64,000 nucleotides of DNA from an uncultured Methanomicrobiaceae archaeon. Its GTDB lineage: Archaea; Halobacteriota; Methanomicrobia; Methanomicrobiales; Methanoculleaceae. Both the position numbers and the translations under genes were made by a program. Shown here one piece after another: positions 1-64,000 of this stretch. A model generated the notes under the pieces. The model was not told where the DNA came from and made no database searches. It saw nothing but the letters and a program-made list of their open reading frames with translations. The DNA lies in assembly GCA_963826525.1 (NCBI GenBank), contig CAWGXH010000005.1, forward strand, positions 96,001 to 160,000. Reading direction: 5' to 3'. How positions within the stretch are numbered: the first letter of the stretch is position 1; every line of letters starts with the position of its first letter.

Positions 1-1450
1 GATGACCGCGCGATAGTCGACGGACGGGTCGACCTCGTCGACGCGGATCGGGTAGATTGCCACATCCGCGTCTGCTCCGGGGGCGAGGTGCCCTTTCCCG
101 ATATCGACGATGCCGAGCGCCTTTGCCTGGGCGGCACGGGTCATCACCGCGATCTCGTGCCAGTCGAGCTCCCGGTCGATCGCCGGCAGCGGCACCCGGT
201 GTTCCGTATCGGGATGCACCGTCGCGAGTTCCTCCTCCCGGTATTTTTTGCTCATCAACAGTGCTATGATCTCCGGGTAGCGGACGAACGGAGCGCCGTT
301 CGGGTTGTCCGTCGTCAGGAGGCACCGCCACGGATCGTTCACGAGGAGCGCGAGTTCGAGACCGATCGCCCACATCACCGAGTTGACGAGGTTTTTGCGG
401 CGGTAGATGACCGGGATGATCCCCGAGCCCGTCTCGAGCTCCACGTCGTGGTTGCTCCACTTGTCGTGGTGGAGGCGGTAGAGGTTGAACTCCATCGGCC
501 CGTCGGCGGTCATGGTCGTGGTCTTGCCGAACATCACCTGCCCCATATCGATGGTGATCTGGGGGCGCATGTTCACCATGTTCGCTATCGGCTCGCTCTT
601 CGAGCAGAAATCGCTCCACCCCGACCCCCCGTAGGAGTGGTACTGGACGTGCGTCGCATACAGCGTCTGGCGTTTCTTGTTCAGGTCGGGGATGAGCCCG
701 AACGTCCCCATCGTGCAGGTGTAGTTGCCGGGTTTCCCGAGGTTGTTGCAGTGGAGATGCACCGAGTGCGGAAGGTGGAGCAGCTCGTTCGCCTCCACGA
801 TCGTTCTGATGATCTCCGCCGGGGTGACCTCGAAGTAGGGGACGGGGTCGCGGATACAGCTCACGTTCTTCCCCCAGCCCCACGCCTCGGTGCCCCCGGG
901 GTTCGTGAAGCTTGACGGCAAACCCCTTGACGGCGGAGAGCACCCACGCGATGACGGCGGCGACCCGCTTTGTATCCCCGTCTCGTATCGCCTCCAGCAC
1001 CGACCAGTTCCCGTCGAAGAGGGCGTTTGCCATGGTGTCCTGCAGGGGTGTGTAGCCGAACTCCTCGTGGGTGTGGCGTGCTTCGAGGGGTGCCATCGCC
1101 CCTTCGAGCAGGGTGGTGTAGCCCATCGTACTGTAGCGGTAGCTGTTCCCGTAGGTGGTCGGCACGCTGTAGCCGGAGGTGGCGTGCATATGCCCGCGTC
1201 GCGGCGTCCGTCCCGCACGCATATCCTCGGGGCTCATGTAGCGCCCGAAGTTCACCTTGGTACCGCAGATATGCGTATGCGAGTCGATCCCTCCCGGCAG
1301 CGTTAGGCCTCGGCGGGCGTCGATGACCTCCGCCGCATCGCCGACCCCTTCGACGATCTTCCCGTCGCGAATGGCGATATCCATCACTTCGCCGTTGATG
1401 CCGTTCAACGGATCGATGACGAAGGCGTTTTTGATCAGAAGCTCGCTCAT
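1..1450 (-). CDS. fwdA: Formylmethanofuran dehydrogenase subunit A (amidohydrolase), 3' end beyond window
   Basis: Manual translation from ATG at 1450: MSELLIKNAFVIDPLNGINGEVMDIAIRDGKIVE...LPGGIDSHTHICGTKVNFGRYMSPED (DxHxH motif). Start overlaps the fwdB stop. Absent from the ORF track, probably because no stop falls inside the window. Confidence 0.93.
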   Translation of the reverse strand, partial: MSELLIKNAFVIDPLNGINGEVMDIAIRDGKIVEGVGDAAEVIDARRGLTLPGGIDSHTHICGTKVNFGRYMSPEDMRAGRTPRRGHMHATSGYSVPTTYGNSYRYSTMGYTTLLEGAMAPLEARHTHEEFGYTPLQDTMANALFDGNWSVLEAIRDGDTKRVAAVIAWVLSAVKGFAVKLHEPRGHRGVGLGEERELYPRPRPLLRGHPGGDHQNDRGGERAAPPSALGASPLQQPRETRQLHLHDGDVRAHPRPEQETPDAVCDARPVPLLRGVGVERFLLEERADSEHGEHAPPDHHRYGAGDVRQDHDHDRRRADGVQPLPPPPRQVEQPRRGARDGLGDHPGHLPPQKPRQLGDVGDRSRTRAPRERSVAVPPDDGQPERRSVRPLPGDHSTVDEQKIPGGGTRDGASRYGTPGAAAGDRPGARLARDRGDDPCRPGKGARHRRYRERAPRPRSRRGCGNLPDPRRRGRPVRRLSRGH

Positions 1451-2736
1451 GGCTGCCGCACCTCCTGTATACGTGCGTATATCCTCCCGAGGACTTCTTC
1501 GTCGCTCGGGTAATCGGTGGTGAGCACTTTGCGCGTGCGGATAGGGACGCCGTCCATCCGGTATGCCGTGCCTTCGGCATCGATCCCGGTCACCGCGACC
1601 GGTATCTGCACATCGCAGAACGCGGTGGTTGCATTGGCATATGGATCGATCTGCACCACCGGGATATCGGCAAGGTGTTTGATGCACGCGCGGGGAAAAT
1701 GGGCTCCGGGATCGCTCGCGACGATCAGGCAGGCGTCGCACTCCTTCCGTGCGAGAATATCCACCGCGGTCGTCTCGCCTGGATTGTAGAACGCGATCCC
1801 GCGGGAGAAATCGATCCCGAACGGATACCCCGTCATCCACGTATTCACTTCGTTCGACCCGTAGACATTGTAGTGTCCGCGCATCGCCGAGATGGTAAAC
1901 TTCGTGTACCGGGAGAGTTCGTCGACGAGTTCGATGGCGTTCCGGATATTCTTGTACTTCCCCCTGGTCATGGTGAGCCCGAGCCCGAAGTAGACCGCTC
2001 CGAACTTCGCCTTTTTACAGAGATCGACGATGCGGAAGAGCTGTTCGCGGGGGACGCCTCCGACGGTGCGGGGGAGCGATTCGCCCTTGCCGCGGGCGAT
2101 CGCCCGGAGCGCCGAGAGCACCGCGTAGTCGGCACCGGGCTCTATCTGCACGAACTCGTCGGCGAGGTTCGTCGTCTCGGTCTTCCGAACATCGACGACG
2201 ATCACCTTTCGGTCGCGGAAGGCGTTCTCGAGGAAGAATCCGTCGGCATAGCGGGTGTAGCGGGAGAGGTGCCGGGGATGGGCGTCGATCGGGTTGCACC
2301 CCCAGTAGATGAGGAGATCCGCCCGGTTCTTCACCTGGCCGAGGGTGCAGCCCGGGTGGCCGACCTCCTGGATGGCCAGGATCGACGGCCCGTGGCAGAC
2401 GGACGAGGTGTTGTCGATGACGCCCCGGAGGAGTTCGGCCATATGGACGCCGACACACTGCGCCTCGCCGTGGGTGCCGCTCCACCCGTAGAGGAGCGGC
2501 CGGTCGGCCTCGAGCAGCATATCGACGGCGTACTCCACGGCCTCGTCGTATCCGATATCCTTCCAGGTATCGCCGTCGCGCCGGATAGGTCCTTTCAGTC
2601 GGTGGTCGCCGAGGAACTTGTGGTTCCCGAGCGTGCACGCGTTATCGACGGCGACGATCTTGCCGTCCTCGACCGTCACCTCGATATCGTCGCAGAGGCA
2701 GCCGCAGAAGGGGCAGACGGCATCTTTAATGATCAT
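1447..2736 (-). CDS. fwdB: Formylmethanofuran dehydrogenase subunit B (Mo/W-pterin, Cys ligand)
   Basis: CPFCGCLCDD Fe-S motif; SVCHGPS active-site Cys; CTLGQVKNRAD; GTAYRMDGVP. Confidence 0.96.
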   Translation of the reverse strand: MIIKDAVCPFCGCLCDDIEVTVEDGKIVAVDNACTLGNHKFLGDHRLKGPIRRDGDTWKDIGYDEAVEYAVDMLLEADRPLLYGWSGTHGEAQCVGVHMAELLRGVIDNTSSVCHGPSILAIQEVGHPGCTLGQVKNRADLLIYWGCNPIDAHPRHLSRYTRYADGFFLENAFRDRKVIVVDVRKTETTNLADEFVQIEPGADYAVLSALRAIARGKGESLPRTVGGVPREQLFRIVDLCKKAKFGAVYFGLGLTMTRGKYKNIRNAIELVDELSRYTKFTISAMRGHYNVYGSNEVNTWMTGYPFGIDFSRGIAFYNPGETTAVDILARKECDACLIVASDPGAHFPRACIKHLADIPVVQIDPYANATTAFCDVQIPVAVTGIDAEGTAYRMDGVPIRTRKVLTTDYPSDEEVLGRIYARIQEVRQP

Positions 2737-3115
2737 AGGCCAGCCCTCCGAGTTCTGCCATCAGTTCGTAGACGGTCTTGCGGGCTTCGTCGGTCGGTTC
2801 GATCGTCACTTCGGTCGACTTGAAGTCGGGCATCCCCGTCGAGTGGGTCTCTCCGTCGATGATGTGGTTCGCATACGGCCCGTAGGGCACGAAGATCGTC
2901 CCCGGTTTGAGGTGCTCGTCGGATACGACCGTGAGGACGACCTCGCCGAAGGGGCTCGTCACCCGCACGTTCTCCCGGTCGTCGACGCCGAGATCCATCA
3001 TGTCGAAGAGGTGCATGAAGCAGGTGCCGGTCTCGTCGTTGTAGGCGACCGACCGCTTGTTCTCCACGTTCACGCCCTGGTTCACCGTCCGCCCCGTGTT
3101 CATCAGAAACTTCAT
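2726..3115 (-). CDS. fwdD: Formylmethanofuran dehydrogenase subunit D
   Basis: MKFLMNTGRTVNQG...FVPYGPYAN...THSTGMPDFK. Likely true ATG at 3115 within track ORF 2726..3670. Confidence 0.93.
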   Translation of the reverse strand: MKFLMNTGRTVNQGVNVENKRSVAYNDETGTCFMHLFDMMDLGVDDRENVRVTSPFGEVVLTVVSDEHLKPGTIFVPYGPYANHIIDGETHSTGMPDFKSTEVTIEPTDEARKTVYELMAELGGLAYDH

Positions 3116-3717
3116 GCCGCTTCCTCCTGGATGCCTTCGACCATCCGGGCGACGCGGATGGCCTTGTTCGGGCAGTTGTTCTCGCAGGTCTTGCATCCGA
3201 CGCACTTCTCCTCGTGGATAACCCGGAGGCGCCCGCCCTCGACCTTCATGATAACCTCGTCGTTTGCGGAGGTGCCGGTGGATGCGAGCTGCGGGTCCTC
3301 GCGTTTGTTGACCGGGCAGGAGACGGCGCAGTTCCCGCACCGCATGCAGAGGACGTCGTCGACGGTGAGGCGGTACCACGACCGAAAGAGCGTCTTCTCC
3401 TGCTGCTGCCGGTCGAGCACCCGCCCGCTCCAGAGAACGTCTTCGGGGCATGCCTCGACGCAGAGACCGCAGCGGATGCAGTGTCCGCGGTGGATCATGG
3501 GTTTCCAGTGGTCCTGGTGGTAGAGGACCTCGATCGCTCCTGGGGCCGGACAGATCATCATGCAGCTCAAGCAGGCCGTGCACTCGTGTCCGGTCGGCAG
3601 CGGGTAGTCCTTGAAGTAGGGGGGCGAGACCAGCGGAGCGGTCTTTGCGAAGAAGAACTTTCGGAGCCACTCCATCCGCAGGAATTCGCGGAAGTACCAG
3701 GTGATTGACAGACCCAT
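3112..3717 (-). CDS. 4x[4Fe-4S] polyferredoxin with NuoI/EchF-like N-half and FwdG-like C-half
   Basis: Four CxxCxxCxxxCP motifs. C-half CMRCGNCAVSCPVN...EVIMKVEGG...CKTCENNCPNKAIRV resembles FwdG. Confidence 0.85.
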   Translation of the reverse strand: MGLSITWYFREFLRMEWLRKFFFAKTAPLVSPPYFKDYPLPTGHECTACLSCMMICPAPGAIEVLYHQDHWKPMIHRGHCIRCGLCVEACPEDVLWSGRVLDRQQQEKTLFRSWYRLTVDDVLCMRCGNCAVSCPVNKREDPQLASTGTSANDEVIMKVEGGRLRVIHEEKCVGCKTCENNCPNKAIRVARMVEGIQEEAA

Positions 3718-3731
3718 ATCCTTTGTCTCTC

Positions 3732-4823
3732 CTACCGCTCGTTGCAGGCGATGCAGGGATCGCTGCTGATGAACGTCGACGTCACGTCGGCGATCGAGGT
3801 TGCACCGGTGATCATGTGGTGGGCGCAGGCCTCGATATTCATGATGGACGGTGTCCTGATGGCGATATCGAGGATCCGGCCGTACTCATCTGATTTGATC
3901 GAGTAGGTCAGCTCGCCGCGGGGTGCTTCGCCCTGGTAGACGATCTCGCCGGCACTGCAGACGCCGCCGCCGCGGATAGACCCGCCCTCCGGCAGCCGGT
4001 CGACACACTGCCGGATGAGATCGATGCTCTGGAAGACCTCCTGGAACCGGACCATGATCCTGGCGAAGTTGTCGCCCTCCGTCCTGTAGATCGGTTCAAA
4101 GTCGAGCTGCCGGTAGGTCGGATGGCAGAGCCGGCGATCGCACTCCGGCACACCGCTCGCTTTTGCCGTCGGGCCGACGGCGTGCGCCTCGATCGCCTTT
4201 TCCCGGGTCAGGATGCCGATCCCCTTGCTCCGAAGAGCGATCAGGGGGCCGGTCTCGAACATCCCGACATAGCGCTGCATATCCGCCTCGACTTTTGCAA
4301 GGTCCGCGAGAAGTGCGGCTTTGTCCTCTTCCGACAGGTCGAACCGCACGCCGCCCGGGATCATGTAGGCGGTGTTGATCCTTGATCCGGTGATCCGCTC
4401 GAGGTTGTCGAGAACGGTCTCACGGACGTTCAACAGGTACATCCCGAGGGTCTCGTGCTCGATCGTGTAGCAGTAGGAGAAGTTCGCGAGGATGTGGCTT
4501 GCTATCCGGTCGAGTTCGTTGACGGCGACCCGGAGGTATGCGGCTCTCGGCGGCACTTCGATCCCGCTGATCCCTTCCATCGCCTCGATGAAGACCATGT
4601 TGTGGACGACGGAGCAGATGCCGCAGACGCGCTCTGCGAGGAACATCACCTCCTGCCAGGGGCGTCCCCGCATGATCCGCTCGATCCCTTTCTTCATGTA
4701 TCCGAGTTCAACCTCGGTCCGGAGCACGCGCTCGCCGCTCGTCTCGCACTTCAGGCGGACGGGCTCTTTCCAGCAGGGGTGCACGGGGCCGAGGGGAATG
4801 GATACGTCGACAGTCTTCTTCAT
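3732..4823 (-). CDS. ehaO: Energy-converting (group 4) [NiFe]-hydrogenase large subunit
   Basis: GPVHP; L1 motif ERVCGIC; EAPRGE; L2 motif DPCIACNER at the C-terminus with no cleavable extension. Confidence 0.92.
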   Translation of the reverse strand: MKKTVDVSIPLGPVHPCWKEPVRLKCETSGERVLRTEVELGYMKKGIERIMRGRPWQEVMFLAERVCGICSVVHNMVFIEAMEGISGIEVPPRAAYLRVAVNELDRIASHILANFSYCYTIEHETLGMYLLNVRETVLDNLERITGSRINTAYMIPGGVRFDLSEEDKAALLADLAKVEADMQRYVGMFETGPLIALRSKGIGILTREKAIEAHAVGPTAKASGVPECDRRLCHPTYRQLDFEPIYRTEGDNFARIMVRFQEVFQSIDLIRQCVDRLPEGGSIRGGGVCSAGEIVYQGEAPRGELTYSIKSDEYGRILDIAIRTPSIMNIEACAHHMITGATSIADVTSTFISSDPCIACNER

Positions 4824-5278
4824 TTCTGTTTCTTCTCCTCGTAGTCGTTAAACAGCGTCGGCGCAAGCGCGAGGATTGCGCTTAAGATCTCCGTCGGCCG
4901 GGGCGGGCACCCCGGCACTTGGGCTGCGATGGGGATGTACTTGGCCACCGGCGGTTCGATGTACGAGTGCCACCGGTTGAAGACGCAGCCTGAGATTGGG
5001 CAGTTGCCGACGGCTATCGCCACCTTCGGCTCCGGGATCTTCTCCCAGAGTTCCGGGAGCTTATCCACCCACTGTGGTGTCATGGACCCGATGACGAGCA
5101 GGACATCCGCCTCCCGCGGGTTATTGTGAACGTAAATGCCGTACTGTTCGATATCGTACCGGGGTGCGAGGCATGCAAGCACCTCAATGTCACAGCCGTT
5201 GCAGGACCCTACGTCGACGTAGGCGACGTGAATCGAGCGCGAACGGACGGTGTTTTTGATCTTCTGAAGAATGCTCAT
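4820..5278 (-). CDS. ehaN: Energy-converting hydrogenase small subunit
   Basis: GSCNGCDIE, NPREADVLLV, GNCPISG and GCPPRP motifs; ATG at 5278. Confidence 0.92.
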   Translation of the reverse strand: MSILQKIKNTVRSRSIHVAYVDVGSCNGCDIEVLACLAPRYDIEQYGIYVHNNPREADVLLVIGSMTPQWVDKLPELWEKIPEPKVAIAVGNCPISGCVFNRWHSYIEPPVAKYIPIAAQVPGCPPRPTEILSAILALAPTLFNDYEEKKQK

Positions 5279-5662
5279 CGCCTGATCGCCTCCCGTATCT
5301 GTGCCTTCCCTTCGTCGATCGCCGGTAACTCCGGTGTTCCTCCGGCGATCGCCGCTTTGACATCGCTGCAGATCGTCTCCATCGTCCCGGGTTCGACCAG
5401 GGGGATGAAGCGGGTGAAGAGCTCGCACCCGAGTCTTTCGGCGATCGGATCGGTCTTGTCGGCATAGCAGGAGCCCCATCTCGTAGCGGGCCTGAAGATT
5501 CTCGAGGAGCGACATGTCGAAATCCCGGATCAGGATCATCCGGAGTTTCTGGTCGCTTATATCAAGGCGCCGGGCGATCTGCTTGACGGCAAGGTCGTGC
5601 CGGGTGCTCGTCAGGATATTGTACTTCATCTGCCGGAGATCCTTTTCGTACAGGTACTTCAT
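5275..5662 (-). CDS. ehaM: Eha soluble subunit (EhaM/DUF1959-like), frameshifted near 5465
   Basis: MKYLYEKDLRQMKYNIL...; continues in another frame as DPIAERLGCELFTRFIPLV...KAQIREAIRR*. Lies just upstream of the small subunit. Confidence 0.65.
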
Positions 5663-5904
5663 AGGAGGCCGCCTCCGATCAATGCGTAGACTGCAAAACA
5701 GAGGACGCCTGCCCAGAGCAGGGTCATCTCGTAGCGTTTGAGGGCAAGGCTCTCGCGCTGCCACGTGAGCGCGGCGGCAGCAGCGAGCAGAATGATGCCG
5801 GCCGCCGCCTGCGCGAGTACGCTCTCGTTCATGGCCACCTGGACCAGAATCACTGCAGTATAAAATACGGCCCCGAGCGTGATAAGCGTGCGCACCACAT
5901 TCAT
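5659..5904 (-). CDS. Small membrane subunit of the Eha cluster
   Basis: 81 aa with about three hydrophobic segments; overlaps both neighbours by 4 nt. Confidence 0.7.
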   Translation of the reverse strand: MNVVRTLITLGAVFYTAVILVQVAMNESVLAQAAAGIILLAAAAALTWQRESLALKRYEMTLLWAGVLCFAVYALIGGGLL

Positions 5905-6746
5905 CCTGTAATCACCCCGAGAACAATGATATAGACGACGATCGCCCCGGTCACCAGGCTCTGCACCGTGACGGTATCGTACGGGGAGAGCATGGGCGAG
6001 ACCGCGCAGACGAACGAGAGCGATATGAGGACGAGGAGCATCACGAGCAGGGCTACGAGGAGGGGCAGCTGCCCGATGAAGATGAGCACGAAGGCGTAGA
6101 GGAGCACGTAGGTCTTGATCGCATACGCAACCTCGAGGCCTGCCCGCCAGACGCCGAAGTGTTCGGTCATGTTGCCGCTCACGATCTCTTTGGCCTCGAT
6201 GATGGCAAAGGGGCTGTAGTGGAGCTTCGAGAGGATCACGAGGTACATCGCGACCGCTGCCGGGAAGGCGGCGATGAGCAGCGGGCCATGCGCCTGCTGG
6301 TAGGCGATGATGTCCGAGAGCATCAGCGAGTGCGTGAAGAAGTATATGACGCCGATCGTTGCAAGGAGCGGCAGTTCCGACGCCGCGGAGATGACCGATC
6401 GTATCGCCCCGAACTTTCCGTACGGCGAGCCGGACGAGAGCCCGAGTCCGTGCTCCACGATCTTGTGGATCATGTAGACGCCGAAGAGCAGCAGGATGCT
6501 TCCGCCGGAGAGCAGGATGAAGAGCGAAGCGCTCCAGATACCGATCGCCACGAGCACGACCGCGACGAAGAGCGTCCGGCTTGCTGTCCGGGGTATCCAG
6601 GTCTCCTTGAACGAGAACTTCAGCGTATGGAGAATCTCCTGCCAGATCGGCGGGCCGGGGCGGCCCTGCACCCGTGCTATGACTTTCCGGTGAATGCCGT
6701 GAAAGAGCAGCCCGACGAACAGTGCGAAGATCAGGTATTCTATCAT
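5901..6746 (-). CDS. ehaJ: Eha membrane subunit, NuoH/complex I subunit 1 family
   Basis: RKVIARVQGRPGPP, SGSPYGKFGAIR and PFAIIEAKEIVSG motifs. Confidence 0.9.
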   Translation of the reverse strand: MIEYLIFALFVGLLFHGIHRKVIARVQGRPGPPIWQEILHTLKFSFKETWIPRTASRTLFVAVVLVAIGIWSASLFILLSGGSILLLFGVYMIHKIVEHGLGLSSGSPYGKFGAIRSVISAASELPLLATIGVIYFFTHSLMLSDIIAYQQAHGPLLIAAFPAAVAMYLVILSKLHYSPFAIIEAKEIVSGNMTEHFGVWRAGLEVAYAIKTYVLLYAFVLIFIGQLPLLVALLVMLLVLISLSFVCAVSPMLSPYDTVTVQSLVTGAIVVYIIVLGVITG

Positions 6747-6747
6747 G

Positions 6748-6954
6748 TCAGTATCCTATGAACGGGATGTCCGCAACTCCATCCGATGCGCTCCACCACA
6801 GTGCCAGGAATACGACGAAGAGTGGAAACGCGAAGATGAGCAGTATCTCCGCGACCCAGAGGTCGAGGAAGCCTGCCGCCGCCGCGACCGCCGCGGCCAG
6901 GCAGACGATTCCGGTGATCGCTGCAATACTCAGTGAACGCTGTTTTGGCATCAT
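6748..6954 (-). CDS. Small two-TM Eha subunit (EhaI-like)
   Basis: 68 aa hydrophobic protein ending DIPFIGY; operon position. Confidence 0.7.
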   Translation of the reverse strand: MMPKQRSLSIAAITGIVCLAAAVAAAAGFLDLWVAEILLIFAFPLFVVFLALWWSASDGVADIPFIGY

Positions 6955-6958
6955 CTCA

Positions 6959-7636
6959 TCACATCGATATGACTATCTCAACCACCCGCAGGAAGACGAG
7001 CAGGGAACTGACGTGGACCATCAGGATGTAGGGAGCCCCCTGGGCACGGGTGATCTCCGCTTTTGCCACGTAGAACGGTGCCATTCCTTCGCCCATCACC
7101 CCGAGGACGAGGAAGATCTTTGCAATGAGCGGCACTGCGATTGCGGGCAGGTAGAGTTCCCACAGGCTCAGCGTGCCGGTCGTTGCAAGGACGATCGCCG
7201 CTCCCCCGAAGAGCGGCACCGTGGCGAGCATCGCGACGATGCCGTACTGGAAGGCGGCGTTCAGGACGTGTTTGTTCCGGTACGCCGCGACGATGCCGAT
7301 GTTGGTGATGCCCACCATCGAGACGAAGAGAGTGTAGTTGAAGACGTCGCCGCTCACAACGGCACCGAGCGTGGCAAGGCCGCAGGCGATTGCCATGAAC
7401 CGCTGGAACCGGAGCAGTTTCGGGTCGATCTCCTTCGTGTAGTAGGCGTCGCCCCCAAACGCGATATCGACCATCCGTTCCGGCCTGCTGACGATCGCAA
7501 GGATGGTGAAGATGAGGGCGAAGGCAAAGAGCGCGGCGGTGTAGACGCTGAAGTAGTCGACGATATCCCCGAACTCCAGGACGAAGAGCTCGCTGCCGCC
7601 GATGTTCGTTACCGGGAGATTAAACATTCGCACCAC
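6959..7636 (-). CDS. ehaH: Eha membrane subunit (EhaH-like, antiporter-related)
   Basis: Polytopic; GDVFNYTLF, LNAAFQYG, TGTLSL, GMAPFYVAKAE. Confidence 0.75.
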   Translation of the reverse strand: MVRMFNLPVTNIGGSELFVLEFGDIVDYFSVYTAALFAFALIFTILAIVSRPERMVDIAFGGDAYYTKEIDPKLLRFQRFMAIACGLATLGAVVSGDVFNYTLFVSMVGITNIGIVAAYRNKHVLNAAFQYGIVAMLATVPLFGGAAIVLATTGTLSLWELYLPAIAVPLIAKIFLVLGVMGEGMAPFYVAKAEITRAQGAPYILMVHVSSLLVFLRVVEIVISM

Positions 7637-8225
7637 CCCGCATCGTCCCGATGAGGGACATCTTTGCCATCACTTTTACCAGGATCGCTCCACCGGCGAT
7701 CATCACGCCGAAGAACCAGTACACCGGCAGGAACATGAAGATGAAGAATGCCCCTATCCAGAAGACCCAGGCATAGCCGCTGACGGTCTCGATGAGGTCG
7801 AACCGCTCGTCGTGCCCCTTGCAGAGGAAGTAGAAGATAGCGCCCACGGCGGCTATCGCCCCGCCGGTGAACCCGGAGAGGACGATGCCGTACGCGACCA
7901 GGATCAGCGCCATTAGCCCTGGTGCGCTCTCCATCACCTCGATCCGGAGCGGCGGGGTGGCTGGTGGCGTCCTCAGGTCTTCTTTGGCGAGGTAGACCTC
8001 CGAGACGGCTAAGAGTTCGGATATCCCGACGACGAGGCCAGGGAGGATGAGCGCCTCGGCAAGGTCGGTGGCGACGAAGGCGATGAGCGCGAGCGCCAGG
8101 ATCTCGGCAAGATCCGTCAGGAGTATCCGGTGCAGGTCGTCCCGCTCCCGTATGAGGGCGTAGAACCCGATGACGATCCCGAGGAAGACGACGAGCAGGC
8201 CGAGGCTGTAGGTCGGATCCATCAA
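7620..8225 (-). CDS. ehaG: Eha membrane subunit (EhaG-like)
   Basis: Polytopic; TDLAEALILPGLVVG, LSGFTGGA. Confidence 0.72.
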   Translation of the reverse strand: MMDPTYSLGLLVVFLGIVIGFYALIRERDDLHRILLTDLAEILALALIAFVATDLAEALILPGLVVGISELLAVSEVYLAKEDLRTPPATPPLRIEVMESAPGLMALILVAYGIVLSGFTGGAIAAVGAIFYFLCKGHDERFDLIETVSGYAWVFWIGAFFIFMFLPVYWFFGVMIAGGAILVKVMAKMSLIGTMRGGANV

Positions 8226-8686
8226 TCGGCCCTCCTGAAGAGGTATGCGGCGATGGCGAACGCTATGAAGAGGATGCTCGTCTCCGCGACCGTATCGAGC
8301 CCCCGGGTGTTGTAGAGGATCTCGTCGATGATGCCGCCCGGGTGCGAGACGATCGTCGTGCCGAGATGGAACGTCTGCTCTGCCAGGAACGCTGAGAACG
8401 GCGTCAGGTACGCCGTGACGTAGCCGAGATACGGGGAGTTCTCCGGGTACTGTGCTACGACATCCGTCTTACCGAACGGCTCCCCGCCCCGGTCGTAGGG
8501 ATTGAGGCTGCTTGCCGGATCGATTGTCTTCGGATACAACTGGTTTTCGTCGTACCCGACGAACGGCAGCGTAACAATGCCGATGACGACGGCCGCCACG
8601 ACCAGCAGCGCATAGAGGGCCGAGAGATTCTCGTAGTTCGAGACCGTCCGGGATATCCTGCTGATGATAAGACCTGGTCGTTTCAT
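8222..8686 (-). CDS. ehaF: Eha subunit (EhaF-like)
   Basis: ATG at 8686; PYDRGGEP, AQYPE, GYVTAYLTP, GTTIVSHPGGIIDEILYNTRGLDTVAE. Confidence 0.78.
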   Translation of the reverse strand: MKRPGLIISRISRTVSNYENLSALYALLVVAAVVIGIVTLPFVGYDENQLYPKTIDPASSLNPYDRGGEPFGKTDVVAQYPENSPYLGYVTAYLTPFSAFLAEQTFHLGTTIVSHPGGIIDEILYNTRGLDTVAETSILFIAFAIAAYLFRRAD

Positions 8687-8919
8687 GGCTCGCCCCTCCG
8701 TTCGATGACCCGTACCAGGACGAAGGTCGAGATCGCCGTCACCCCGACGAAGGTGAGCAGCGCCAGCGTCTCGTTGAACGAGAGCATGATCAGGAGCAGC
8801 CCGAATGCCGGGATCTCGAGATTGATCAATCGACCGACGTAGGTCTTCTCCCGCGGGAACCCCACGGCGACGATCCCGATGAGGAGGATCGCACAGCCGA
8901 GGAGGAACTCGGGGCTCAT
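8683..8919 (-). CDS. ehaE: Eha small membrane subunit (EhaE-like)
   Basis: RLINLEIPAFG...LALLTF; 78 aa, hydrophobic. Confidence 0.72.
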   Translation of the reverse strand: MSPEFLLGCAILLIGIVAVGFPREKTYVGRLINLEIPAFGLLLIMLSFNETLALLTFVGVTAISTFVLVRVIERRGEP

Positions 8920-9146
8920 GCCGCACTCCTCCTGCAGACGAGCAGGATGATGATCGTCGTCACCGGGATAATGAGCCCGACGGCGATGGCGACGTCCAGG
9001 TACCCGCGGTCGACGAGGAACGGTAGAACGCCCCCGGCGATGATCCCGACGGAGATCAGTTTGTTGAAGGAGTCGGTCTGCAGAAGAGCGCTCACCGCCC
9101 CGATGAGGGCGATGGCTCCGTAGAGAACCGCGAGCAGGTCATTCAT
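8916..9146 (-). CDS. ehaD: Eha small membrane subunit (EhaD-like)
   Basis: ATG at 9146; DSFNKLI...YLDVAIA...PVTTII. Confidence 0.7.
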   Translation of the reverse strand: MNDLLAVLYGAIALIGAVSALLQTDSFNKLISVGIIAGGVLPFLVDRGYLDVAIAVGLIIPVTTIIILLVCRRSAA

Positions 9147-9393
9147 CCTTCGGTACCCCTCCCGCATAGGTGCTCGCGATTGCGTTCGATTCAAGAGTCG
9201 AGCCCACGAAGTACGCCGCGGCCGCGACGAGCGAGAGCGGGTGATCGAGCAGCAGGACGAGCGATCCCGCTATGGCGAAGTTCATGGCGTTGAGGTAGGG
9301 AAGTTTCCTGCCCGTCTTCCCTTCAAAGACCGCCCGGAGAGCGGCAAAGACCGCAATGGCGCCGAGGAGCGGAAGCGCGATCACGATCGCCAC
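9139..9393 (-). CDS. ehaC: Eha small membrane subunit (EhaC-like)
   Basis: Probable GTG at 9393; KLPYLNAMNFAIA...AYFVGSTLESNAIA. Confidence 0.7.
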   Translation of the reverse strand: MAIVIALPLLGAIAVFAALRAVFEGKTGRKLPYLNAMNFAIAGSLVLLLDHPLSLVAAAAYFVGSTLESNAIASTYAGGVPKDE

Positions 9394-9866
9394 TCCCAGA
9401 GCCGTCCGAGGAGGGCGCTCGCGTGAACGTGCGATATCCCCTGGATCGCGAGAATCGCGACGACCGTTCCGGCGATGAAGTCGGAGGCGGCAAACCCTGC
9501 AAGGGTAAATCCGTACACCACGAACGTGGCGATGACAGCTCCCGTTGTCCCGGCATATCCCGGGTCGTGGCAGATGCGGTTTCCGATGTAGACGAGCACC
9601 GCTGCTGCAAGACCTCCCGGAATCCCGGCCACGTAGACGCCGCACGCGGCGAGCAGGGTTCCCGCGGAGGCATCGGGGGAGCAGACGATATTCCCCATCA
9701 TGGTGCCGCCGTGCAGGGAACCGCCGCCGTCCGTGATGTCTTTGGCTATAGCGGATGCTCCGCTGACGCCTCCTGCCTCCGGTAACCGGAAGAGAATGTC
9801 GATTGTTACGAACAGAGCCCAGCTGATGATCGCCGCTGCCAGGATGTGAATGAGTTCATTCAGCAT
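9381..9866 (-). CDS. ehaB: Eha membrane subunit (EhaB-like), first gene of operon
   Basis: LPEAGGVSGA, GNIVCSPDASAGTLLA, GNRICHDPGYAGT. Confidence 0.72.
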   Translation of the reverse strand: MLNELIHILAAAIISWALFVTIDILFRLPEAGGVSGASAIAKDITDGGGSLHGGTMMGNIVCSPDASAGTLLAACGVYVAGIPGGLAAAVLVYIGNRICHDPGYAGTTGAVIATFVVYGFTLAGFAASDFIAGTVVAILAIQGISHVHASALLGRLWEWRS

Positions 9867-10170
9867 CGGTACTCCAACTATGGAAAAATACGTGCGGTCT
9901 ATTCGATAAAGGTTTTCATGTTACCATCTTTCCCGTTTCGTTCCGGGAGATCGGGTTTTCTGCCGCCACTACGGATGCCCCGGATTTCTACGACGTATGG
10001 TATAATATATATAATTAATACTGCATATCAGTAACCGTCATCGGATTCTCACGTACCGCCGCAGGGCGGCCACGGGCTTATAGGAATCCCGGGCAGGAGC
10101 GGCGGGGTGCGCCGGGTGGAATTCCGAGTGCATTATGTACTCTTTAGATCCAATCCTTGAAGAGAGCGCC

Positions 10171-11229
10171 ATGCCGTCCAGTACCCCGCGCATCGATCCC
10201 GTCACGCTCGCGCTTCTTTCCGGCATTCTCATTGCTGCCGCCGCTCTCTTCTGGCCGCTCCTCGACGTGGTCGTCCTTGCCCTCTCGGTTGCCGTGGTGA
10301 TCTATCCCGTTCACCGCTATCTCTCCCGCTTTCTGCCCGGAGCGGCGGCGGCCGGGGTGACGGTGGCGGCCGTCGTCGTCGTCCTTCTGGCATCCGGAGC
10401 CTTCGTCGCTCTCGTGCTCGCCCAGAATGCGGAGTACCTTACCGGGATCGTCGGGATCATCGCCGACTGGATCGCCGCACCGACGCTCGGCGAGACAGGG
10501 GCGGTGCTCCCGATACCACAGGGCGAAATAGCGGAACTGTTTGCCGGGCAGGCCGCGAGCCTGGAGAGGTCCCTCACCGGTATGGCAGAGCTCGCCCCGA
10601 TCATGGTCGTCAAGATCATCGTCTTCTTTCTCACGCTGTACGTTGCCCTGCATAAGGGCGCCGAGGCCGTTGCCGGGCTCGTGGCTCACCTGCCCGCGAC
10701 GTTCGGGGATGCAATCGGCCGGATGTCGAAGGTCACCGTCGACACCCTCTACGCCATCTACGTGGTGCACGTGGCGACGTCGGTCATCACCTTCTTTCTT
10801 GCACTCCCCTTCTTCTACGCCCTCGGCTACGGGCACGTCCTCTTCTACTCGGTCATGGCCGGAGCCTTCCAGCTCGTGCCGGTCATCGGCCCATCCCTGA
10901 TCATGCTCTTCCTCGGTATCTTCGCTCTCTCGACCGGGGACGTCAGGGGAGCGATCTTCGTGGCGCTGGTCGGCTATCCGATCGTCTGTGCCCTGCCCGA
11001 CATCTACTTCCGTCCGCTGATGATGGGGCGGCGAGCCAGCATTCATCCGGTGATCATGTGGATAGGGTTCTTCGGCGGGCTTGCCGTCATGGGCATCATC
11101 GGATTCGTCCTCGGGCCGCTCTTCCTCGCGCTGCTCGTCGCAGGATACGCCATCCTGATCCGCGACCGTAAATCCGCCGCTGCTGCCCCTGTTTTGCAGG
11201 AATCGCCGGAGCTTCGGAGCAAGGTATAA
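10171..11229 (+). CDS. AI-2E (UPF0118) family transporter
   Basis: Polytopic; LVPVIGP, DIYFRP and HPVIMWIGFFGG...GFVLGP motifs. Confidence 0.88.
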   Translation: MPSSTPRIDPVTLALLSGILIAAAALFWPLLDVVVLALSVAVVIYPVHRYLSRFLPGAAAAGVTVAAVVVVLLASGAFVALVLAQNAEYLTGIVGIIADWIAAPTLGETGAVLPIPQGEIAELFAGQAASLERSLTGMAELAPIMVVKIIVFFLTLYVALHKGAEAVAGLVAHLPATFGDAIGRMSKVTVDTLYAIYVVHVATSVITFFLALPFFYALGYGHVLFYSVMAGAFQLVPVIGPSLIMLFLGIFALSTGDVRGAIFVALVGYPIVCALPDIYFRPLMMGRRASIHPVIMWIGFFGGLAVMGIIGFVLGPLFLALLVAGYAILIRDRKSAAAAPVLQESPELRSKV

Positions 11230-11257
11230 ATCCGGCACTCTTCCACAGTATAGGGAA

Positions 11258-11342
11258 GCGAGGGTTGCCGAGCCTGGTCAAAGGCGCAGGGCTTAGGACC
11301 CTGTCACGAAGGTGTTCGAGCGTTCGAATCGCTCCCCTCGCA
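11258..11342 (+). tRNA. tRNA-Leu (anticodon UAG), no intron, CCA not encoded
   Basis: Acceptor stem GCGAGGG/CCCTCGC plus A; anticodon arm CAGGG-CT-TAG-GA-CCCTG; long variable arm; T arm GAGCG-TTCGAAT-CGCTC; TATAAA about 30 nt upstream. Confidence 0.97.
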
Positions 11343-11983
11343 TAGCACTCTTCTGGGTTATAGTTAGTAGTGAAAAATGCCACCCCCTCATACTTGACAT
11401 CACACTCTTCAAAAACAGCTCAACTCAGATCAACACTGCTCTTGTGTTCAATGTGAGCGCCCTTTTCAAAGATTACAACATCGTCCGGAAATTACCCGGC
11501 CGCATATCGCCGTTATGCCTTGATGATCCTGCCGCTTTTAAGGCATCAGGCCGATCTGCTCCGGTTAATTCCCATGCCGCGATTCGTCCTCTGAAGGTTT
11601 CGTTAAAATCGGAAAATGATAGTCCGGCATCATCAACTCAGTATTCTCATGGGAGCCAATATGTGTTATCTCCGGGGATCAGGCCGCCCTGAGGCCTTGT
11701 TGTAAATTGTGTACGGCGCCGATCTCCAGTGCGATCGATGAATCCATTCTCATAAGGTGTTCGCCGGACTCACAGAAAGAGCCCGAACACGATTTCTACA
11801 GAGCGTATCCTCTATTGTCTTATAATGAACCATGCAGTTCAAAATCCAACCAATGAAACGGGCTATACCATGCTCCTCAAGTTGTCCGGCTTTTACCGTC
11901 AGGCTTGTCCCGTTACGATTGATGGTCTGCACAAACTTCGTAACCGTTATCGTTCCTGTTACGGTATCTTTCCATGACTCATC

Positions 11984-13363
11984 ATGAAACCCGAGAAAGC
12001 CTTCATACTCACGATCACCCTCCTTATCACAATTTTCCTTGCCATCTCTGCAGGCTGCATCGGGCCCGGTCAGCAATCGCAGGCTTCGCCTGTCGTCACT
12101 GCAGCTGCCACGCCTGCCGGTGACCGCCCCTCGCTCGTGTTTACGGATGAGGAATTTGCTTTCGAGCTCCGGCGAACACTCGGCGCCGCGTATTCGGGAG
12201 AGGCCGATATCGGCGAGTGCCTTGCCACTGCGTCCCGGATCAAAGAGGGAGACTTTGAAAGCTGGTATGGCGAATGGAACAAGACTGCGGACACCTTCAG
12301 GACGGCGGGTGACGAGAGCCTCGCGGCCGGGCACAGGGTTACCGCAAGGGAAGCATACTACCGGGCCGCAACGTACTACCGCACAGCCGAGTTCTTCCTG
12401 CATGGCAATCCCACCGATCCCCGCATCGTGGAGACCTGGGAAAAGAGCCGGGATTCGTTCCGCGACGCACTCTCGCTCGATGTCGTCCCGTACCAGATCG
12501 TCGCCATCCCGTACGAGAATACGACGCTGCCGGGTTACTTCTATATAGTCGACGACTCCGACGAACAGCGGCCGCTGCTCATCGTCCAGACCGGCTTTGA
12601 CGGCTGCCAGGAGGAACTCCATCCGTATGCGATGGAAGGGATCAAACGCGGATATAACGTCCTGACGTTCGAGGGGCCGGGCCAGGGCGAAGTGATACGG
12701 ATCCGGCATATCCCGTTTCGTCCCGATTGGGAGAATGTGATCGGCCCTGTCGTGGACTATGCGGTGAGCCGGCCCGACGTCGACGAAGACCGGATTGCAC
12801 TCTGGGGAATCTCGCTCGGGGGCTACCTCGCCCCCCGCGGTGCCGCATATGAGCCACGGATCACGGCGCTGGTCGCGGACGCAGGCACCTACGACGTCGG
12901 ACAGACACTCCTGCGGAGCCTGCAGGAAGGCGGGGGAGCGGCCGCTAACCTGACGGAAGAAGAGCTGCAGGAATGGCTGCAGACGGATCCGGTTGAGTTC
13001 AACAATGCTCTCCGCGATGCCATGGCACACGATACCGGCACCCGCTGGCTGAACGAGAACGGGATGTTCGTCTTCAATGTCAGCTCGCCGGCACAGTTCT
13101 GGGCGAAGTGGATGGATTTTTCACTCGTCGGAATTGCCGAAAAGATACGGTGCCCCACGCTGGTCGGTGCCGGTGCGGCCGATCACTTCGACCCGGGCGG
13201 GGTGCAGGCACAGGCACTCTACGACCACCTCGCCTGCGAACGGGACCTTATGGTATTCTCCGACGAGTACGGTGCCGGGTCGCACTGCCAGCTCGGGGCG
13301 TTCGCGCAGTCGTTTGCCGCCAAGTTCGACTGGGTCGACGATACGATGGGAATGAGCGGATAA
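11984..13363 (+). CDS. Putative lipoprotein alpha/beta-fold hydrolase (FrsA / dihydropseudooxynicotine hydrolase-like)
   Basis: Signal peptide ending ISAGC; TGFDG, EGPGQG, nucleophile elbow GISLGG, C-terminal HCQ. Confidence 0.85.
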   Translation: MKPEKAFILTITLLITIFLAISAGCIGPGQQSQASPVVTAAATPAGDRPSLVFTDEEFAFELRRTLGAAYSGEADIGECLATASRIKEGDFESWYGEWNKTADTFRTAGDESLAAGHRVTAREAYYRAATYYRTAEFFLHGNPTDPRIVETWEKSRDSFRDALSLDVVPYQIVAIPYENTTLPGYFYIVDDSDEQRPLLIVQTGFDGCQEELHPYAMEGIKRGYNVLTFEGPGQGEVIRIRHIPFRPDWENVIGPVVDYAVSRPDVDEDRIALWGISLGGYLAPRGAAYEPRITALVADAGTYDVGQTLLRSLQEGGGAAANLTEEELQEWLQTDPVEFNNALRDAMAHDTGTRWLNENGMFVFNVSSPAQFWAKWMDFSLVGIAEKIRCPTLVGAGAADHFDPGGVQAQALYDHLACERDLMVFSDEYGAGSHCQLGAFAQSFAAKFDWVDDTMGMSG

Positions 13364-13367
13364 ATGG

Positions 13368-13682
13368 GCCGGAATAACACCATCCGGGCTACGGTGCGAG
13401 CGCCTCCGGCGGGCGGGGTGCCGGCCCCGGGATGCGAGGGACACGCCCTCTCTTCGCCCTGGAAGGAGGGTATATTAGCGTTCTTTTTCGATTTTAGCGA
13501 CGATATCAGAGTGCGGATTTTGGCCGTGGAATTAGCGACGTAAATCGCTCCGATTGCTGAAAGACGGCAGGATCGCGAGGCCATAATGGCTATATGAGCG
13601 AAGGTAATTTTTTGACGATGTTTTGTATGGCTCGCCTCGAGATCGGCCGTCTACGGGCTTCTATGGGGGTGGTTATTCCGGC
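13368..13682. mobile_element. Candidate MITE, about 315 bp, non-coding
   Basis: Perfect 11-bp inverted repeats GCCGGAATAAC (13368-13378) and GTTATTCCGGC (13672-13682) that extend imperfectly inward; no clear target-site duplication. Confidence 0.4.
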
Positions 13683-14034
13683 AGATTCGGCCGGGATTGT
13701 GGGTATTTAAGTGTTGCTTGACCGGAACGGCAGCCTGCATGCCCGGGCTTGAGAACCGGTGATGCGAACGGCCGCCGGTCTATCGTGCGATGCTTTTTAT
13801 CCGGTGTATCGGCAGAGATGCCCCGGTTCGGGGTTTCCCCGGCGAACGATATCGAAATGCCGCTCCAGTGCCCGATCATACGTGTACTCTGGAACCTCCC
13901 GTGAGGAGATGTCCCATTCCTGGGAGAGAAAAAGCCCCTGACCGCGGGTGCATGAAGCATATGCCCGCGTTGAAAAATACCGGCACCATTTTTGCTTATG
14001 ATTGCACAACCCTCATTCCGGAGCTGGAACGTTC

Positions 14035-14232
14035 ATGGAAAAATCACTCGTGTGTCCCCGGTGCGGCAAGTCGACCCTGAAGGCAGAATTCCCCGACCAG
14101 TATGAGGTCTGGCTCAAATGCTCCTCCTGCGGGCTCTTTTTGGGGATGAGCCACAACGAATGGCACCATATGGAGAACAGCCCCAATATTAACCAGAAGA
14201 TCCGTAAGTTGGCGGAGAAGACGGGGGAATAA
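14035..14232 (+). CDS. Zinc-finger microprotein (65 aa)
   Basis: CPRCG...CSSCG pair; GGAG-type RBS upstream. Confidence 0.65.
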   Translation: MEKSLVCPRCGKSTLKAEFPDQYEVWLKCSSCGLFLGMSHNEWHHMENSPNINQKIRKLAEKTGE

Positions 14233-14329
14233 TCCGGTCGGATTTCGGTTTTCCGACAGACTATCTCCCTGTACATGGGCGATCTCTTGGGACTTCCCCG
14301 GAGATCTCTTAAAAGCCCTTTTTTACGAT

Positions 14330-14374
14330 CAAAACATGCAGAAAGCCCACGACTTTAGTCGTGGGAGCAGTCAC
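14330..14374 (+). mobile_element. Solo IS200/IS605-family end hairpin without tnpA/tnpB
   Basis: CAAAAC...AAAG-CCCACGACT-TT-AGTCGTGGG-AGCAG-TCAC: perfect 9-bp stem, left-end-like 5' flank, right-end-like 3' tail. Confidence 0.75.
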
Positions 14375-14846
14375 GAAGAAGATCCTATGTCCCGCATGGA
14401 CGTTCTTTCGATCATTCGGACGGCTGCGCAATCCTCCGGCCACGCCATCGTGGTATCCCGGGAAGGAGAAGTCGTGATCCCATGAATCCTGTTTTTGTGG
14501 TGAAATTATTCTTTGTTGTTGCATAGGTGCTTCGAAGTCGGCTCTGGAATTACCTCTATTAACGCATCCCTGCTGCCTGCTTTGGAATATCTCCTCCTCG
14601 CCGCTCTGCCCTGTTTCACTGTGATATCCCGGGGGTGCTCGCGGAGATCATGGGAGACCAAAGGCCGTCAATCTCCGCAAATGTTCTTCGAAAAAGCCCG
14701 AGATTCTCATGAAAACCCATCCCGTTTCAGGGTGCTTTTCCGTCGAAACTCCTGCGTCCGGATCTTTCCCGATTGGCACCATGCAAACTTTTATGACATT
14801 ATGCGCATATGTGTAATATATCTCATAGATATGAGGTGAATACAGA

Positions 14847-15056
14847 ATGCCAGGTTTTGATGGTACCGGACCCGCTGGACAGGGTCCGATGACGGGATGG
14901 CGCCGCGGGCGATGTATGCCGGCGCAGGTACAGGTCGGAGATGAACAGGGCACCCCTGAGGCTCCACGGGCTACCCCGGTCTACGGCCTTGGCCGTGGCG
15001 GACTGCCGTGCGGCTGCGGCAGAGGCTTCGGCGGCGGACGACGGCGGAGAATGTGA
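14847..15056 (+). CDS. DUF5320-like Gly/Arg-rich small protein
   Basis: MPGFDGTGPAGQGPMTG...GRGFGGGRRRR; RBS GAGGTG. Confidence 0.8.
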   Translation: MPGFDGTGPAGQGPMTGWRRGRCMPAQVQVGDEQGTPEAPRATPVYGLGRGGLPCGCGRGFGGGRRRRM

Positions 15057-15070
15057 GGGGTGATCGAGTA

Positions 15071-15427
15071 ATGAAGATAGCAATCGCCAAAGACGGTAAC
15101 CAGGTCTCCGAGCACTTCGGGCACTGCGAAGGGTATGCGATATACCGGGTCGAGAACTCGATCATCTTCACAGAGGGCACCCTTGCAAGCCCCGGCCACG
15201 AGCCCGGACGGCTTCCGGTATTCTTGAGCGAACACGGGGTCAACCTCGTGATTGCGGGCGGTATGGGCCCTCGAGCCGTCGAGCTCTTTGCAGCGAACGG
15301 CATCGAGGTGCTCCTCGGCATCGGCGGACCAATCGACTGCGTCGCACAGGACTACATCGCGGGCCGCCTCTCGCCGGGTGAGAGTTCGTGCCACCACGGG
15401 CACGAGGGCTGCGACGGAACGCACTAA
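15071..15427 (+). CDS. NifB/NifX-family cofactor-binding protein
   Basis: MKIAI...VSEHFGHC...GGMGPRA; His/Cys-rich tail. Confidence 0.88.
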   Translation: MKIAIAKDGNQVSEHFGHCEGYAIYRVENSIIFTEGTLASPGHEPGRLPVFLSEHGVNLVIAGGMGPRAVELFAANGIEVLLGIGGPIDCVAQDYIAGRLSPGESSCHHGHEGCDGTH

Positions 15428-15702
15428 AGGAAAGATCCGCCCTTCCCGCACCGGGAGCCTGCACTTGCATCGACCGATGCCGTCCGGGTTCCTGTGCGAG
15501 CGGATCAGACTGCACGTATCCTCACGGTTCGGCCGGGGAACGCCCCGCAGCCGAACCACTATCCCGGTCATCAGTGCCTTCCGGTCACCCCTCCGGGGTG
15601 TTCTTGAAGGTGTCTGATTGCTCCTGGTTCCCCATTCTGTGGTCGAGTCAGGCGGCTATTATGTTTATAGGTTGACAAAATAATAGAGGAGTTGAATCTA
15701 GC

Positions 15703-16038
15703 ATGAAAGTATGTGTTACAGCGCGTGCCTCAGGACCTGAGGCACCGGTAGAAGAGCGATTCGGAAGAGCGCCCTACTTTGTCTTTGTCGATACGGAGAC
15801 CGGCGAGTCGCAGAGCATAGCGAACGGTTTTGCCGATGCGGCAGGCGGTGTCGGGCCGAGAGCGGTGCAGCTTGTCGCCGATGCCGGCGCAGAGGTCCTG
15901 ATCACCGGGCAGGTGGGTGGAAACGCTGCGAAAGCGCTGCAGGCATCCGGCATCAAGGGTTATACCTACCGGGGCGGTGGCCGTGTGGCGGATGCGCTGG
16001 AGCAGTACGCCGCCGGGAAACTTCAGCCGCTGCTGTGA
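15703..16038 (+). CDS. NifB/NifX-family cofactor-binding protein
   Basis: RFGRAPYF, GGVGP, LITGQVGGNA. Confidence 0.88.
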   Translation: MKVCVTARASGPEAPVEERFGRAPYFVFVDTETGESQSIANGFADAAGGVGPRAVQLVADAGAEVLITGQVGGNAAKALQASGIKGYTYRGGGRVADALEQYAAGKLQPLL

Positions 16039-16902
16039 GTGATGCAGAGATGAAGATCGTCGTTGCCAGTGGGAAGGGGGGCACCGGGAAAAGCACCGTG
16101 ACGGCAAACCTTGCATACTCGCTCTCGCTGACACGCGAGGTGGCGGTCGTCGACTGCGATGTAGAGGAGCCGAACCTCCATCTCTTCTTCCCGTCGGCTT
16201 CGACGGATCTGCCGGTTACCGTCACTATTCCCGAGATTGATCAAAGCCGCTGCACCCTCTGCGGCGAATGCGGGAAGTTCTGCCGCTACGGCGCACTGAC
16301 CGTGCTCCGGGACAGGGTTCTCGTCTTCCCCGAACTCTGCCACTCCTGCGGCGGATGCAGGCTTCGTCTGCCCGCAGGGTGCGATACGGGAGGTCAGGCG
16401 CCCCATCGGGGTGGTGCGGTGCTCCCGGCCTCTGCCCACGCTGACCCTCATCAGCGGGTTCTTACGGGAAGGCGAGGTGCAGGCGCCTCAGGTGATCCGT
16501 ATGGCCAAACTGCTGGCGGAAGGGCACCCGCTTATTCTGTACGATTCGTCGCCGGGAATTGCCTGCCCGGTCATCGAAACAATGGAGGGGTCGGATGTCT
16601 GCATTCTCGTCACCGAGTCGACGCCGTTCGGCCTGCACGACCTTCGCCTGGCTGCGGAGGTGGCAGGGAGTCTCAATCTCCCCTCGGGGGTCGTGATCAA
16701 CCGGAGCGACGGGAGGGATGAGGCGATCACGGAGTTCTGCCGGGAACAGGGACTCCCGGTTCTCATGACGATCCCCTTCGACCGGAAGATAGCCGCCGTC
16801 CAGAACACCGGCGGCCTGATCAGCCGCGATCTGCCGGGCTGGGCCGAGCGCTTCATCGATCTCTTCGGGAAGGTCTCGGAACGTGCCGGGGTGAGGACAT
16901 GA
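16035..16902 (+). CDS. MinD/ParA-type P-loop ATPase with inserted ferredoxin, frameshifted near 16365
   Basis: SGKGGTGKS, DCDVEEPN and two Cys clusters; continues in ORF 16411..16902 (DSSPGIACP, TESTPFGLHDL). Confidence 0.85.
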
Positions 16903-17770
16903 TCCGGCTTGCCGTGATCAGCGGGAAGGGCGGCACCGGGAAGACGATGGTGACGGCCGCCCTCGCGGATATCGGCCGGATGCCTCAGGTGCTTGCCGAC
17001 TGCGATGTGGATGCCTCCAATCTCGAACTGCTCTGTGCACCCCGGCGGATCGGTACAGAGCCCTTTATGGGGCTGGAGGTGCCCCGGTTCGATCCGGAGT
17101 ACTGCCGTGACTGCGGGATCTGTGCAGACCGGTGCAGGTTCGGCGCGATCGTGCGCCGGGACGATGCCTGGCAGGTCGACGCCATACACTGCGAGGGGTG
17201 CGGTGCCTGTGCATACGCGTGCCCTATGGGGGCGATTGCCATGGTACCCCGGGTCTGCGGGGAGATCTACACCTCGGAGACGGAATGCGGACGCCTGGCG
17301 CACGCCCGGTTGAACCCTGGGGCAGGGAACTCCGGGCTGCTCGTGCACGAGGTCAAAAAACGTGCGAACGGCATGGCAGACCGGGTGCGATCTGCTGCTT
17401 GTCGACGGGCCGCCGGGGATCGGCTGTCCGCTGATCTCGACGATCAGCGGGATGGATGCGGTGCTCATCGTCACCGAACCGAGCGTCTCCGCACTGCACG
17501 ATCTCGGGCGGCTGGTGACGGTCTGCCGCCGGTTTGGCGCCCGGATCTTCGTCGCGATCAACCGATTCGATCTCGCGGAGACGATCACGCGGGAGATACT
17601 GGCGTACTGCGAGGAGGAGGGGCTGACCGTGGTGGGCCTGATTCCGTTCGATCCGCTGGTGATCGAAGCCGTCAGGAACAATCAACCGGTGACCCGCATG
17701 GATTGTCCTGCAGCGAAAGTTATTGGAGAACTGAGCGATAACCTCTTCTTCGAAACTGAGGAGAGCGTGA
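16899..17770 (+). CDS. Second MinD-type ATPase with ferredoxin, frameshifted near 17385; end approximate
   Basis: SGKGGTGKT, DCDVDASN and two Cys clusters; continues as DGPPGIGCP, TEPSVSALHDL. Confidence 0.82.
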
Positions 17771-18142
17771 TGGTGCCGGAAAGGAATGGGTGCTGCCGAA
17801 AACAGCGCGGGAGGCCGCGGGTACGTCGAACGATCGCAAGTGAAGGCGCCTACCGCTGCTATGCTCCGCTCTGCACCGAAGATGCGCATGAGGGTGGGAT
17901 GGTGATGCTTCTCCCCGAGGAGGTCGAGGTGCTGAGACTCGATCGATCTCGAGGGCCTTGAGCAGGAAGAGGCGGCTGCCCTGCTTGGAGTCTCCCGCAA
18001 GACGGCGTGGCGGGATCTGCACGAAGCCCGGCGAAAGGTCGCCGATGCCCTGGTGAACGGAAAGACCCTGGGGATCGCCGGATGTGCCCGCCGGAGGTGC
18101 GGCACCTGTCCGCACGAAGACGAGGCTGACGATCTCGCATAG
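17770..18142 (+). CDS. DUF134 HTH protein, frameshifted near 17940
   Basis: RGRPRVRR...EEVEVLRL, then in another frame IDLEGLEQEEAAALLGVSRKTAWRDLHEARRKVADALVNGK. Confidence 0.82.
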
Positions 18143-18811
18143 TCGGCACCTGCGCAGGGAGGGGGCTCGACCTGCCCATCCTCCGCGATGTAATAACCGG
18201 AAATACGATTCCGGTCGGTATTCGATGAGGTGGTACTTCCCCGGGAACCGACCGCTCTCATCGGTCGACCCCGTGACCATAACGGCCTCGCCGGCGTTGT
18301 CGGATGAGGCGTACGTAGAAGTCCACTGCTCGCTTGCGTTTTTCCCCGGTTCCATTCCCGCACTCTTCGGGGCACGATCATTTCCTGCAACGATCCTCGC
18401 GGCCTGGAGCGAACGCTGTCTTCCGGCTATTCGAGAGATGCCGCACTCTCACCGGGTGTGAACCTGTGATGCCACCAGTGCCGGGTCAGGACGACCCCGG
18501 GTTGTACGTGCCGCGGAACGTCTCCTTCGCTCTGCAATCTGGGTGATGGCCGGAGATGAGAGAGACGGCATAGCTCCGGTCCGGAGTATGCGTGTATACT
18601 GGTTCTCTGAACCGCTCTCCTGCTGCACGGTATCTCAAACGAGCGCGCGCCTCTCCCGGAGTACCGCCGCACGAGCGTCAGCGCATCACACTCCGGTTCC
18701 GTGATCCGTCGGGTGTGAGGCAGGTTTCCCGTCTTCGAAGGCAAAAGGCATCTTCGATGCCCCTTTGACAATTCGGGGAGCAGTGCCTGGAGAATGGGGG
18801 GCTCAAAAAAG

Positions 18812-19126
18812 TTATTTGCTTAGATAATTGTTCTTCTGCAGCCACTCGACCTGCGGCCGGATATATCGGTAGATGATATCGCACTTCTCGTCCTGGAAGT
18901 CCCAGGGGACGACGATGAGGAGATCACCTTCTCGTATCCAGAGTCTCTTCTTGATCTTGCCTTTGATTCTCCCCATGCGGGTAACGCCGTCCTCGCACCG
19001 TACACGGATATGGTTGGCTCCAAGCATGAGCTCGGCACGGGCGAAGATCTCTCTGTTCCGTTTCTTCGGCAACCGTACCCGAACGATCTCCGTATTCTCG
19101 CTTGCCTGGCCTTTCTTCTCTGTCAG
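18812..19126 (-). CDS. eif1a: Translation initiation factor aIF-1A, probable CUG start
   Basis: RVRLP...MLGANH...RMGRIKGKIKKRLWIREGD...PWDFQDEKCDIIYRY. Frame is open to CTG at 19126, preceded by TAA and a GGAG RBS. Confidence 0.93.
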   Translation of the reverse strand: MTEKKGQASENTEIVRVRLPKKRNREIFARAELMLGANHIRVRCEDGVTRMGRIKGKIKKRLWIREGDLLIVVPWDFQDEKCDIIYRYIRPQVEWLQKNNYLSK

Positions 19127-19458
19127 TTAATCAACTCCGGATACATTGTTACTTCTCCTCCGTATAATAAACTCAGATGCACGGGTATATCAAGGGTTCG
19201 AACCGTTAATAAAGTAACTGTCATCCGGGCGGTGCATCTCGAAAAACGTCCGGGCTGGTATCCGGCTACCGGAGATGAACTCGGGGCGTACGGTGGATGC
19301 GGCCGGGTGCCGGGCTGCCCTCCTGCATAGGATTCTGCGGCCTCTCCGTACCGATGGTGATCGGCGGTCCAGAATCGCCTCACATCAGGCCAACAAAAAC
19401 CTTTTCTCCAAAAGATACATTATGCTTTGAGCGAAATTAAGTTGCAGAGGAGATCCGA

Positions 19459-19719
19459 ATGGAAAGCAATAAGCTGTACGTTGGAAACCTTACCTATTCG
19501 GTAAATGAAGAACAGTTAAGAGAGCTCTTTTCCCCATACGGGGATGTTAAAGAGGTCCGTGTTATCGAACGCAAAGGCTTTGGGTTTGTCGAGATGGGAA
19601 GCCCCGAAGAGGCTGAAAAAGCAAAAGAGGGACTGAACGAAACCGTTTACGAAGGCCGAACCTTACGGATCGACGAGGCGCGCCCCCAGCAGCCACGAAG
19701 AGAGTTTCGAAGATTCTAG
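19459..19719 (+). CDS. RRM (RNP-1) RNA-binding protein
   Basis: RNP2 LYVGNL and RNP1 KGFGFVEM. Confidence 0.93.
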   Translation: MESNKLYVGNLTYSVNEEQLRELFSPYGDVKEVRVIERKGFGFVEMGSPEEAEKAKEGLNETVYEGRTLRIDEARPQQPRREFRRF

Positions 19720-19983
19720 TGGATTATCATATGGGGCGCACCCATTTCACAGGTGACGAACGTCGGATGCAGAGATGCGCCCGCTGTTCGCCGGTGAGGG
19801 TGCCCCTGGAACAGTAGATCCCTGATAATACACAAAAATACTCTTTCTCTCATCGATGTAATCTCGCTCTCCCCAGTAGCGGCCTCTACCTGCTGATGCG
19901 GGTATCCGTCGTGGCGGGGAGCGGCATCGGGCTCTTGTTCACCGTATCGAAGTGCGTATATGTCCCGGCATCCACCTGCAGGT

Positions 19984-20500
19984 ATGTCCGCCTCCGGGAA
20001 GAAGTGCGGTCTGCCGCCGGAGATAGGCCTATCGCCGCGCATGATGATTCTGGGGAGTTTTCCGAGTGTTGAGGCGCTTCTGTGGGGTCAGTACTATCGG
20101 CACCGGCAGAATCTGTTCAGGCGCATTATGAGCGATCTCTTCGCCATCTCCGGCCGACCTTCCGTACCATGAAATGATCGCCGTACTGGAGCAGCATGGT
20201 ATCGCGCTCTGGGATGTCATCGGGTCATACAAGCGGGTAGGAAGCAGTGACTCCAGGATTTCAGGGGCGGAGCGAAACGATCTGCCTGCTCTCCTCGAGA
20301 GGCATCCGAAGATCAGGCAGATCGCACTTCGCGGGAGAAAAGCGGAAGACCTGTTCCGAAAGAATTTTCCCGGCGTTTTCGAGCGATTCGCCGTCCACAG
20401 ACTCCCCTCGACGAGTTCTGCATATGCAGCGATGCGGCATGCCGAGAAGCGTGAAGCATGGCGAGCCATCTGCAACTGGATCGCCGAAGAATGCTGCGCT
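19984..20500 (+). pseudogene. DNA-deoxyinosine glycosylase (UDG family 6)-like gene, disrupted
   Basis: LILGSFPS-like MILGSFPS...QYY, then frame change to IALWDVI...GSSDS...LPSTSSA. Conserved residues look eroded and there is no stop at the expected position; end approximate. Confidence 0.6.
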
Positions 20501-20512
20501 GGTGCTCCTGGT

Positions 20513-20824
20513 TCAGTCCGGTGGCGCCGATGTAGCGACCACCTCCCCGTCGTAGGTCTCGAGCGTCAGCCTTCGGGCAATACCGCTCTCTTTCAGCCAG
20601 TCACGGTAACGCTCCGCACCCGGTCTTCCAAGGTCCTCCGACTCCCATTCCGCGACGGCGATCGTCGTACGCTCGTCGGCACGCATGAGCCGGTAACTGA
20701 TAAAACCCGGCTGCTGCCGAAATACTCTGACACCCTCGGTATGAATCCTCTGGAAGATCGCGTCCGCCTCGCCGGATCTTAAGTCGATCGTCCATCTCCC
20801 GATGGTTGCGCGAAGATAGGTCAT
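20513..20824 (-). CDS. ABM (antibiotic biosynthesis monooxygenase-like) domain protein
   Basis: RQQPGFISY...AEWES pattern; 103 aa. Confidence 0.75.
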   Translation of the reverse strand: MTYLRATIGRWTIDLRSGEADAIFQRIHTEGVRVFRQQPGFISYRLMRADERTTIAVAEWESEDLGRPGAERYRDWLKESGIARRLTLETYDGEVVATSAPPD

Positions 20825-21045
20825 GCCCTTCCCTTACGTCCCGTGGTGATATATCCGACGGTCGGAAGCGCGCTATCTCCTTCCCGGGTGCTGCCTTCAG
20901 TGGAGCGGGTTGCAGGGCAACTCCCCGTCAGCCCGTGCACGATAGAAGATGCGCCTACCGATCAATCCTGACGCCTCCCCGGAAAGCGGTATTCAAAAAA
21001 GGCGTTTCGGAATGGCTAAATGGGAGATCCCGACCATACTTCTGT

Positions 21046-22068
21046 ATGGCGGCGGAGGCAGGTGCAGAGATGCCCGCAGTGCTCTTCGAGCATGAGGTTG
21101 CCCTGATTCGAGAGGCTATCGATGCGTATACCGGCGAGAGCCCCGCTCATATTGCAGTGATTGCAGACCCTTTCGCTGGTCAGAGCATGATGATGCAGCA
21201 GATCATCAGGTTTTACCCGCACCGGGTTACCCATCTCCCCTTCTATTCGGTCGTCAGAAACACCGGTTTCCTCGATACCGTGCGCGGGACCGAGGAGATC
21301 GTGTTGATGGAGGGCTGCCACTTCCTCGCTCTCCGGCGTATCGGTGGATTCGCCATGCTCGATGCATTCCTCGAACTCCTCGCAACCTCCGGAAAACTCT
21401 TTATCACGGGGTGGAACAGCTTTGCATGGTCATACCTGAATGCCGTCACCCGTCTTGAAGAGAACTTCCCCGTTGTCATCCGGCTCCCCCGCATCGAGAA
21501 CGCGACCTTAAAGGCGATGATCCTCTCGCGATACGACCACCCCCTCCTTTTTGTGGACGATACGCCCCCGCAGGAGAAGCGCCGGGTCTCTATCGAGAGC
21601 CGACTCCTCGACCTGCCGTTCTCCGACTCGCCGGTCACGGTGCCGTGGCTGAAGATTGCTCCGCGTGCCGGCGTTTCCGGGGATGTGACGGAGACGGCCG
21701 GGGCCGCCGAGGATGCGATCTTCGACCGGATTAATCGTATCGCCCTTGGCAACTACGGTGTGGCTCTGCGCATATGGGAGCGAAGCCTCGTATCGGATAC
21801 GGTCAGGATGAGCAGTATCCCTGCAAATCCGTGCACCGTCTCCCTCACCATCGATGAGGCCTTCCTTCTTGCGGTCATTCTCTCGATGGAGTCCATCAGC
21901 TTCAGCGATCTCGAGGAGATCGCGCATACCGATATCGATGTCAGGCAGGTGCTCTACCGCCTCAGGGTTCAGGGACTGATCGAGGAGGAGCGGGACTCCT
22001 ACCGCGTCAAACCCGAGGCGCTTCACTGTGTCAGCGCCTACTTACGGAAGATCCGGATGGTGTGGTGA
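21046..22068 (+). CDS. Hypothetical protein with degenerate P-loop-like N-terminus and winged-helix-like C-terminus
   Basis: HIAVIADPFAGQS, IVLMEGCH, GNYGVA; C-terminal LYRLRVQGLIEE...YRV. Overlaps mscS. Start uncertain. Confidence 0.7.
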   Translation: MAAEAGAEMPAVLFEHEVALIREAIDAYTGESPAHIAVIADPFAGQSMMMQQIIRFYPHRVTHLPFYSVVRNTGFLDTVRGTEEIVLMEGCHFLALRRIGGFAMLDAFLELLATSGKLFITGWNSFAWSYLNAVTRLEENFPVVIRLPRIENATLKAMILSRYDHPLLFVDDTPPQEKRRVSIESRLLDLPFSDSPVTVPWLKIAPRAGVSGDVTETAGAAEDAIFDRINRIALGNYGVALRIWERSLVSDTVRMSSIPANPCTVSLTIDEAFLLAVILSMESISFSDLEEIAHTDIDVRQVLYRLRVQGLIEEERDSYRVKPEALHCVSAYLRKIRMVW

Positions 22069-22901
22069 TGGTCGACGGCATTCCTTCCGATATCAGCGAG
22101 CTGCCGCTGAAAGATCTCGATCTCGGGACGGCGCTCTTCATCGTCTACGTCATCGTCATCGCGTACGTGCTCGTCCGGGTTGCAACCGCTCTCCTCAAAA
22201 GGCTGGCGGACCGGCCGGGAGAACGGCGGCTCTCGGTCACCATGCTGATTCCGCTCGTCAAGATAGTCGTCTACATCGCGGTCATCATCCTCATTCTCCA
22301 GGCCGTCATCGAACCGTCGCTCTCTCAGGTCGTCGCATTTGCCGGGCTCCTTGGTGCGGGACTCGGTTTCGGATTAAAAGATGTCTTTGCCGATATCGTC
22401 GGGGGGATCGTCATCTCTTTCGAACGTCCCTACCAGATCGGCGACAAGATCTCGATTCGGGGCAACTATGGGGAGGTGGTGGATATCGGCCTTCGTTCGA
22501 CCCGTATTATCACTCCCGACGACTCATCGGTCTCCATTCCGAATTTCGTCATCTTCAGCGAGGCAACTTCGAGCAGCAACGCAGGCAAGGCCGAGATGAT
22601 GGTCGTGGTCGACGTATACATCGACCACCGGAGCGACGCGGCCGCTGCCATGGCGATCCTCAAAGATGCCGTGAGAACCTCGAAGTATGTCTTCATCTCC
22701 CCGTCGCGCCCGTATACGGTTCTCCTCGAAGATTTTCCCTTCTACAAGCGCGTCCGTGCAAAAGCCTATGTCAGTGATCTCCGCTACGAGTTCGAATTTT
22801 CATCCGAAGTGACCCGGCGTGCCTGGACGGAGATGAAACGGCAGGGGATCGCCCCGCCGGAGGTGCTCCCCGGCGGGCTTCTGCCTCGCGGGCAGGAGTA
22901 A
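22062..22901 (+). CDS. mscS: Small-conductance mechanosensitive channel (MscS family)
   Basis: Three TM segments; GLGFGLKD...RPYQIGD...GEVVDIGLRST...IPN. Confidence 0.92.
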   Translation: MVMVDGIPSDISELPLKDLDLGTALFIVYVIVIAYVLVRVATALLKRLADRPGERRLSVTMLIPLVKIVVYIAVIILILQAVIEPSLSQVVAFAGLLGAGLGFGLKDVFADIVGGIVISFERPYQIGDKISIRGNYGEVVDIGLRSTRIITPDDSSVSIPNFVIFSEATSSSNAGKAEMMVVVDVYIDHRSDAAAAMAILKDAVRTSKYVFISPSRPYTVLLEDFPFYKRVRAKAYVSDLRYEFEFSSEVTRRAWTEMKRQGIAPPEVLPGGLLPRGQE

Positions 22902-22957
22902 GGTGCTCGGGCTGCCCGTGCACAATCCTCTTATCTCCCTGCTCCGAGATCTTCTGT

Positions 22958-23137
22958 ATGACTGAGTATGCCCCCGGCATCGTCGGTGAAGTCTCCTTCT
23001 CACGTCAGGAACGTGCCTACTACGTCGAACTCTTCGACGCAGCGGGAAACTCGATCGGAAAAACCGGCCTGTACCCGTCGGAGATGAAAGCGCGAGAGGC
23101 GGCACGGAAACTTGCTGAAAAGCATCACGGCCGGTAA
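22958..23137 (+). CDS. 59-aa small protein, DUF1508/YegP-like pattern (absent from ORF track)
   Basis: MTEYAPGIVGEVSFSRQERAYYVELFDAAGNSIGKTGLYPSEMKAREAARKLAEKHHGR*; fills the intergenic gap. Confidence 0.6.
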   Translation: MTEYAPGIVGEVSFSRQERAYYVELFDAAGNSIGKTGLYPSEMKAREAARKLAEKHHGR

Positions 23138-23199
23138 GCTTTGCTGCATCACTGTTTAAAAACATTTTTCCGTCCTCCGAAGAACGATATCGGTACTCC

Positions 23200-24027
23200 A
23201 TGAGATACGTCACCAAGATGAACGGGAGTCTGCAGCCCTTCGACCGGGAGAGGGTGAAACGAACCGTCAGAAATCTGGGAGTGTCGCCCGAACACCTCGA
23301 GCAGATCGCCGATGAGATCGAGGAGCAGGTCTACGACGGGATTCCGACCTCCACGCTGATGAAGATGATCCGGGCACGTGCCAGAGTATTCCGGCCGGCC
23401 GTCGCCTATCGGACCAATCTTCGCCGGGCGCTTGCCCTATTGAGCCCGAAGCCCGACTTCGAGGTGTACGTGCAGGCGCTGCTCCGGGACCACGGCTACG
23501 AGGTGGAGTCTGCCTGCATTCTTGCGGGACGGTGTGGCGAACACGAGGTAGACGCCATCGCACGGAAGAACGGCGTCGTGTACTTCGTCGAGGTGAAGCA
23601 CCACTTCAATCATCACCGGATGACGGGGCTTGATGAAGGAAGGATTGCACGGGCGATCATTGAGGATGTTCAGGAAGGGTATCGCCGTGGGGAGAACTCG
23701 CTTTGGGTCGATACCGCTCTGATCGTCTGCAACACCAAGCTCTCCGAACATGCGAAACGCTATGCGACATGCTGGGGGATCGAACACATCGGATGGGACT
23801 ATCCGCTCGATCGGAATATCAGGACAATGATCGAGGAGACGGGTTCCTATCCGGTTACCATCATCTCCGGGATGGCGCCGGCAGTCCGGAAACGGCTGAC
23901 TGCCGCCGGAATTCTCACGGTCAGAGACCTGCTCGCTATGGACCGGGCAACGCTCGTAGAGACTGCGGGGATATCGGAGCATACGGCAGATACCCTGATC
24001 GAACGAGGCGAAGCACTCCTCTCCTGA
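23200..24027 (+). CDS. ATP-cone + Mrr-like PD-(D/E)XK nuclease + C-terminal HhH-like domain protein
   Basis: VTKMNGSLQPFDRERV (ATP cone); DFEVYV...EVDAIA...FVEVK; helical tail LTAAGILTVRDLL. Confidence 0.82.
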   Translation: MRYVTKMNGSLQPFDRERVKRTVRNLGVSPEHLEQIADEIEEQVYDGIPTSTLMKMIRARARVFRPAVAYRTNLRRALALLSPKPDFEVYVQALLRDHGYEVESACILAGRCGEHEVDAIARKNGVVYFVEVKHHFNHHRMTGLDEGRIARAIIEDVQEGYRRGENSLWVDTALIVCNTKLSEHAKRYATCWGIEHIGWDYPLDRNIRTMIEETGSYPVTIISGMAPAVRKRLTAAGILTVRDLLAMDRATLVETAGISEHTADTLIERGEALLS

Positions 24028-24055
24028 CCGTTCCGGGGAGACCTCTGCCCGGTCT

Positions 24056-25012
24056 TCAGCCGACCGTCACGGTGGCGATATCACTGCCCAGTAGGCGGAG
24101 TTGTTCGTCTGTCGGGTTGATCAGCACGATCTCGGGTGGGCTATTGAAGCGGAGATCGGTGCCGGCAAGGGTTGAACCGCCGATACCGCGGGTGATGTAG
24201 GTCGGCGGCCCATCGTTCCGGATAAGACCCCGAACCTCGATAATCTGATACTCGCTCAGCTGCTGGACAACCGGGAACATGAACTGACCGCCGTGTGTGT
24301 GGCCGGAGAGGATGAGATCGGTATCCCAGTCAGCCCTGCAGTCCGGGACGTGGATGAGATATATGGTGAAGGCATCGGTCTTCGGCACCGCCGGGGGATC
24401 CGCCATCCCCGCCCACGCGTCGTCCACGCCGACGAGCATCAGCTCCGTGCCGTTGACGTCGAGGGTCACGTACTCGTTCCGCAGAACGTGCACTCCGTTC
24501 GCATCAAGGGTCTTTGAAAGTTCGTCGGCAAAGTCTGTATCTGTCTCTTCGTCCAGCAGACAGCCGACGTCATAATTCTCTGCGGTGATCGTAAGATCGC
24601 GTACCGCCATCGTCTTCTGAAGGCCGCCGATGCCGTCGGTGCCCGCCCGGTAGTCGTGGTTGCCGAGCACGGCATAGACGGGAGCGTCGAGATCGGCCCA
24701 TACGTCTTGCATGCCGAAATCGGTCTCATCACCGTTCACAAAGTCCCCGCCTATCAAGACGAGGGAGGGATGTAATAGATTGATCCGGTCGATAACTTCC
24801 CTGACATACTCGAGATTGCCTTCCTTCAGATGGGGGTCGGAGATGAACACCACGCCTTGCGGCCCTCCATCGATAGTGAGGGCGGTTACCTCGACTTCAT
24901 GCGCTTCCCAGGTCATATATCCGAACATGGAGGAGATAAAGATGAGTGTAAATGCCCCCAGATAGGGGATATTATGCCTGCTCAGCTTCATTCCATTTGT
25001 ATCAGCTTTCAT
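24056..25012 (-). CDS. Membrane-anchored calcineurin-like metallophosphoesterase
   Basis: SDPH, GGDF, GNHD and GHTHGGQ motifs; N-terminal TM. Confidence 0.9.
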   Translation of the reverse strand: MKADTNGMKLSRHNIPYLGAFTLIFISSMFGYMTWEAHEVEVTALTIDGGPQGVVFISDPHLKEGNLEYVREVIDRINLLHPSLVLIGGDFVNGDETDFGMQDVWADLDAPVYAVLGNHDYRAGTDGIGGLQKTMAVRDLTITAENYDVGCLLDEETDTDFADELSKTLDANGVHVLRNEYVTLDVNGTELMLVGVDDAWAGMADPPAVPKTDAFTIYLIHVPDCRADWDTDLILSGHTHGGQFMFPVVQQLSEYQIIEVRGLIRNDGPPTYITRGIGGSTLAGTDLRFNSPPEIVLINPTDEQLRLLGSDIATVTVG

Positions 25013-25018
25013 ATATAT

Positions 25019-25714
25019 TTATAATGCAGGGTGGTGCGCTATCGTGGTCACTGTTCGTGGGCAGAGGGGATGATCTCCGATTCGTCCAGGTGCTTCGAGG
25101 TATCCGCTCTCATCTGCGTACGGGGTTAATAATCTGTCTGTCACCTCCTCTTTCGAGGTGCTCCGGAGGTAGAGGTATCCGAGCGAGGCAATGAGGAGGG
25201 CTCCGGCCATATCGACGATGAGGTCCATCATGGTATCGGTATTTCCGTGCTGCAGCGACAGGCCGAAGATCTGATCGAGGACGAACTCGTAGATCTCCCA
25301 GATCGCCCCTGCTGCCATGGCAAAAAGGAAGGCAAAAAGGACGATGAATCCCCGCGTCATCTTCATCCCGAGAAAGCGGTCGGCGAGCAGAACGGCGACA
25401 AGCCCGATTAACGTGACGGTTACGGATGAGATTAAATGGGCAGCCTTGTCGTAGTATGGGGCGAAATCTACGTAGAATCCTTCGACATGGCCGGCGACGT
25501 GCATGTACAGGGAGACTGCGATGAGGAGGTTGAGTTCCCACGGAATCTGTACTTTCCCTTTCCTTGCTATGGCGTAGGGAACCAGTGTCAGGAAGAAGGC
25601 ACCGAGTGACGATACGGCAAAGATGAGGTTCCCTGCCGCGATGCTGATGCCGACGTTGAGGAGGATGAGGAGCCGGACGAAGACGGTGATATATACTCCA
25701 AGGGTTCCTCTCAT
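25019..25714 (-). CDS. Integral membrane protein (DUF2238-like)
   Basis: YYDKAAH, WEIYEF and DTMMDL motifs; several TMs. Confidence 0.75.
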   Translation of the reverse strand: MRGTLGVYITVFVRLLILLNVGISIAAGNLIFAVSSLGAFFLTLVPYAIARKGKVQIPWELNLLIAVSLYMHVAGHVEGFYVDFAPYYDKAAHLISSVTVTLIGLVAVLLADRFLGMKMTRGFIVLFAFLFAMAAGAIWEIYEFVLDQIFGLSLQHGNTDTMMDLIVDMAGALLIASLGYLYLRSTSKEEVTDRLLTPYADESGYLEAPGRIGDHPLCPRTVTTIAHHPAL

Positions 25715-25951
25715 TCGTACCACAGTGTGCGGGAGGTTGAACGTTTTATGGCATAAGTGTGGTGGCACACCTGACGTCGGGGCGCTTCACGCATCACGGT
25801 GCACCATACCTGCATGACGATCTCCCGCGCCCGCGCATCACGATGCAATAGAGATTTTAGGAAAAAGATATATTCTCGTGTTTTGAACTATATGGATATT
25901 GTGCGGCGATCTTCATTTCAGGAGCACGGATGACAGGTATTCAGGAAACAG

Positions 25952-26647
25952 ATGAAGCGGCAGGAGGTCGGGGGGAGCGGTCTTGTGCGGCTCGATATGC
26001 ATGTGCACTCGGCATACTCGCTTGATTCGATGGTGAGCATCGAGGCTCTTGTCGGAGCATGGCAGAAGAACCGTGTCCTCTCCCTCGTCTGCGACCACGA
26101 CAGTATCGAGGGTTCGAGGCGGGTATACGCACGGATACGAAAGATCGACCCGGAGATCCCGCTGGTCCTCGCAGAGGAGATCACGACGGCCGAGGGCGAG
26201 ATCATCGGCGTCTTCCTCACCGACGAGATCCGTCCCGGAATGAGCGCTGCCGAGACGCTCGATACCATCCGGGACCAGGGGGCGCTCTCCATCGTCCCGC
26301 ATCCGTTCTGCACACTCCGCTCGACTGCGATCCGGCGGGAGGCGCTCTACGAGATCATCGACCGGGTCGATATCGTCGAAGGTTTCAACGCACGGAATCC
26401 CTCGCCTGCGGAGAACGACCGGGCGGCGGCCTATGCACGGGAGCTGGGTAAGCCGGTCTCGGCGGGTTCCGATGCTCACCTCCCGTATGAGCTCGCCCGC
26501 ACCTACGTCGAAGTCCCGCTCTTCGACGGCCCGAAGGATCTTCTCTCCGCTCTGGAAGGAGCCCGGGTCACGACCCGGCGAGCTCACCCGGTCAACCGGC
26601 ATCTCTCGAAGGTCGTGAGGATGGTACGGCAGGCGGCCGCCGGCTAG
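25952..26647 (+). CDS. PHP-domain metal-dependent phosphoesterase
   Basis: DMHVHS, CDHD, PHPF and GSDAH motifs. Confidence 0.9.
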   Translation: MKRQEVGGSGLVRLDMHVHSAYSLDSMVSIEALVGAWQKNRVLSLVCDHDSIEGSRRVYARIRKIDPEIPLVLAEEITTAEGEIIGVFLTDEIRPGMSAAETLDTIRDQGALSIVPHPFCTLRSTAIRREALYEIIDRVDIVEGFNARNPSPAENDRAAAYARELGKPVSAGSDAHLPYELARTYVEVPLFDGPKDLLSALEGARVTTRRAHPVNRHLSKVVRMVRQAAAG

Positions 26648-26663
26648 CCTTCCCATGCTCCCT

Positions 26664-28047
26664 CTACTTCGCAGAGCGAGCCGCCAGGCCTCCGAGCAGC
26701 GTGGTGAGCAGGGCGAGGAGGGCAAGTGCGAGGAAGACGGTGAAGATTATTCTCATGCTCTCGATGGAGCATCGGAAAGGTCTCAGGGCCGATCGCTGAT
26801 TCCCCGAAGTACCGGGCGAAGACGGTGATGGTGATCGCCATGCTGATGGTCATCCCGAGGAGGCGCATCGTCTCGACCATGCCGGATACGGCACCGTACA
26901 TCTCCCTTCCGATGGCTCCGATGGCTGCGCTGTAGATGGGGGGCTGGAAGAAAGCGATTCCGGCAGAGAGCATCACCAGTGCGAAGAGGACGACTCCGAG
27001 GGGCGTACTCTGATTGAGGCCGGTGAGCAAGAGAAGCCCTGTGGCCGTGATGACGATACCCCCGCTCGCAACCAGGTGCGGTCGTGTCATATCCGCGAGT
27101 CTCCCCGAGAACCGCACGAGGAATGCCGTGATCAGCGTTGAGGTGAGGAGAATGAGGCCGGCCGTCTCCGGGCTCAGTCCCCGTATGTACTGCAGATACA
27201 GGCTGAAGAGGTAGATCCCGGCGAATGTGGCCGTATTGAAGATCAGCACCGAGCCTATGGTGCGCGCAAAACAGCGGTTTCGGGCAAGAAGGCGAAGATC
27301 GATGATGGGACTTCTGCTCCGGAGTTCCCAGACCGTAAAGATGCCGAGGGCGACGAGCCCGAGGAGCAGGGTGAGGATGCCGCCAGCGCCCGGGAGGAGC
27401 GAGAAACCGACCATAATGAGGAGCAGCATGGTTACGTTCAGGACGACGCCGGGCAGGTCGAGGTGTTTCCCGCTCGAGAGAGCGCACTCGCCGGTGAGTC
27501 TCGTGCGGAGGAGCCAGAGGACCAGCACCGCTATCGGAAGGGTGAAGAGGAAGATCGCTCTCCAGGAGAGGTAGGCGGTGAGGAGGCCGCCGAGCAGGAA
27601 TCCGAGGGCAAAGCCGGTATAATTCGCGGCGATGTTCGTGCCGAGGGCTGTTCCCCGCTCGGTCTCCGGCAGTACCAGGCTCAGAAGCGCGAACGACGTG
27701 CCGAAGATCATCGCCGCCCCGATGCCGGTGAGAAACCTCGCGCCTATCAGGGCAGGGGCGGAGGGTGCGGCGGCGGCAAGAAGGGCGGAGGCGAAGTAGA
27801 CTGCTATCCCGATCGTGAAGACTTTCTTGACCCCGTAAATATCGGCTATCCTCCCGAACGGTACGAGGAACATGGCAGCCGCGAGGAAGAATGCCGTCGG
27901 CACCCAGCTCAGCGTCACCGGATCGACGGCAAACTCCCTGCCGATCGTCGGGATCGCAACGATGGTCCCCGCCACCATGAAGGGGGCAAGGGACGAGGCG
28001 AGCGCCACGGTGATGAGCGTGTTCCGCCTGCCTGCAGGAGAGGTCAT
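26664..28047 (-). CDS. MFS transporter (DHA2-like); last TM frameshifted near 26765
   Basis: Motif A GRIADIYGVKK and many TMs; the hydrophobic tail IIFTVFLALALLALL is in another frame ending at 26664. Confidence 0.88.
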
Positions 28048-28083
28048 CGTCACTCTCTCCGGAGCGTCTTCTATATATACTCT

Positions 28084-28790
28084 CTACCGGCGGCGCAAGC
28101 GTTCTCTGAATAGGCGGAATGCTTCGGTAATTGCCCCCCGGTCGTTCCGCACGCTCGGATACGGCGAGACGATAACGGTTCGTCCGTCGACGCTGAACGC
28201 CTGCTCGCGTTGGCGATGCGTGGCATCGGTGATCGTCCGGCAACCCCCAAGTTCGCCTGCGTAGGATTCGATGGACGCGAGTGCGTGCAGCGCCGTCGAG
28301 CCGAGCAGGCCGATCGTGCCGGGGTCGAGCCGCTCGATCTCCTGCTCGAGGATCGTCTTCGCGCTGTACTCGATCAGGGATCGCGGAATATGGGCCGGAG
28401 GTCTTTGTTGACGATGCACTTGATGGTATCCGTCAAAAAGAGGCCGCGGCGGCGGAACTCCTCCAGGCACTCGCGTTTCGTGCCGCCTCGAATCCCGAGG
28501 CCGGCAAAGATCTCCCTGCTTATCCCGGTGACGGGTGTCTGGTCTGGATTGTAAAAGTAGCGGTACCGGTCAGGATCTTCGACGCCCCGCCACGGCGGCG
28601 CCTCGGCGATGAGAAGGAGATCGGCGCCCCCTTCCGGCAGCCACCGCTCGTAGGCGGCATAGGTCTCGGAAGGAATGATGTCGAGGCGGAGGAGGGCGCG
28701 GAGATCACGGTTGTGCAGGCGCTCCTGCTCCTCGATGTATTGTTGGTAGAGTTTGCGGACGGTCCCTGCGGAAAGAGGGGTCGGGTCCAT
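28084..28790 (-). CDS. Uracil-DNA glycosylase-superfamily protein, frameshifted near 28395
   Basis: LLLIAEAPP...YFYN...FLTDTIKC, then LEQEIERLDPGTIGLLG...SPYPS. Confidence 0.65.
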
Positions 28791-28793
28791 CCC

Positions 28794-30379
28794 CTACCGC
28801 TGTCTGCCCTGCGCCGGGGTGATATCGATCTCGTGACCCCGGATGGTCCGTCCCTTCATCGTCGAAAGGACATGCTGGCCATACTCTTCCGGCACCTCGA
28901 CGAAGGAGTATCCCTCGTGAATACGGATCGCCCCGATCGCCTTGCCCGGAACATCGGTCTCCCCGGCGATGGCTCCGACGATATCGCCGGGACCGATGTT
29001 GTGGCTCCTCCCGACGTTGATGAACAGCCGGACCATCCCCGGCTCGGCGCCGGTATCGGCGATGCGGGCCTCCTGGACGGGAGCGGCTTCCTGGCGCGGT
29101 TCGAGCTCGAACTTGAGGAGTGCGGCGGCGATCTCGGTGGATGTGTACTCCTCTTCCATCACCTGCTCGATGATCCGGATGTACTTATCGATCTCTCCCT
29201 CCTGGATGCTGGCCTTGACCTTATCGAGGAAGACCCGGGTCTTCGTCTCCTCGACGTCCGTCAGGGTCGGCACCGGGATCTTGGTGATCCGGATATTCGC
29301 AAACTTCTGGATCTCGCGGAGTTTGTAGATCTCCTTCGGGGCAACGAAGGTGATTGCCATACCGGCCCTGCCTGCCCGTGCCGTCCTGCCGATGCGGTGG
29401 ACGTAGTACTCGGTATCCTGGGGGACATCGAAGTTGAAGACCACGTCCACGTTCTCGACGTCGATACCGCGTGCCGCAACGTCGGTCGCCACGAGGATAT
29501 CGATCGAACCGCCCCTGAACTTTGCCATCACGCGATCGCGCTGCGTCTGCTTCATATCGCCGTGAAGGGCTTCTGCAAAGTACCCGCGGGTCTGCAGGTG
29601 TTGAATGAGATCGTCCACCTTGCGCTTCGTATTGCAGAAGATGAGGGCGAGCTTGGGATCGTGGATGTCCATCAGCCGGGAGAGCACCTCGAGTTTGTCC
29701 CGCTCCCGCACCTCGATATAGTACTGCTCGACCTGCGGAACCGTCAACTCGCGGTGGGCGACCTGAAGGAACTCCGGGTTCGTCTGGAACCGCCGTGAGA
29801 TCTCAAGATGGGCTTTGGCATCGTCGCCGAGAAGAGCACCATCTGCCGCTTTGCCGGGGTTTCGTCAAGGATGGTCTCGATATCCTCGCGGAAGCCCATG
29901 TCGAGCATCTGGTCGGCCTCGTCGAGAACCGCGATCTTCACGTGGTTCAGCGAGAGGGTGCCGCGCTCAAGGTGGTCGATCACACGCCCCGGCGTTCCGA
30001 TGACGACCTGCACTCCCTGCCGGAGAGCCTTGAGCTGCCGCTCGATAGGCTGGCCGCCGTAGATCGGGAGGACGTTGACACCCCTCCGGTACTTCAGGAG
30101 CTTCTGGAACTCCTCGGCAACCTGGATGGCAAGCTCGCGCGTGGGACAGAGCACAATCGCCTGGACGTTACGATCGTCCACGTCCATCTTCTCGATCAGC
30201 GGCAGCCCGAATGCGGCCGTCTTGCCCGTGCCGGTCTGTGCCTGGCCGGTTACATCCCTGCCGGCAGAGATGGGGGGAATAGCGAGCGTCTGGATGGGAG
30301 TCGGTTCTTCGAATCCCATATCTTCAATAGCCTTCAATATCTCCGGTGTGAAATTAAAATCCTGAAACTGCATATGCAT
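28794..30379 (-). CDS. deaD: DEAD-box RNA helicase (DeaD/CsdA-like, DbpA-type C-terminal RNA-binding domain), frameshifted near 29800
   Basis: Q motif, AQTGTGKT, PTRELA, TPGR, DEAD, SAT; second half ARGID, HRIGRTARAG. Confidence 0.9.
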
Positions 30380-30548
30380 TCCGTACCTTTTGTGTATTTA
30401 AAGCGGTATTCTGACAGGCGATCCTCGCGTGATATGCTCCCGTATTAAAAGTGTTGCACACTCGCGAGCGATCACACAATACGTACACACAACTGAACGT
30501 TGATATTGGGCTTGCTAGGATATAAACTGTACCGATGGCGTCTCCCGT

Positions 30549-31697
30549 TCACCGGTTCCGGCGGGCGTCCGGACGCAGTTCTTCCTCCGCTTCACCAATC
30601 TCCCGTCCGGGATCAAGGAGGACGGTATGCGGAATACCGATGAGGGAGACCGCGGCAAGCGCTCCGATGACGCCCCGTCCTCCGATGAGGCGTATGCCGT
30701 GCGTCGCCGCGGTCGATTCGGCGTCGTTTCTGTCGATTACGGTTCTTCGAACACGCTTCCCGTACTCCCGCATGCCTTTCGGGACGATAAACCCCTCTTT
30801 GACGGCGATTCCCCAGTCCGGGGATAATGCCTCGTCGGCGACAAACCTGGCAGCCGTCTCGCCGATATGCCCGAGCAGGGCGGGCTCGACCGCGAGTTCG
30901 ATGCAGCTGCACGAGTTTCCCGCCGTTCTCGGCTCGAGGTTCGGGTTGAGCATCGCCACGCGGTGTCCGATGGGAAGGATGCCGTCGATCCTGCTCATGT
31001 GCTGGAGCAGTGCGAGTGCCAGTGCAAAGGTGGCCCCTCCCTCATGGGTGTCGGTATCGTCGATGCCGATGGCCACGTAGGTGAGTGCCCGGGTGATGAC
31101 GTCCCCCTCGACGAGAGGCCCGTTCCGATGGACGCGCACCTCGCAGACGCCGTCTGCAAGCGACATCATGTCGGTCAGGGAGTAGGCAGGCCCGCCGGTG
31201 CACTTGATGTGCTGGATGATGTACTCCCCGTCCCGTTGAATGCCGGCGATGCCGACCGCAGCGCTCGGGTCGAGCCCGATGACGATCTCCTGGTGGCCGA
31301 GCCGTGCACGCTCGCGCAGAAGCGTTCCGTCCCGCTGAATCCGGGTGAGGGCGCCTCCTGCACGGGTGTGGTGAAAAGCGCAGAAGGCGGCGCAGCCGCC
31401 GCTCATGCACTCGTGGTAGATCTCGACGCAGTCGCCGTCGATGGTGGTGAAGATACGGCGGCAGGCGGTCGTCGGCACGACGCTGGTCGCCCTGTACTGC
31501 GCCGGATGCCGTCCCCGTTTCTCCTCGCGAAGGATCACGCATCCCTCCTCCACGAGGCGGTTGATCCAGTCCTGGACGGTGCTCCGCGGAACGCCCGTCA
31601 GATCCGCGATATCCGTTCCCGTAAAGTAGCCGTTCTCGAGCGTCAGCTGACGCATGTGCCGCAGGAACTGTTTCCTTCGTTCAAGTACCCTTGACAT
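30549..31697 (-). CDS. Winged-HTH protein fused to a Cys-rich methanogenesis marker 11/TiaS-N-like domain
   Basis: DIADLTGVPRSTVQDWINRLVEEG (HTH); IGIDDTDT...GATF, TAGNS, GRGVIGALAA. Confidence 0.72.
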   Translation of the reverse strand: MSRVLERRKQFLRHMRQLTLENGYFTGTDIADLTGVPRSTVQDWINRLVEEGCVILREEKRGRHPAQYRATSVVPTTACRRIFTTIDGDCVEIYHECMSGGCAAFCAFHHTRAGGALTRIQRDGTLLRERARLGHQEIVIGLDPSAAVGIAGIQRDGEYIIQHIKCTGGPAYSLTDMMSLADGVCEVRVHRNGPLVEGDVITRALTYVAIGIDDTDTHEGGATFALALALLQHMSRIDGILPIGHRVAMLNPNLEPRTAGNSCSCIELAVEPALLGHIGETAARFVADEALSPDWGIAVKEGFIVPKGMREYGKRVRRTVIDRNDAESTAATHGIRLIGGRGVIGALAAVSLIGIPHTVLLDPGREIGEAEEELRPDARRNR

Positions 31698-32667
31698 ACC
31701 TGTCGCGGATGAAGATGAGGTCCCCGATGACGGCGCTTGCAGTCTCGATCGAGCCTGCACCCTTGCCGATGAGCGTGATCTCGCCTGCCATATCCGTCTC
31801 CACGGTCACTGCGTTGAGCGTGCCCTCGACCACGAGGGGGTGGGACTTCTGGAGGATCCGCGGGGATACTCTGAGTATGTTCTCTGCCGGTGCGATCTCA
31901 CCGATCAGCCTGATTGTGCACTCCTGCTCCTCTGCAAGTTTGAGTGCTTCGGGAGTGAGGAGGTCGATCCCGGTGATATCCACGTCCCGGAGCGTGCTGC
32001 TTTTGTGAAAGACGGTGTTTGCAAGGATCACGAGTTTGATCGCGGCGTCGATCCCCTTGACGTCGTAGGTCGGGTCGGCCTCGGCATAGCCGAGCTCCCG
32101 CGCCTCGAGGAGCGCCTGCTCGTAGGTCAGCCCTTCCTCGGACATCCGGGTCAGGATGAAGTTGCAGGTGCCGTTGAAGATACCGTAGAGGCGTGATACG
32201 CTGTTCCCGGCGAGGCCCTCGTGGATGGCGTGAATGAGCGGGATAGCACCGCAGACGGTGGCCTCGTACTTCAGGCAGACGCCCCGCTTCTCCGCGACGG
32301 CCGCAAGATCGGCGTACGCGACTGCTATCGGCCCTTTATTCGACGTGACGATATGCTTGCCCCGCTCGATCGCGGTCCTGATATGCGTGAGCGCCGGTTC
32401 GCCGGTCACGGCGTCGGTCGGCGTCACCTCGACGAGAACGTCGTACTCCGCGCCTCTCACGACGTCGATCGGCCGGACTGCAGGATCGCCAAGAGAGCCG
32501 CTCTCCTGCTTTCGTGCGAGTGCCGCTTCGATATCGATGCCGTCAGGGTCGATGAGGCCGCTTTTAGAGTCGGCGAGTCCCGTGACGGTGATGCCGAGGT
32601 CTTTCTGCAGAATTGCCCGGGCGATGCCCCGGCCGACCGAGCCGAAACCAAGGATTGCGATGCGCAT
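31681..32667 (-). CDS. hom: Homoserine dehydrogenase
   Basis: GFGSVG, VTSNKG, YEATVCGAIP, NGTCN, GYAEADP, GAGSIETA. Confidence 0.95.
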   Translation of the reverse strand: MRIAILGFGSVGRGIARAILQKDLGITVTGLADSKSGLIDPDGIDIEAALARKQESGSLGDPAVRPIDVVRGAEYDVLVEVTPTDAVTGEPALTHIRTAIERGKHIVTSNKGPIAVAYADLAAVAEKRGVCLKYEATVCGAIPLIHAIHEGLAGNSVSRLYGIFNGTCNFILTRMSEEGLTYEQALLEARELGYAEADPTYDVKGIDAAIKLVILANTVFHKSSTLRDVDITGIDLLTPEALKLAEEQECTIRLIGEIAPAENILRVSPRILQKSHPLVVEGTLNAVTVETDMAGEITLIGKGAGSIETASAVIGDLIFIRDRYVKGT

Positions 32668-33167
32668 TAGATCTCCTCCAGCGGTTCGATCATGAGGATG
32701 CCCTTCTGCTGCGCAACCGTGCGGAGAATCTCGATCGCACGTTTCATATCGTCGACGTTGACCGAGCGGATGGTTATCCGCGCCGAAGAGGGCTTGTTGA
32801 TCGCGGGCATGACGAGGGAGATCTCCGTCACCTCCGCAAATCCGGTCTTGTCGATACAATCGACCGTATCCGAGAGATCCGTGTGCATGAGATGTCCTAT
32901 CAGGATCAGCGAGCTCTGATGCAAAAGCCGCTCTTCCCCGATCCGCACCACGCCGACACCCTGTTCCCGGAGGAGTTCGAGCAGCCGATCGAGCCTGCCC
33001 TCCGGCAGTTCGAGCACGATCTGAACATCCAGTGTCTCCGCCGTCGATGAGGGGTCACGCTGGTGAATAACCGCAATGATGTTGCCGCCCACTGACGATA
33101 TCGGTTTGAGCGCGGCAACCAACTGTCCGGGCGTATCCTTCATCTCGAGTTTCATGGATACACGCAA
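32667..33167 (-). CDS. ACT-domain amino-acid-binding protein (probable Hom regulator)
   Basis: KDTPGQL...GGNIIAVIH; abuts the hom start. Confidence 0.88.
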   Translation of the reverse strand: MRVSMKLEMKDTPGQLVAALKPISSVGGNIIAVIHQRDPSSTAETLDVQIVLELPEGRLDRLLELLREQGVGVVRIGEERLLHQSSLILIGHLMHTDLSDTVDCIDKTGFAEVTEISLVMPAINKPSSARITIRSVNVDDMKRAIEILRTVAQQKGILMIEPLEEI

Positions 33168-33275
33168 AAAAAACCACCTGCCATAGGGTTGACCCGCCGT
33201 GATGATAAGCCTTTTACAATGGAACTCCCCCTCGCGAGGGGTGCCCCGGGCCGGCCTGAAAAAGAAGAGATCCTT

Positions 33276-33992
33276 TCAGCGCACGGAGCCGGGTGCGCCG
33301 GTCACGATGCTCACGGCCTCCGCGAGCTCCGGGAGGAGCTCGGCCGGGATGCCCATGACCATCTCGTCGTCCTCGATCCCGGAGAACTTCCGTGATCCGT
33401 CGCAGCCGAGCGAGTAGTTGGCAAGCCCCGTCATGTACGGCTGCGCCGTTGCATCGGCACAGACCGACTGGATCCCCGACATCGACGACTGGATGCGTCC
33501 GCCGAGTTTGTAGAGCGCGCTCTGGGCGAGTTTCAGCATGCTCCGCGGGGATGCGACGATGATCACCACGTGGGGATCGAACGGCGTCTTCTCGAGGGGT
33601 GCGTATACCGTGGCGTAGGTCTCGTTCTCGGGCACGTGCGGGACTGCGTTGATCGTCCGCATGCACGCCGCCCAGCTCTCGAACTTGCCGAGTTTGTAGT
33701 AAAACTCTCCGCTCCTGAGGCTCGGGGTGAGTTCTCTGAGGCCGAGCGCCCAGCCCCCGCCCATGCAGACGTGCTTGTCGGCCGTTGCATAGAAGATGGC
33801 GCCGTCTTTCCGGGCTCTGCTGACCATCTGGCAGTGCCGGACCGTCTCCTCGATCGGTTCCACCCCTTCGGGGATGCCTTCGGGACTCTTTGCGAGTTTT
33901 ATCGCGACCGGCGATCCCTTGAGGTCAAGGCCGGTTTTCAGGGTCTCTGCGATTGCTGCGTAGGGGAGTTTCATCCGCATCTGGTCTTCCAT
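33276..33992 (-). CDS. DUF169 family protein
   Basis: SPVAIK, RHCQMV, QSVCAD, SLGCDGSR. Confidence 0.82.
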   Translation of the reverse strand: MEDQMRMKLPYAAIAETLKTGLDLKGSPVAIKLAKSPEGIPEGVEPIEETVRHCQMVSRARKDGAIFYATADKHVCMGGGWALGLRELTPSLRSGEFYYKLGKFESWAACMRTINAVPHVPENETYATVYAPLEKTPFDPHVVIIVASPRSMLKLAQSALYKLGGRIQSSMSGIQSVCADATAQPYMTGLANYSLGCDGSRKFSGIEDDEMVMGIPAELLPELAEAVSIVTGAPGSVR

Positions 33993-34066
33993 AATCCTTC
34001 CCGCTCCTAATGGGTGAACAGTTCCCCTGGAGCGGCATTAACCTTCTGTCCGTGACAACTGATCGG

Positions 34067-34879
34067 TTACAGCCGGCGAAGTTTATACTCGACCTTCTCG
34101 AAGAAGGGTTTTCCGACCCTGACGAACCGTGCAGGTTCTTCTGCTTTTCGAACGGAGATGACCGTATTCTTCTCGAGCTCGAAGGTGCTCTGGCCGTCGA
34201 TGACGAGGTGGGCGGGTTTCTCCGTCTCGAGCTGGATGTCGAGGGCGCGGTCGCTGCTGATCAGGTGCGGCCGCGAGGAGAGCATGTAGGGCGCGAGCGG
34301 TATGACCAGGAACCCCTCGAGCCGGGGGTCGATGATTGGGCCTCCTGCGCTCATGGCATAGGCGGTCGAGCCCGTCGGGGTGCTGACGAGGATACCGTCT
34401 GCCCGGAACCGTTCCGCGGCGATTCCATCGACGTGGACGGAGAACCGGAGCATCTTCGCCGGCCGTTCGGTGACGATGACCGCCTCGTTGAGGGCGGTGC
34501 CGAACTCCTCGCCGCGGACGGAGAGGGCGATGCGCATGCGCTGCTCGACCTCGAAGGCATCCGTATGGGTGGCGAAGAAGGATTCTGCCTCTTCCGGCTC
34601 GAGGTTCGCGAGAAACCCTACCTCGCCCCAGTTGATCCCGAGGATCGGGATCTGCCGCCGCATCCGGTGGACGGTGAGCAGGACCGAGCCGTCGCCGCCG
34701 ACGACGACCGCAAGGTCGGCCGAAAACTCCTCGAAGGCGACTCCTTCCTTCCCGAGGAGCCTGGCCGTCCCCGCTTCGAAGGTGACGGCGTGGCCGAGCC
34801 CCGTCAGGTGCTCCGCGAGGGAGGCGGTGAAGCCGAGCGCCTCCCCGTCGTCTATCCGTGAGATGAGTACCATCCGCAT
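34067..34879 (-). CDS. nadK: NAD kinase
   Basis: GGDG, GFL, NE, DG and TPTGSTAYAMSAGGP motifs. Confidence 0.95.
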   Translation of the reverse strand: MRMVLISRIDDGEALGFTASLAEHLTGLGHAVTFEAGTARLLGKEGVAFEEFSADLAVVVGGDGSVLLTVHRMRRQIPILGINWGEVGFLANLEPEEAESFFATHTDAFEVEQRMRIALSVRGEEFGTALNEAVIVTERPAKMLRFSVHVDGIAAERFRADGILVSTPTGSTAYAMSAGGPIIDPRLEGFLVIPLAPYMLSSRPHLISSDRALDIQLETEKPAHLVIDGQSTFELEKNTVISVRKAEEPARFVRVGKPFFEKVEYKLRRL

Positions 34880-34884
34880 GCCGC

Positions 34885-35661
34885 CTACCTCAGATACTCG
34901 ATGACCTTGTTATGGATCACGCCGTTCGTGGCGACGAGGCAGTAGCCTGAGGTGACCTCCTCTCCGAACCGGATGGGCCCGCCGTCGAGGTCGGTGGCTC
35001 TCCCGCCGGCCTCTTCGCAGACGACGATCCCGGCCGCTGCATCGGTCACGCGAAGCGTACCCCGGAAGTCGATGAACCCGTCGATACGCCCCGCTCCCAC
35101 GTAGCAGAGTTCGAGGGCGGATGCGCCGAAGAGGCGCCAGCGGCGGAGCCTGCGGCCGAGGTGGAGCACCGGTGCCGGGTCGAACCGGCGCCCGTAGACG
35201 CTCATGGCACTCTCCTCGAGGAGGGAGATCGCCGATGCCCGGATAGGCCGTCCGTCGAGGTACGCTCCGCACCCCCGCTCGGCGGAGAACGTCTCCCCGG
35301 TGGCGAGGTTCTGCACGTATCCTTTCAGGAGCGCGCCGTTCTCGGCGTACCCGATCGAGAGGGCGAAGAAGGGGATGCCCTGGACGGCGTTGAAGGTGCC
35401 GTCGATGGGGTCGAGGTACAGGGTTCCCTTCTCCCCGCCGATATCGAGGTTCCCGATCTCCTCGCTGATCAGGGTCCTGCAGATCGGCGTATCCAGCAGA
35501 TACTCGATAACGGCATCCTCTGCGACCTGATCAATCTTTTTGGTGGGTGTTCCGTCCGCGCCCATCTTTACGTACTCGGCGCCTTCCGGCCTCCCCACAA
35601 GGCCGGATACGGCATCTTTGACGCATTCTGCCATCTCTTCGCACGCCCGGACAAACACCAT
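34885..35661 (-). CDS. suhB: Inositol monophosphatase / FBPase (FIG superfamily)
   Basis: GADGTPT, SEE, DPIDGT, GASALE, DAAAG. Confidence 0.9.
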   Translation of the reverse strand: MVFVRACEEMAECVKDAVSGLVGRPEGAEYVKMGADGTPTKKIDQVAEDAVIEYLLDTPICRTLISEEIGNLDIGGEKGTLYLDPIDGTFNAVQGIPFFALSIGYAENGALLKGYVQNLATGETFSAERGCGAYLDGRPIRASAISLLEESAMSVYGRRFDPAPVLHLGRRLRRWRLFGASALELCYVGAGRIDGFIDFRGTLRVTDAAAGIVVCEEAGGRATDLDGGPIRFGEEVTSGYCLVATNGVIHNKVIEYLR

Positions 35662-35751
35662 GGAACCTCTCACGTATACTCTTTTCCTGCGCTGTATTTA
35701 TGTAATGCAATAAAGATAAATTAATAGCGCGATTACATCGAGAGTGACAAT

Positions 35752-36129
35752 ATGAAGGAACAGACTGAAATTGGTAAGCTGAAAGAAGGACGGTATATGG
35801 TCGTCGAAGATGAGCCCTGCAAGATCCTCTCCATTGCAACCTCAAAGCCGGGCAAGCACGGAGCGGCAAAGTCCCGTATCGACTGTATGGGGATCTTCGA
35901 CGGGGTCAAGCGATCCATCGTCCAGCCGGTATCCGCAAAGATCTACGTCCCGATCGTGGAGCGAAAATCCGCCCAGGTCATCTCGGTCGCAGGCAACACC
36001 GTTCAGTTCATGGACGTCAAGGACTTCGAGATGTTCGAGATGAATGTCTCGGACGAGCGGCTTGCCGGGATCGAGGCCGGAAAGGAAGTCCCCTATATCG
36101 CATCGATGGGTAAGAAGAAGCTTGAGTGA
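35752..36129 (+). CDS. eif5a: Translation factor aIF-5A
   Basis: Hypusination motif SKPGKHGAAK. Confidence 0.97.
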   Translation: MKEQTEIGKLKEGRYMVVEDEPCKILSIATSKPGKHGAAKSRIDCMGIFDGVKRSIVQPVSAKIYVPIVERKSAQVISVAGNTVQFMDVKDFEMFEMNVSDERLAGIEAGKEVPYIASMGKKKLE

Positions 36130-36384
36130 ACGACCCCGCCTCTTTTCCGGCAGGGCTTCCTGCTTCCTTCTCTCTATGAGGAGGGGCTTTTATAGTGCAT
36201 TCCGCACCCTATAGGCGTGCGCGAATCTCTTTTTGCAGGACTATCCCCCGGTGACGGATGGGGAGGTGCGCCTCCGTGCCCGGCATGTATCAGGGTCGTC
36301 CCACGACGATCATGCAAGCTCTGCGGGTTACCCGACCGGTGACAACCGGGAATCCAGCTCCGTTTTTAGATCGGTTTTTATGGC

Positions 36385-36471
36385 ACATTCTTTGGCAGGA
36401 GGGGGACGAGCCCCCTCCTGCACCCTCCCCCGCCGATGCGATAGCCCGGAGATTGGCCGTGCCCATGCCCT
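36385..36471 (+). repeat. Dispersed intergenic hairpin repeat, copy A
   Basis: ACATTC...GAGGGGG-ACGAG-CCCCCTC...TGCGATAGCCCGGAGA...GCCGTGC; similar to 54686-54752. Confidence 0.7.
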
Positions 36472-36673
36472 GTTTGACAGCGTCTCTGCTGCCGGAGCAT
36501 TGGGGCATGTCATCTTCCTGTGGTTTCGTTCCCGGGCATTTTCGGATCTGCTTGATCTGGAGCTTGTCCGGAGGTGTGATGAAGGAGCCGTGATCGGGGT
36601 ACTATGACAGGGCTCCGGAGGGTGACCACCTCCCACCCCGCAACATACATTATCAGGAAGCGATAGGTCTGCT

Positions 36674-37550
36674 ATGGATCTCGATCAGTTCACCCAGTCC
36701 CATTTTGCCGATGCCTCCGCAGCGTACGAGGACGCAACCTACGTCATCTTCGGCGTGCCCTACGACGGCACGACCTCGTTTCGCCCCGGAACCCGTTTCG
36801 GGCCGCGGGCAATCCGCGAGGTCTCCTTCAACTTCGAGCCGTACGAGCCGGCTGTCGGGATAGACCTTTCAGAGGTTCCCCTCGCCGACATCGGCGATAT
36901 CGAATCCTGCCCGCCTGCCGGAACGGGTCGCCCTGCAGGTCCGCGAGGTCGTCGCCGACCTTGCCCGTGACGGGAAGTTCCCGATCATGCTCGGCGGGGA
37001 GCATACGGTGACGGTCGGTGCGGTCGAGGCACTGCAGCCCGACTGCTTCGTCGTCTGCGACGCCCACCTCGACCTCCGGGACGAGCTCTACGAGACGCCC
37101 TACAGCCACGGCTGTGTAACAAGGCGGGTCTACGACGCCGGCGTCCGGAGTATCTTCATCATCGGCGCACGGAGCGGCTGTGCCGAGCAGTACGCCTTCG
37201 CCGACCGGGTGACGCTGTATACGGCCGACGAGGTCAGGGAACGCGGCATCACGGCGATTCTCCGGGAGATCGCCGGAGCGATCGCGGGGAAGCGGACGTA
37301 CCTCTCGATCGATGCCGACGCCGTCGACTGCTGCGAGACGCCCGGCGTCGGGACGCCGGAGCCGTTCGGGATCACCTCGTGCGACCTCCGGGAGGTGGTG
37401 CGAACCCTCGCCCCCCACGTGGTGGGCTTCGATTACGTGGAGGTCTGCCCGATCGATGCCGGCCAGACGGCGGCGGTGGCGGCGAAGCTCATCCGTGAGT
37501 TCATCGCGCTCCGCTGGAAAAAAGAGACTGGTGCTAGAGGTCAGACGTAG
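36674..37550 (+). CDS. speB: Agmatinase, frameshifted near 36905
   Basis: GVPYDGTTSFRPGTRFGP; then GGEH, DAHLD, SIDAD...PGVGTPEPFG. Confidence 0.92.
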
Positions 37551-38219
37551 CTTTCCGGAACCTGAACCTGCAGGTCGTACGACGTTATCCCCAGGGTATT
37601 GATGATGAAGTAGTAGTTCCGGTCGCCCTCGTAGAACTTGGTATTCCACTGGCTCTCCCGGAACGCCGTGCTGTTCGCCGAGTCGTAGTTCGCGAAGTCC
37701 TGGCGGTTCAGCGTGATCACCTTCACGAAGCGGTTCGGGTCGTCCGCGTCCATGACCTGGAGGTTGAACCGCGGGAACTCCTCGTTCATCGGGACGATGT
37801 TGGTGTAGTCGAGCCGCCAGTACGGCGTCGGGATGTGGAAGATGCCCGTCGTGCCGGACCACTGCCCCGTGATGGTGGTGTAGGTCGCCCAGGTGGTGTT
37901 CGGCATACTCCCCGACGGCGGGGTGGTGAAACTCGGGGTCTCTGTGGTGAGGTCGACGTGGTACGTCGAGGGGTCGACGAACCCGAGCTCTTTGCGGCAC
38001 GCCGTTCCAGGTCGGGGTGGGTGTCGGGGCTCTCGGAGTGGGCGCCGCGGTGGCTGCCGAGGCCCACGGCGGTGTCTGCGTCGGAGCGGCGGTCGGCTCC
38101 GGCTCGGGCGTCCCGAAGAGGTTCACGGGCTCGCCGGTCACCATCGGTTTCACCACGAGCGCCATGATCACCACGATCCCGACGGCGAGCACCACGTAGA
38201 GCAGATCCTGTTTCTCCAT
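37541..38219 (-). CDS. Membrane-anchored hypothetical protein with Pro/Thr linker, frameshifted near 37992
   Basis: N-terminal TM and PT-rich stalk; globular part continues in ORF 37541..37906. Confidence 0.7.
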
Positions 38220-38578
38220 GCCTCTCGTTCATCGTTTTGATCTGCTAACCATTTATACCTTCGATATCGGTTCTCCGGGGGATGATGCGGTTATCGGGGA
38301 TTTTTGATGCACCATGCGGCAGATCCCGGATGCCTAAGCGGCGGTGCAGGGCAACCCGAATCGGTGATTTCTGCGGATCATTCGTGAAACAAATACGCAA
38401 TTCAGCGAAGAAACCGGAACCGATTGAATTGTATTAACCCCTGATTATGAAAAAAGTGGATTGTGCGCGTGTTTGCTGTTCGATAGGGTTAAATAGATCC
38501 TTGTGTATATACTCCAACTAAACCGAAATGGTCCGAATGAACGCTTCATTCGGCCTCCGGAAGAGGAGGTAACGTTTA

Positions 38579-39164
38579 ATGAGTAAAATCGTTCGAAATG
38601 AGGATGCATTCACCGGCCTTGAGGCGGCGATCGTGTTGATCGCGTTCGTCGTCGTCGCGGCGGTGTTCTCGTATGTGGTGCTGGGCGCCGGGTTCTTCAC
38701 AACCCAGAAGAGCCAGGAAGTCGTCCACACCGGTGTATCGCAGGCGAGCTCGAATGTGGAAGTATCAGGGCCGGTCATCGTTGCATGGCTGCCGATGCTG
38801 CAATGGTCAATACTATCGACGTTCTATCTGCAGGCTTGCAGCTGGTGGATCTTCGGTTGACATGAACAAGGTGACCTACACGGTTGCAACGATACCGACT
38901 GAGTATCTATGACTGCGACGTATGGTGACGTCGACCGCAGACTGGTATGAGGTATGGAGCAGGATGCAGATGACTGGCACCGATCTGCTTGAGACCCGAA
39001 TGAGTTTGTGGTCATCGATATAGATGTATACTGCATCTGGATCCGGCTATTGGAACCAACGACGGTTCACCGTTGAGATTAAACCCGACGTCGGTGCATC
39101 GTATCCGATCACTCGGATTGCCCCGCCTTCATCTCGAGCAGATAAAGTCTACGAGGTCTACTGA
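38579..39164 (+). CDS. flaB: Archaellin 1, several frameshifts in the variable region
   Basis: Class III signal peptide NEDAFTGLEAAIVLIAFVVVAAVFSY; later frames give LAAGGSSVDM and FTVEIKPDVGASYPITR...YEVY*. Confidence 0.9.
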
Positions 39165-39176
39165 GGTGTTGATGAG

Positions 39177-39796
39177 ATGAGAAAACTGAAAGAATGAGGA
39201 TGCATTCACCGGTCTTGAGGCGGCGATCGTGCTGATCGCGTTCGTCGTCGTTGCGGCGGTGTTCTCGTATGTGGTGCTGGGCGCCGGGTTCTTCACGACC
39301 CAGAAGAGCCAGGAGGTCGTCCACACCGGTGTAGAGCAGGCAGGTTCCAGCATGGAGATCATCGGGAATATCTATGGCTATGAGGTAGACGCAGGCGAAA
39401 TTGATTATGTTGTCTTTACCGTTGGCAACACTGCAGGCGGTTCCCCAATCGATCTGACCCAGATGATTGTCACCTATATTGACGAGGATGGTCAGACTAT
39501 CAAGACTTTTGATAAAGACAATTCCATTGAGAGATCTCACGCATGATCCGGATCGTTGCTACGACCCTGCTGCCGCAGTTGTAGCTGATACTGGGTCATA
39601 CTTGACATCTACAATGATGTGGGTAATGAGAACCTCCTCCTCGAGCCGGGAGAACAGTTTGTCTTTGCGGTGGATCTCAATGCGCCTGATGGCTAACGAT
39701 AAGTTCAGCCTGAACTTACAGCCCTCTGTTGGTGCGGTCTTCCCCATTAAGAGAACTGTGCCTGCATCTGTTGATGCTGTTAATATTCTCTACTAA
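39177..39796 (+). CDS. flaB: Archaellin 2, several frameshifts
   Basis: Same N-terminal helix; TAGGSPIDL, LLEPGEQF, FSLNLQPSVGA...RTVP...ILY*. Confidence 0.9.
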
Positions 39797-39809
39797 TCTT
39801 TCTTTTTTT
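39797..39809 (+). terminator. Oligo-T terminator after the archaellin genes
   Basis: TCTTTCTTTTTTT directly after the stop codon. Confidence 0.55.
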
Positions 39810-40325
39810 AATTGCCTGTTAAGGATCCGAAACCATTTGATGCTGGGCTTCTGGTATGAGTGTGACCAAACTCTTCGCGCGGGATGTATAGGTTTGATCA
39901 TTTTTCGGTGGAAGGAGGGTGATCGATCGGAACGTGCAGAGTGGCCACCCGGCTAAGGGCTATTAGATTTGGCAAATTATTCATGGAAAGGAGAATTCTG
40001 TCCTATGAAATGCACCCTGAAGAATGCTCAAAAAGATTCCGCATGAGGCCAAAGTGGTAATTCTTACCTACCGAGGCTAACGCATATACTCATGTATGGC
40101 TATTCTCAAGCAAGAGGTAAAAAATTGATCTGCCCTCCAGGTCCGATAGTTCACTTGACCTAACCTTCTATGTGACTGGCGCCTGCACCTATCGTCCCGT
40201 CAACCGCATCCCAACGATCCCCCAAACCGCCTCCTCATCTCCCACATTTTACCCAAAAACCCTCTCCCATCACGTACCTGCATTGCAAAGGCTTATTTAC
40301 CATGTCGTTGATATAATCTTTCACC

Positions 40326-41142
40326 ATGGGGGTAGACCAGGCACAGATCGATAAGATCCTCAGCGGAGCATCGACTGAGGACCCTGAGGTCCGGCTCGAT
40401 AACCTCGAGAAGGAGCTCGACTTCATGAAGACCTCCCTAAAGCGCCTGCTCATCGATATCCGCGAACGGATGAACGAACTCGACAATCCCTTCTCAAGCA
40501 CCGGCTTTTCCAGAATGCCGGCCGCTCCGATGCTGCCGGATGCCGGAAAAGAGGACGAACCGGCGTCGTGGAAGGAGCACGAGATCGAGGAGCACGACGC
40601 TGACGAGCCGCTGGCGTTTGCTCTCGAGAACGGATTTGCCGGCATGCGTAAAGAGCCCGTTCTTATCGCCCGCCGAAGCGTTCGGCCTTCCCGCCGGACA
40701 GTTTGCCCTGCCCGCCGCCCCGCCCGTCGAGAGCGCGGCAAAGCCCCCGGAGAAACTGAAACTCCAGAAGGTGCATCAGCTCTTCGACTGGACGCATAAG
40801 AGCTGCAAGAAGTTCGGCCACGAGCGGTTCGAGATGATGATCGACGCCTACCTGACGATGGGCTACATCGCGGAAGGCTCCGCCGACCAGATCAAAGAGA
40901 TCATCCGGATGATACCCCCCACCCGCGGCGACCTCCAGGAGATCGGGCCGAACGAGTTCGTCTCCGAGCTCTACGTCCTGAACCGGATCCTCGAACCCGG
41001 GGACTCCTCGCTCGACCGCGATATGATCGAGGTGCTGATGGTCCAGCGGATGCAGTCCGGGGAGAAGACCCGGGACGGGAAAGTTACGTCGAAAGAGAAG
41101 TATGCTGGTGACGAATGGCTCGAGATGCTGGACAGGATATGA
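40326..41142 (+). CDS. Archaellum accessory protein (ArlC/D/E-like), frameshifted near 40550
   Basis: N-terminal coiled coil RLDNLEKELD...IRERMNELDNPF; C-terminal FDW...KFG...YLTMGYI; lies between flaB and flaG. Confidence 0.65.
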
Positions 41143-41145
41143 TGG

Positions 41146-41649
41146 ATGTCGAGCGAAACCTTCACCACCGCAATGTTCCTGATGGCCGCCATCATCTCGG
41201 CCGGCGTCCTCATTAACGCCATCTTCCCCGTCATCTACACCCTCTCCGACACCATCGCATCCTCGACGCACGAGGCGGACGAGCGGCTCCGGGTCGACGC
41301 GAAGATCGTGAATACCTACGCGAGCGCTTTATCGCAGGAGGCCGATATCTGGATCAAGAACGTCGGGACCCAGCGGATCGCGGAGGCCGACCTGAAGAAC
41401 AGCGACGTCTTCCTCGGGGCGATGGGGAACTTCGATCGGCTCTCGTATACTGCCGGCCTTCCGGCAGACGGGAAGTGGACGTACGAGATCGAGGACAGCG
41501 ATGCGAACAGCTACTGGGACCCCGGCGAGACCCTGCACATCATCGGACGGACAGACAGTCTCCCCGACGCCTCCGGCAATGTTGCCTACTTCCAGTTCGT
41601 CCTGATGACGGGTCTCTCCCGGTCGACCGAATTCGCGGTAAGTGGTTGA
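41146..41649 (+). CDS. flaG: Archaellum protein FlaG/ArlG
   Basis: N-terminal TM; WIKNVG, DVF and WDPGETL motifs. Confidence 0.85.
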   Translation: MSSETFTTAMFLMAAIISAGVLINAIFPVIYTLSDTIASSTHEADERLRVDAKIVNTYASALSQEADIWIKNVGTQRIAEADLKNSDVFLGAMGNFDRLSYTAGLPADGKWTYEIEDSDANSYWDPGETLHIIGRTDSLPDASGNVAYFQFVLMTGLSRSTEFAVSG

Positions 41650-41650
41650 T

Positions 41651-42121
41651 ATGAGCGTCGGATCGCTCGTCGCTTCGGGAATCGGCATTCTCCTGCTGGT
41701 CATCACGGCATACGTCCTCGTCGGGGGCACCCTCGGCACGGCGGAGCTCGTCGTCATGGCACAGAGTGACCTTGCGATCCAGCAGGAGACGCGTATGAGG
41801 ACGAATATCGATATCGCCGCCACATCCCTGGATGCGGCGGAGCAGGTGCTCTATGTCGAGGTCGAGAACAGCGGCAACGAACCGATCGTGAATTTCGCCC
41901 ATATGGACGTCTACCTCGTCACCAGCGGCTCTCCCGTCTACTACCCCTACGGGACAGGGGAAGACACCTGGCAGTATGTGGCGATCAACCCCGACCAGAT
42001 CCACCCGCGCCAGCTCGACCCCGGCGAGGTTCTGAACCTCTCCGTCCTCTACACCGGGGACGACCCGACCTGGGTGCAGGTCACGACCGGGAACGGCGTC
42101 TACGACTCCGCATATATCTAG
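41651..42121 (+). CDS. flaF: Archaellum protein FlaF/ArlF
   Basis: N-terminal TM; VENSG, LDPGE, VTTGNGV. Confidence 0.8.
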   Translation: MSVGSLVASGIGILLLVITAYVLVGGTLGTAELVVMAQSDLAIQQETRMRTNIDIAATSLDAAEQVLYVEVENSGNEPIVNFAHMDVYLVTSGSPVYYPYGTGEDTWQYVAINPDQIHPRQLDPGEVLNLSVLYTGDDPTWVQVTTGNGVYDSAYI

Positions 42122-42173
42122 GTGAACGACATGCCTGCAAGCACTTACGACAGCGACGAAGCCATACGACCCG

Positions 42174-42878
42174 ATGCATGGGCATACCATCCTCTCGACG
42201 GGAAACTCCGAACTCGACAAGAAGATCGCCGACGGCCTCCCGCTCCAGTCGCTCTCGCTGATCGAGGGCGAGAACGATACCGGCAAGAGCGTGCTCACCC
42301 AGCAGATCGTCTGGGGTGCGCTCAAGCAGGGATTCAACGTCGATCTCTTCTCCACCGAGAATACGAGCAAGAGTTTCCTCTCGCAGATGGAGTCGATGAG
42401 CCTCGACATCTCCGAGTACTTTGCCTGGGGGTACCTCCGGATCTTCCCGATGCACGTCGTCGGGTTTGAGTGGACGAAGGAGAAGATGCAGGGCACCCTC
42501 GAACGGATGATCGGGTTCATCGAGCGGAGCCGTGCCGAGGTCATCATCATCGATTCGCTGACGCTCTTCACCGAGTACGCCCAGCAGGATACGGTGCTCA
42601 CCTTCTTCACGAACTGCAAGCACCTCGTCGACCACGGCAAGACGATCCTGATCACGCTGCATACGTATGCCTTCGTCGAAGACTCGCTCGTCCGGATACG
42701 GTCGATCTGCGATGCTCACCTCTTCATGAAGAAAGCCCTCGTCGGCGGCAAGTACGTGATGATGCTCGAGGTCGTAAAAGTCCGGGGAGCGCGCAAAACG
42801 ACCGGAAACATCGTCAGTTTCGAGGTTCACCCCGGGTACGGCATCAAGATCATCCCCGTCTCCGTCGCAAAGGTGTGA
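42174..42878 (+). CDS. flaH: Archaellum RecA/KaiC-fold protein FlaH/ArlH (true start may be 42131 with an indel)
   Basis: STGNSELD, GENDTGKS, IIIDSLT, FEVHPGYGIKI. Confidence 0.93.
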   Translation: MHGHTILSTGNSELDKKIADGLPLQSLSLIEGENDTGKSVLTQQIVWGALKQGFNVDLFSTENTSKSFLSQMESMSLDISEYFAWGYLRIFPMHVVGFEWTKEKMQGTLERMIGFIERSRAEVIIIDSLTLFTEYAQQDTVLTFFTNCKHLVDHGKTILITLHTYAFVEDSLVRIRSICDAHLFMKKALVGGKYVMMLEVVKVRGARKTTGNIVSFEVHPGYGIKIIPVSVAKV

Positions 42879-42881
42879 TCC

Positions 42882-44740
42882 ATGACGGCATCGCTCACGG
42901 CATCGGTAGCCCTCCCCTTCGAACCGGAGTTCATCGACGAGGGGAACGACTGCTACAACAACGTCGAGTCCTGCGCCCTCTACCGGATGCTGCCGGCCAA
43001 TGCCCGTGAGTACGTCAAGGACAGCCCGCACCTCCTCGAGTACCTCCATATCCTCCCCGTCAACACCGTCGGGATCCCGCTCTTCCTCTCGGAGCTGAAG
43101 CGCGACTTGAAGTCGATGGAGAATCCGAATATCATCTACCCGGTCAACGATACAACCTTTATCCATATCTTCCCGGACCCGAACGACGTGCGGAACTGGT
43201 ATATTCCGATCGAGCCTTCGTTTCTCCACAGCGTCAAGGATTTCCTCCCCCTCGTAGAGCAGAAACTGATCGACATGATCGACGCCATGGACGAGGAACC
43301 GGTGACCGAGAAGGCGCGGGCGGAGGTCTTGAAGAAATTCATCAGCCAGACCGTCTACGTCAAACAGCCCGACGAGGTGATCGACGAGTCCCGTCTTGCC
43401 GGAGGGACGCCGAAAGACCTGCAGGCCAGAATCAAGCAGTTCCTCAACTCCGATATCGGCGCGAAGGGGAAGATCCCGAAACATCAGGCCGCGGTGCCGC
43501 TGATGGCGGACGGACGCATCATCCTCTCGCAGCAGGAGTACAAGGCGCTCGAGTACCTCATGGTGCGGGACAAGATCGAGCTCGGGACGCTCAAACCCTT
43601 CCTCAGCGACGAGTACATCGAGGATATCACCTGCGACGGCGTCGGCCCCATCTTCATCGAGCATAAGATCTTCAAAGGGCTAAAATCGGTCGTCGGCTTT
43701 CAGGACTCCGGAGAACTCGACAAATTCGTCATCAAGCTCGCAGAACGGATCAAAAAGCCGCTCACCTACCGAAACCCGATCGTCGATGCGACGCTCCCCG
43801 ACGGCTCGCGTATCAACATCGTCTACGGCACCGAGATCAGCAAGCACGGCAGCAACTTCACGATCCGAAAGGTCAACGAGGTGCCCTTGAGCATCCTCCA
43901 GGTGATCGAGAGCGGTGCCTGCGACTACATGATGGCCGGCTACCTCTGGATCTGCCTCGAGTACGGCATGTCGATGTTCGTGAGCGGGGAGACCGCGAGC
44001 GGGAAGACGACGTCGCTCAACGCGCTGACGACCTTCCTCTCCCCCGAAAATAAGATCGTCACGATCGAGGATACCCCGAGCTGACGGTGCCGCACAAAAA
44101 CTGGAGCCGCGAGGTCGCGAAAGGCAAAGGGAAGGGAGAGGGCGAAGGGTCCGACGTCACCATGTTCGATCTCTTAAAAGCCGCCCTCCGTCAGCGCCCG
44201 AACCAGATCCTCGTCGGCGAGATCCGTGGAATCGAGGGGAGCGTCGCCTTCTCGGCCATGCAGACCGGCCACCCGGTGATGAGCACCTTCCACGCGGCAT
44301 CGGTCGAGAAACTGATCCAGCGTCTCTGCGGTGATCCGATCAATATTCCGAAGACCTACGTGGACAACTTAAACCTGGTGATCATCCAGAGTGCGGTGAA
44401 ACTGCCGCGGGGAGGGACGGTGCGGCGGATGCTGAGCATCAACGAACTCGTGGGGTTCGATCCCGAGACCCAGGGCTTCTCGTTCCTTGCGGCGTTCGTC
44501 TGGGACCCGGTCACCGACTCGTTCACGTTCACCGGAAAGGGGAGCAGTTACCTCCTCGAGAACAAGATCGCCTCGACGCTCGGTATCCCGGAGAATAAAC
44601 GCGCCGAGATCTACAACGAGGTCGAAAAGCGGGCGAAGATACTTGAACGGCTGCACAAGGCGGGGTATACCCAGTTCTGGGACCTCTTCCATATGACGAC
44701 GAAGATCAAGAAGCAGGGACTGCTCACCATCGAGGTCTGA
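42882..44740 (+). CDS. flaI: Archaellum motor ATPase FlaI/ArlI, frameshifted near 44080
   Basis: GETASGKT, IEDTP; then ALRQRPNQILVGEIRG, MQTGHP. Confidence 0.93.
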
Positions 44741-44741
44741 C

Positions 44742-46339
44742 ATGTTCGAGAGCGTCACCGACCGGCTCCGCGAGGCGAACAAAGGCCAGTTGCCGTTTGA
44801 GGATCAGCTCAAAGTCCTCGGGAGCCTGCAGGAGAGGCTCCTTGAGAACAAGAAGATGGGGCAGGATCTCCTCTTCATGTACACCTACATGGCGGCGATC
44901 ACCACGGCATCGGTCACCCGTCCCGAGATCTTCGGGTATACCGCCGAACGGTTCGAGTACATCCCGACCCGGTACATTGCGAAGGTCCAGCGCCTCGTGA
45001 AAGGGTGGGGGTACAGTTATGCGGACGGGCTCCGGGTCATCGCCGAGAAGTGCCGAAACACGACGCTCAAGAGCATGCTCAACCGCTACGCAAACTCCAT
45101 CGACTCGGGCGTCCCCGACGACGATTTCATCGTGACCGAACTCTCGACAGTTCGGGAGATCTACCGGAACACCTTCGAGCAGGGCGTCGAGCTCTTAAAG
45201 AAATGGGGAGACGCCTACCTTGCCATGCTCCTCTCCGGCACGCTCGTCGCGATCATCATCATGATCTCGGTCGCGATCTATGCCCCCGACGGGATAGAGT
45301 CGGCGCTCAATTCCTCGTATATGATCATCATCGCCATCTCCGGGTTCGGGCTCGCGATCATGTACAAGGCGGTTCCCGACGATCAGAAGACCCACGGCCT
45401 TACGGATGTCTGCTCGCGGGAGCAGGGAACGATACACCGGATGGAACGGCTGGTCCTGCCGGTGGTGGCGGCGATATGCCTGATCCTGATCATCATCGGC
45501 GTGAACGCGGGTGTCATCTTCCTGCTCGTAGGGCTGCTCATCATGCCGCTCGGGATCATCGGGTATATCGACGACGACAACGTCGTCAACCGCGATGAAG
45601 ATTTCTCCACGTTTATCCGGAGTCTCGGGTCGGTCATGGGCGGGAAAGGGATCACGACCGCGGACGCATTGCAGGAGATCGACAAGAAATCCTTATCGAA
45701 CCTCGAACCGTTCATCAACTCCGTCACCTCGAAGCTCAACCTCGGCATCGACGAGGGGGGAGCTGGAAGCGGTTCATCGGCGAGACCGGGAGCAATCTCA
45801 TCTACAAGTACATGAATATCTTCCGCGATGCGGTGGCTCTCGGGGGGTCTGCCGACCGGATCGGCAAGATCGTCAGCTCGTCGATGCTCGAGCAGGTCCT
45901 CCTGCGGCGCAAGCGCGATATGCTCGTGAAGGGGTTCGTGGTGCTGCTTATCCCCATGCACGGGGCGATGGTCGGGATATTCGTATTCCTCTTTGAGATC
46001 CTTCTCACCATGTCGCGGGCAGTGACGGCGGTGTTTGAAACGCTCAACGATGCCACTGCGGCCCTCTCCGGCAGTACCTCCTCGATCGGCGGCAGCATGA
46101 CGGGTGCGATGAACTTCTTTACCGACTTTCCCGAGGCCGAGATGTCGACGTACGTGGTGACGATCTGCGTGATACTGACCATCAGCAACACCTTCGCCGG
46201 CAAGATCGTCGCCGGCGGAGACCGGTACATGTACTACTTCTTCGGAAGCCTGCTCTGCACCATCACCGGAATTATCTTCGTCGTCGCCCCAATTCTGGTC
46301 GGGATATTCTTCGACATACCTACATTCGGAGCTGTTTGA
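44742..46339 (+). CDS. flaJ: Archaellum platform protein FlaJ/ArlJ, frameshifted at the G-run near 45757
   Basis: Polytopic T2SS-F-like protein directly after flaI; two track ORFs join. Confidence 0.9.
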
Positions 46340-46340
46340 C

Positions 46341-47508
46341 GTGAAAGAGAAGTTTCGCCGCCCGGTACTCTTTCTGGTAACGGTCACTGCAGGGTCGCTT
46401 CTGATCCTCTTTGACATTCCGCCGATCGTGATCATCGGCGGAACCGTTCTTGCCGGTTTCTGCATGCTGCTCGGAACCGGCGCATTGCCGATCGCCGATC
46501 TGCACCCCTCCCGGGTGTCTGCATCGATACGGGCACGGATGAAACGGCGTAAGCCGGCCACCCCGAAAGCCGCCGCGAAGGCTTCCCGGCGCATCCCCGA
46601 CATAGCGGCGGCACTGCGGCAGGCCGTGGCTGTCCTTGCGACGTTTTTCGCGTCTCTCCGAAAGACCGTCGTGAAGAGCCGTGCACCCGAGCACGAGAAG
46701 AGGGCGGAACTCGGTAAGATCGACGAGATGCTCGACCGAACAATCCGCGATCCCCTTGCCGGGCCGGAGAGGTCGGCCGCTCCCACCGCCGGAGGGGGAA
46801 GGGCAGAGGATCCGTTCAGCGCTCTTGACGACCTCGATACCTCATCGCTCGACGATCTCGATCTCGACGGCGAGGTCTCGCGGATCGCCTCGAAGTTCGG
46901 CACCGGGCAGGTATCGAAGTTCTCTGCTGAGGATGAGAGTGCTGTCTCCGATATCCTCAAGGCGCATCAGGACGAACTTGATGATCTCCGAGCTGCCGAC
47001 GGACTTCGACCTTGGGACCGATGGGTCGGAAGGCTTCCCCTCCTCGCCGTCCGCTCCTAAAGAGCGGGCAGCCCAGAACGGGCGGAGCATGCCCGTACCG
47101 GGAGCAGCGCTCCTGCCGGATATGCTGGAAGGGCTCAGTTCAGGCGCAGTCGGCGATATCCTCGGCGGGGAACTTGGCGATCTCGATGAGATAGATCTCG
47201 ACGAGATTGAGATCGAGGATGAGAGCGGTTCCGGTTCCGGCGGGCTTGCGGCTCTCATACCGGAACCCGAGGAGACCGAAGAGGAAGAGGCCGAGGAGGA
47301 GGAGCCGGAGAATTTCGATATGGTTTCCTTTGCCTCGGGAGGCCTTGCCGACGACGATCTCCTTGCAGAACTCAAATCAGACGTCAAGAAGCGAAAAGTG
47401 GTCGAGGACGTCAGTCTCCTCCGGGATCTGAAAGGCATGAAGTTCAGCGGGAAAGAACTTGCCGGTGAGATGGAGGAACTGTTGCGGGCGATGAGGCCGA
47501 AACACTGA
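46341..47508 (+). CDS. Membrane-anchored, highly acidic hypothetical protein, frameshifted near 46990
   Basis: Two N-terminal TMs, a basic segment, a long D/E-rich region, and C-terminal DVSLLRDLK...ELAGEMEELL. Confidence 0.7.
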
Positions 47509-47532
47509 CGTCCCCGGGACGGGGAGAATGCT

Positions 47533-48339
47533 ATGAAAGAAGTTCCGATTAAGGTTGAACACGAAGGGGCGTGGGTCCCGACCCGGATGGGCATTGCAGA
47601 AGACCGGATCACGATCGGTGCGCCCGTTTCGGCCGAGATCCCCTATAAATCGATAGTCGACCTTGAGCAGAAGAAGAACCAGGTCTCCATAACGACCGGT
47701 GGCGAACCCGAACGGACATATCGGATAGCATCCGTCGATAAAGTCCTCGAGGTCTTAAAGAAGTTCGTCATTATGTCCTGCAGCGCCTACCGGCTGAACG
47801 CGTTCTTCATGTCGCCGGCGATACGGGGAGGCGTGCTCGTCCAGAACGCCCAGTGGGAGAAGGGGGCGATCGCCGTCCTCAAGACCGGGATCTGGTTTGT
47901 AAGCCAGAATAAGCAGGTCTGCATTCCCCTCGAGGAGGTGGCAAGCATCAGTCTCACGTCACGCGAAATTCAGGAAAAAGAGCTCGATGTCGTCAAGATC
48001 GACCACCTGATCGAGAACGAGGTGGTTACGAGTTTCGTCCTCTGCCCGCTCACGACGCTGCAGGTCCTGTACAATTTCCTGAAAGAGGCCACGCAAGATT
48101 CCGAGCCTTCGGAAGCACTCGATCCGGTCACGGGACAGGTGGCGATGCTGGTCTACAGCGGGATGGACTCGCATGCCATAGAGAATATGCTCCAGATCTC
48201 CCAGAAAGAACTCGATGCAATTTATGAAAAGCTCCTCTCGCTCGGTGTCGCGGAGGTCATCTGTATCAGAAAAGAGATCCAGTTGACCGCAAAAGGCGTC
48301 CGCCACATCTCTGACGCGGTAAAATCTTCAACAAACTAA
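47533..48339 (+). CDS. cheF: Archaeal chemotaxis adaptor CheF
   Basis: PAIRGGV...WEKG; LVYSG; C-terminal LTAKG winged helix; upstream of cheY. Confidence 0.88.
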   Translation: MKEVPIKVEHEGAWVPTRMGIAEDRITIGAPVSAEIPYKSIVDLEQKKNQVSITTGGEPERTYRIASVDKVLEVLKKFVIMSCSAYRLNAFFMSPAIRGGVLVQNAQWEKGAIAVLKTGIWFVSQNKQVCIPLEEVASISLTSREIQEKELDVVKIDHLIENEVVTSFVLCPLTTLQVLYNFLKEATQDSEPSEALDPVTGQVAMLVYSGMDSHAIENMLQISQKELDAIYEKLLSLGVAEVICIRKEIQLTAKGVRHISDAVKSSTN

Positions 48340-48406
48340 TTTTCCGGTAATTATGGAATAATAAGTTCTATATAGCGCACTACACAAATATTGAATAAGG
48401 TGAGCG

Positions 48407-48769
48407 ATGGGAAGAATTCTGATTGTAGACGACACGATGTTCATGAGGACGCTTTTAAAGAATATTCTGTTTTCGGGTGGACACGATATCGTCGGTGAAG
48501 CCGGTGACGGCGCCGAGGCTATCGCAAAGTACCAGGAACTCAAGCCCGACCTCGTGACCATGGACGTCGTTATGCCCAAAGTGAACGGTATTGAGGCATT
48601 AAAAGCGATCAAGACCGCAGATCCTGCGGCAAAGATCATCATGTGCACGGCCGTCGGCCAGGAGCAGATGGTCAAGCTCGCGATCAAAAGCGGTGCCCGC
48701 GGGTATATCGTCAAGCCGTTCCAGGCTCCGAAAGTCCTTGAAGAAGTGAAGAGCGTTCTTAGTGCATGA
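48407..48769 (+). CDS. cheY: Chemotaxis response regulator CheY
   Basis: VDD, TMDVVMP, KPF. Confidence 0.95.
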   Translation: MGRILIVDDTMFMRTLLKNILFSGGHDIVGEAGDGAEAIAKYQELKPDLVTMDVVMPKVNGIEALKAIKTADPAAKIIMCTAVGQEQMVKLAIKSGARGYIVKPFQAPKVLEEVKSVLSA

Positions 48770-49794
48770 GCATGATTCGGGTTTTGGTCGTCGACGACTC
48801 GCTGTTTATCCGGACGCTCCTTCGGGATATGCTCAAGGACGACCCGGGCATCGAAGTTGTCGGAACTGCGGTAAACGGCATCGACGCGCTTGAAAAGATC
48901 CGGAGCCTCGCTCCCGACGTCGTCACGCTCGACATCGAGATGCCCCGCATGAGCGGGATCGAGGTGCTCGAGGCGCTCAAAGAGGTGGAGCAGCGGCCGA
49001 AGATCATCGTCCTCTCGACCCTGACGTCCCGGCATGCCGATATGACCCACAGGGCGCTGCAGCTCGGCGCCGACGACTTCATGCTTAAACCCCGGGATAT
49101 CCACCAGGTTCGAGGGCTTGAGCGGGAGCTCGTCGAGAAGATCAAAAGCCTCATCGCGGTTCCGGTATTCTCAGGCGTCTCTTCCGTATCGGATGAGGAT
49201 GCCGAGGCCGTCGTCCTGATCGGCTCGTCTGCGGGAGGGCCGCATATGCTGGATCAGGTGCTCTCGAAACTCCGCTCCGATATCCGTGCCGCCGTCATCG
49301 TCACGCAGCATATGCCGGAAGGGTTCACCGCACCCCTGGCAGAACGGCTCAACCGGATCTCGCCGCTGCACGTCAAGGAGACCGAGAACGGGGAGACCCT
49401 GAAGAACAGCACCGTTGTGGTCTCGAAAGCCGGATTCCACACCGTCGTATCGGCCGTGCCCGGGAAGGCGGGGAGAAACCACGGCCGGATCGTCCACTCG
49501 AAAGCCCCGCAGGTCCATGCCGTGCGGCCTGCCGTCGATAAGACATTCACCTCGGCAGCAAACGTATTCGGCCCTCGTGTCGTCTCCGTCATCTTAAGCG
49601 GCATGGGTCACGACGGTGGCGAGGGAACGCTCGCGGTGAAGGCGGCCGGCGGTGTCACGATGGTCTGTGCCGAGGATGACTGCCTCGTCTACGGGATGGC
49701 CCGGTCGGCACTCAGCCGCAGCTGCGTGGATAGAGTTGTACCGCTCAGGGGGATCGCCCGTGAGATCATGAAGGCGCTCGAGGAGGTAGACTGA
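48766..49794 (+). CDS. cheB: Chemotaxis methylesterase CheB
   Basis: Receiver domain plus GSSAGGP, QHMP, RPAVD, GMGHDG. Confidence 0.95.
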   Translation: MSMIRVLVVDDSLFIRTLLRDMLKDDPGIEVVGTAVNGIDALEKIRSLAPDVVTLDIEMPRMSGIEVLEALKEVEQRPKIIVLSTLTSRHADMTHRALQLGADDFMLKPRDIHQVRGLERELVEKIKSLIAVPVFSGVSSVSDEDAEAVVLIGSSAGGPHMLDQVLSKLRSDIRAAVIVTQHMPEGFTAPLAERLNRISPLHVKETENGETLKNSTVVVSKAGFHTVVSAVPGKAGRNHGRIVHSKAPQVHAVRPAVDKTFTSAANVFGPRVVSVILSGMGHDGGEGTLAVKAAGGVTMVCAEDDCLVYGMARSALSRSCVDRVVPLRGIAREIMKALEEVD

Positions 49795-51733
49795 TGGCGA
49801 TGCTTGATGAGGAGATGTATCGGAAACTCTTTGTTGATGAGTCACGGGAGAACCATGAAGTTATTGTGAACAATCTCCTTACTCTTGAGCATGGGGAAGA
49901 TGCGGCTGCCATTGACGAGATATTCAGGTCTGCGCATACGCTGAAGGGTATGTCCGCATCCATGGGCTACGATGAGATGGAGCACCTCTGCCATTCCATG
50001 GAGGACATCTTCCAGCTCATCCGGAGCGGGCAGCGAGACGTAACGCCGGCTCTTGCCGACCTTCTCCTCTGCTGCACCGACGTTATCGAGGAGATGCTCG
50101 ATGAGATCGAGGCGGGAGACAGTCCGGCTTCGGAGAAGTCCGGGAACCTGATCGCAAGTCTCAAGGCCTTCATCGGCGACCTGCCCGATGCACCCTCGCC
50201 GGCAGAGCCCGCACCCCTTGAAGAGTATGAATCCCCGGCATCCTCGGTGAATGCTGCCTGCTCGCTTCCTCTCTATGATGTCGGCGTCACGCTCGATCCT
50301 GCCTGCGGGATGAAGGATGTGCGTGCCATCATCATTCTCCAGAACCTCGAAGAGCTCGGGAGTATCCTCGCGACAACGCCCTCTCGCGATCTCATCGAGG
50401 ACGGCCGGTTCGACGGGTCGTTCTCCCTGCTCGTCGCAAGCGATGCGGGCGACGAGGCACTGGCGACCGTTGCGTCGGGAGCGGATGTTCAGCACGCGAC
50501 GGTCACCCTTCATGAACCGGATGCAGCGGACGATGAGCCGTTGCAGCTCGAAGACCCGGTGCTCGCTCCGCAGAAACCCGGAAAGAACGACAAAAATCGG
50601 GAGATAAAAAATATCCGGGTCGATATCCATCGGCTCGATCAGATGATGAACCTCGTCGAGGATCTCGTCATCAACCGCGGGCGCCTCGAACTGATCGCGA
50701 GGAAGCACGGGATCAAAGAGTTTGACGAAGCCCTCAGTATGGTCGGCCGGTCGGTCTCCGACCTCCAGAACCTCATGATGGGTATCCGGATGATCCCGCT
50801 CGAGCGGATATTCAGCCGGCTCCCCCGCGTCGTCCGCGACGTTGCGAACTACGACGGGAAAGAGGTTGAGTTCGTCGTCGAAGGCGGCGATACCGAACTC
50901 GACCGGAGTATGATGGACGGGCTCAACGATCCGCTCCTCCATATCATCCGGAACGCCGTCAACCACGGTATCGAGCCGCCTGCGGTGAGAGAGGCCGCAG
51001 GTAAGCCGCGAAAAGGGCTCCTGAAACTGACTGCCCGCCGTGATCGGGACAATGTCATCCTCGAGATCGAAGAGGACGGCGCAGGAATGGACCCGAGAAG
51101 CTCCGCCGTTCGGCAGTCGAGAAGGAACTCATGACCCCCGAAACCGCACGAACGGCGTCGAAGGAGGACCTGATCGGCCTGATATTCCAGCCCGGCTTTT
51201 CAACCGCCGAGAAGATCACCGATATCAGTGGACGGGGTGTCGGGCTCGACGTGGTGAAGCGTTCGATCGAGGCGCTCAAAGGGACGATCCGGGTGGAGTC
51301 CGTCGTCGGGAAAGGGACGAAGTTCGAACTCGTCCTGCCGCCGACCATGGCCATCGTCGACGTGATGATGGTGCATATCAACGGGATGCGCTGCGCGATA
51401 CCGATCAGCAACGTCGTCGAGGTAGCAACGGCCCGTCAGGACGCCGTCCACCACATCGGGTCGACCGAGACGATTCTGCTTCGGGATAACCTCCTTCCCA
51501 TGCACCGGCTTGAGGATATGTTCGGAGCGACAAAAAAGAGTGGCGAGACGCTTGTCGTGCTGCAGAATAACGGCAAAAAGTGTTGTATCGTCGTGGACTC
51601 CGTTGAGGGTCAGCAGGAAGTCGTGGTGAAACCGCTCAGCCGCCTGGTAGGCAGCTGCCGGGGAATCAGCGGCGTGACCATTCCCGGTGACGGGGATGTC
51701 GTGCCGGTTCTCGATGTGAACACAATGGTGTAG
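49794..51733 (+). CDS. cheA: Chemotaxis histidine kinase CheA, frameshifted near 51095
   Basis: HPt motif FRSAHTLKG, HIIRNAVNHGIE, DGAG; then PGFST...SGRGVGLDVV and a CheW-like domain. Confidence 0.94.
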
Positions 51734-51743
51734 GTGAACCTCT

Positions 51744-52353
51744 ATGGAACTAGATATCTATCAGACGGATGCGTTGAACGAGCTTGGAAACATCGGTGCG
51801 GCACATGCCGCGACGACACTCTCCCAGATGCTGATGAGCCCGGTGGAGATGACCGTTCCGGAGGTGCTGGTCGTGGATATCGCGGATGTCTACCAGTACA
51901 TCGGCGACGAGATCTCGGCCCTGGTCGTCTTCCAGATCCAGGGAGACCTTGCGGACGGCGGCTACATCGTCGTCAGCATGCCGATAGGCGCCGTTACCGA
52001 GTCTGACGAATATGATGCTCGGGATGACGGGGAGCGACCGGGAACTCACCGAGATGGATCAGAGTGCCGTCATCGAGATCGGAAACATCATGATATCGGC
52101 CTTCCTTGACGCAACCGCCGAGCTGCTCGGCATTGTCATGCTCCCGTCCCCCCCTGCGCTCGCAGTCGATATGGCTCATGCAGCCTTCCAGTCGATCATC
52201 GCCCAGATGGCGGTCGACGTCAACGAGGTGGTCATCTTCAGTACCGAACTTGCGAGCAGTGCTCCTCCCATCTATGGAAGTATCTTCCTGCTCCCGAATG
52301 CCGAGTTACTCCGTGAGATCATCCGGTTACTCGAAGCGCTCCTCGTGCCGTGA
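51744..52353 (+). CDS. cheC: Chemotaxis phosphatase CheC, frameshifted near 52000
   Basis: Two S/D-xxxExxN motifs: DALNELGN and SAVIEIGN. Confidence 0.9.
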
Positions 52354-52371
52354 CATTGGTGCCTGATCCCG

Positions 52372-52866
52372 ATGGAAAAACGTTTTTTTGTGGAAGAGAA
52401 TGCCGTCATTATCGGCATCGGGGACTACCGGGTCGGTTCGTCCTCTATGGCCACCGTAGGGCTCGGCTCCTGCGTTGCGCTGATTCTCCACGACGCCAGG
52501 CGTTCGATAGGCGGGCTTGCGCATATCATGCTGCCGGAGAGCCGCGGGGCTCCTACCGACAGGCCCGGGAAGTTTGCGGATACCGCACTTGCTGTGCTGG
52601 TGAGCGAGATGGAGGCGCTCGGCTCCACCCGGGGATCGATGGTGGCCAAACTCGTCGGTGGAGCAAGCATGTTCGCGTACTCCGGCACCAGCCTCAATAT
52701 CGGAGAGCGGAACGTGGAAGCGATCCGGTCTCTCCTGCAGGGGCAGCGCCTGCGGATCGACGGCGAGGAGACGGGAGGAAAGGTCGGACGATCGGTCATC
52801 TACCGGCCTTCCGAAGGCGGCCGGACAACGGTGAAGCGGGCTGATGGCAGATGCGTCGTCCTCTGA
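52372..52866 (+). CDS. cheD: Chemoreceptor glutamine deamidase CheD
   Basis: GLGSCV, AHIMLP, KFAD, GGASMF, NIGERN. Confidence 0.94.
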   Translation: MEKRFFVEENAVIIGIGDYRVGSSSMATVGLGSCVALILHDARRSIGGLAHIMLPESRGAPTDRPGKFADTALAVLVSEMEALGSTRGSMVAKLVGGASMFAYSGTSLNIGERNVEAIRSLLQGQRLRIDGEETGGKVGRSVIYRPSEGGRTTVKRADGRCVVL

Positions 52867-54396
52867 TCGTCCTTCTCCTCCTCCTCTTCTGTATACATCC
52901 GGCAACTGCTGCCGCTGTTCTTTTTATTCCCCAATCGGATACGTTGATCCTCTCCGACGGCGTTAAGGAGATGATCAACGGCCCCTCCGGAGAGGTGATC
53001 TTTGCCACGGACCGAGGTCTCTCCATCTACGATACCGGCGGAGTCTGGCATGCAGTCCGGATGAGCCGGAACAGCAGCGAGGGTCTCCTTCGGGATATGG
53101 TGACGGCGGTCGAATTCGATCGCCAGGGGAGGCTCTGGCTCGGATATCCGGGCGGCCTGCAGATATCGGACGGCACCGGCTATGAGACGATCCAGGATCA
53201 GCAGCTCCCTCAAGAACCTCCAGATCAACGAGATCACCCGCCGGGACGGCGAGATCTGGGTTGCGACCGGCCACTCCGGCCTGCACTGTTGTGTCAACGG
53301 CACGTGGACCTGGTACAAGCCCTACGGAGAGGCGGGGCTCGGATGTCGGGAGATCGTGAGCATGGCGGTCGATGCTCGGACCGGGTCGCTCGTGGTAGGA
53401 TCGGCCGGTGAAGGTCTCTGGCTGCTCGAGAAGAACGCGGGCTCTGCCCGGTTCCTGCAGGTGACGGACGGAGGTAGGCCGGTCGAGCTGATGCAGCAGG
53501 TCCGCCCCGACCCCTTTGGCGGCGTGTACATCTTCAACAAGACGCAGATTCTCCGGTTCTCTCCGCCGGGTACGATAGAGACGGTACTTAACGTCGCCGA
53601 TCTCGGCGAACCGCAGAACGGTATCAACGATCTCGTCGCAACCCCGCATGGCATGCTGATCCTCGCGACCGACCGGGGTATCTTCGGCTGGGGTGAGAAC
53701 GGTGTCGGGATGCACAGAACTGCCGGGGACGGTATCGGTTCCGATATCGTGAAGAACGTCTTCATCGATACGGCCGGGAGATGCTGGTTCGTCGTCCCGG
53801 GAGCGGTCGGCTACCTGCCTGCCGTCGAGGAGACGACCTCCCTTGCTATCAGTGCCCCACCGGGAACCGCATCCGGTACCCCTCCTGTCAGCCCCGAACC
53901 GCAAGCGTCGCCCGCGAGCCGCCGGGAATCCTGGCCAGAGCCGCTCCCGGGAGATTCACGGATGGATGCCGGCACCGGAACCTATCCCGGTGTGGATATC
54001 TTCGCTGCTTTTGTCTCCGTGGCGAACGAAGCGCTCGGGGATTCGGCGTGGACCCTGCAGCGCTCGATCAACGGGCTCGCGGTTCAGGTGGCGGGCTCGC
54101 CGGTATTCCCCGATCTCCCCGATGAGATGCCGTCGGAGGCGGCTCGTATCGCGGAGAACCTGTCAGGGGAGCAGGAAACGAACTTCATCGAGGGTATCGG
54201 CGATTCGGTGCGGGGAATCTTTACGGAGGAGCCAAGCGAGACCGGGCAGTTCAGCGGCTCGGGTGTCCACGATCTCATCGACCGGTATGTCCCGGGCGGG
54301 ATGGAGGTCGACAGAAACGACCTCCACGACCTGATCAATCGGAGTTCGGACGATCAGAATGCGCTGAACAGGAGCGCCGCTTCTCCGGGACTCTAG
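52851..54396 (+). CDS. Secreted beta-propeller protein (two-component regulator propeller-like), frameshifted near 53208
   Basis: Signal peptide; repeated blades ATDRGL, DRQGRLWLG, IWVATG, DTAGRCWF. Confidence 0.75.
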
Positions 54397-54685
54397 GTCG
54401 AAAGCGCTATCCATTTTGGAGAATCCCCGGGATGGCGATACTCCACTTTTCTGGAAGTTCCACCCCACTCATTCCGCACTCCGCACTGCACGGCGGGCGT
54501 CTGTCGTCCATCCGGTAACCGCGTTATGCCAGTTCCCGGGCACGCCCACCCTAGTCTGGGAGGCGAGATCGAGTCGGATTCTGGGGCTATCGGATCAGGG
54601 GGAAAGTGCAGATGAGGCTCGACCGACGCCTTCCAACCAAGAGAGTATTCGTATGGAATATCCCCTGCTATTGAGGTCACCCCGG

Positions 54686-54752
54686 ACATTCTCTGCCGGG
54701 AGGGGGACGCACCCCCCTCATTGCGATACCCCGGAGAAGCCGTGCTCGCCCT
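54686..54752 (+). repeat. Dispersed intergenic hairpin repeat, copy B
   Basis: ACATTC...GAGGGGG-ACGCAC-CCCCCTC-ATTGCGATACCCCGGAGAAGCCGTGC. Confidence 0.7.
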
Positions 54753-54877
54753 CAGGCACCTTGTGCGGGTCATATCACTGCTATCTGCCTGTGAACGCTT
54801 CGATCGAGAGGCCAGCAATTCCCGGCTCTCATGGGATCTGCTCTGCGAGGAGTTTCCGAAAAAAAGAGGGGTGACTA

Positions 54878-56650
54878 TTAACTCTTCGAGATATCCGAGT
54901 AATAGTAATCGCCGATGGACATCTGCTCCCGGTCGAGGTACGAACCCGGTTTATTGATCCGCGGCCTGCCGCTCTTGTCCCGGCGGAAGGTGATCCCGAG
55001 TTGCTTTAAGAAGATATTCATGCCGTCTGCCATATCGAACGGCCCCGTGGCTTTTCCGTGGACGCCGGGTTCGCCGTCGAAGACCAGTATCCGGTCGCTG
55101 ATCATATCGATCAGGTAGATATCGTGGTCGATGACGAGCGTGCTCGAGTTTCTTCCCTCGGCATGCTTCCGTATGAGCCGCGTGATCTTTACCCGCTGTT
55201 CGACGTCGAGGTGGGCACTGGGCTCATCGAGAATGTAGAGGTCGGCATCGCGGGAGAGGCAGAGCGCGATGGCGAGGCGCTGCAGCTCACCGCCGGAGAG
55301 CGAGCTCGCCGACGACTGGAGGATGGGGGCAAGCGTGAGCGGTTCGATGATCTCGTGCTGGTAGAACGATGAGTCGAACTTCGTGGTGCACTGACGGAGG
55401 AGCTCTTCGACCGTAGCCTCCGTGTTCCCTTTGATATACTGGGGCTTGTAGGAGATCCTGACCCGCTGATCCATCGAGCCCGTATCCGGCTCGAGCGTGC
55501 CCGCAAGGAGCTGGGCAAAGGTACTCTTACCGATACCGTTCGCGCCGACCACACCGAGCACTTCGCCCGACCGGATCTCGCCGCCGTCGACCTGGAGTGA
55601 GAACGCCCCGAAACTCTTCGTCATTGTCGGGAACTCGAGCAGCACCTCCCGCTGTGCGTCGCTTGCGTGCGCCCGCCGTTCGAAGAGCACCTGGTACTCG
55701 CGGAATCTGACGTTCTCTTCGGAGAGATACCCTTCCAGATACTGATTGATCCCGACCCTGACACCCTTCGGGTAGGTGATGATGCCGTACACCGACGGTT
55801 GACCGTAGGCGATGTGCACCGTATCGGCAAGCATATCGAGGATAGCAAGGTCGTGCTCGACGATGATGACGGGACGCTCGCGAGCGAGCTCGCGGATCAG
55901 GTTTGCGGCGGCCATCCGCTGGTAGATGTCGAGGAACGGGGTGATCTCGTCGAAGAAGTAGAAGTCGGCATCCTTCGCCAGGCACGCCGTCAGAGCGACA
56001 CGCTGGAGTTCTCCGCCGGAAAGAGCGGCGATGGGCCGATCCAGGATCGACCGGAGCGAGAGTCTGTCGATATAGGTGTCAAGCATCCCCCGCTCATCGG
56101 TGGCCGAGAGGAGCTGCCGGGCGGTGCCGGAGAAGATTTTCGGGATATGGTCGATGTACTGCGGCTTGAGCGATACTTTGACATTCTTCTGCGAGACCAT
56201 CTGAAGGTAGTCGAAGAGCTCGGAGCCGGCGTACAGTTTCAGCACATCCTTCCAGTCCGGCCTGCCGTCCGGCTCGCCGAGGTTCGGCACGAGATTGCCG
56301 GAGAGGATCTGCACCGATGTGCTCTTCCCGATACCGTTTGCGCCGAGGATACCCGTGACCTTCCCCTCGATCGGGATAGGAAGGCCGTAGAGCACGAACC
56401 CGTTCACCCCGTAGCGGTGCGTCGGCTGGCTCAGTTTTTCGGGAAGATTGACGATATTGATCGCCTCGAACGGGCACTTCTTGACACAGATACCGCATCC
56501 GACGCAGAGTTCCTCCGAGATGACGGCTTTGTTGTCTTCCCCGATGAGGACCGTCTCGTCGCCCGTCCGCACGCGGGGGCAGTAGAGAATGCACTCCGTT
56601 CCGCACTTGACCGGGTGGCACCGGTTCCTATGAACTACTGCTATACGCAT
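54878..56650 (-). CDS. rli: Ribosome recycling ATPase ABCE1/Rli1
   Basis: N-terminal Fe-S domain; two NBDs (GANGIGKS twice, LSGGELQR twice); C-terminal RPRINK. Confidence 0.97.
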   Translation of the reverse strand: MRIAVVHRNRCHPVKCGTECILYCPRVRTGDETVLIGEDNKAVISEELCVGCGICVKKCPFEAINIVNLPEKLSQPTHRYGVNGFVLYGLPIPIEGKVTGILGANGIGKSTSVQILSGNLVPNLGEPDGRPDWKDVLKLYAGSELFDYLQMVSQKNVKVSLKPQYIDHIPKIFSGTARQLLSATDERGMLDTYIDRLSLRSILDRPIAALSGGELQRVALTACLAKDADFYFFDEITPFLDIYQRMAAANLIRELARERPVIIVEHDLAILDMLADTVHIAYGQPSVYGIITYPKGVRVGINQYLEGYLSEENVRFREYQVLFERRAHASDAQREVLLEFPTMTKSFGAFSLQVDGGEIRSGEVLGVVGANGIGKSTFAQLLAGTLEPDTGSMDQRVRISYKPQYIKGNTEATVEELLRQCTTKFDSSFYQHEIIEPLTLAPILQSSASSLSGGELQRLAIALCLSRDADLYILDEPSAHLDVEQRVKITRLIRKHAEGRNSSTLVIDHDIYLIDMISDRILVFDGEPGVHGKATGPFDMADGMNIFLKQLGITFRRDKSGRPRINKPGSYLDREQMSIGDYYYSDISKS

Positions 56651-56656
56651 GGTGCA

Positions 56657-57034
56657 TCACAGTACATTTGGCGTCAGTACATTTGTTGTCAGAAGGAGCG
56701 TCCAGGTTATGAACCAGAGGGCGAACGCCATGAATCCCTGATAGAACCAGTCTTTGCTGGTCAGCTCCATGTAGTCGATCTTCAGGAGCATGAAGACGTG
56801 TTTCTGAAATACGATGCCTGCAAGGAGGAGAATTGCTCCAATGATGGCATTTTGCTGCAGGCCGGTTACCGGATCGGCGGTGCCGGCGAGGTAGAATGAG
56901 AGGCCTCCCGTTATAATTCCCATAAAACAGGCGACGAGCGTACGCCTGATGCGCTTCTCGTGCTCGACCCTCTTTTCCGCACGGGTTTTCACACCGCTTT
57001 TTTCGCTCTTAGTCTCTATCGCTTCATCACTCAT
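56657..57034 (-). CDS. Three-TM membrane protein (archaeal EMC6-like)
   Basis: Three TMs and KDWFYQGFM...WFITWT; 6 nt upstream of ABCE1. Confidence 0.65.
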   Translation of the reverse strand: MSDEAIETKSEKSGVKTRAEKRVEHEKRIRRTLVACFMGIITGGLSFYLAGTADPVTGLQQNAIIGAILLLAGIVFQKHVFMLLKIDYMELTSKDWFYQGFMAFALWFITWTLLLTTNVLTPNVL

Positions 57035-57290
57035 TATGACACCAGTGGATGAAATGTTCCTGCACGTGGAAGGTGGTATTTCAGAATCGGCCCGGCCTCT
57101 ATCGGTGCTGCTTCCCGGCTGGTCCCGGGTTTTCACCGAAGGGCGGACGCAGAATCACTATAGAATAGGGTCTTCTCCTGTTATAAAGGTGAGTCCCTGC
57201 ACGATTCATGCGTCCGCCCCGTCACGCCTCCCGTGATCGCCGGCCCTGCGGTTATTTTAAGGACAAGGGCCGTACAGTATTCCGGAACCA

Positions 57291-59177
57291 ATGGCAACAC
57301 TTCAGGGAATGAGCGGAGTGGATATCCGGGCGATCGTTTCGGAGCTGAACGCCCGGATACCTCTCTGGATCGGAAAGATCTACCAGTTCGACGACAAATC
57401 GGTCGGCATCAGGCTAAACGGCGAGGAAAAGGCGAAATATTTCTTCCTGGCAGAGCCGGGGAGGCGCGCCCACCTGGTCGGCGAGCTTCCGACACCGCCG
57501 AAGAATCCCCCGAGCTTTGCCATGCTGCTTCGAAAGCACCTCGACGGCGGCAGGGTGCTCGGGGTAGAGCAGCTCGGCCTTGAGAGAACCTTCGCCCTTG
57601 CCGTCGGGAAGAGGGGTACGACGTATCACCTCGTCTTCGAACTCTTCGACGACGGAAACGTGATTCTCTGCGATGCCGAGTGGACGATCATCAAGCCCCT
57701 CTGGCACCACCGGTTTAAAGGCCGCGATGTCATTCCGGGTGTGACATACGCATTCGCGAGTAGCGACTGCTCGGGGCTTTCGCTTGAGGCGTTCTCGGCG
57801 ATGCTTCGCGAGTCCGACCGCGACATCGTCCGGACGCTCGCCGTCGTCTGCATGCTCGGAGGGCAGTATGCGGAAGAGGTCTGCTCGCGAGCGGGTGTGG
57901 ATAAGACGCTCCCGGCAGGTGAGGCGGATCCGGTGGCGCTGCACGCTGCCTTTGTGGGTCTTCTCGATCAGGTCGGGGAGAGGCGCGAGCCGGTCATCAC
58001 TTCGTCGGGCTGCTGGCCGATCCCGATCGGGAACGCGCCTGTTCTTCAGCGGTTCGAGACGTTCAACGAGGCGCTGGATGCATTCTATCCTGCAGCCCGG
58101 AAGGAAGAGGTGAAGGCGGGGAAACCGCGCCTGACAAAGGAAGAGGTCATCAGAAAGCGGCAGATTGAGGCTATTGCAGGGTTTGAGGATAAGACCGAAC
58201 GCTACGAGCGTGTCGTGGAACGGCTCTACGAGAACTACACGCTCGTCGCGGACGTCATCACGACGCTCGATACCGCGAGCCGGCAGCGATCGTGGCAGGA
58301 GATCGAGGAAGTCCTGAAAGGAAGCGACCACCCGGCGGCACGGGTGATCCGTGCCGTCCACCCTGCGGAAGCGGCGGTCGAGGTGGATATCGGAGAGCGG
58401 GTAAAGATCTTCGTCCACGAGACGCCCGAGCAGAATGTCGGCCGCTACTACGACCTGATCAAGAAGTTCAGAAAGAAGAAGGCCGGAGCTCTCGCTGCGA
58501 TGGCGCGGGCGATTGTGCAGAAGCCCCGCCGGAAGGTTACGCTTGCGGTGCAGAAGAAACGCTGGTTCCACCGGTTCCGATGGTTTTACACCAGCGATAA
58601 CGTCCTCGTCCTCGGCGGGAGGGATGCCTCCCAGAACGAGGAGCTGGTCAAGCGCTACATGGAGGGCGGGGATACGTTCGTCCATGCCGATGTCCACGGT
58701 GCCAGTATCGTCATCGTCAAGGGGACGACGGAGCATATGGAAGAGGCGGTTCAGTTCGCGGCGTCCTACTCGAACGCCTGGAAAGCCGGCCACTTTGCGG
58801 CGACCGTGTATGCCGCACGCCCCGATCAGGTGAGCAAGACTCCGGAGTCGGGCGAGTTCGTTGCCCGGGGCGCTTTCATCATCCGCGGCGAGCGGACGTA
58901 CTACCGGAACGTGCCGCTCGGCGTCTCTATCGGCCTGCAGATGACGCCTGAGGTAGCGGTCATCGGCGGGCCTCCGGATGCGGTTGCAGACCGGACGAAG
59001 GTGCGGGTCGACCTGCTGCCCGGCCAGTTCGAGCCGAACGATACCGCGAAGAAGGTCGTTCGGGCTCTGCGCCAGCAGCTCTCCGAGGATGAGTGGACGG
59101 GTCTGAAAACCGTGCTGAACACCGAGGCGGTTGCGGGGTTCGTGCCGCCGGGCGGATCGGATATCATAGAGTCATGA
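57291..59177 (+). CDS. rqcH: Ribosome quality-control protein RqcH (NEMF/NFACT)
   Basis: PPSFAMLLRKHL, ELF..GN, WFHRFRWF, GGRDASQNE, HADVHGA, QVSKTPESGE. Confidence 0.94.
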   Translation: MATLQGMSGVDIRAIVSELNARIPLWIGKIYQFDDKSVGIRLNGEEKAKYFFLAEPGRRAHLVGELPTPPKNPPSFAMLLRKHLDGGRVLGVEQLGLERTFALAVGKRGTTYHLVFELFDDGNVILCDAEWTIIKPLWHHRFKGRDVIPGVTYAFASSDCSGLSLEAFSAMLRESDRDIVRTLAVVCMLGGQYAEEVCSRAGVDKTLPAGEADPVALHAAFVGLLDQVGERREPVITSSGCWPIPIGNAPVLQRFETFNEALDAFYPAARKEEVKAGKPRLTKEEVIRKRQIEAIAGFEDKTERYERVVERLYENYTLVADVITTLDTASRQRSWQEIEEVLKGSDHPAARVIRAVHPAEAAVEVDIGERVKIFVHETPEQNVGRYYDLIKKFRKKKAGALAAMARAIVQKPRRKVTLAVQKKRWFHRFRWFYTSDNVLVLGGRDASQNEELVKRYMEGGDTFVHADVHGASIVIVKGTTEHMEEAVQFAASYSNAWKAGHFAATVYAARPDQVSKTPESGEFVARGAFIIRGERTYYRNVPLGVSIGLQMTPEVAVIGGPPDAVADRTKVRVDLLPGQFEPNDTAKKVVRALRQQLSEDEWTGLKTVLNTEAVAGFVPPGGSDIIES

Positions 59178-60199
59178 AGGCGGAATATCTCGAGATCAAG
59201 CGTTCGTACGGCGAGATTCGGCTCTTCCCGGAGACGCTCGACGACATCTGGCACCTTCTGCACCTGATCGCCCCGGGCGACCTCGTCTTTGCGACGACGT
59301 TCCGGAGCGTCGAGTCGGCGAGCGACAAACTCCGTCCCGAGAAAACGGAGAAGCGGCCGGTCCGGCTCGGGGTGCGGGTGGAGAAGGTCGAGTTTCACCA
59401 CCATGCAAACCGCCTCCGCATCACCGGGATCATCGAGAGCGGGATGGATGCAGGTATGTACCATACCCTGAACGTCGAGCCCGGGTACGAACTCTCGGTC
59501 ATCAAGCAGTGGCGGCCGGTCGACCTTGCGCGGATCGAACGGGCGGTCGCGGCATCGATCTTCGGTGTCGTGCACGTCGTGAGCATGGAGGAGGGTGAAG
59601 CGGAGATATTCCGTCTCCGCCAGTTCGGCCCCGAACCCGTCACCACGATCACCCTCGGCCGCGGCAAGGGGGCAGACCAGGATTCGAGGTCGGCACTCTT
59701 CGAAAAGACCCTCGAGTACGTCCGGGACGTCACCGGGCCGCTGATCGTTGCAGGGCCCGGCTTTGTCAAGGACGATTTTGCCAGGTTCCTCCGGCGAGAG
59801 GCTCCGGAGCGTGCCGAGCGGATGACTGTCGTCGATACGCGCCGTATCGGTCGCGGTGCGGTCTCGGAGGTCGTCGGCCTCGGCATCCTCGACCAGCTGG
59901 CAGGCGATCTCCATCTCGCCCGCGAGGTCCGGATGATGGACGAGATGCTGGCGCGGATTGCGAAGGACGGCGCCGTCAGTTACGGCATCGGCGAGGTCGG
60001 AAAGGCGATCGATTACGGTGCCGTCGAAACGATCCTCGTCGTCGACACGCTGCTCCGCGATGAGACCGTCGCGGCCGCCATCGAGCGTGCCGAGTTCGTC
60101 AACGCGTCGGTGGTGGTGCTGAGCACCGAGTTCGAACCGGGGCAGCGTCTTTTGGCGCTCGGCGGTATTGCCGCGCTCCTGCGCTATAAGATCGAGTGA
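59174..60199 (+). CDS. pelA: Pelota (Dom34)
   Basis: PETLDDIWHL, RLRITG, YHTL, AGPGF, LGGIAALLRY; ATGA overlap with rqcH. Confidence 0.95.
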   Translation: MKAEYLEIKRSYGEIRLFPETLDDIWHLLHLIAPGDLVFATTFRSVESASDKLRPEKTEKRPVRLGVRVEKVEFHHHANRLRITGIIESGMDAGMYHTLNVEPGYELSVIKQWRPVDLARIERAVAASIFGVVHVVSMEEGEAEIFRLRQFGPEPVTTITLGRGKGADQDSRSALFEKTLEYVRDVTGPLIVAGPGFVKDDFARFLRREAPERAERMTVVDTRRIGRGAVSEVVGLGILDQLAGDLHLAREVRMMDEMLARIAKDGAVSYGIGEVGKAIDYGAVETILVVDTLLRDETVAAAIERAEFVNASVVVLSTEFEPGQRLLALGGIAALLRYKIE

Positions 60200-60217
60200 A
60201 AAAAGGATTGTGAGGAG

Positions 60218-60942
60218 TTACTCCTCGGTCTCTTCGCTCTCTGCTTCTACGATAGCTTCCGCGGGCGGCATCTCCTTCTGCTCCGGCCGCTTGAACGTCT
60301 CCTTCATCACGACCTCGTTGATGTCTTTCAGGTACTCGAAGATCTCACGGATCAGGGTGCCTCTCCAGACCATCCAGCGGCGGTCGTAGGTGATCGCGGG
60401 GGGAGGAGGAACTCGGCCGTGCCGTCCGTAATGGAGAACTCGAGATCGGTTCTGCCCGTATACAACTTGATAAGACCGCGGATCTGCTCGGTCGCATCCT
60501 CGACCTTCTCCTCGATCTTGTACTGGTAGGTGAGTGTCTTGCCGGCGAGCGGGTGGTTGAAGTCGACAAGCGCCCTCTTTCCGATGACATTGACGACGAC
60601 ACCTTCACGGTTCTCGACCTCGATCCGCATCCCCACTTTCGGTTTCTCCCGGAACTGGGAGGTCTGTATCGACCGGACGGCGGTTTTGTCGTGCTCACCG
60701 AATGCTTTCTCCGCCGGCACGTCGACTTCGCCCTCGTCGCCCACTTCCTTGCCGATCAGGGCCTCTTCAAGGCCGATGATCACATGGTGGCTGCCGACAC
60801 GGATGGTGACGGGGCCATACTCGGCCTGCGGGTTGTACATCCCCTCCTCTTTTGCGATCTCTTCGGAGGTGGTATCAAAGACATTGTCACCTACACGTCC
60901 GGTGTAGGTGAGTTTAACAAAATTTCCTTCTTCAATTGCCAT
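60218..60942 (-). CDS. Long-type archaeal FKBP peptidyl-prolyl isomerase, frameshifted at a homopolymer near 60400
   Basis: YTG...VFDTT, IIGLEEAL, KAFG, VDFNHPLAGK; acidic tail in the next frame. Confidence 0.92.
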
Positions 60943-61235
60943 AAAATTCACCTTGGCGATAATGTGTTCAAACAGATTCCAGTGAGTGTACCATTGCGTT
61001 CGGTATCGTGCACTGCTTCGATGTTCCATTTCATTTGTTGCGAATGGTATTTATAGATGATTCCATGAACCCCGGAAGAGTCGTGCAGAAGGGCCTATTC
61101 GACCGAATCCATCATCCCGGCCGGATATTCTCAGGCTCACGTCCCGCCGCTCTCCCGGATACACGGCTCCTGGCTCTGCATTATATTGAAGTAGGTGCAG
61201 AGCCAGGCAGGGTCGGAGTTGAGGAGGAGCGAACT

Positions 61236-62702
61236 ATGGAACCGGTTCTCATGGGTCTTTCCCGGAGCCCGTACGCACCGTGCCCGCCGGAACTGTTCGC
61301 CGGGCGCGAACCGGAACGAGTGCGGATTATGGAGGCGCTCTCCCGGGCACGGGATGCCGGTCAGGTGGTGCTGCTCTCGGGGAGGGCAGGATCCGGCAAA
61401 AGTTCGCTCCTGAACTGGGTTGGCGGGCAGATCCTGCCGGGAGGTGAACAGAGTCTTCCGGTGCACCGGGAGTTTTACCTGGCGCCCGATCTGGTTTTAG
61501 TTGTCTACCGCGAGATACTGACGGCGATCAGGCGGAGCGGGCCTTCCGGAACCGGTTCTGATCCGGCCGTCCGGCAGGCTTCGGATCTCGTCGACCGGTT
61601 TACCGCACCGGTCGATCCGGTCGGCCTGCTTGCCCGGAGCGGGGAGGAGATCATCGGCGTCTTTGCGGATGTCGGCGGCGTTTCGCTCGATCGGCTGCTC
61701 TCGTCGTATCTTGCTGCCCTCCGGGCTGTCGGAGAGACGATGAGCAGGAACGGCGGCGTGCTTGTTCTCCTGCTGGATGACCTCCAGTGGGCTCCGGAGC
61801 CGGACTTTCGCCTCACCCTGGAACTCATCCGGCAGCATCCGCCGGGCATTGCTCTCGTTCTCGCCTGCGACCCCGATGACCCTCTCCGCTACCGGCGGGT
61901 GCTCGAGGTTCTCAAAGAAGCGGGAGGGATGGAGATATCCCTCGCCGGCCTTGGCACGGCGGAGGTCCGGGACCTTGCCCGGCGGCGATTCGATCTCTCG
62001 GTACCGGAAGGAGCATCGGAACTCCTCGCACGCACGATCGGTGACCCGCTTGGGCTGACAGTCTTCTTCACCCAGGTCGGGCTCCGGGGTCTGACGCCGG
62101 ATGAAAAGACCGTCGGGGTGCTTCTTCCCGGGCTACGGAGCCCTGCAGCACGTATCTACGCTGAAGAAGCACCCCTGCAGCAGGAGCGGGCGAAGACTCT
62201 CGCGGTCTTAAGCCCGCCGTTTCATCCGGCGGCGGCCGCATGCATGCTCGAGGATGACCGGATGGGCCTTTCGCAGGTGGAGGTCTCTCTTTCGGAGAGC
62301 GCCCTCTTTCGGGGAGTCGGGCACGACAGGTACGATTTTGCGCATCCTCTGCTCCGGGAGTACTGCACGGCTCAGCTTACGGAGCAGGAGCGGTTCCTCC
62401 TGCACGGTCGGGCGGCGCGTTGCTTCGAGCGGCTCCTCGAGCGCCTGCCCGGGCGACAGCATGCCCTCGTCTCGCTCGTCCGCCACCTCTTTGCGGCCGG
62501 TGAGTATGCCCGGGCACTCGCCCTCTCTCTTGAGCTCGGGCGGCGCTACTACGAGGTTGCCGCATACGATACTGCCCTTATGCTGACACGCCAGGCAATA
62601 GTCGCCGCAGGAGAGACGCGAGATAGGGAAACTCGTGCTGCCGCAGAAGAGCAGAGAGATCTGATTATCAGTACCACGGAAGACCGGGCAGATGGGGGGT
62701 GA
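61236..62702 (+). CDS. STAND-like (AAA_16-type) ATPase with winged-helix and short TPR-like tail
   Basis: FAGREPE, Walker A GRAGSGKS, Walker B LLLDDLQW, YDFAHPLLREY, helical repeats. Confidence 0.8.
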   Translation: MEPVLMGLSRSPYAPCPPELFAGREPERVRIMEALSRARDAGQVVLLSGRAGSGKSSLLNWVGGQILPGGEQSLPVHREFYLAPDLVLVVYREILTAIRRSGPSGTGSDPAVRQASDLVDRFTAPVDPVGLLARSGEEIIGVFADVGGVSLDRLLSSYLAALRAVGETMSRNGGVLVLLLDDLQWAPEPDFRLTLELIRQHPPGIALVLACDPDDPLRYRRVLEVLKEAGGMEISLAGLGTAEVRDLARRRFDLSVPEGASELLARTIGDPLGLTVFFTQVGLRGLTPDEKTVGVLLPGLRSPAARIYAEEAPLQQERAKTLAVLSPPFHPAAAACMLEDDRMGLSQVEVSLSESALFRGVGHDRYDFAHPLLREYCTAQLTEQERFLLHGRAARCFERLLERLPGRQHALVSLVRHLFAAGEYARALALSLELGRRYYEVAAYDTALMLTRQAIVAAGETRDRETRAAAEEQRDLIISTTEDRADGG

Positions 62703-62745
62703 TATTATGGCTGGAGGGCGAAACCGTAACGGAAGTGTTAGAGCA

Positions 62746-63273
62746 ATGCTTGAAGTGGAAGTGAAGTACGCCGTCCCGAGCCTCGATGAGGTCAGGGCAA
62801 AACTCCTCGCGCTCGGGGCGGAGCAGTGCGGCTCGCAGCATGAACGGGACGTCTACTACAATGCACCCCACCGCGACTTCGGCGAGACCGACGAGGCGCT
62901 CAGGGTCAGGTATGCTGAAGGGACGTGCACCGTCACCTACAAAGGGCCTAAGATCCGGCTGAAGGGCACGAAGGCACGTGAAGAGTTCAATATGCAGGTT
63001 GATTCAGGCCTGACCGTCGAAGAGATACTCGGCCGCGTCGGCTTTGCGGCAACGGCAGAGGTGAACAAAGACCGTGAGTTCCTCGAGATCGATGGCGCGA
63101 CCGTTACCCTCGATACCGTCGAGGGACTCGGCACGTTCATCGAGATTGAAGTGCTTGCAGAAGAGAACGGGGAGAACGCTGCGGACCGGGTCAATGCCCT
63201 GGCAAAAGAACTTGGTGTGGAGGGTCCACCGCTCCACACGTCGTATCTTGAGATGATCCTCGCTAAACGCTGA
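62746..63273 (+). CDS. cyaB: CYTH-family protein (class IV adenylate cyclase-like / triphosphate tunnel enzyme)
   Basis: EVEVK, DVYY, LRVR, TYKGP, REE, LGTFIEIE, SYLE. Confidence 0.92.
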   Translation: MLEVEVKYAVPSLDEVRAKLLALGAEQCGSQHERDVYYNAPHRDFGETDEALRVRYAEGTCTVTYKGPKIRLKGTKAREEFNMQVDSGLTVEEILGRVGFAATAEVNKDREFLEIDGATVTLDTVEGLGTFIEIEVLAEENGENAADRVNALAKELGVEGPPLHTSYLEMILAKR

Positions 63274-63904
63274 TCATTTCTATCTGAATATCTTTGGGCT
63301 CCGATCCGAAGTGGATGAGAGCGCCGTACCCATCCGAGGCAGGGCCGGGGTTAACGATCTTGACGCCGTCAACTTCGGTGACTCCCCGCGCCTCATGGAT
63401 ATGCGCGCAGCATACGAGGTCGAAACGGTTCATATGTTCTCTGATACTCTGGCTCCCGACATGGTCGTCGCCGACGCTGTCGAGTGCCCCGTACGGCGGA
63501 GCATGCGAGAGCAGAACGTTGTGGACGTTCTTCTCCATCACTCCGACGAGACGTGTCATAATTGTGCCGATCTCTTCTTCGCTCAGTTCAAATGGTGTGC
63601 CGAACGGCGTCTGATTCGAACCTCCAAGGCCGGCAAGGGTGACCTTCCCGAGTGCCATCCACGAGTTGTGGAGGCAGACTGCGTCGGAGTGTTCAAGGAC
63701 GTCGATGATCTCTCGGGGATCACAGTTCCCCGGGACTGCAAAACACGGTACTTCGATGCTGGAAAGCACTGAATCTACAGGCTCAAGTGGACCGAAATTG
63801 GTTATATCGCCTGCTATGATGACTGCATCGTAGTCGTAAATCTGGAAACTCTCGAGTTTCCCGTATTGACCGTGCAGATCTGCTAGGAGTAGCACATCCA
63901 TCAT
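63263..63904 (-). CDS. Icc-like metallophosphoesterase
   Basis: ADLHG, GDIT, PGNCD, SHAPP, AHIHE, NPG. Confidence 0.9.
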   Translation of the reverse strand: MMDVLLLADLHGQYGKLESFQIYDYDAVIIAGDITNFGPLEPVDSVLSSIEVPCFAVPGNCDPREIIDVLEHSDAVCLHNSWMALGKVTLAGLGGSNQTPFGTPFELSEEEIGTIMTRLVGVMEKNVHNVLLSHAPPYGALDSVGDDHVGSQSIREHMNRFDLVCCAHIHEARGVTEVDGVKIVNPGPASDGYGALIHFGSEPKDIQIEMISV

Positions 63905-64000
63905 GTCTATACATGTGGAGTTCGTCTAAAAAACCTTATCTCATGTTCCATCCACGAACCCGTTATTTTCCCTGCCAGAGCGAGTCGACCGAGTATCTTC

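Follow-up and report, generated by a model that had tools for sequence, protein, structure and literature searches.

A fused hydrogenase-FwdG iron-sulfur subunit and a candidate Eha-Fwd electron route in Methanomicrobiales

FwdG of the tungsten formylmethanofuran dehydrogenase FwdABCDFG of Methanothermobacter wolfeii (PDB 5T5I) is a free subunit of 82 aa, encoded in the fwd operon and characterized by two [4Fe-4S] motifs and a long hairpin. It sits on FwdB in those solved structures of formylmethanofuran dehydrogenase that gave matches in this work. Two reports (PMC11493965; PMC11656701) present FwdG as a constant adaptor whose partner varies, being either FwdF or the F420 reductase FwdI. The latter case is that of FwdABCDGI from Ca. 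Ethanoperedens (PDB 8RJA), in which FwdI, a soluble and non-covalently bound FrhB-like F420 reductase, replaces FwdF, so that the partner of FwdG is exchangeable; FwdG is a small ferredoxin fold, which the authors of that report judged to be too generic for use as a BLAST query (PMC11493965). Closer to the organism studied here, the Fdh-Hdr-Fmd supercomplex of Methanospirillum hungatei (PDB 7BKB), from the same order, brings low-potential electrons to Fmd via FmdG without ferredoxin. This complex is soluble, relies on flavin-based electron bifurcation and is routed via FmdF, with separate fmdG and fmdF genes, and a gene pair of this type also occurs in the present genome.

Wiring of a Mo/W-pterin C1 enzyme to a membrane group-4 [NiFe] hydrogenase through a [4Fe-4S] chain is known from formate hydrogenlyase FHL-1 of E. 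coli (PDB 7Z0S), where the wire consists of HycB-HycF-HycG and where HycB and HycF are separate proteins. As regards Eha itself, the class I subunits EhaP and EhaQ, encoded after ehaO in Methanothermobacter, hold 6 and 10 [4Fe-4S] clusters, respectively (PMC3087415). As to the route by which low-potential electrons pass from energy-converting hydrogenases to the CO2-fixing first step of methanogenesis, a structural paper of 2026 sees no obvious entry for electrons from Eha in the Hdr-Fmd supercomplex of class II methanogens (PMC13580544). In a 2024 review, the electron modules are limited to FwdF/Hdr and an F420 reductase, and H2 by itself is regarded as not compatible with the enzyme (PMC11656701). 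The adjacency of eha and fwd genes has been in print since 2009 (PMC2686161).

The window, i.e. the whole 64,000-nucleotide stretch of DNA that was analysed, carries such an eha-fwd operon on its minus strand. A series of membrane and accessory eha genes (5279..9866), identified by Pfam as DUF1959, NADHdh (NuoH-like), NADHdeh_related, DUF2105, DUF2106, DUF2107 and DUF2108, with three ORFs of this segment giving no Pfam match, precedes a NuoB-like ehaN-type small subunit (4820..5278, Oxidored_q6) and an ehaO-type group-4 [NiFe] large subunit (3732..4823, Complex1_49kDa and NiFeSe_Hases) that matched HycE at 1.6e-40. The gene of interest (3112..3717, stop codon included) starts 14 nt after the end of ehaO and encodes a 201-aa Eha terminal Fe-S subunit. 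Its TGA stop overlaps the ATG of fwdD (GCATGA), and the two genes are translationally coupled. Further downstream, fwdD (2726..3115; NF042908, 110.6 bits) overlaps fwdB by 11 nt at its end (1447..2736; TIGR03129, 606 bits for a cut-off of 327.8; closest PDB chain 8rja_B, 538.7 bits), and fwdA (1..1444) runs off the window and is followed outside it by fwdC (G000:C5:95009-95734). In the present assembly, fwdA of this operon is frameshifted, with one reading-frame change between positions 818 and 927. A word-based search with positions 1400-5400 of the window listed no RNA data set, and the DNA data sets had at most 0.12 of the words in common with it. [quoted passage not shown]

The earlier note on this DNA had described an uninterrupted 201-aa ORF with four cluster motifs between ehaO and fwdD, and this description holds. 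The gene starts with ATG and has no internal stop, and it is the sole ORF with a CxxCxxCxxxC motif in positions 1-12000 of the window. The four CxxCxxCxxxCP motifs were found at the previously proposed positions: C46-C49-C52-C56-P57 (CTACLSCMMICP), C80-C83-C86-C90-P91 (CIRCGLCVEACP), C124-C127-C130-C134-P135 (CMRCGNCAVSCPVN) and C172-C175-C178-C182-P183 (CVGCKTCENNCP), with the segment EVIMKVEGG at residues 154-162. In the sources this protein goes under several names, EhaP, FwdG and formate hydrogenlyase subunit 6/NuoI, and many homologues bear the JGI name 'energy-converting hydrogenase A subunit P'.

The C-terminal half (residues 109-201; 3115..3393, minus strand) contains the clusters ligated by C124/127/130/134 and C172/175/178/182, separated by a long hairpin, and its C124-to-C172 spacing of 48 residues is that of context-verified fwdG genes. 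When this half was searched against the PDB, the top single-stretch matches were the FwdG chains 9sfi_U (55.6 bits) and 5t5i_G (50 bits), and among the matches listed FwdF stretches reached at most 28.3 bits each. With a profile of nine sequences, the short chains 9sfi_U (78.2 bits), 5t5i_G (64 bits) and 7bkb_L (55.6 bits), all annotated as FwdG, and 8rja_F (43.7 bits), which we take to be a FwdG chain as well, led the PDB matches. Identity to the solved FwdG of 5T5I was 35-38%. Among the 33,998 six-frame ORFs of its own genome, a C-half profile gave 57.7 bits to a free FwdG gene adjoining fwdF-hdrCBA, the next ferredoxin domain obtaining 25.6 bits. Comparison by hhalign with a profile of mostly context-verified fwdG genes scored 160 (E 2.3e-30, 85 columns), against 79 for the N-terminal half and 73 for FwdG versus the N-terminal half as controls.

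Structural comparison was in agreement with these results. Blocks of the C-terminal half were modelled by AF2 with a pLDDT of about 91-94 (84 for residues 171-180), and the model superimposed on 5t5i_G with a Z score of 12.3 and an rmsd of 2.0 A over 78 of 80 residues. The next fold matches were the FwdG chain 7bkb_L (Z 9.9) and 8rja_F (Z 9.5), with unrelated ferredoxin domains at 9.4 or below. In a tree, the grouping of the C-terminal half with free FwdG was weak (84/92). NCBIfam returned nothing beyond generic ferredoxin-family matches, the genuine FwdG of the genome included, and no FwdG-specific model appeared. In three genomes belonging to two other families, free homologues of the C-terminal half (86-93 aa, 40-44% identity) were located with fwdB on one side and fwdA on the other. 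By sequence and fold match, residues 109-201 are a FwdG module and not a generic ferredoxin, as had been claimed earlier. The ordinary small subunit is free-standing in 5T5I, and here the module makes up the second half of a subunit of the hydrogenase.

An alternative explanation can be based on the polyferredoxins of class I Eha, which are thought to be either the electron acceptor or the reductant of the acceptor (PMC3087415). The 201-aa protein, which like them follows ehaO, could be a short EhaP with four clusters, its FwdG-like module being simply an additional ferredoxin domain that carries the wire on to a surface for the reduction of soluble ferredoxin; Fwd, encoded next to it, would then draw on the ferredoxin pool or on free FwdG/FwdF, and no stable Eha-Fwd complex would exist. 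In published models for Methanomicrobiales the ferredoxin is taken to be diffusible or specific to an operon (PMC2686161; PMC5563889), and this is consistent with such a function, as is the lack of interface-specific conservation: apart from the cysteines, the residues common to the C-terminal half and free FwdG were G128, N129, P135, V136, G162, P183, A186 and I187, all of a generic kind. However, the C-terminal half is far nearer to FwdG than to polyferredoxin modules in both bit scores and fold (57.7 versus 25.6 bits; Z 12.3). Class I EhaP and EhaQ, compared here by their published description, differ from the four-cluster protein in cluster number and in that its second half is FwdG. We regard this explanation as possible but rather doubtful. 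An argument from co-evolution with one FwdG sub-type was also considered and dropped. Mean identities of 36% with the class I-like long-loop type and 34% with the Hdr-linked Methanomicrobiales type indicated no real preference, and one and the same FwdG sequence occurs in both 5t5i and 9sw6 with differing FwdB chains.

The N-terminal half comprises a conserved helical segment (residues 1-35; 3613..3717, minus strand) and a two-cluster module (residues 36-108; 3394..3612, minus strand) with C46/49/52/56 and C80/83/86/90. Helices were modelled at residues 3-12 and 15-23, and Y8, W17, F21, T26, L29, P32 and F35 were invariant in 39 sequences. PDB alignments to MbhN and NuoI begin at residues 3-31, and it is proposed by analogy with these proteins that the segment would dock at the interface between membrane and peripheral arm of Eha. 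The best single-module relatives of an N-half profile in the PDB were MbsN (50.3 bits), MbhN (43.5 bits), HycF (37.1 bits) and NuoI (about 36-41 bits). As in MbhN (6CFW), MbsN (6U8Y), HycF (7Z0S) and NuoI, the aligned region extends from before the first cluster across both motifs (residues 22-96 for MbhN, 27-95 for HycF and 27-98 for NuoI), and the pair of motifs at C46 and C80 fits the spacing of about 30-35 residues of this family, plus an N-terminal extension. Unlike all of these proteins, the fusion has an additional C-terminal FwdG module.

The assignment of the N-terminal half to the NuoI/EchF type, put forward by the earlier note, was supported by sequence profiles and operon position; in the fold search, NuoI did not stand out. 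With the whole model, residues 36-100 matched generic ferredoxin domains at Z 8-9, and with the N-terminal half alone (pLDDT 67.4) the matches were again generic, all with Z below 5. Scores under curated family models stayed below the cut-offs (TIGR01971, 41.6 versus 113.05 bits; NF006221, 37 versus 124; NF009053, 30.8 versus 204). The top paralogue in the same genome, at 39 bits, was a MbhN/EchF-type protein which itself passes NF006221 (158.8 for a cut-off of 124). Stand-alone N-half genes (103-104 codons, 44-49% identity) end the Eha operon in two genomes from outside the order, G175 and G259. By sequence profile and operon position, residues 1-108 are Eha's own NuoI/MbhN-like two-cluster module.

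The joining of the two modules is a general feature of the order, complete Methanospirillum genomes included. A chance ORF or an assembly artefact was rejected, as near-full-length matches without stop were present in 124 of the 151 genomes sampled from the order and the two halves were contiguous and in frame at 77 of 80 named species-representative loci. The fusion directly followed ehaO in all 123 sampled Methanomicrobiales genomes with an EhaO orthologue, and 27 of the 28 genomes without this orthologue also lacked the fusion. A linker helix of fixed length (residues 98-107) connects the modules, and no indel was observed in residues 92-120 among 39 sequences of 43-96% identity. A word-based search for split genes among short stand-alone C-halves retained seven proteins from eight candidates, none of which was evidence of a split gene; five came from contigs no longer than 1.6 kb, one of 96 aa was on a contig of 3,985 bases and one was a 51-aa piece, and the cluster names of short representatives, e.g. 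'4Fe-4S ferredoxin', were uninformative. The protein is a genuine fusion of two modules, and relatives with two separate genes, a possibility raised in the earlier note, were not encountered within the order. Elsewhere, one lineage has the N-half alone. In G175 and G259, where Fwd is present, Eha has only the N-half, and therefore the fusion is dispensable for Eha function.

Linkage with fwd genes was frequent. Among 20 diverse loci, fwdD-B-A(-C) lay downstream of the fusion in 14 and no fwd gene was found within 6 kb in three, and the start of fwdD was at most 200 nt from the fusion at 64 of the 80 named loci. The retention of the fusion away from fwd, at these three loci and in genome G347, would suit the short EhaP described above, and so would the third fwdBAC set of the present genome, which lacks fwdD and fwdG and shows that Fwd isoenzymes can share subunits; an Eha-linked Fwd could therefore borrow free FwdG or FwdF. 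On the other hand, Eha-type fwdDBAC consistently comes without a fwdG gene of its own, here as well as at loci apart from eha, and this observation, like the translational coupling between the fusion gene and fwdD and the fixed length of the linker, argues for a direct partnership of the fusion with Fwd.

The fusion of the terminal Eha subunit to the FwdG adaptor implies that Eha and Fwd are probably hard-wired, and the central idea of the earlier note, a single chain wiring Eha to FwdB, is plausible. Our main reading, to which we assign a probability of roughly 60%, is that the fusion is the electron-output subunit of Methanomicrobiales Eha and belongs to a membrane-bound Eha-FwdABCD supercomplex that passes the electrons of H2 on to CO2 independently of soluble ferredoxin. 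The N-terminal half would sit on the EhaN/EhaO peripheral arm. Hydrogen would be oxidised at the [NiFe] site of EhaO, and electrons would proceed from the EhaN cluster to the two clusters of the N-terminal half, then through those of the FwdG module to the [4Fe-4S] cluster of FwdB and on to the W/Mo-pterin, where CO2 would be reduced before FwdA fixes the product on methanofuran. Ion influx via the membrane arm of Eha would pay for the uphill step. The overall process would resemble formate hydrogenlyase run backwards, FHL-1 differing by its direction, by formate in place of formyl-methanofuran and by its separate HycB and HycF where the hypothetical Eha-Fwd complex would use one fused chain. 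The 8RJA complex would differ likewise, its soluble reductase being bound non-covalently and the membrane hydrogenase here being covalently joined to FwdG. We infer the docking of the C-terminal half on FwdB/D, the spacing between clusters and the coupling to ions; the inter-domain geometry is uncertain in the AF2 model of the whole protein (pTM 0.50, linker pLDDT 59).

It is also conceivable that the FwdG module docks elsewhere, on FwdF of the Fdh/Hdr-Fmd supercomplex or on another Fwd isoenzyme, in which case Eha would feed the bifurcating supercomplex. FwdG touches both FwdB and FwdF in solved complexes, according to the 2024 review (PMC11656701), the 2026 structure leaves the Eha entry into the class II complex open (PMC13580544), and the present genome has three FwdB sets for two FwdG-like modules. 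The Hdr-linked Fwd set, however, already possesses its own fwdG-fwdF, and the tight operon coupling of the fusion is with a fwdDBAC set devoid of fwdG, which makes this destination improbable.

In the literature, the supplementary material of some papers aside, no description of an Eha::FwdG fusion was found. One study speaks of 'different ferredoxins' in Eha lineages and refers to its Supplementary Results (PMC9635834), where the fusion may be described. A search by name for an Eha-Fwd complex returned nothing, and neither co-purification nor other experimental data were found. We consider the odds to be slightly in favour of Methanomicrobiales holding an as yet unpurified Eha-FwdABCD complex, joined by the fused subunit, that converts CO2 to formyl-methanofuran with H2, powered by an ion gradient and free of soluble ferredoxin.

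A covalent Eha::FwdG connector offers a concrete and testable answer to the question of electron entry, naming both the subunit and the residues. If true, formylmethanofuran dehydrogenase would have a third type of module feeding it electrons, in addition to FwdF/Hdr and the F420 reductase FwdI, and Eha would have a physical path for its anaplerotic role in class II methanogens. Methanoculleus and Methanospirillum are examples of easily grown organisms suited to purification of the candidate complex. A chemiosmotically driven H2:CO2 reductase would then join the known modes of CO2 fixation.

The fusion gene (window 3112-3717, minus strand) is an intact ORF of 201 aa with four CxxCxxCxxxCP motifs, whose first cysteines are C46, C80, C124 and C172, and with EVIMKVEGG at residues 154-162, in agreement with the earlier note's account of an ORF bearing four [4Fe-4S] motifs between ehaO and fwdD. 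The large-subunit gene of a group-4 [NiFe] hydrogenase (window 3732-4823) lies 14 nt upstream, itself preceded by a NuoB-type small-subunit gene and by members of Eha-typical Pfam families (DUF2105-2108, NADHdeh_related, NADHdh and DUF1959). Downstream follow fwdD, fwdB, then fwdA and fwdC. The fusion gene and fwdD are translationally coupled, the TGA stop of the one sharing bases with the ATG start of the other (GCATGA), and fwdD and fwdB overlap by 11 nt. No second ferredoxin-motif ORF was found in window 1-12000. One frame change affects fwdA between window 818 and 927, a relative's FwdA matching it in one frame over residues 2-227 and in another over 191-582. Elsewhere in the genome (assembly completeness 87.6%) hdrA is likewise split over frames, and the hdrA/mvhD region (L007:9957-12416, G000:C4) holds three ORFs in different frames. 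The breaks in fwdA and hdrA are probably assembly indels and less probably the mark of a real pseudogene.

Within Methanomicrobiales, the fusion was near full length and stop-free in 124 of 151 sampled genomes, as counted from the match table. Eight more gave partial matches only, lying in FwdF-sized ORFs in the seven listed. An EhaO orthologue (E <=1e-100, identity >=61%) was present in 123 of the 151 genomes and, when match coordinates were compared by eye, the fusion match started 4-73 nt past that of EhaO in 122 of the 123. The remaining genome, G079, showed a distance of 268 nt because its EhaO match ends at residue 279. A single genome (G073) had the fusion, located at a contig start, and no EhaO match, and the group-4 large subunits of five fusion-less genomes were only 33-38% identical. 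Among 80 named species-representative loci, which included Methanoculleus, Methanofollis, Methanoregula, Methanolinea, Methanocalculus, Methanogenium and Methanomicrobium as well as the complete chromosomes of Methanospirillum stamsii and M. purgamenti, the halves were contiguous and in frame in 77; the exceptions were L171 (containing a run of N), L179 (a frameshifted draft) and L180, a locus titled Methanocellales MAG with the N-half only. Relatives within the order therefore do not encode two separate genes, and the fusion proposed in the earlier note is real. In an alignment of 39 fusion homologues the linker between the halves had no indels. C46, C52, C56 and the cysteines of the three other motifs were invariant in this alignment; in the first motif the second cysteine, C49 (codon at window 3571-3573), gave way to A, H, E, N or T in 15 of the 39, the named ones being mostly Methanoregula-labelled. 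The affected cluster may be a [3Fe-4S] or non-Cys-liganded cluster and, by analogy with NuoI, would presumably face the FwdG module.

Several comparisons identified the C-half as a FwdG module. Residues 109-201 alone, searched against all PDB sequences, gave as top single-stretch matches the FwdG chains 9sfi_U (80 aa, 55.6 bits) and 5t5i_G (82 aa, 50 bits); FwdF polyferredoxins, whose high rank arose because several stretches add up, reached at most 28.3 bits in each printed stretch. The top short chains for a profile of nine C-half sequences were 9sfi_U (78.2 bits), 5t5i_G (64) and 7bkb_L (55.6), all annotated as FwdG, followed by 8rja_F (43.7), which was taken for one. On the 33,998 six-frame ORFs of the window's own genome, a profile from the 39 homologues scored 57.7 bits with a free fwdG gene ahead of fwdF-hdrCBA, against 25.6 bits for the runner-up, a FwdF domain, and at most 22 bits for all remaining ferredoxin modules. 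Profile-profile comparison with ten fwdG sequences (six from fwd/hdr contexts and four short representatives) yielded a score of 160 (E 2.3e-30) over 85 gap-free columns, versus 79 (E 2.1e-14, with a 14-column loop gap) between the C-half and N-half and 73 (E 3.5e-13) between FwdG and the N-half. The AF2 model of the fusion protein (mean pLDDT 79.6; C-half blocks about 91-94, but 84 at residues 171-180) superimposed on solved FwdG 5t5i_G with Z 12.3 and rmsd 2.0 A over 78 of 80 residues (Foldseek TM 0.84, normalised on 5t5i_G), ahead of 7bkb FwdG (Z 9.9), 8rja_F (Z 9.5) and unrelated ferredoxin domains (at most 9.4). The claim that this half is nearer FwdG than generic ferredoxins was thus borne out. 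In a maximum-likelihood tree built on 77 columns from 65 modules, with 14 of the 39 fusion rows taken and six representatives excluded because they did not have two full motifs, C-halves grouped weakly with free long-loop-type FwdG (84/92), and the residues common to both are generic ones. A FwdG-like N-terminal module (residues 3-86 at most) plus a further part was also seen in proteins of 218-226 aa (P0167, P0184, P0191, P0204 and P0231), one cluster of which is source-labelled 'predicted transcriptional ...'.

The best single-module PDB relatives of the N-half, ranking below multi-domain polyferredoxins, were MbsN (50.3 bits), RnfB (45.1), MbhN (43.5, alignment covering residues 22-96), HycF (37.1) and NuoI/TYKY (about 36-41). 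Its best paralogue in the genome (39 bits) passes the NCBIfam MbhN/EchF-type model NF006221 (158.8, cut-off 124), and in the tree the N-halves formed one clade (98/82) beside these NuoI-type proteins. The N-half itself fell far under curated NuoI cut-offs, and fold searches returned generic ferredoxins with no NuoI-specific match, so that its assignment follows sequence profile and context, not fold. The NuoI/EchF type proposed earlier stood on the former two and found no backing in the latter; judged by sequence profile and context, the N-half appears to be Eha's own NuoI-type module.

Outside the order, the modules also occur as separate genes. Among 301 genomes of the phylum, whose matched loci were then annotated, two of one family (G175, G259) had an Eha operon closed by an N-half-only gene (103-104-codon frame, 44-49% identical), and three from two other families (G155, G210, G369) had an 86-93-aa C-half homologue (40-44% identity) between fwdB and fwdA, which is the classical fwdG. 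A divergent four-cluster fusion (33% identity) followed ehaO in G347 (L084:8049-8672, plus strand), a 1.5-Mb genome whose only fwdDBAC is 28 kb distant. The 16 kb around that set held no ferredoxin-motif ORF, and a second weak FwdG-like ORF (31.8 bits) lies on another contig. G175 and G259 have Eha lacking a FwdG module, with Fwd present, and, ahead of hdrCB-fwdDBAC, an FrhB-like protein that ends in a two-cluster module. That of G175 (L096:3487-4698, plus strand; 404 aa; between hdrA and hdrC-hdrB-fwdDBAC) carries Pfam FrhB_FdhB_N and FrhB_FdhB_C, its C-terminal module having FwdG-like 48-residue motif spacing, and is reminiscent of the Ca. Ethanoperedens Fwd complex that reduces F420.

Twenty loci picked for spread across six families were surveyed for fwd genes. 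The fusion was followed by fwdD-B-A(-C) in 14, once past a 1.9-kb gap, by fwdD-B-C in one (G111, L063, where nothing between B and C matched fwdA) and by fwdA-C alone in two; the latter variant was seen in family f6 (G136 and G030; L064, L065, L099), and in G136 fwdD-B is found on the other strand at a distance of about 7 kb. Three loci had no fwd genes within 6 kb. One of these genomes, G003, has an Eha-type fwdDBAC elsewhere (FwdB 70% identical), again without fwdG, and an Hdr-linked set, fwdG-fwdF-hdrCBA-fwdDBAC. The window's genome contains three Fwd sets: one Hdr-linked with fwdG and fwdF, one Eha-linked with the fusion, and a fwdBAC set without fwdD and fwdG (L020, G000:C4:977000-991000), around which no fwdD match and no ferredoxin-motif ORF was found within 14 kb. 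This third set must borrow subunits or work differently. Fwd isoenzymes can share subunits, which counts against a physical Eha-Fwd complex.

The adjacency of eha and fwd is already known, and the fusion is a variant on known systems. As far as the excerpts of the following sources go, PMC2686161 described this adjacency in three Methanomicrobiales in 2009, together with the idea that Eha provides Fmd with reduced ferredoxin; later work (PMC5563889) regards the gene product as a ferredoxin in its own right, and according to PMC13580544 the class II supercomplex shows no evident site at which electrons from Eha could enter. An excerpted genome paper (PMC4704411) gives eha as Mhun_2094-2106 and prints the fwd set as 'Mhun_210612'; read as 2106-12, the same gene would fall in both lists. 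For Eha lineages, PMC9635834 mentions the 'use of different ferredoxins' and refers to its supplements. Our literature search, whose scope excluded those supplements, subscription-only reviews and original structure papers, found no description of the fusion or of an Eha-Fwd complex. Exchangeable partners on a constant FwdG have precedent in the excerpted PMC11493965, where FwdI replaces FwdF with six clusters in FwdBGI, and in section 3.1 of PMC11656701.

A single electron wire from Eha to FwdB is the best-supported reading. The analysis established what each module is, that the fusion is conserved and its linker indel-free, that its gene is translationally coupled to fwdD and that a separate fwdG is absent; how the protein docks on FwdB/D and how its clusters are spaced are what we infer. 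Counting against this reading are the pTM of the AF2 model (0.50) with a linker pLDDT of 59, the generic nature of the shared residues, the shared Fwd subunits, the G175/G259 arrangement and the frame change in fwdA. The Rosetta-stone fusion that joins FwdG to an Eha subunit is real and conserved, and it puts a physical complex of Eha and Fwd that reduces CO2 first among the hypotheses, with a probability of roughly 0.6. Electrons would pass from the [NiFe] site of EhaO through the EhaN cluster, the two N-half clusters, the two FwdG-module clusters and the FwdB cluster to the W/Mo-pterin. The energy needed to reduce CO2 uphill to formyl-methanofuran would come from ions flowing in through the membrane arm of Eha.
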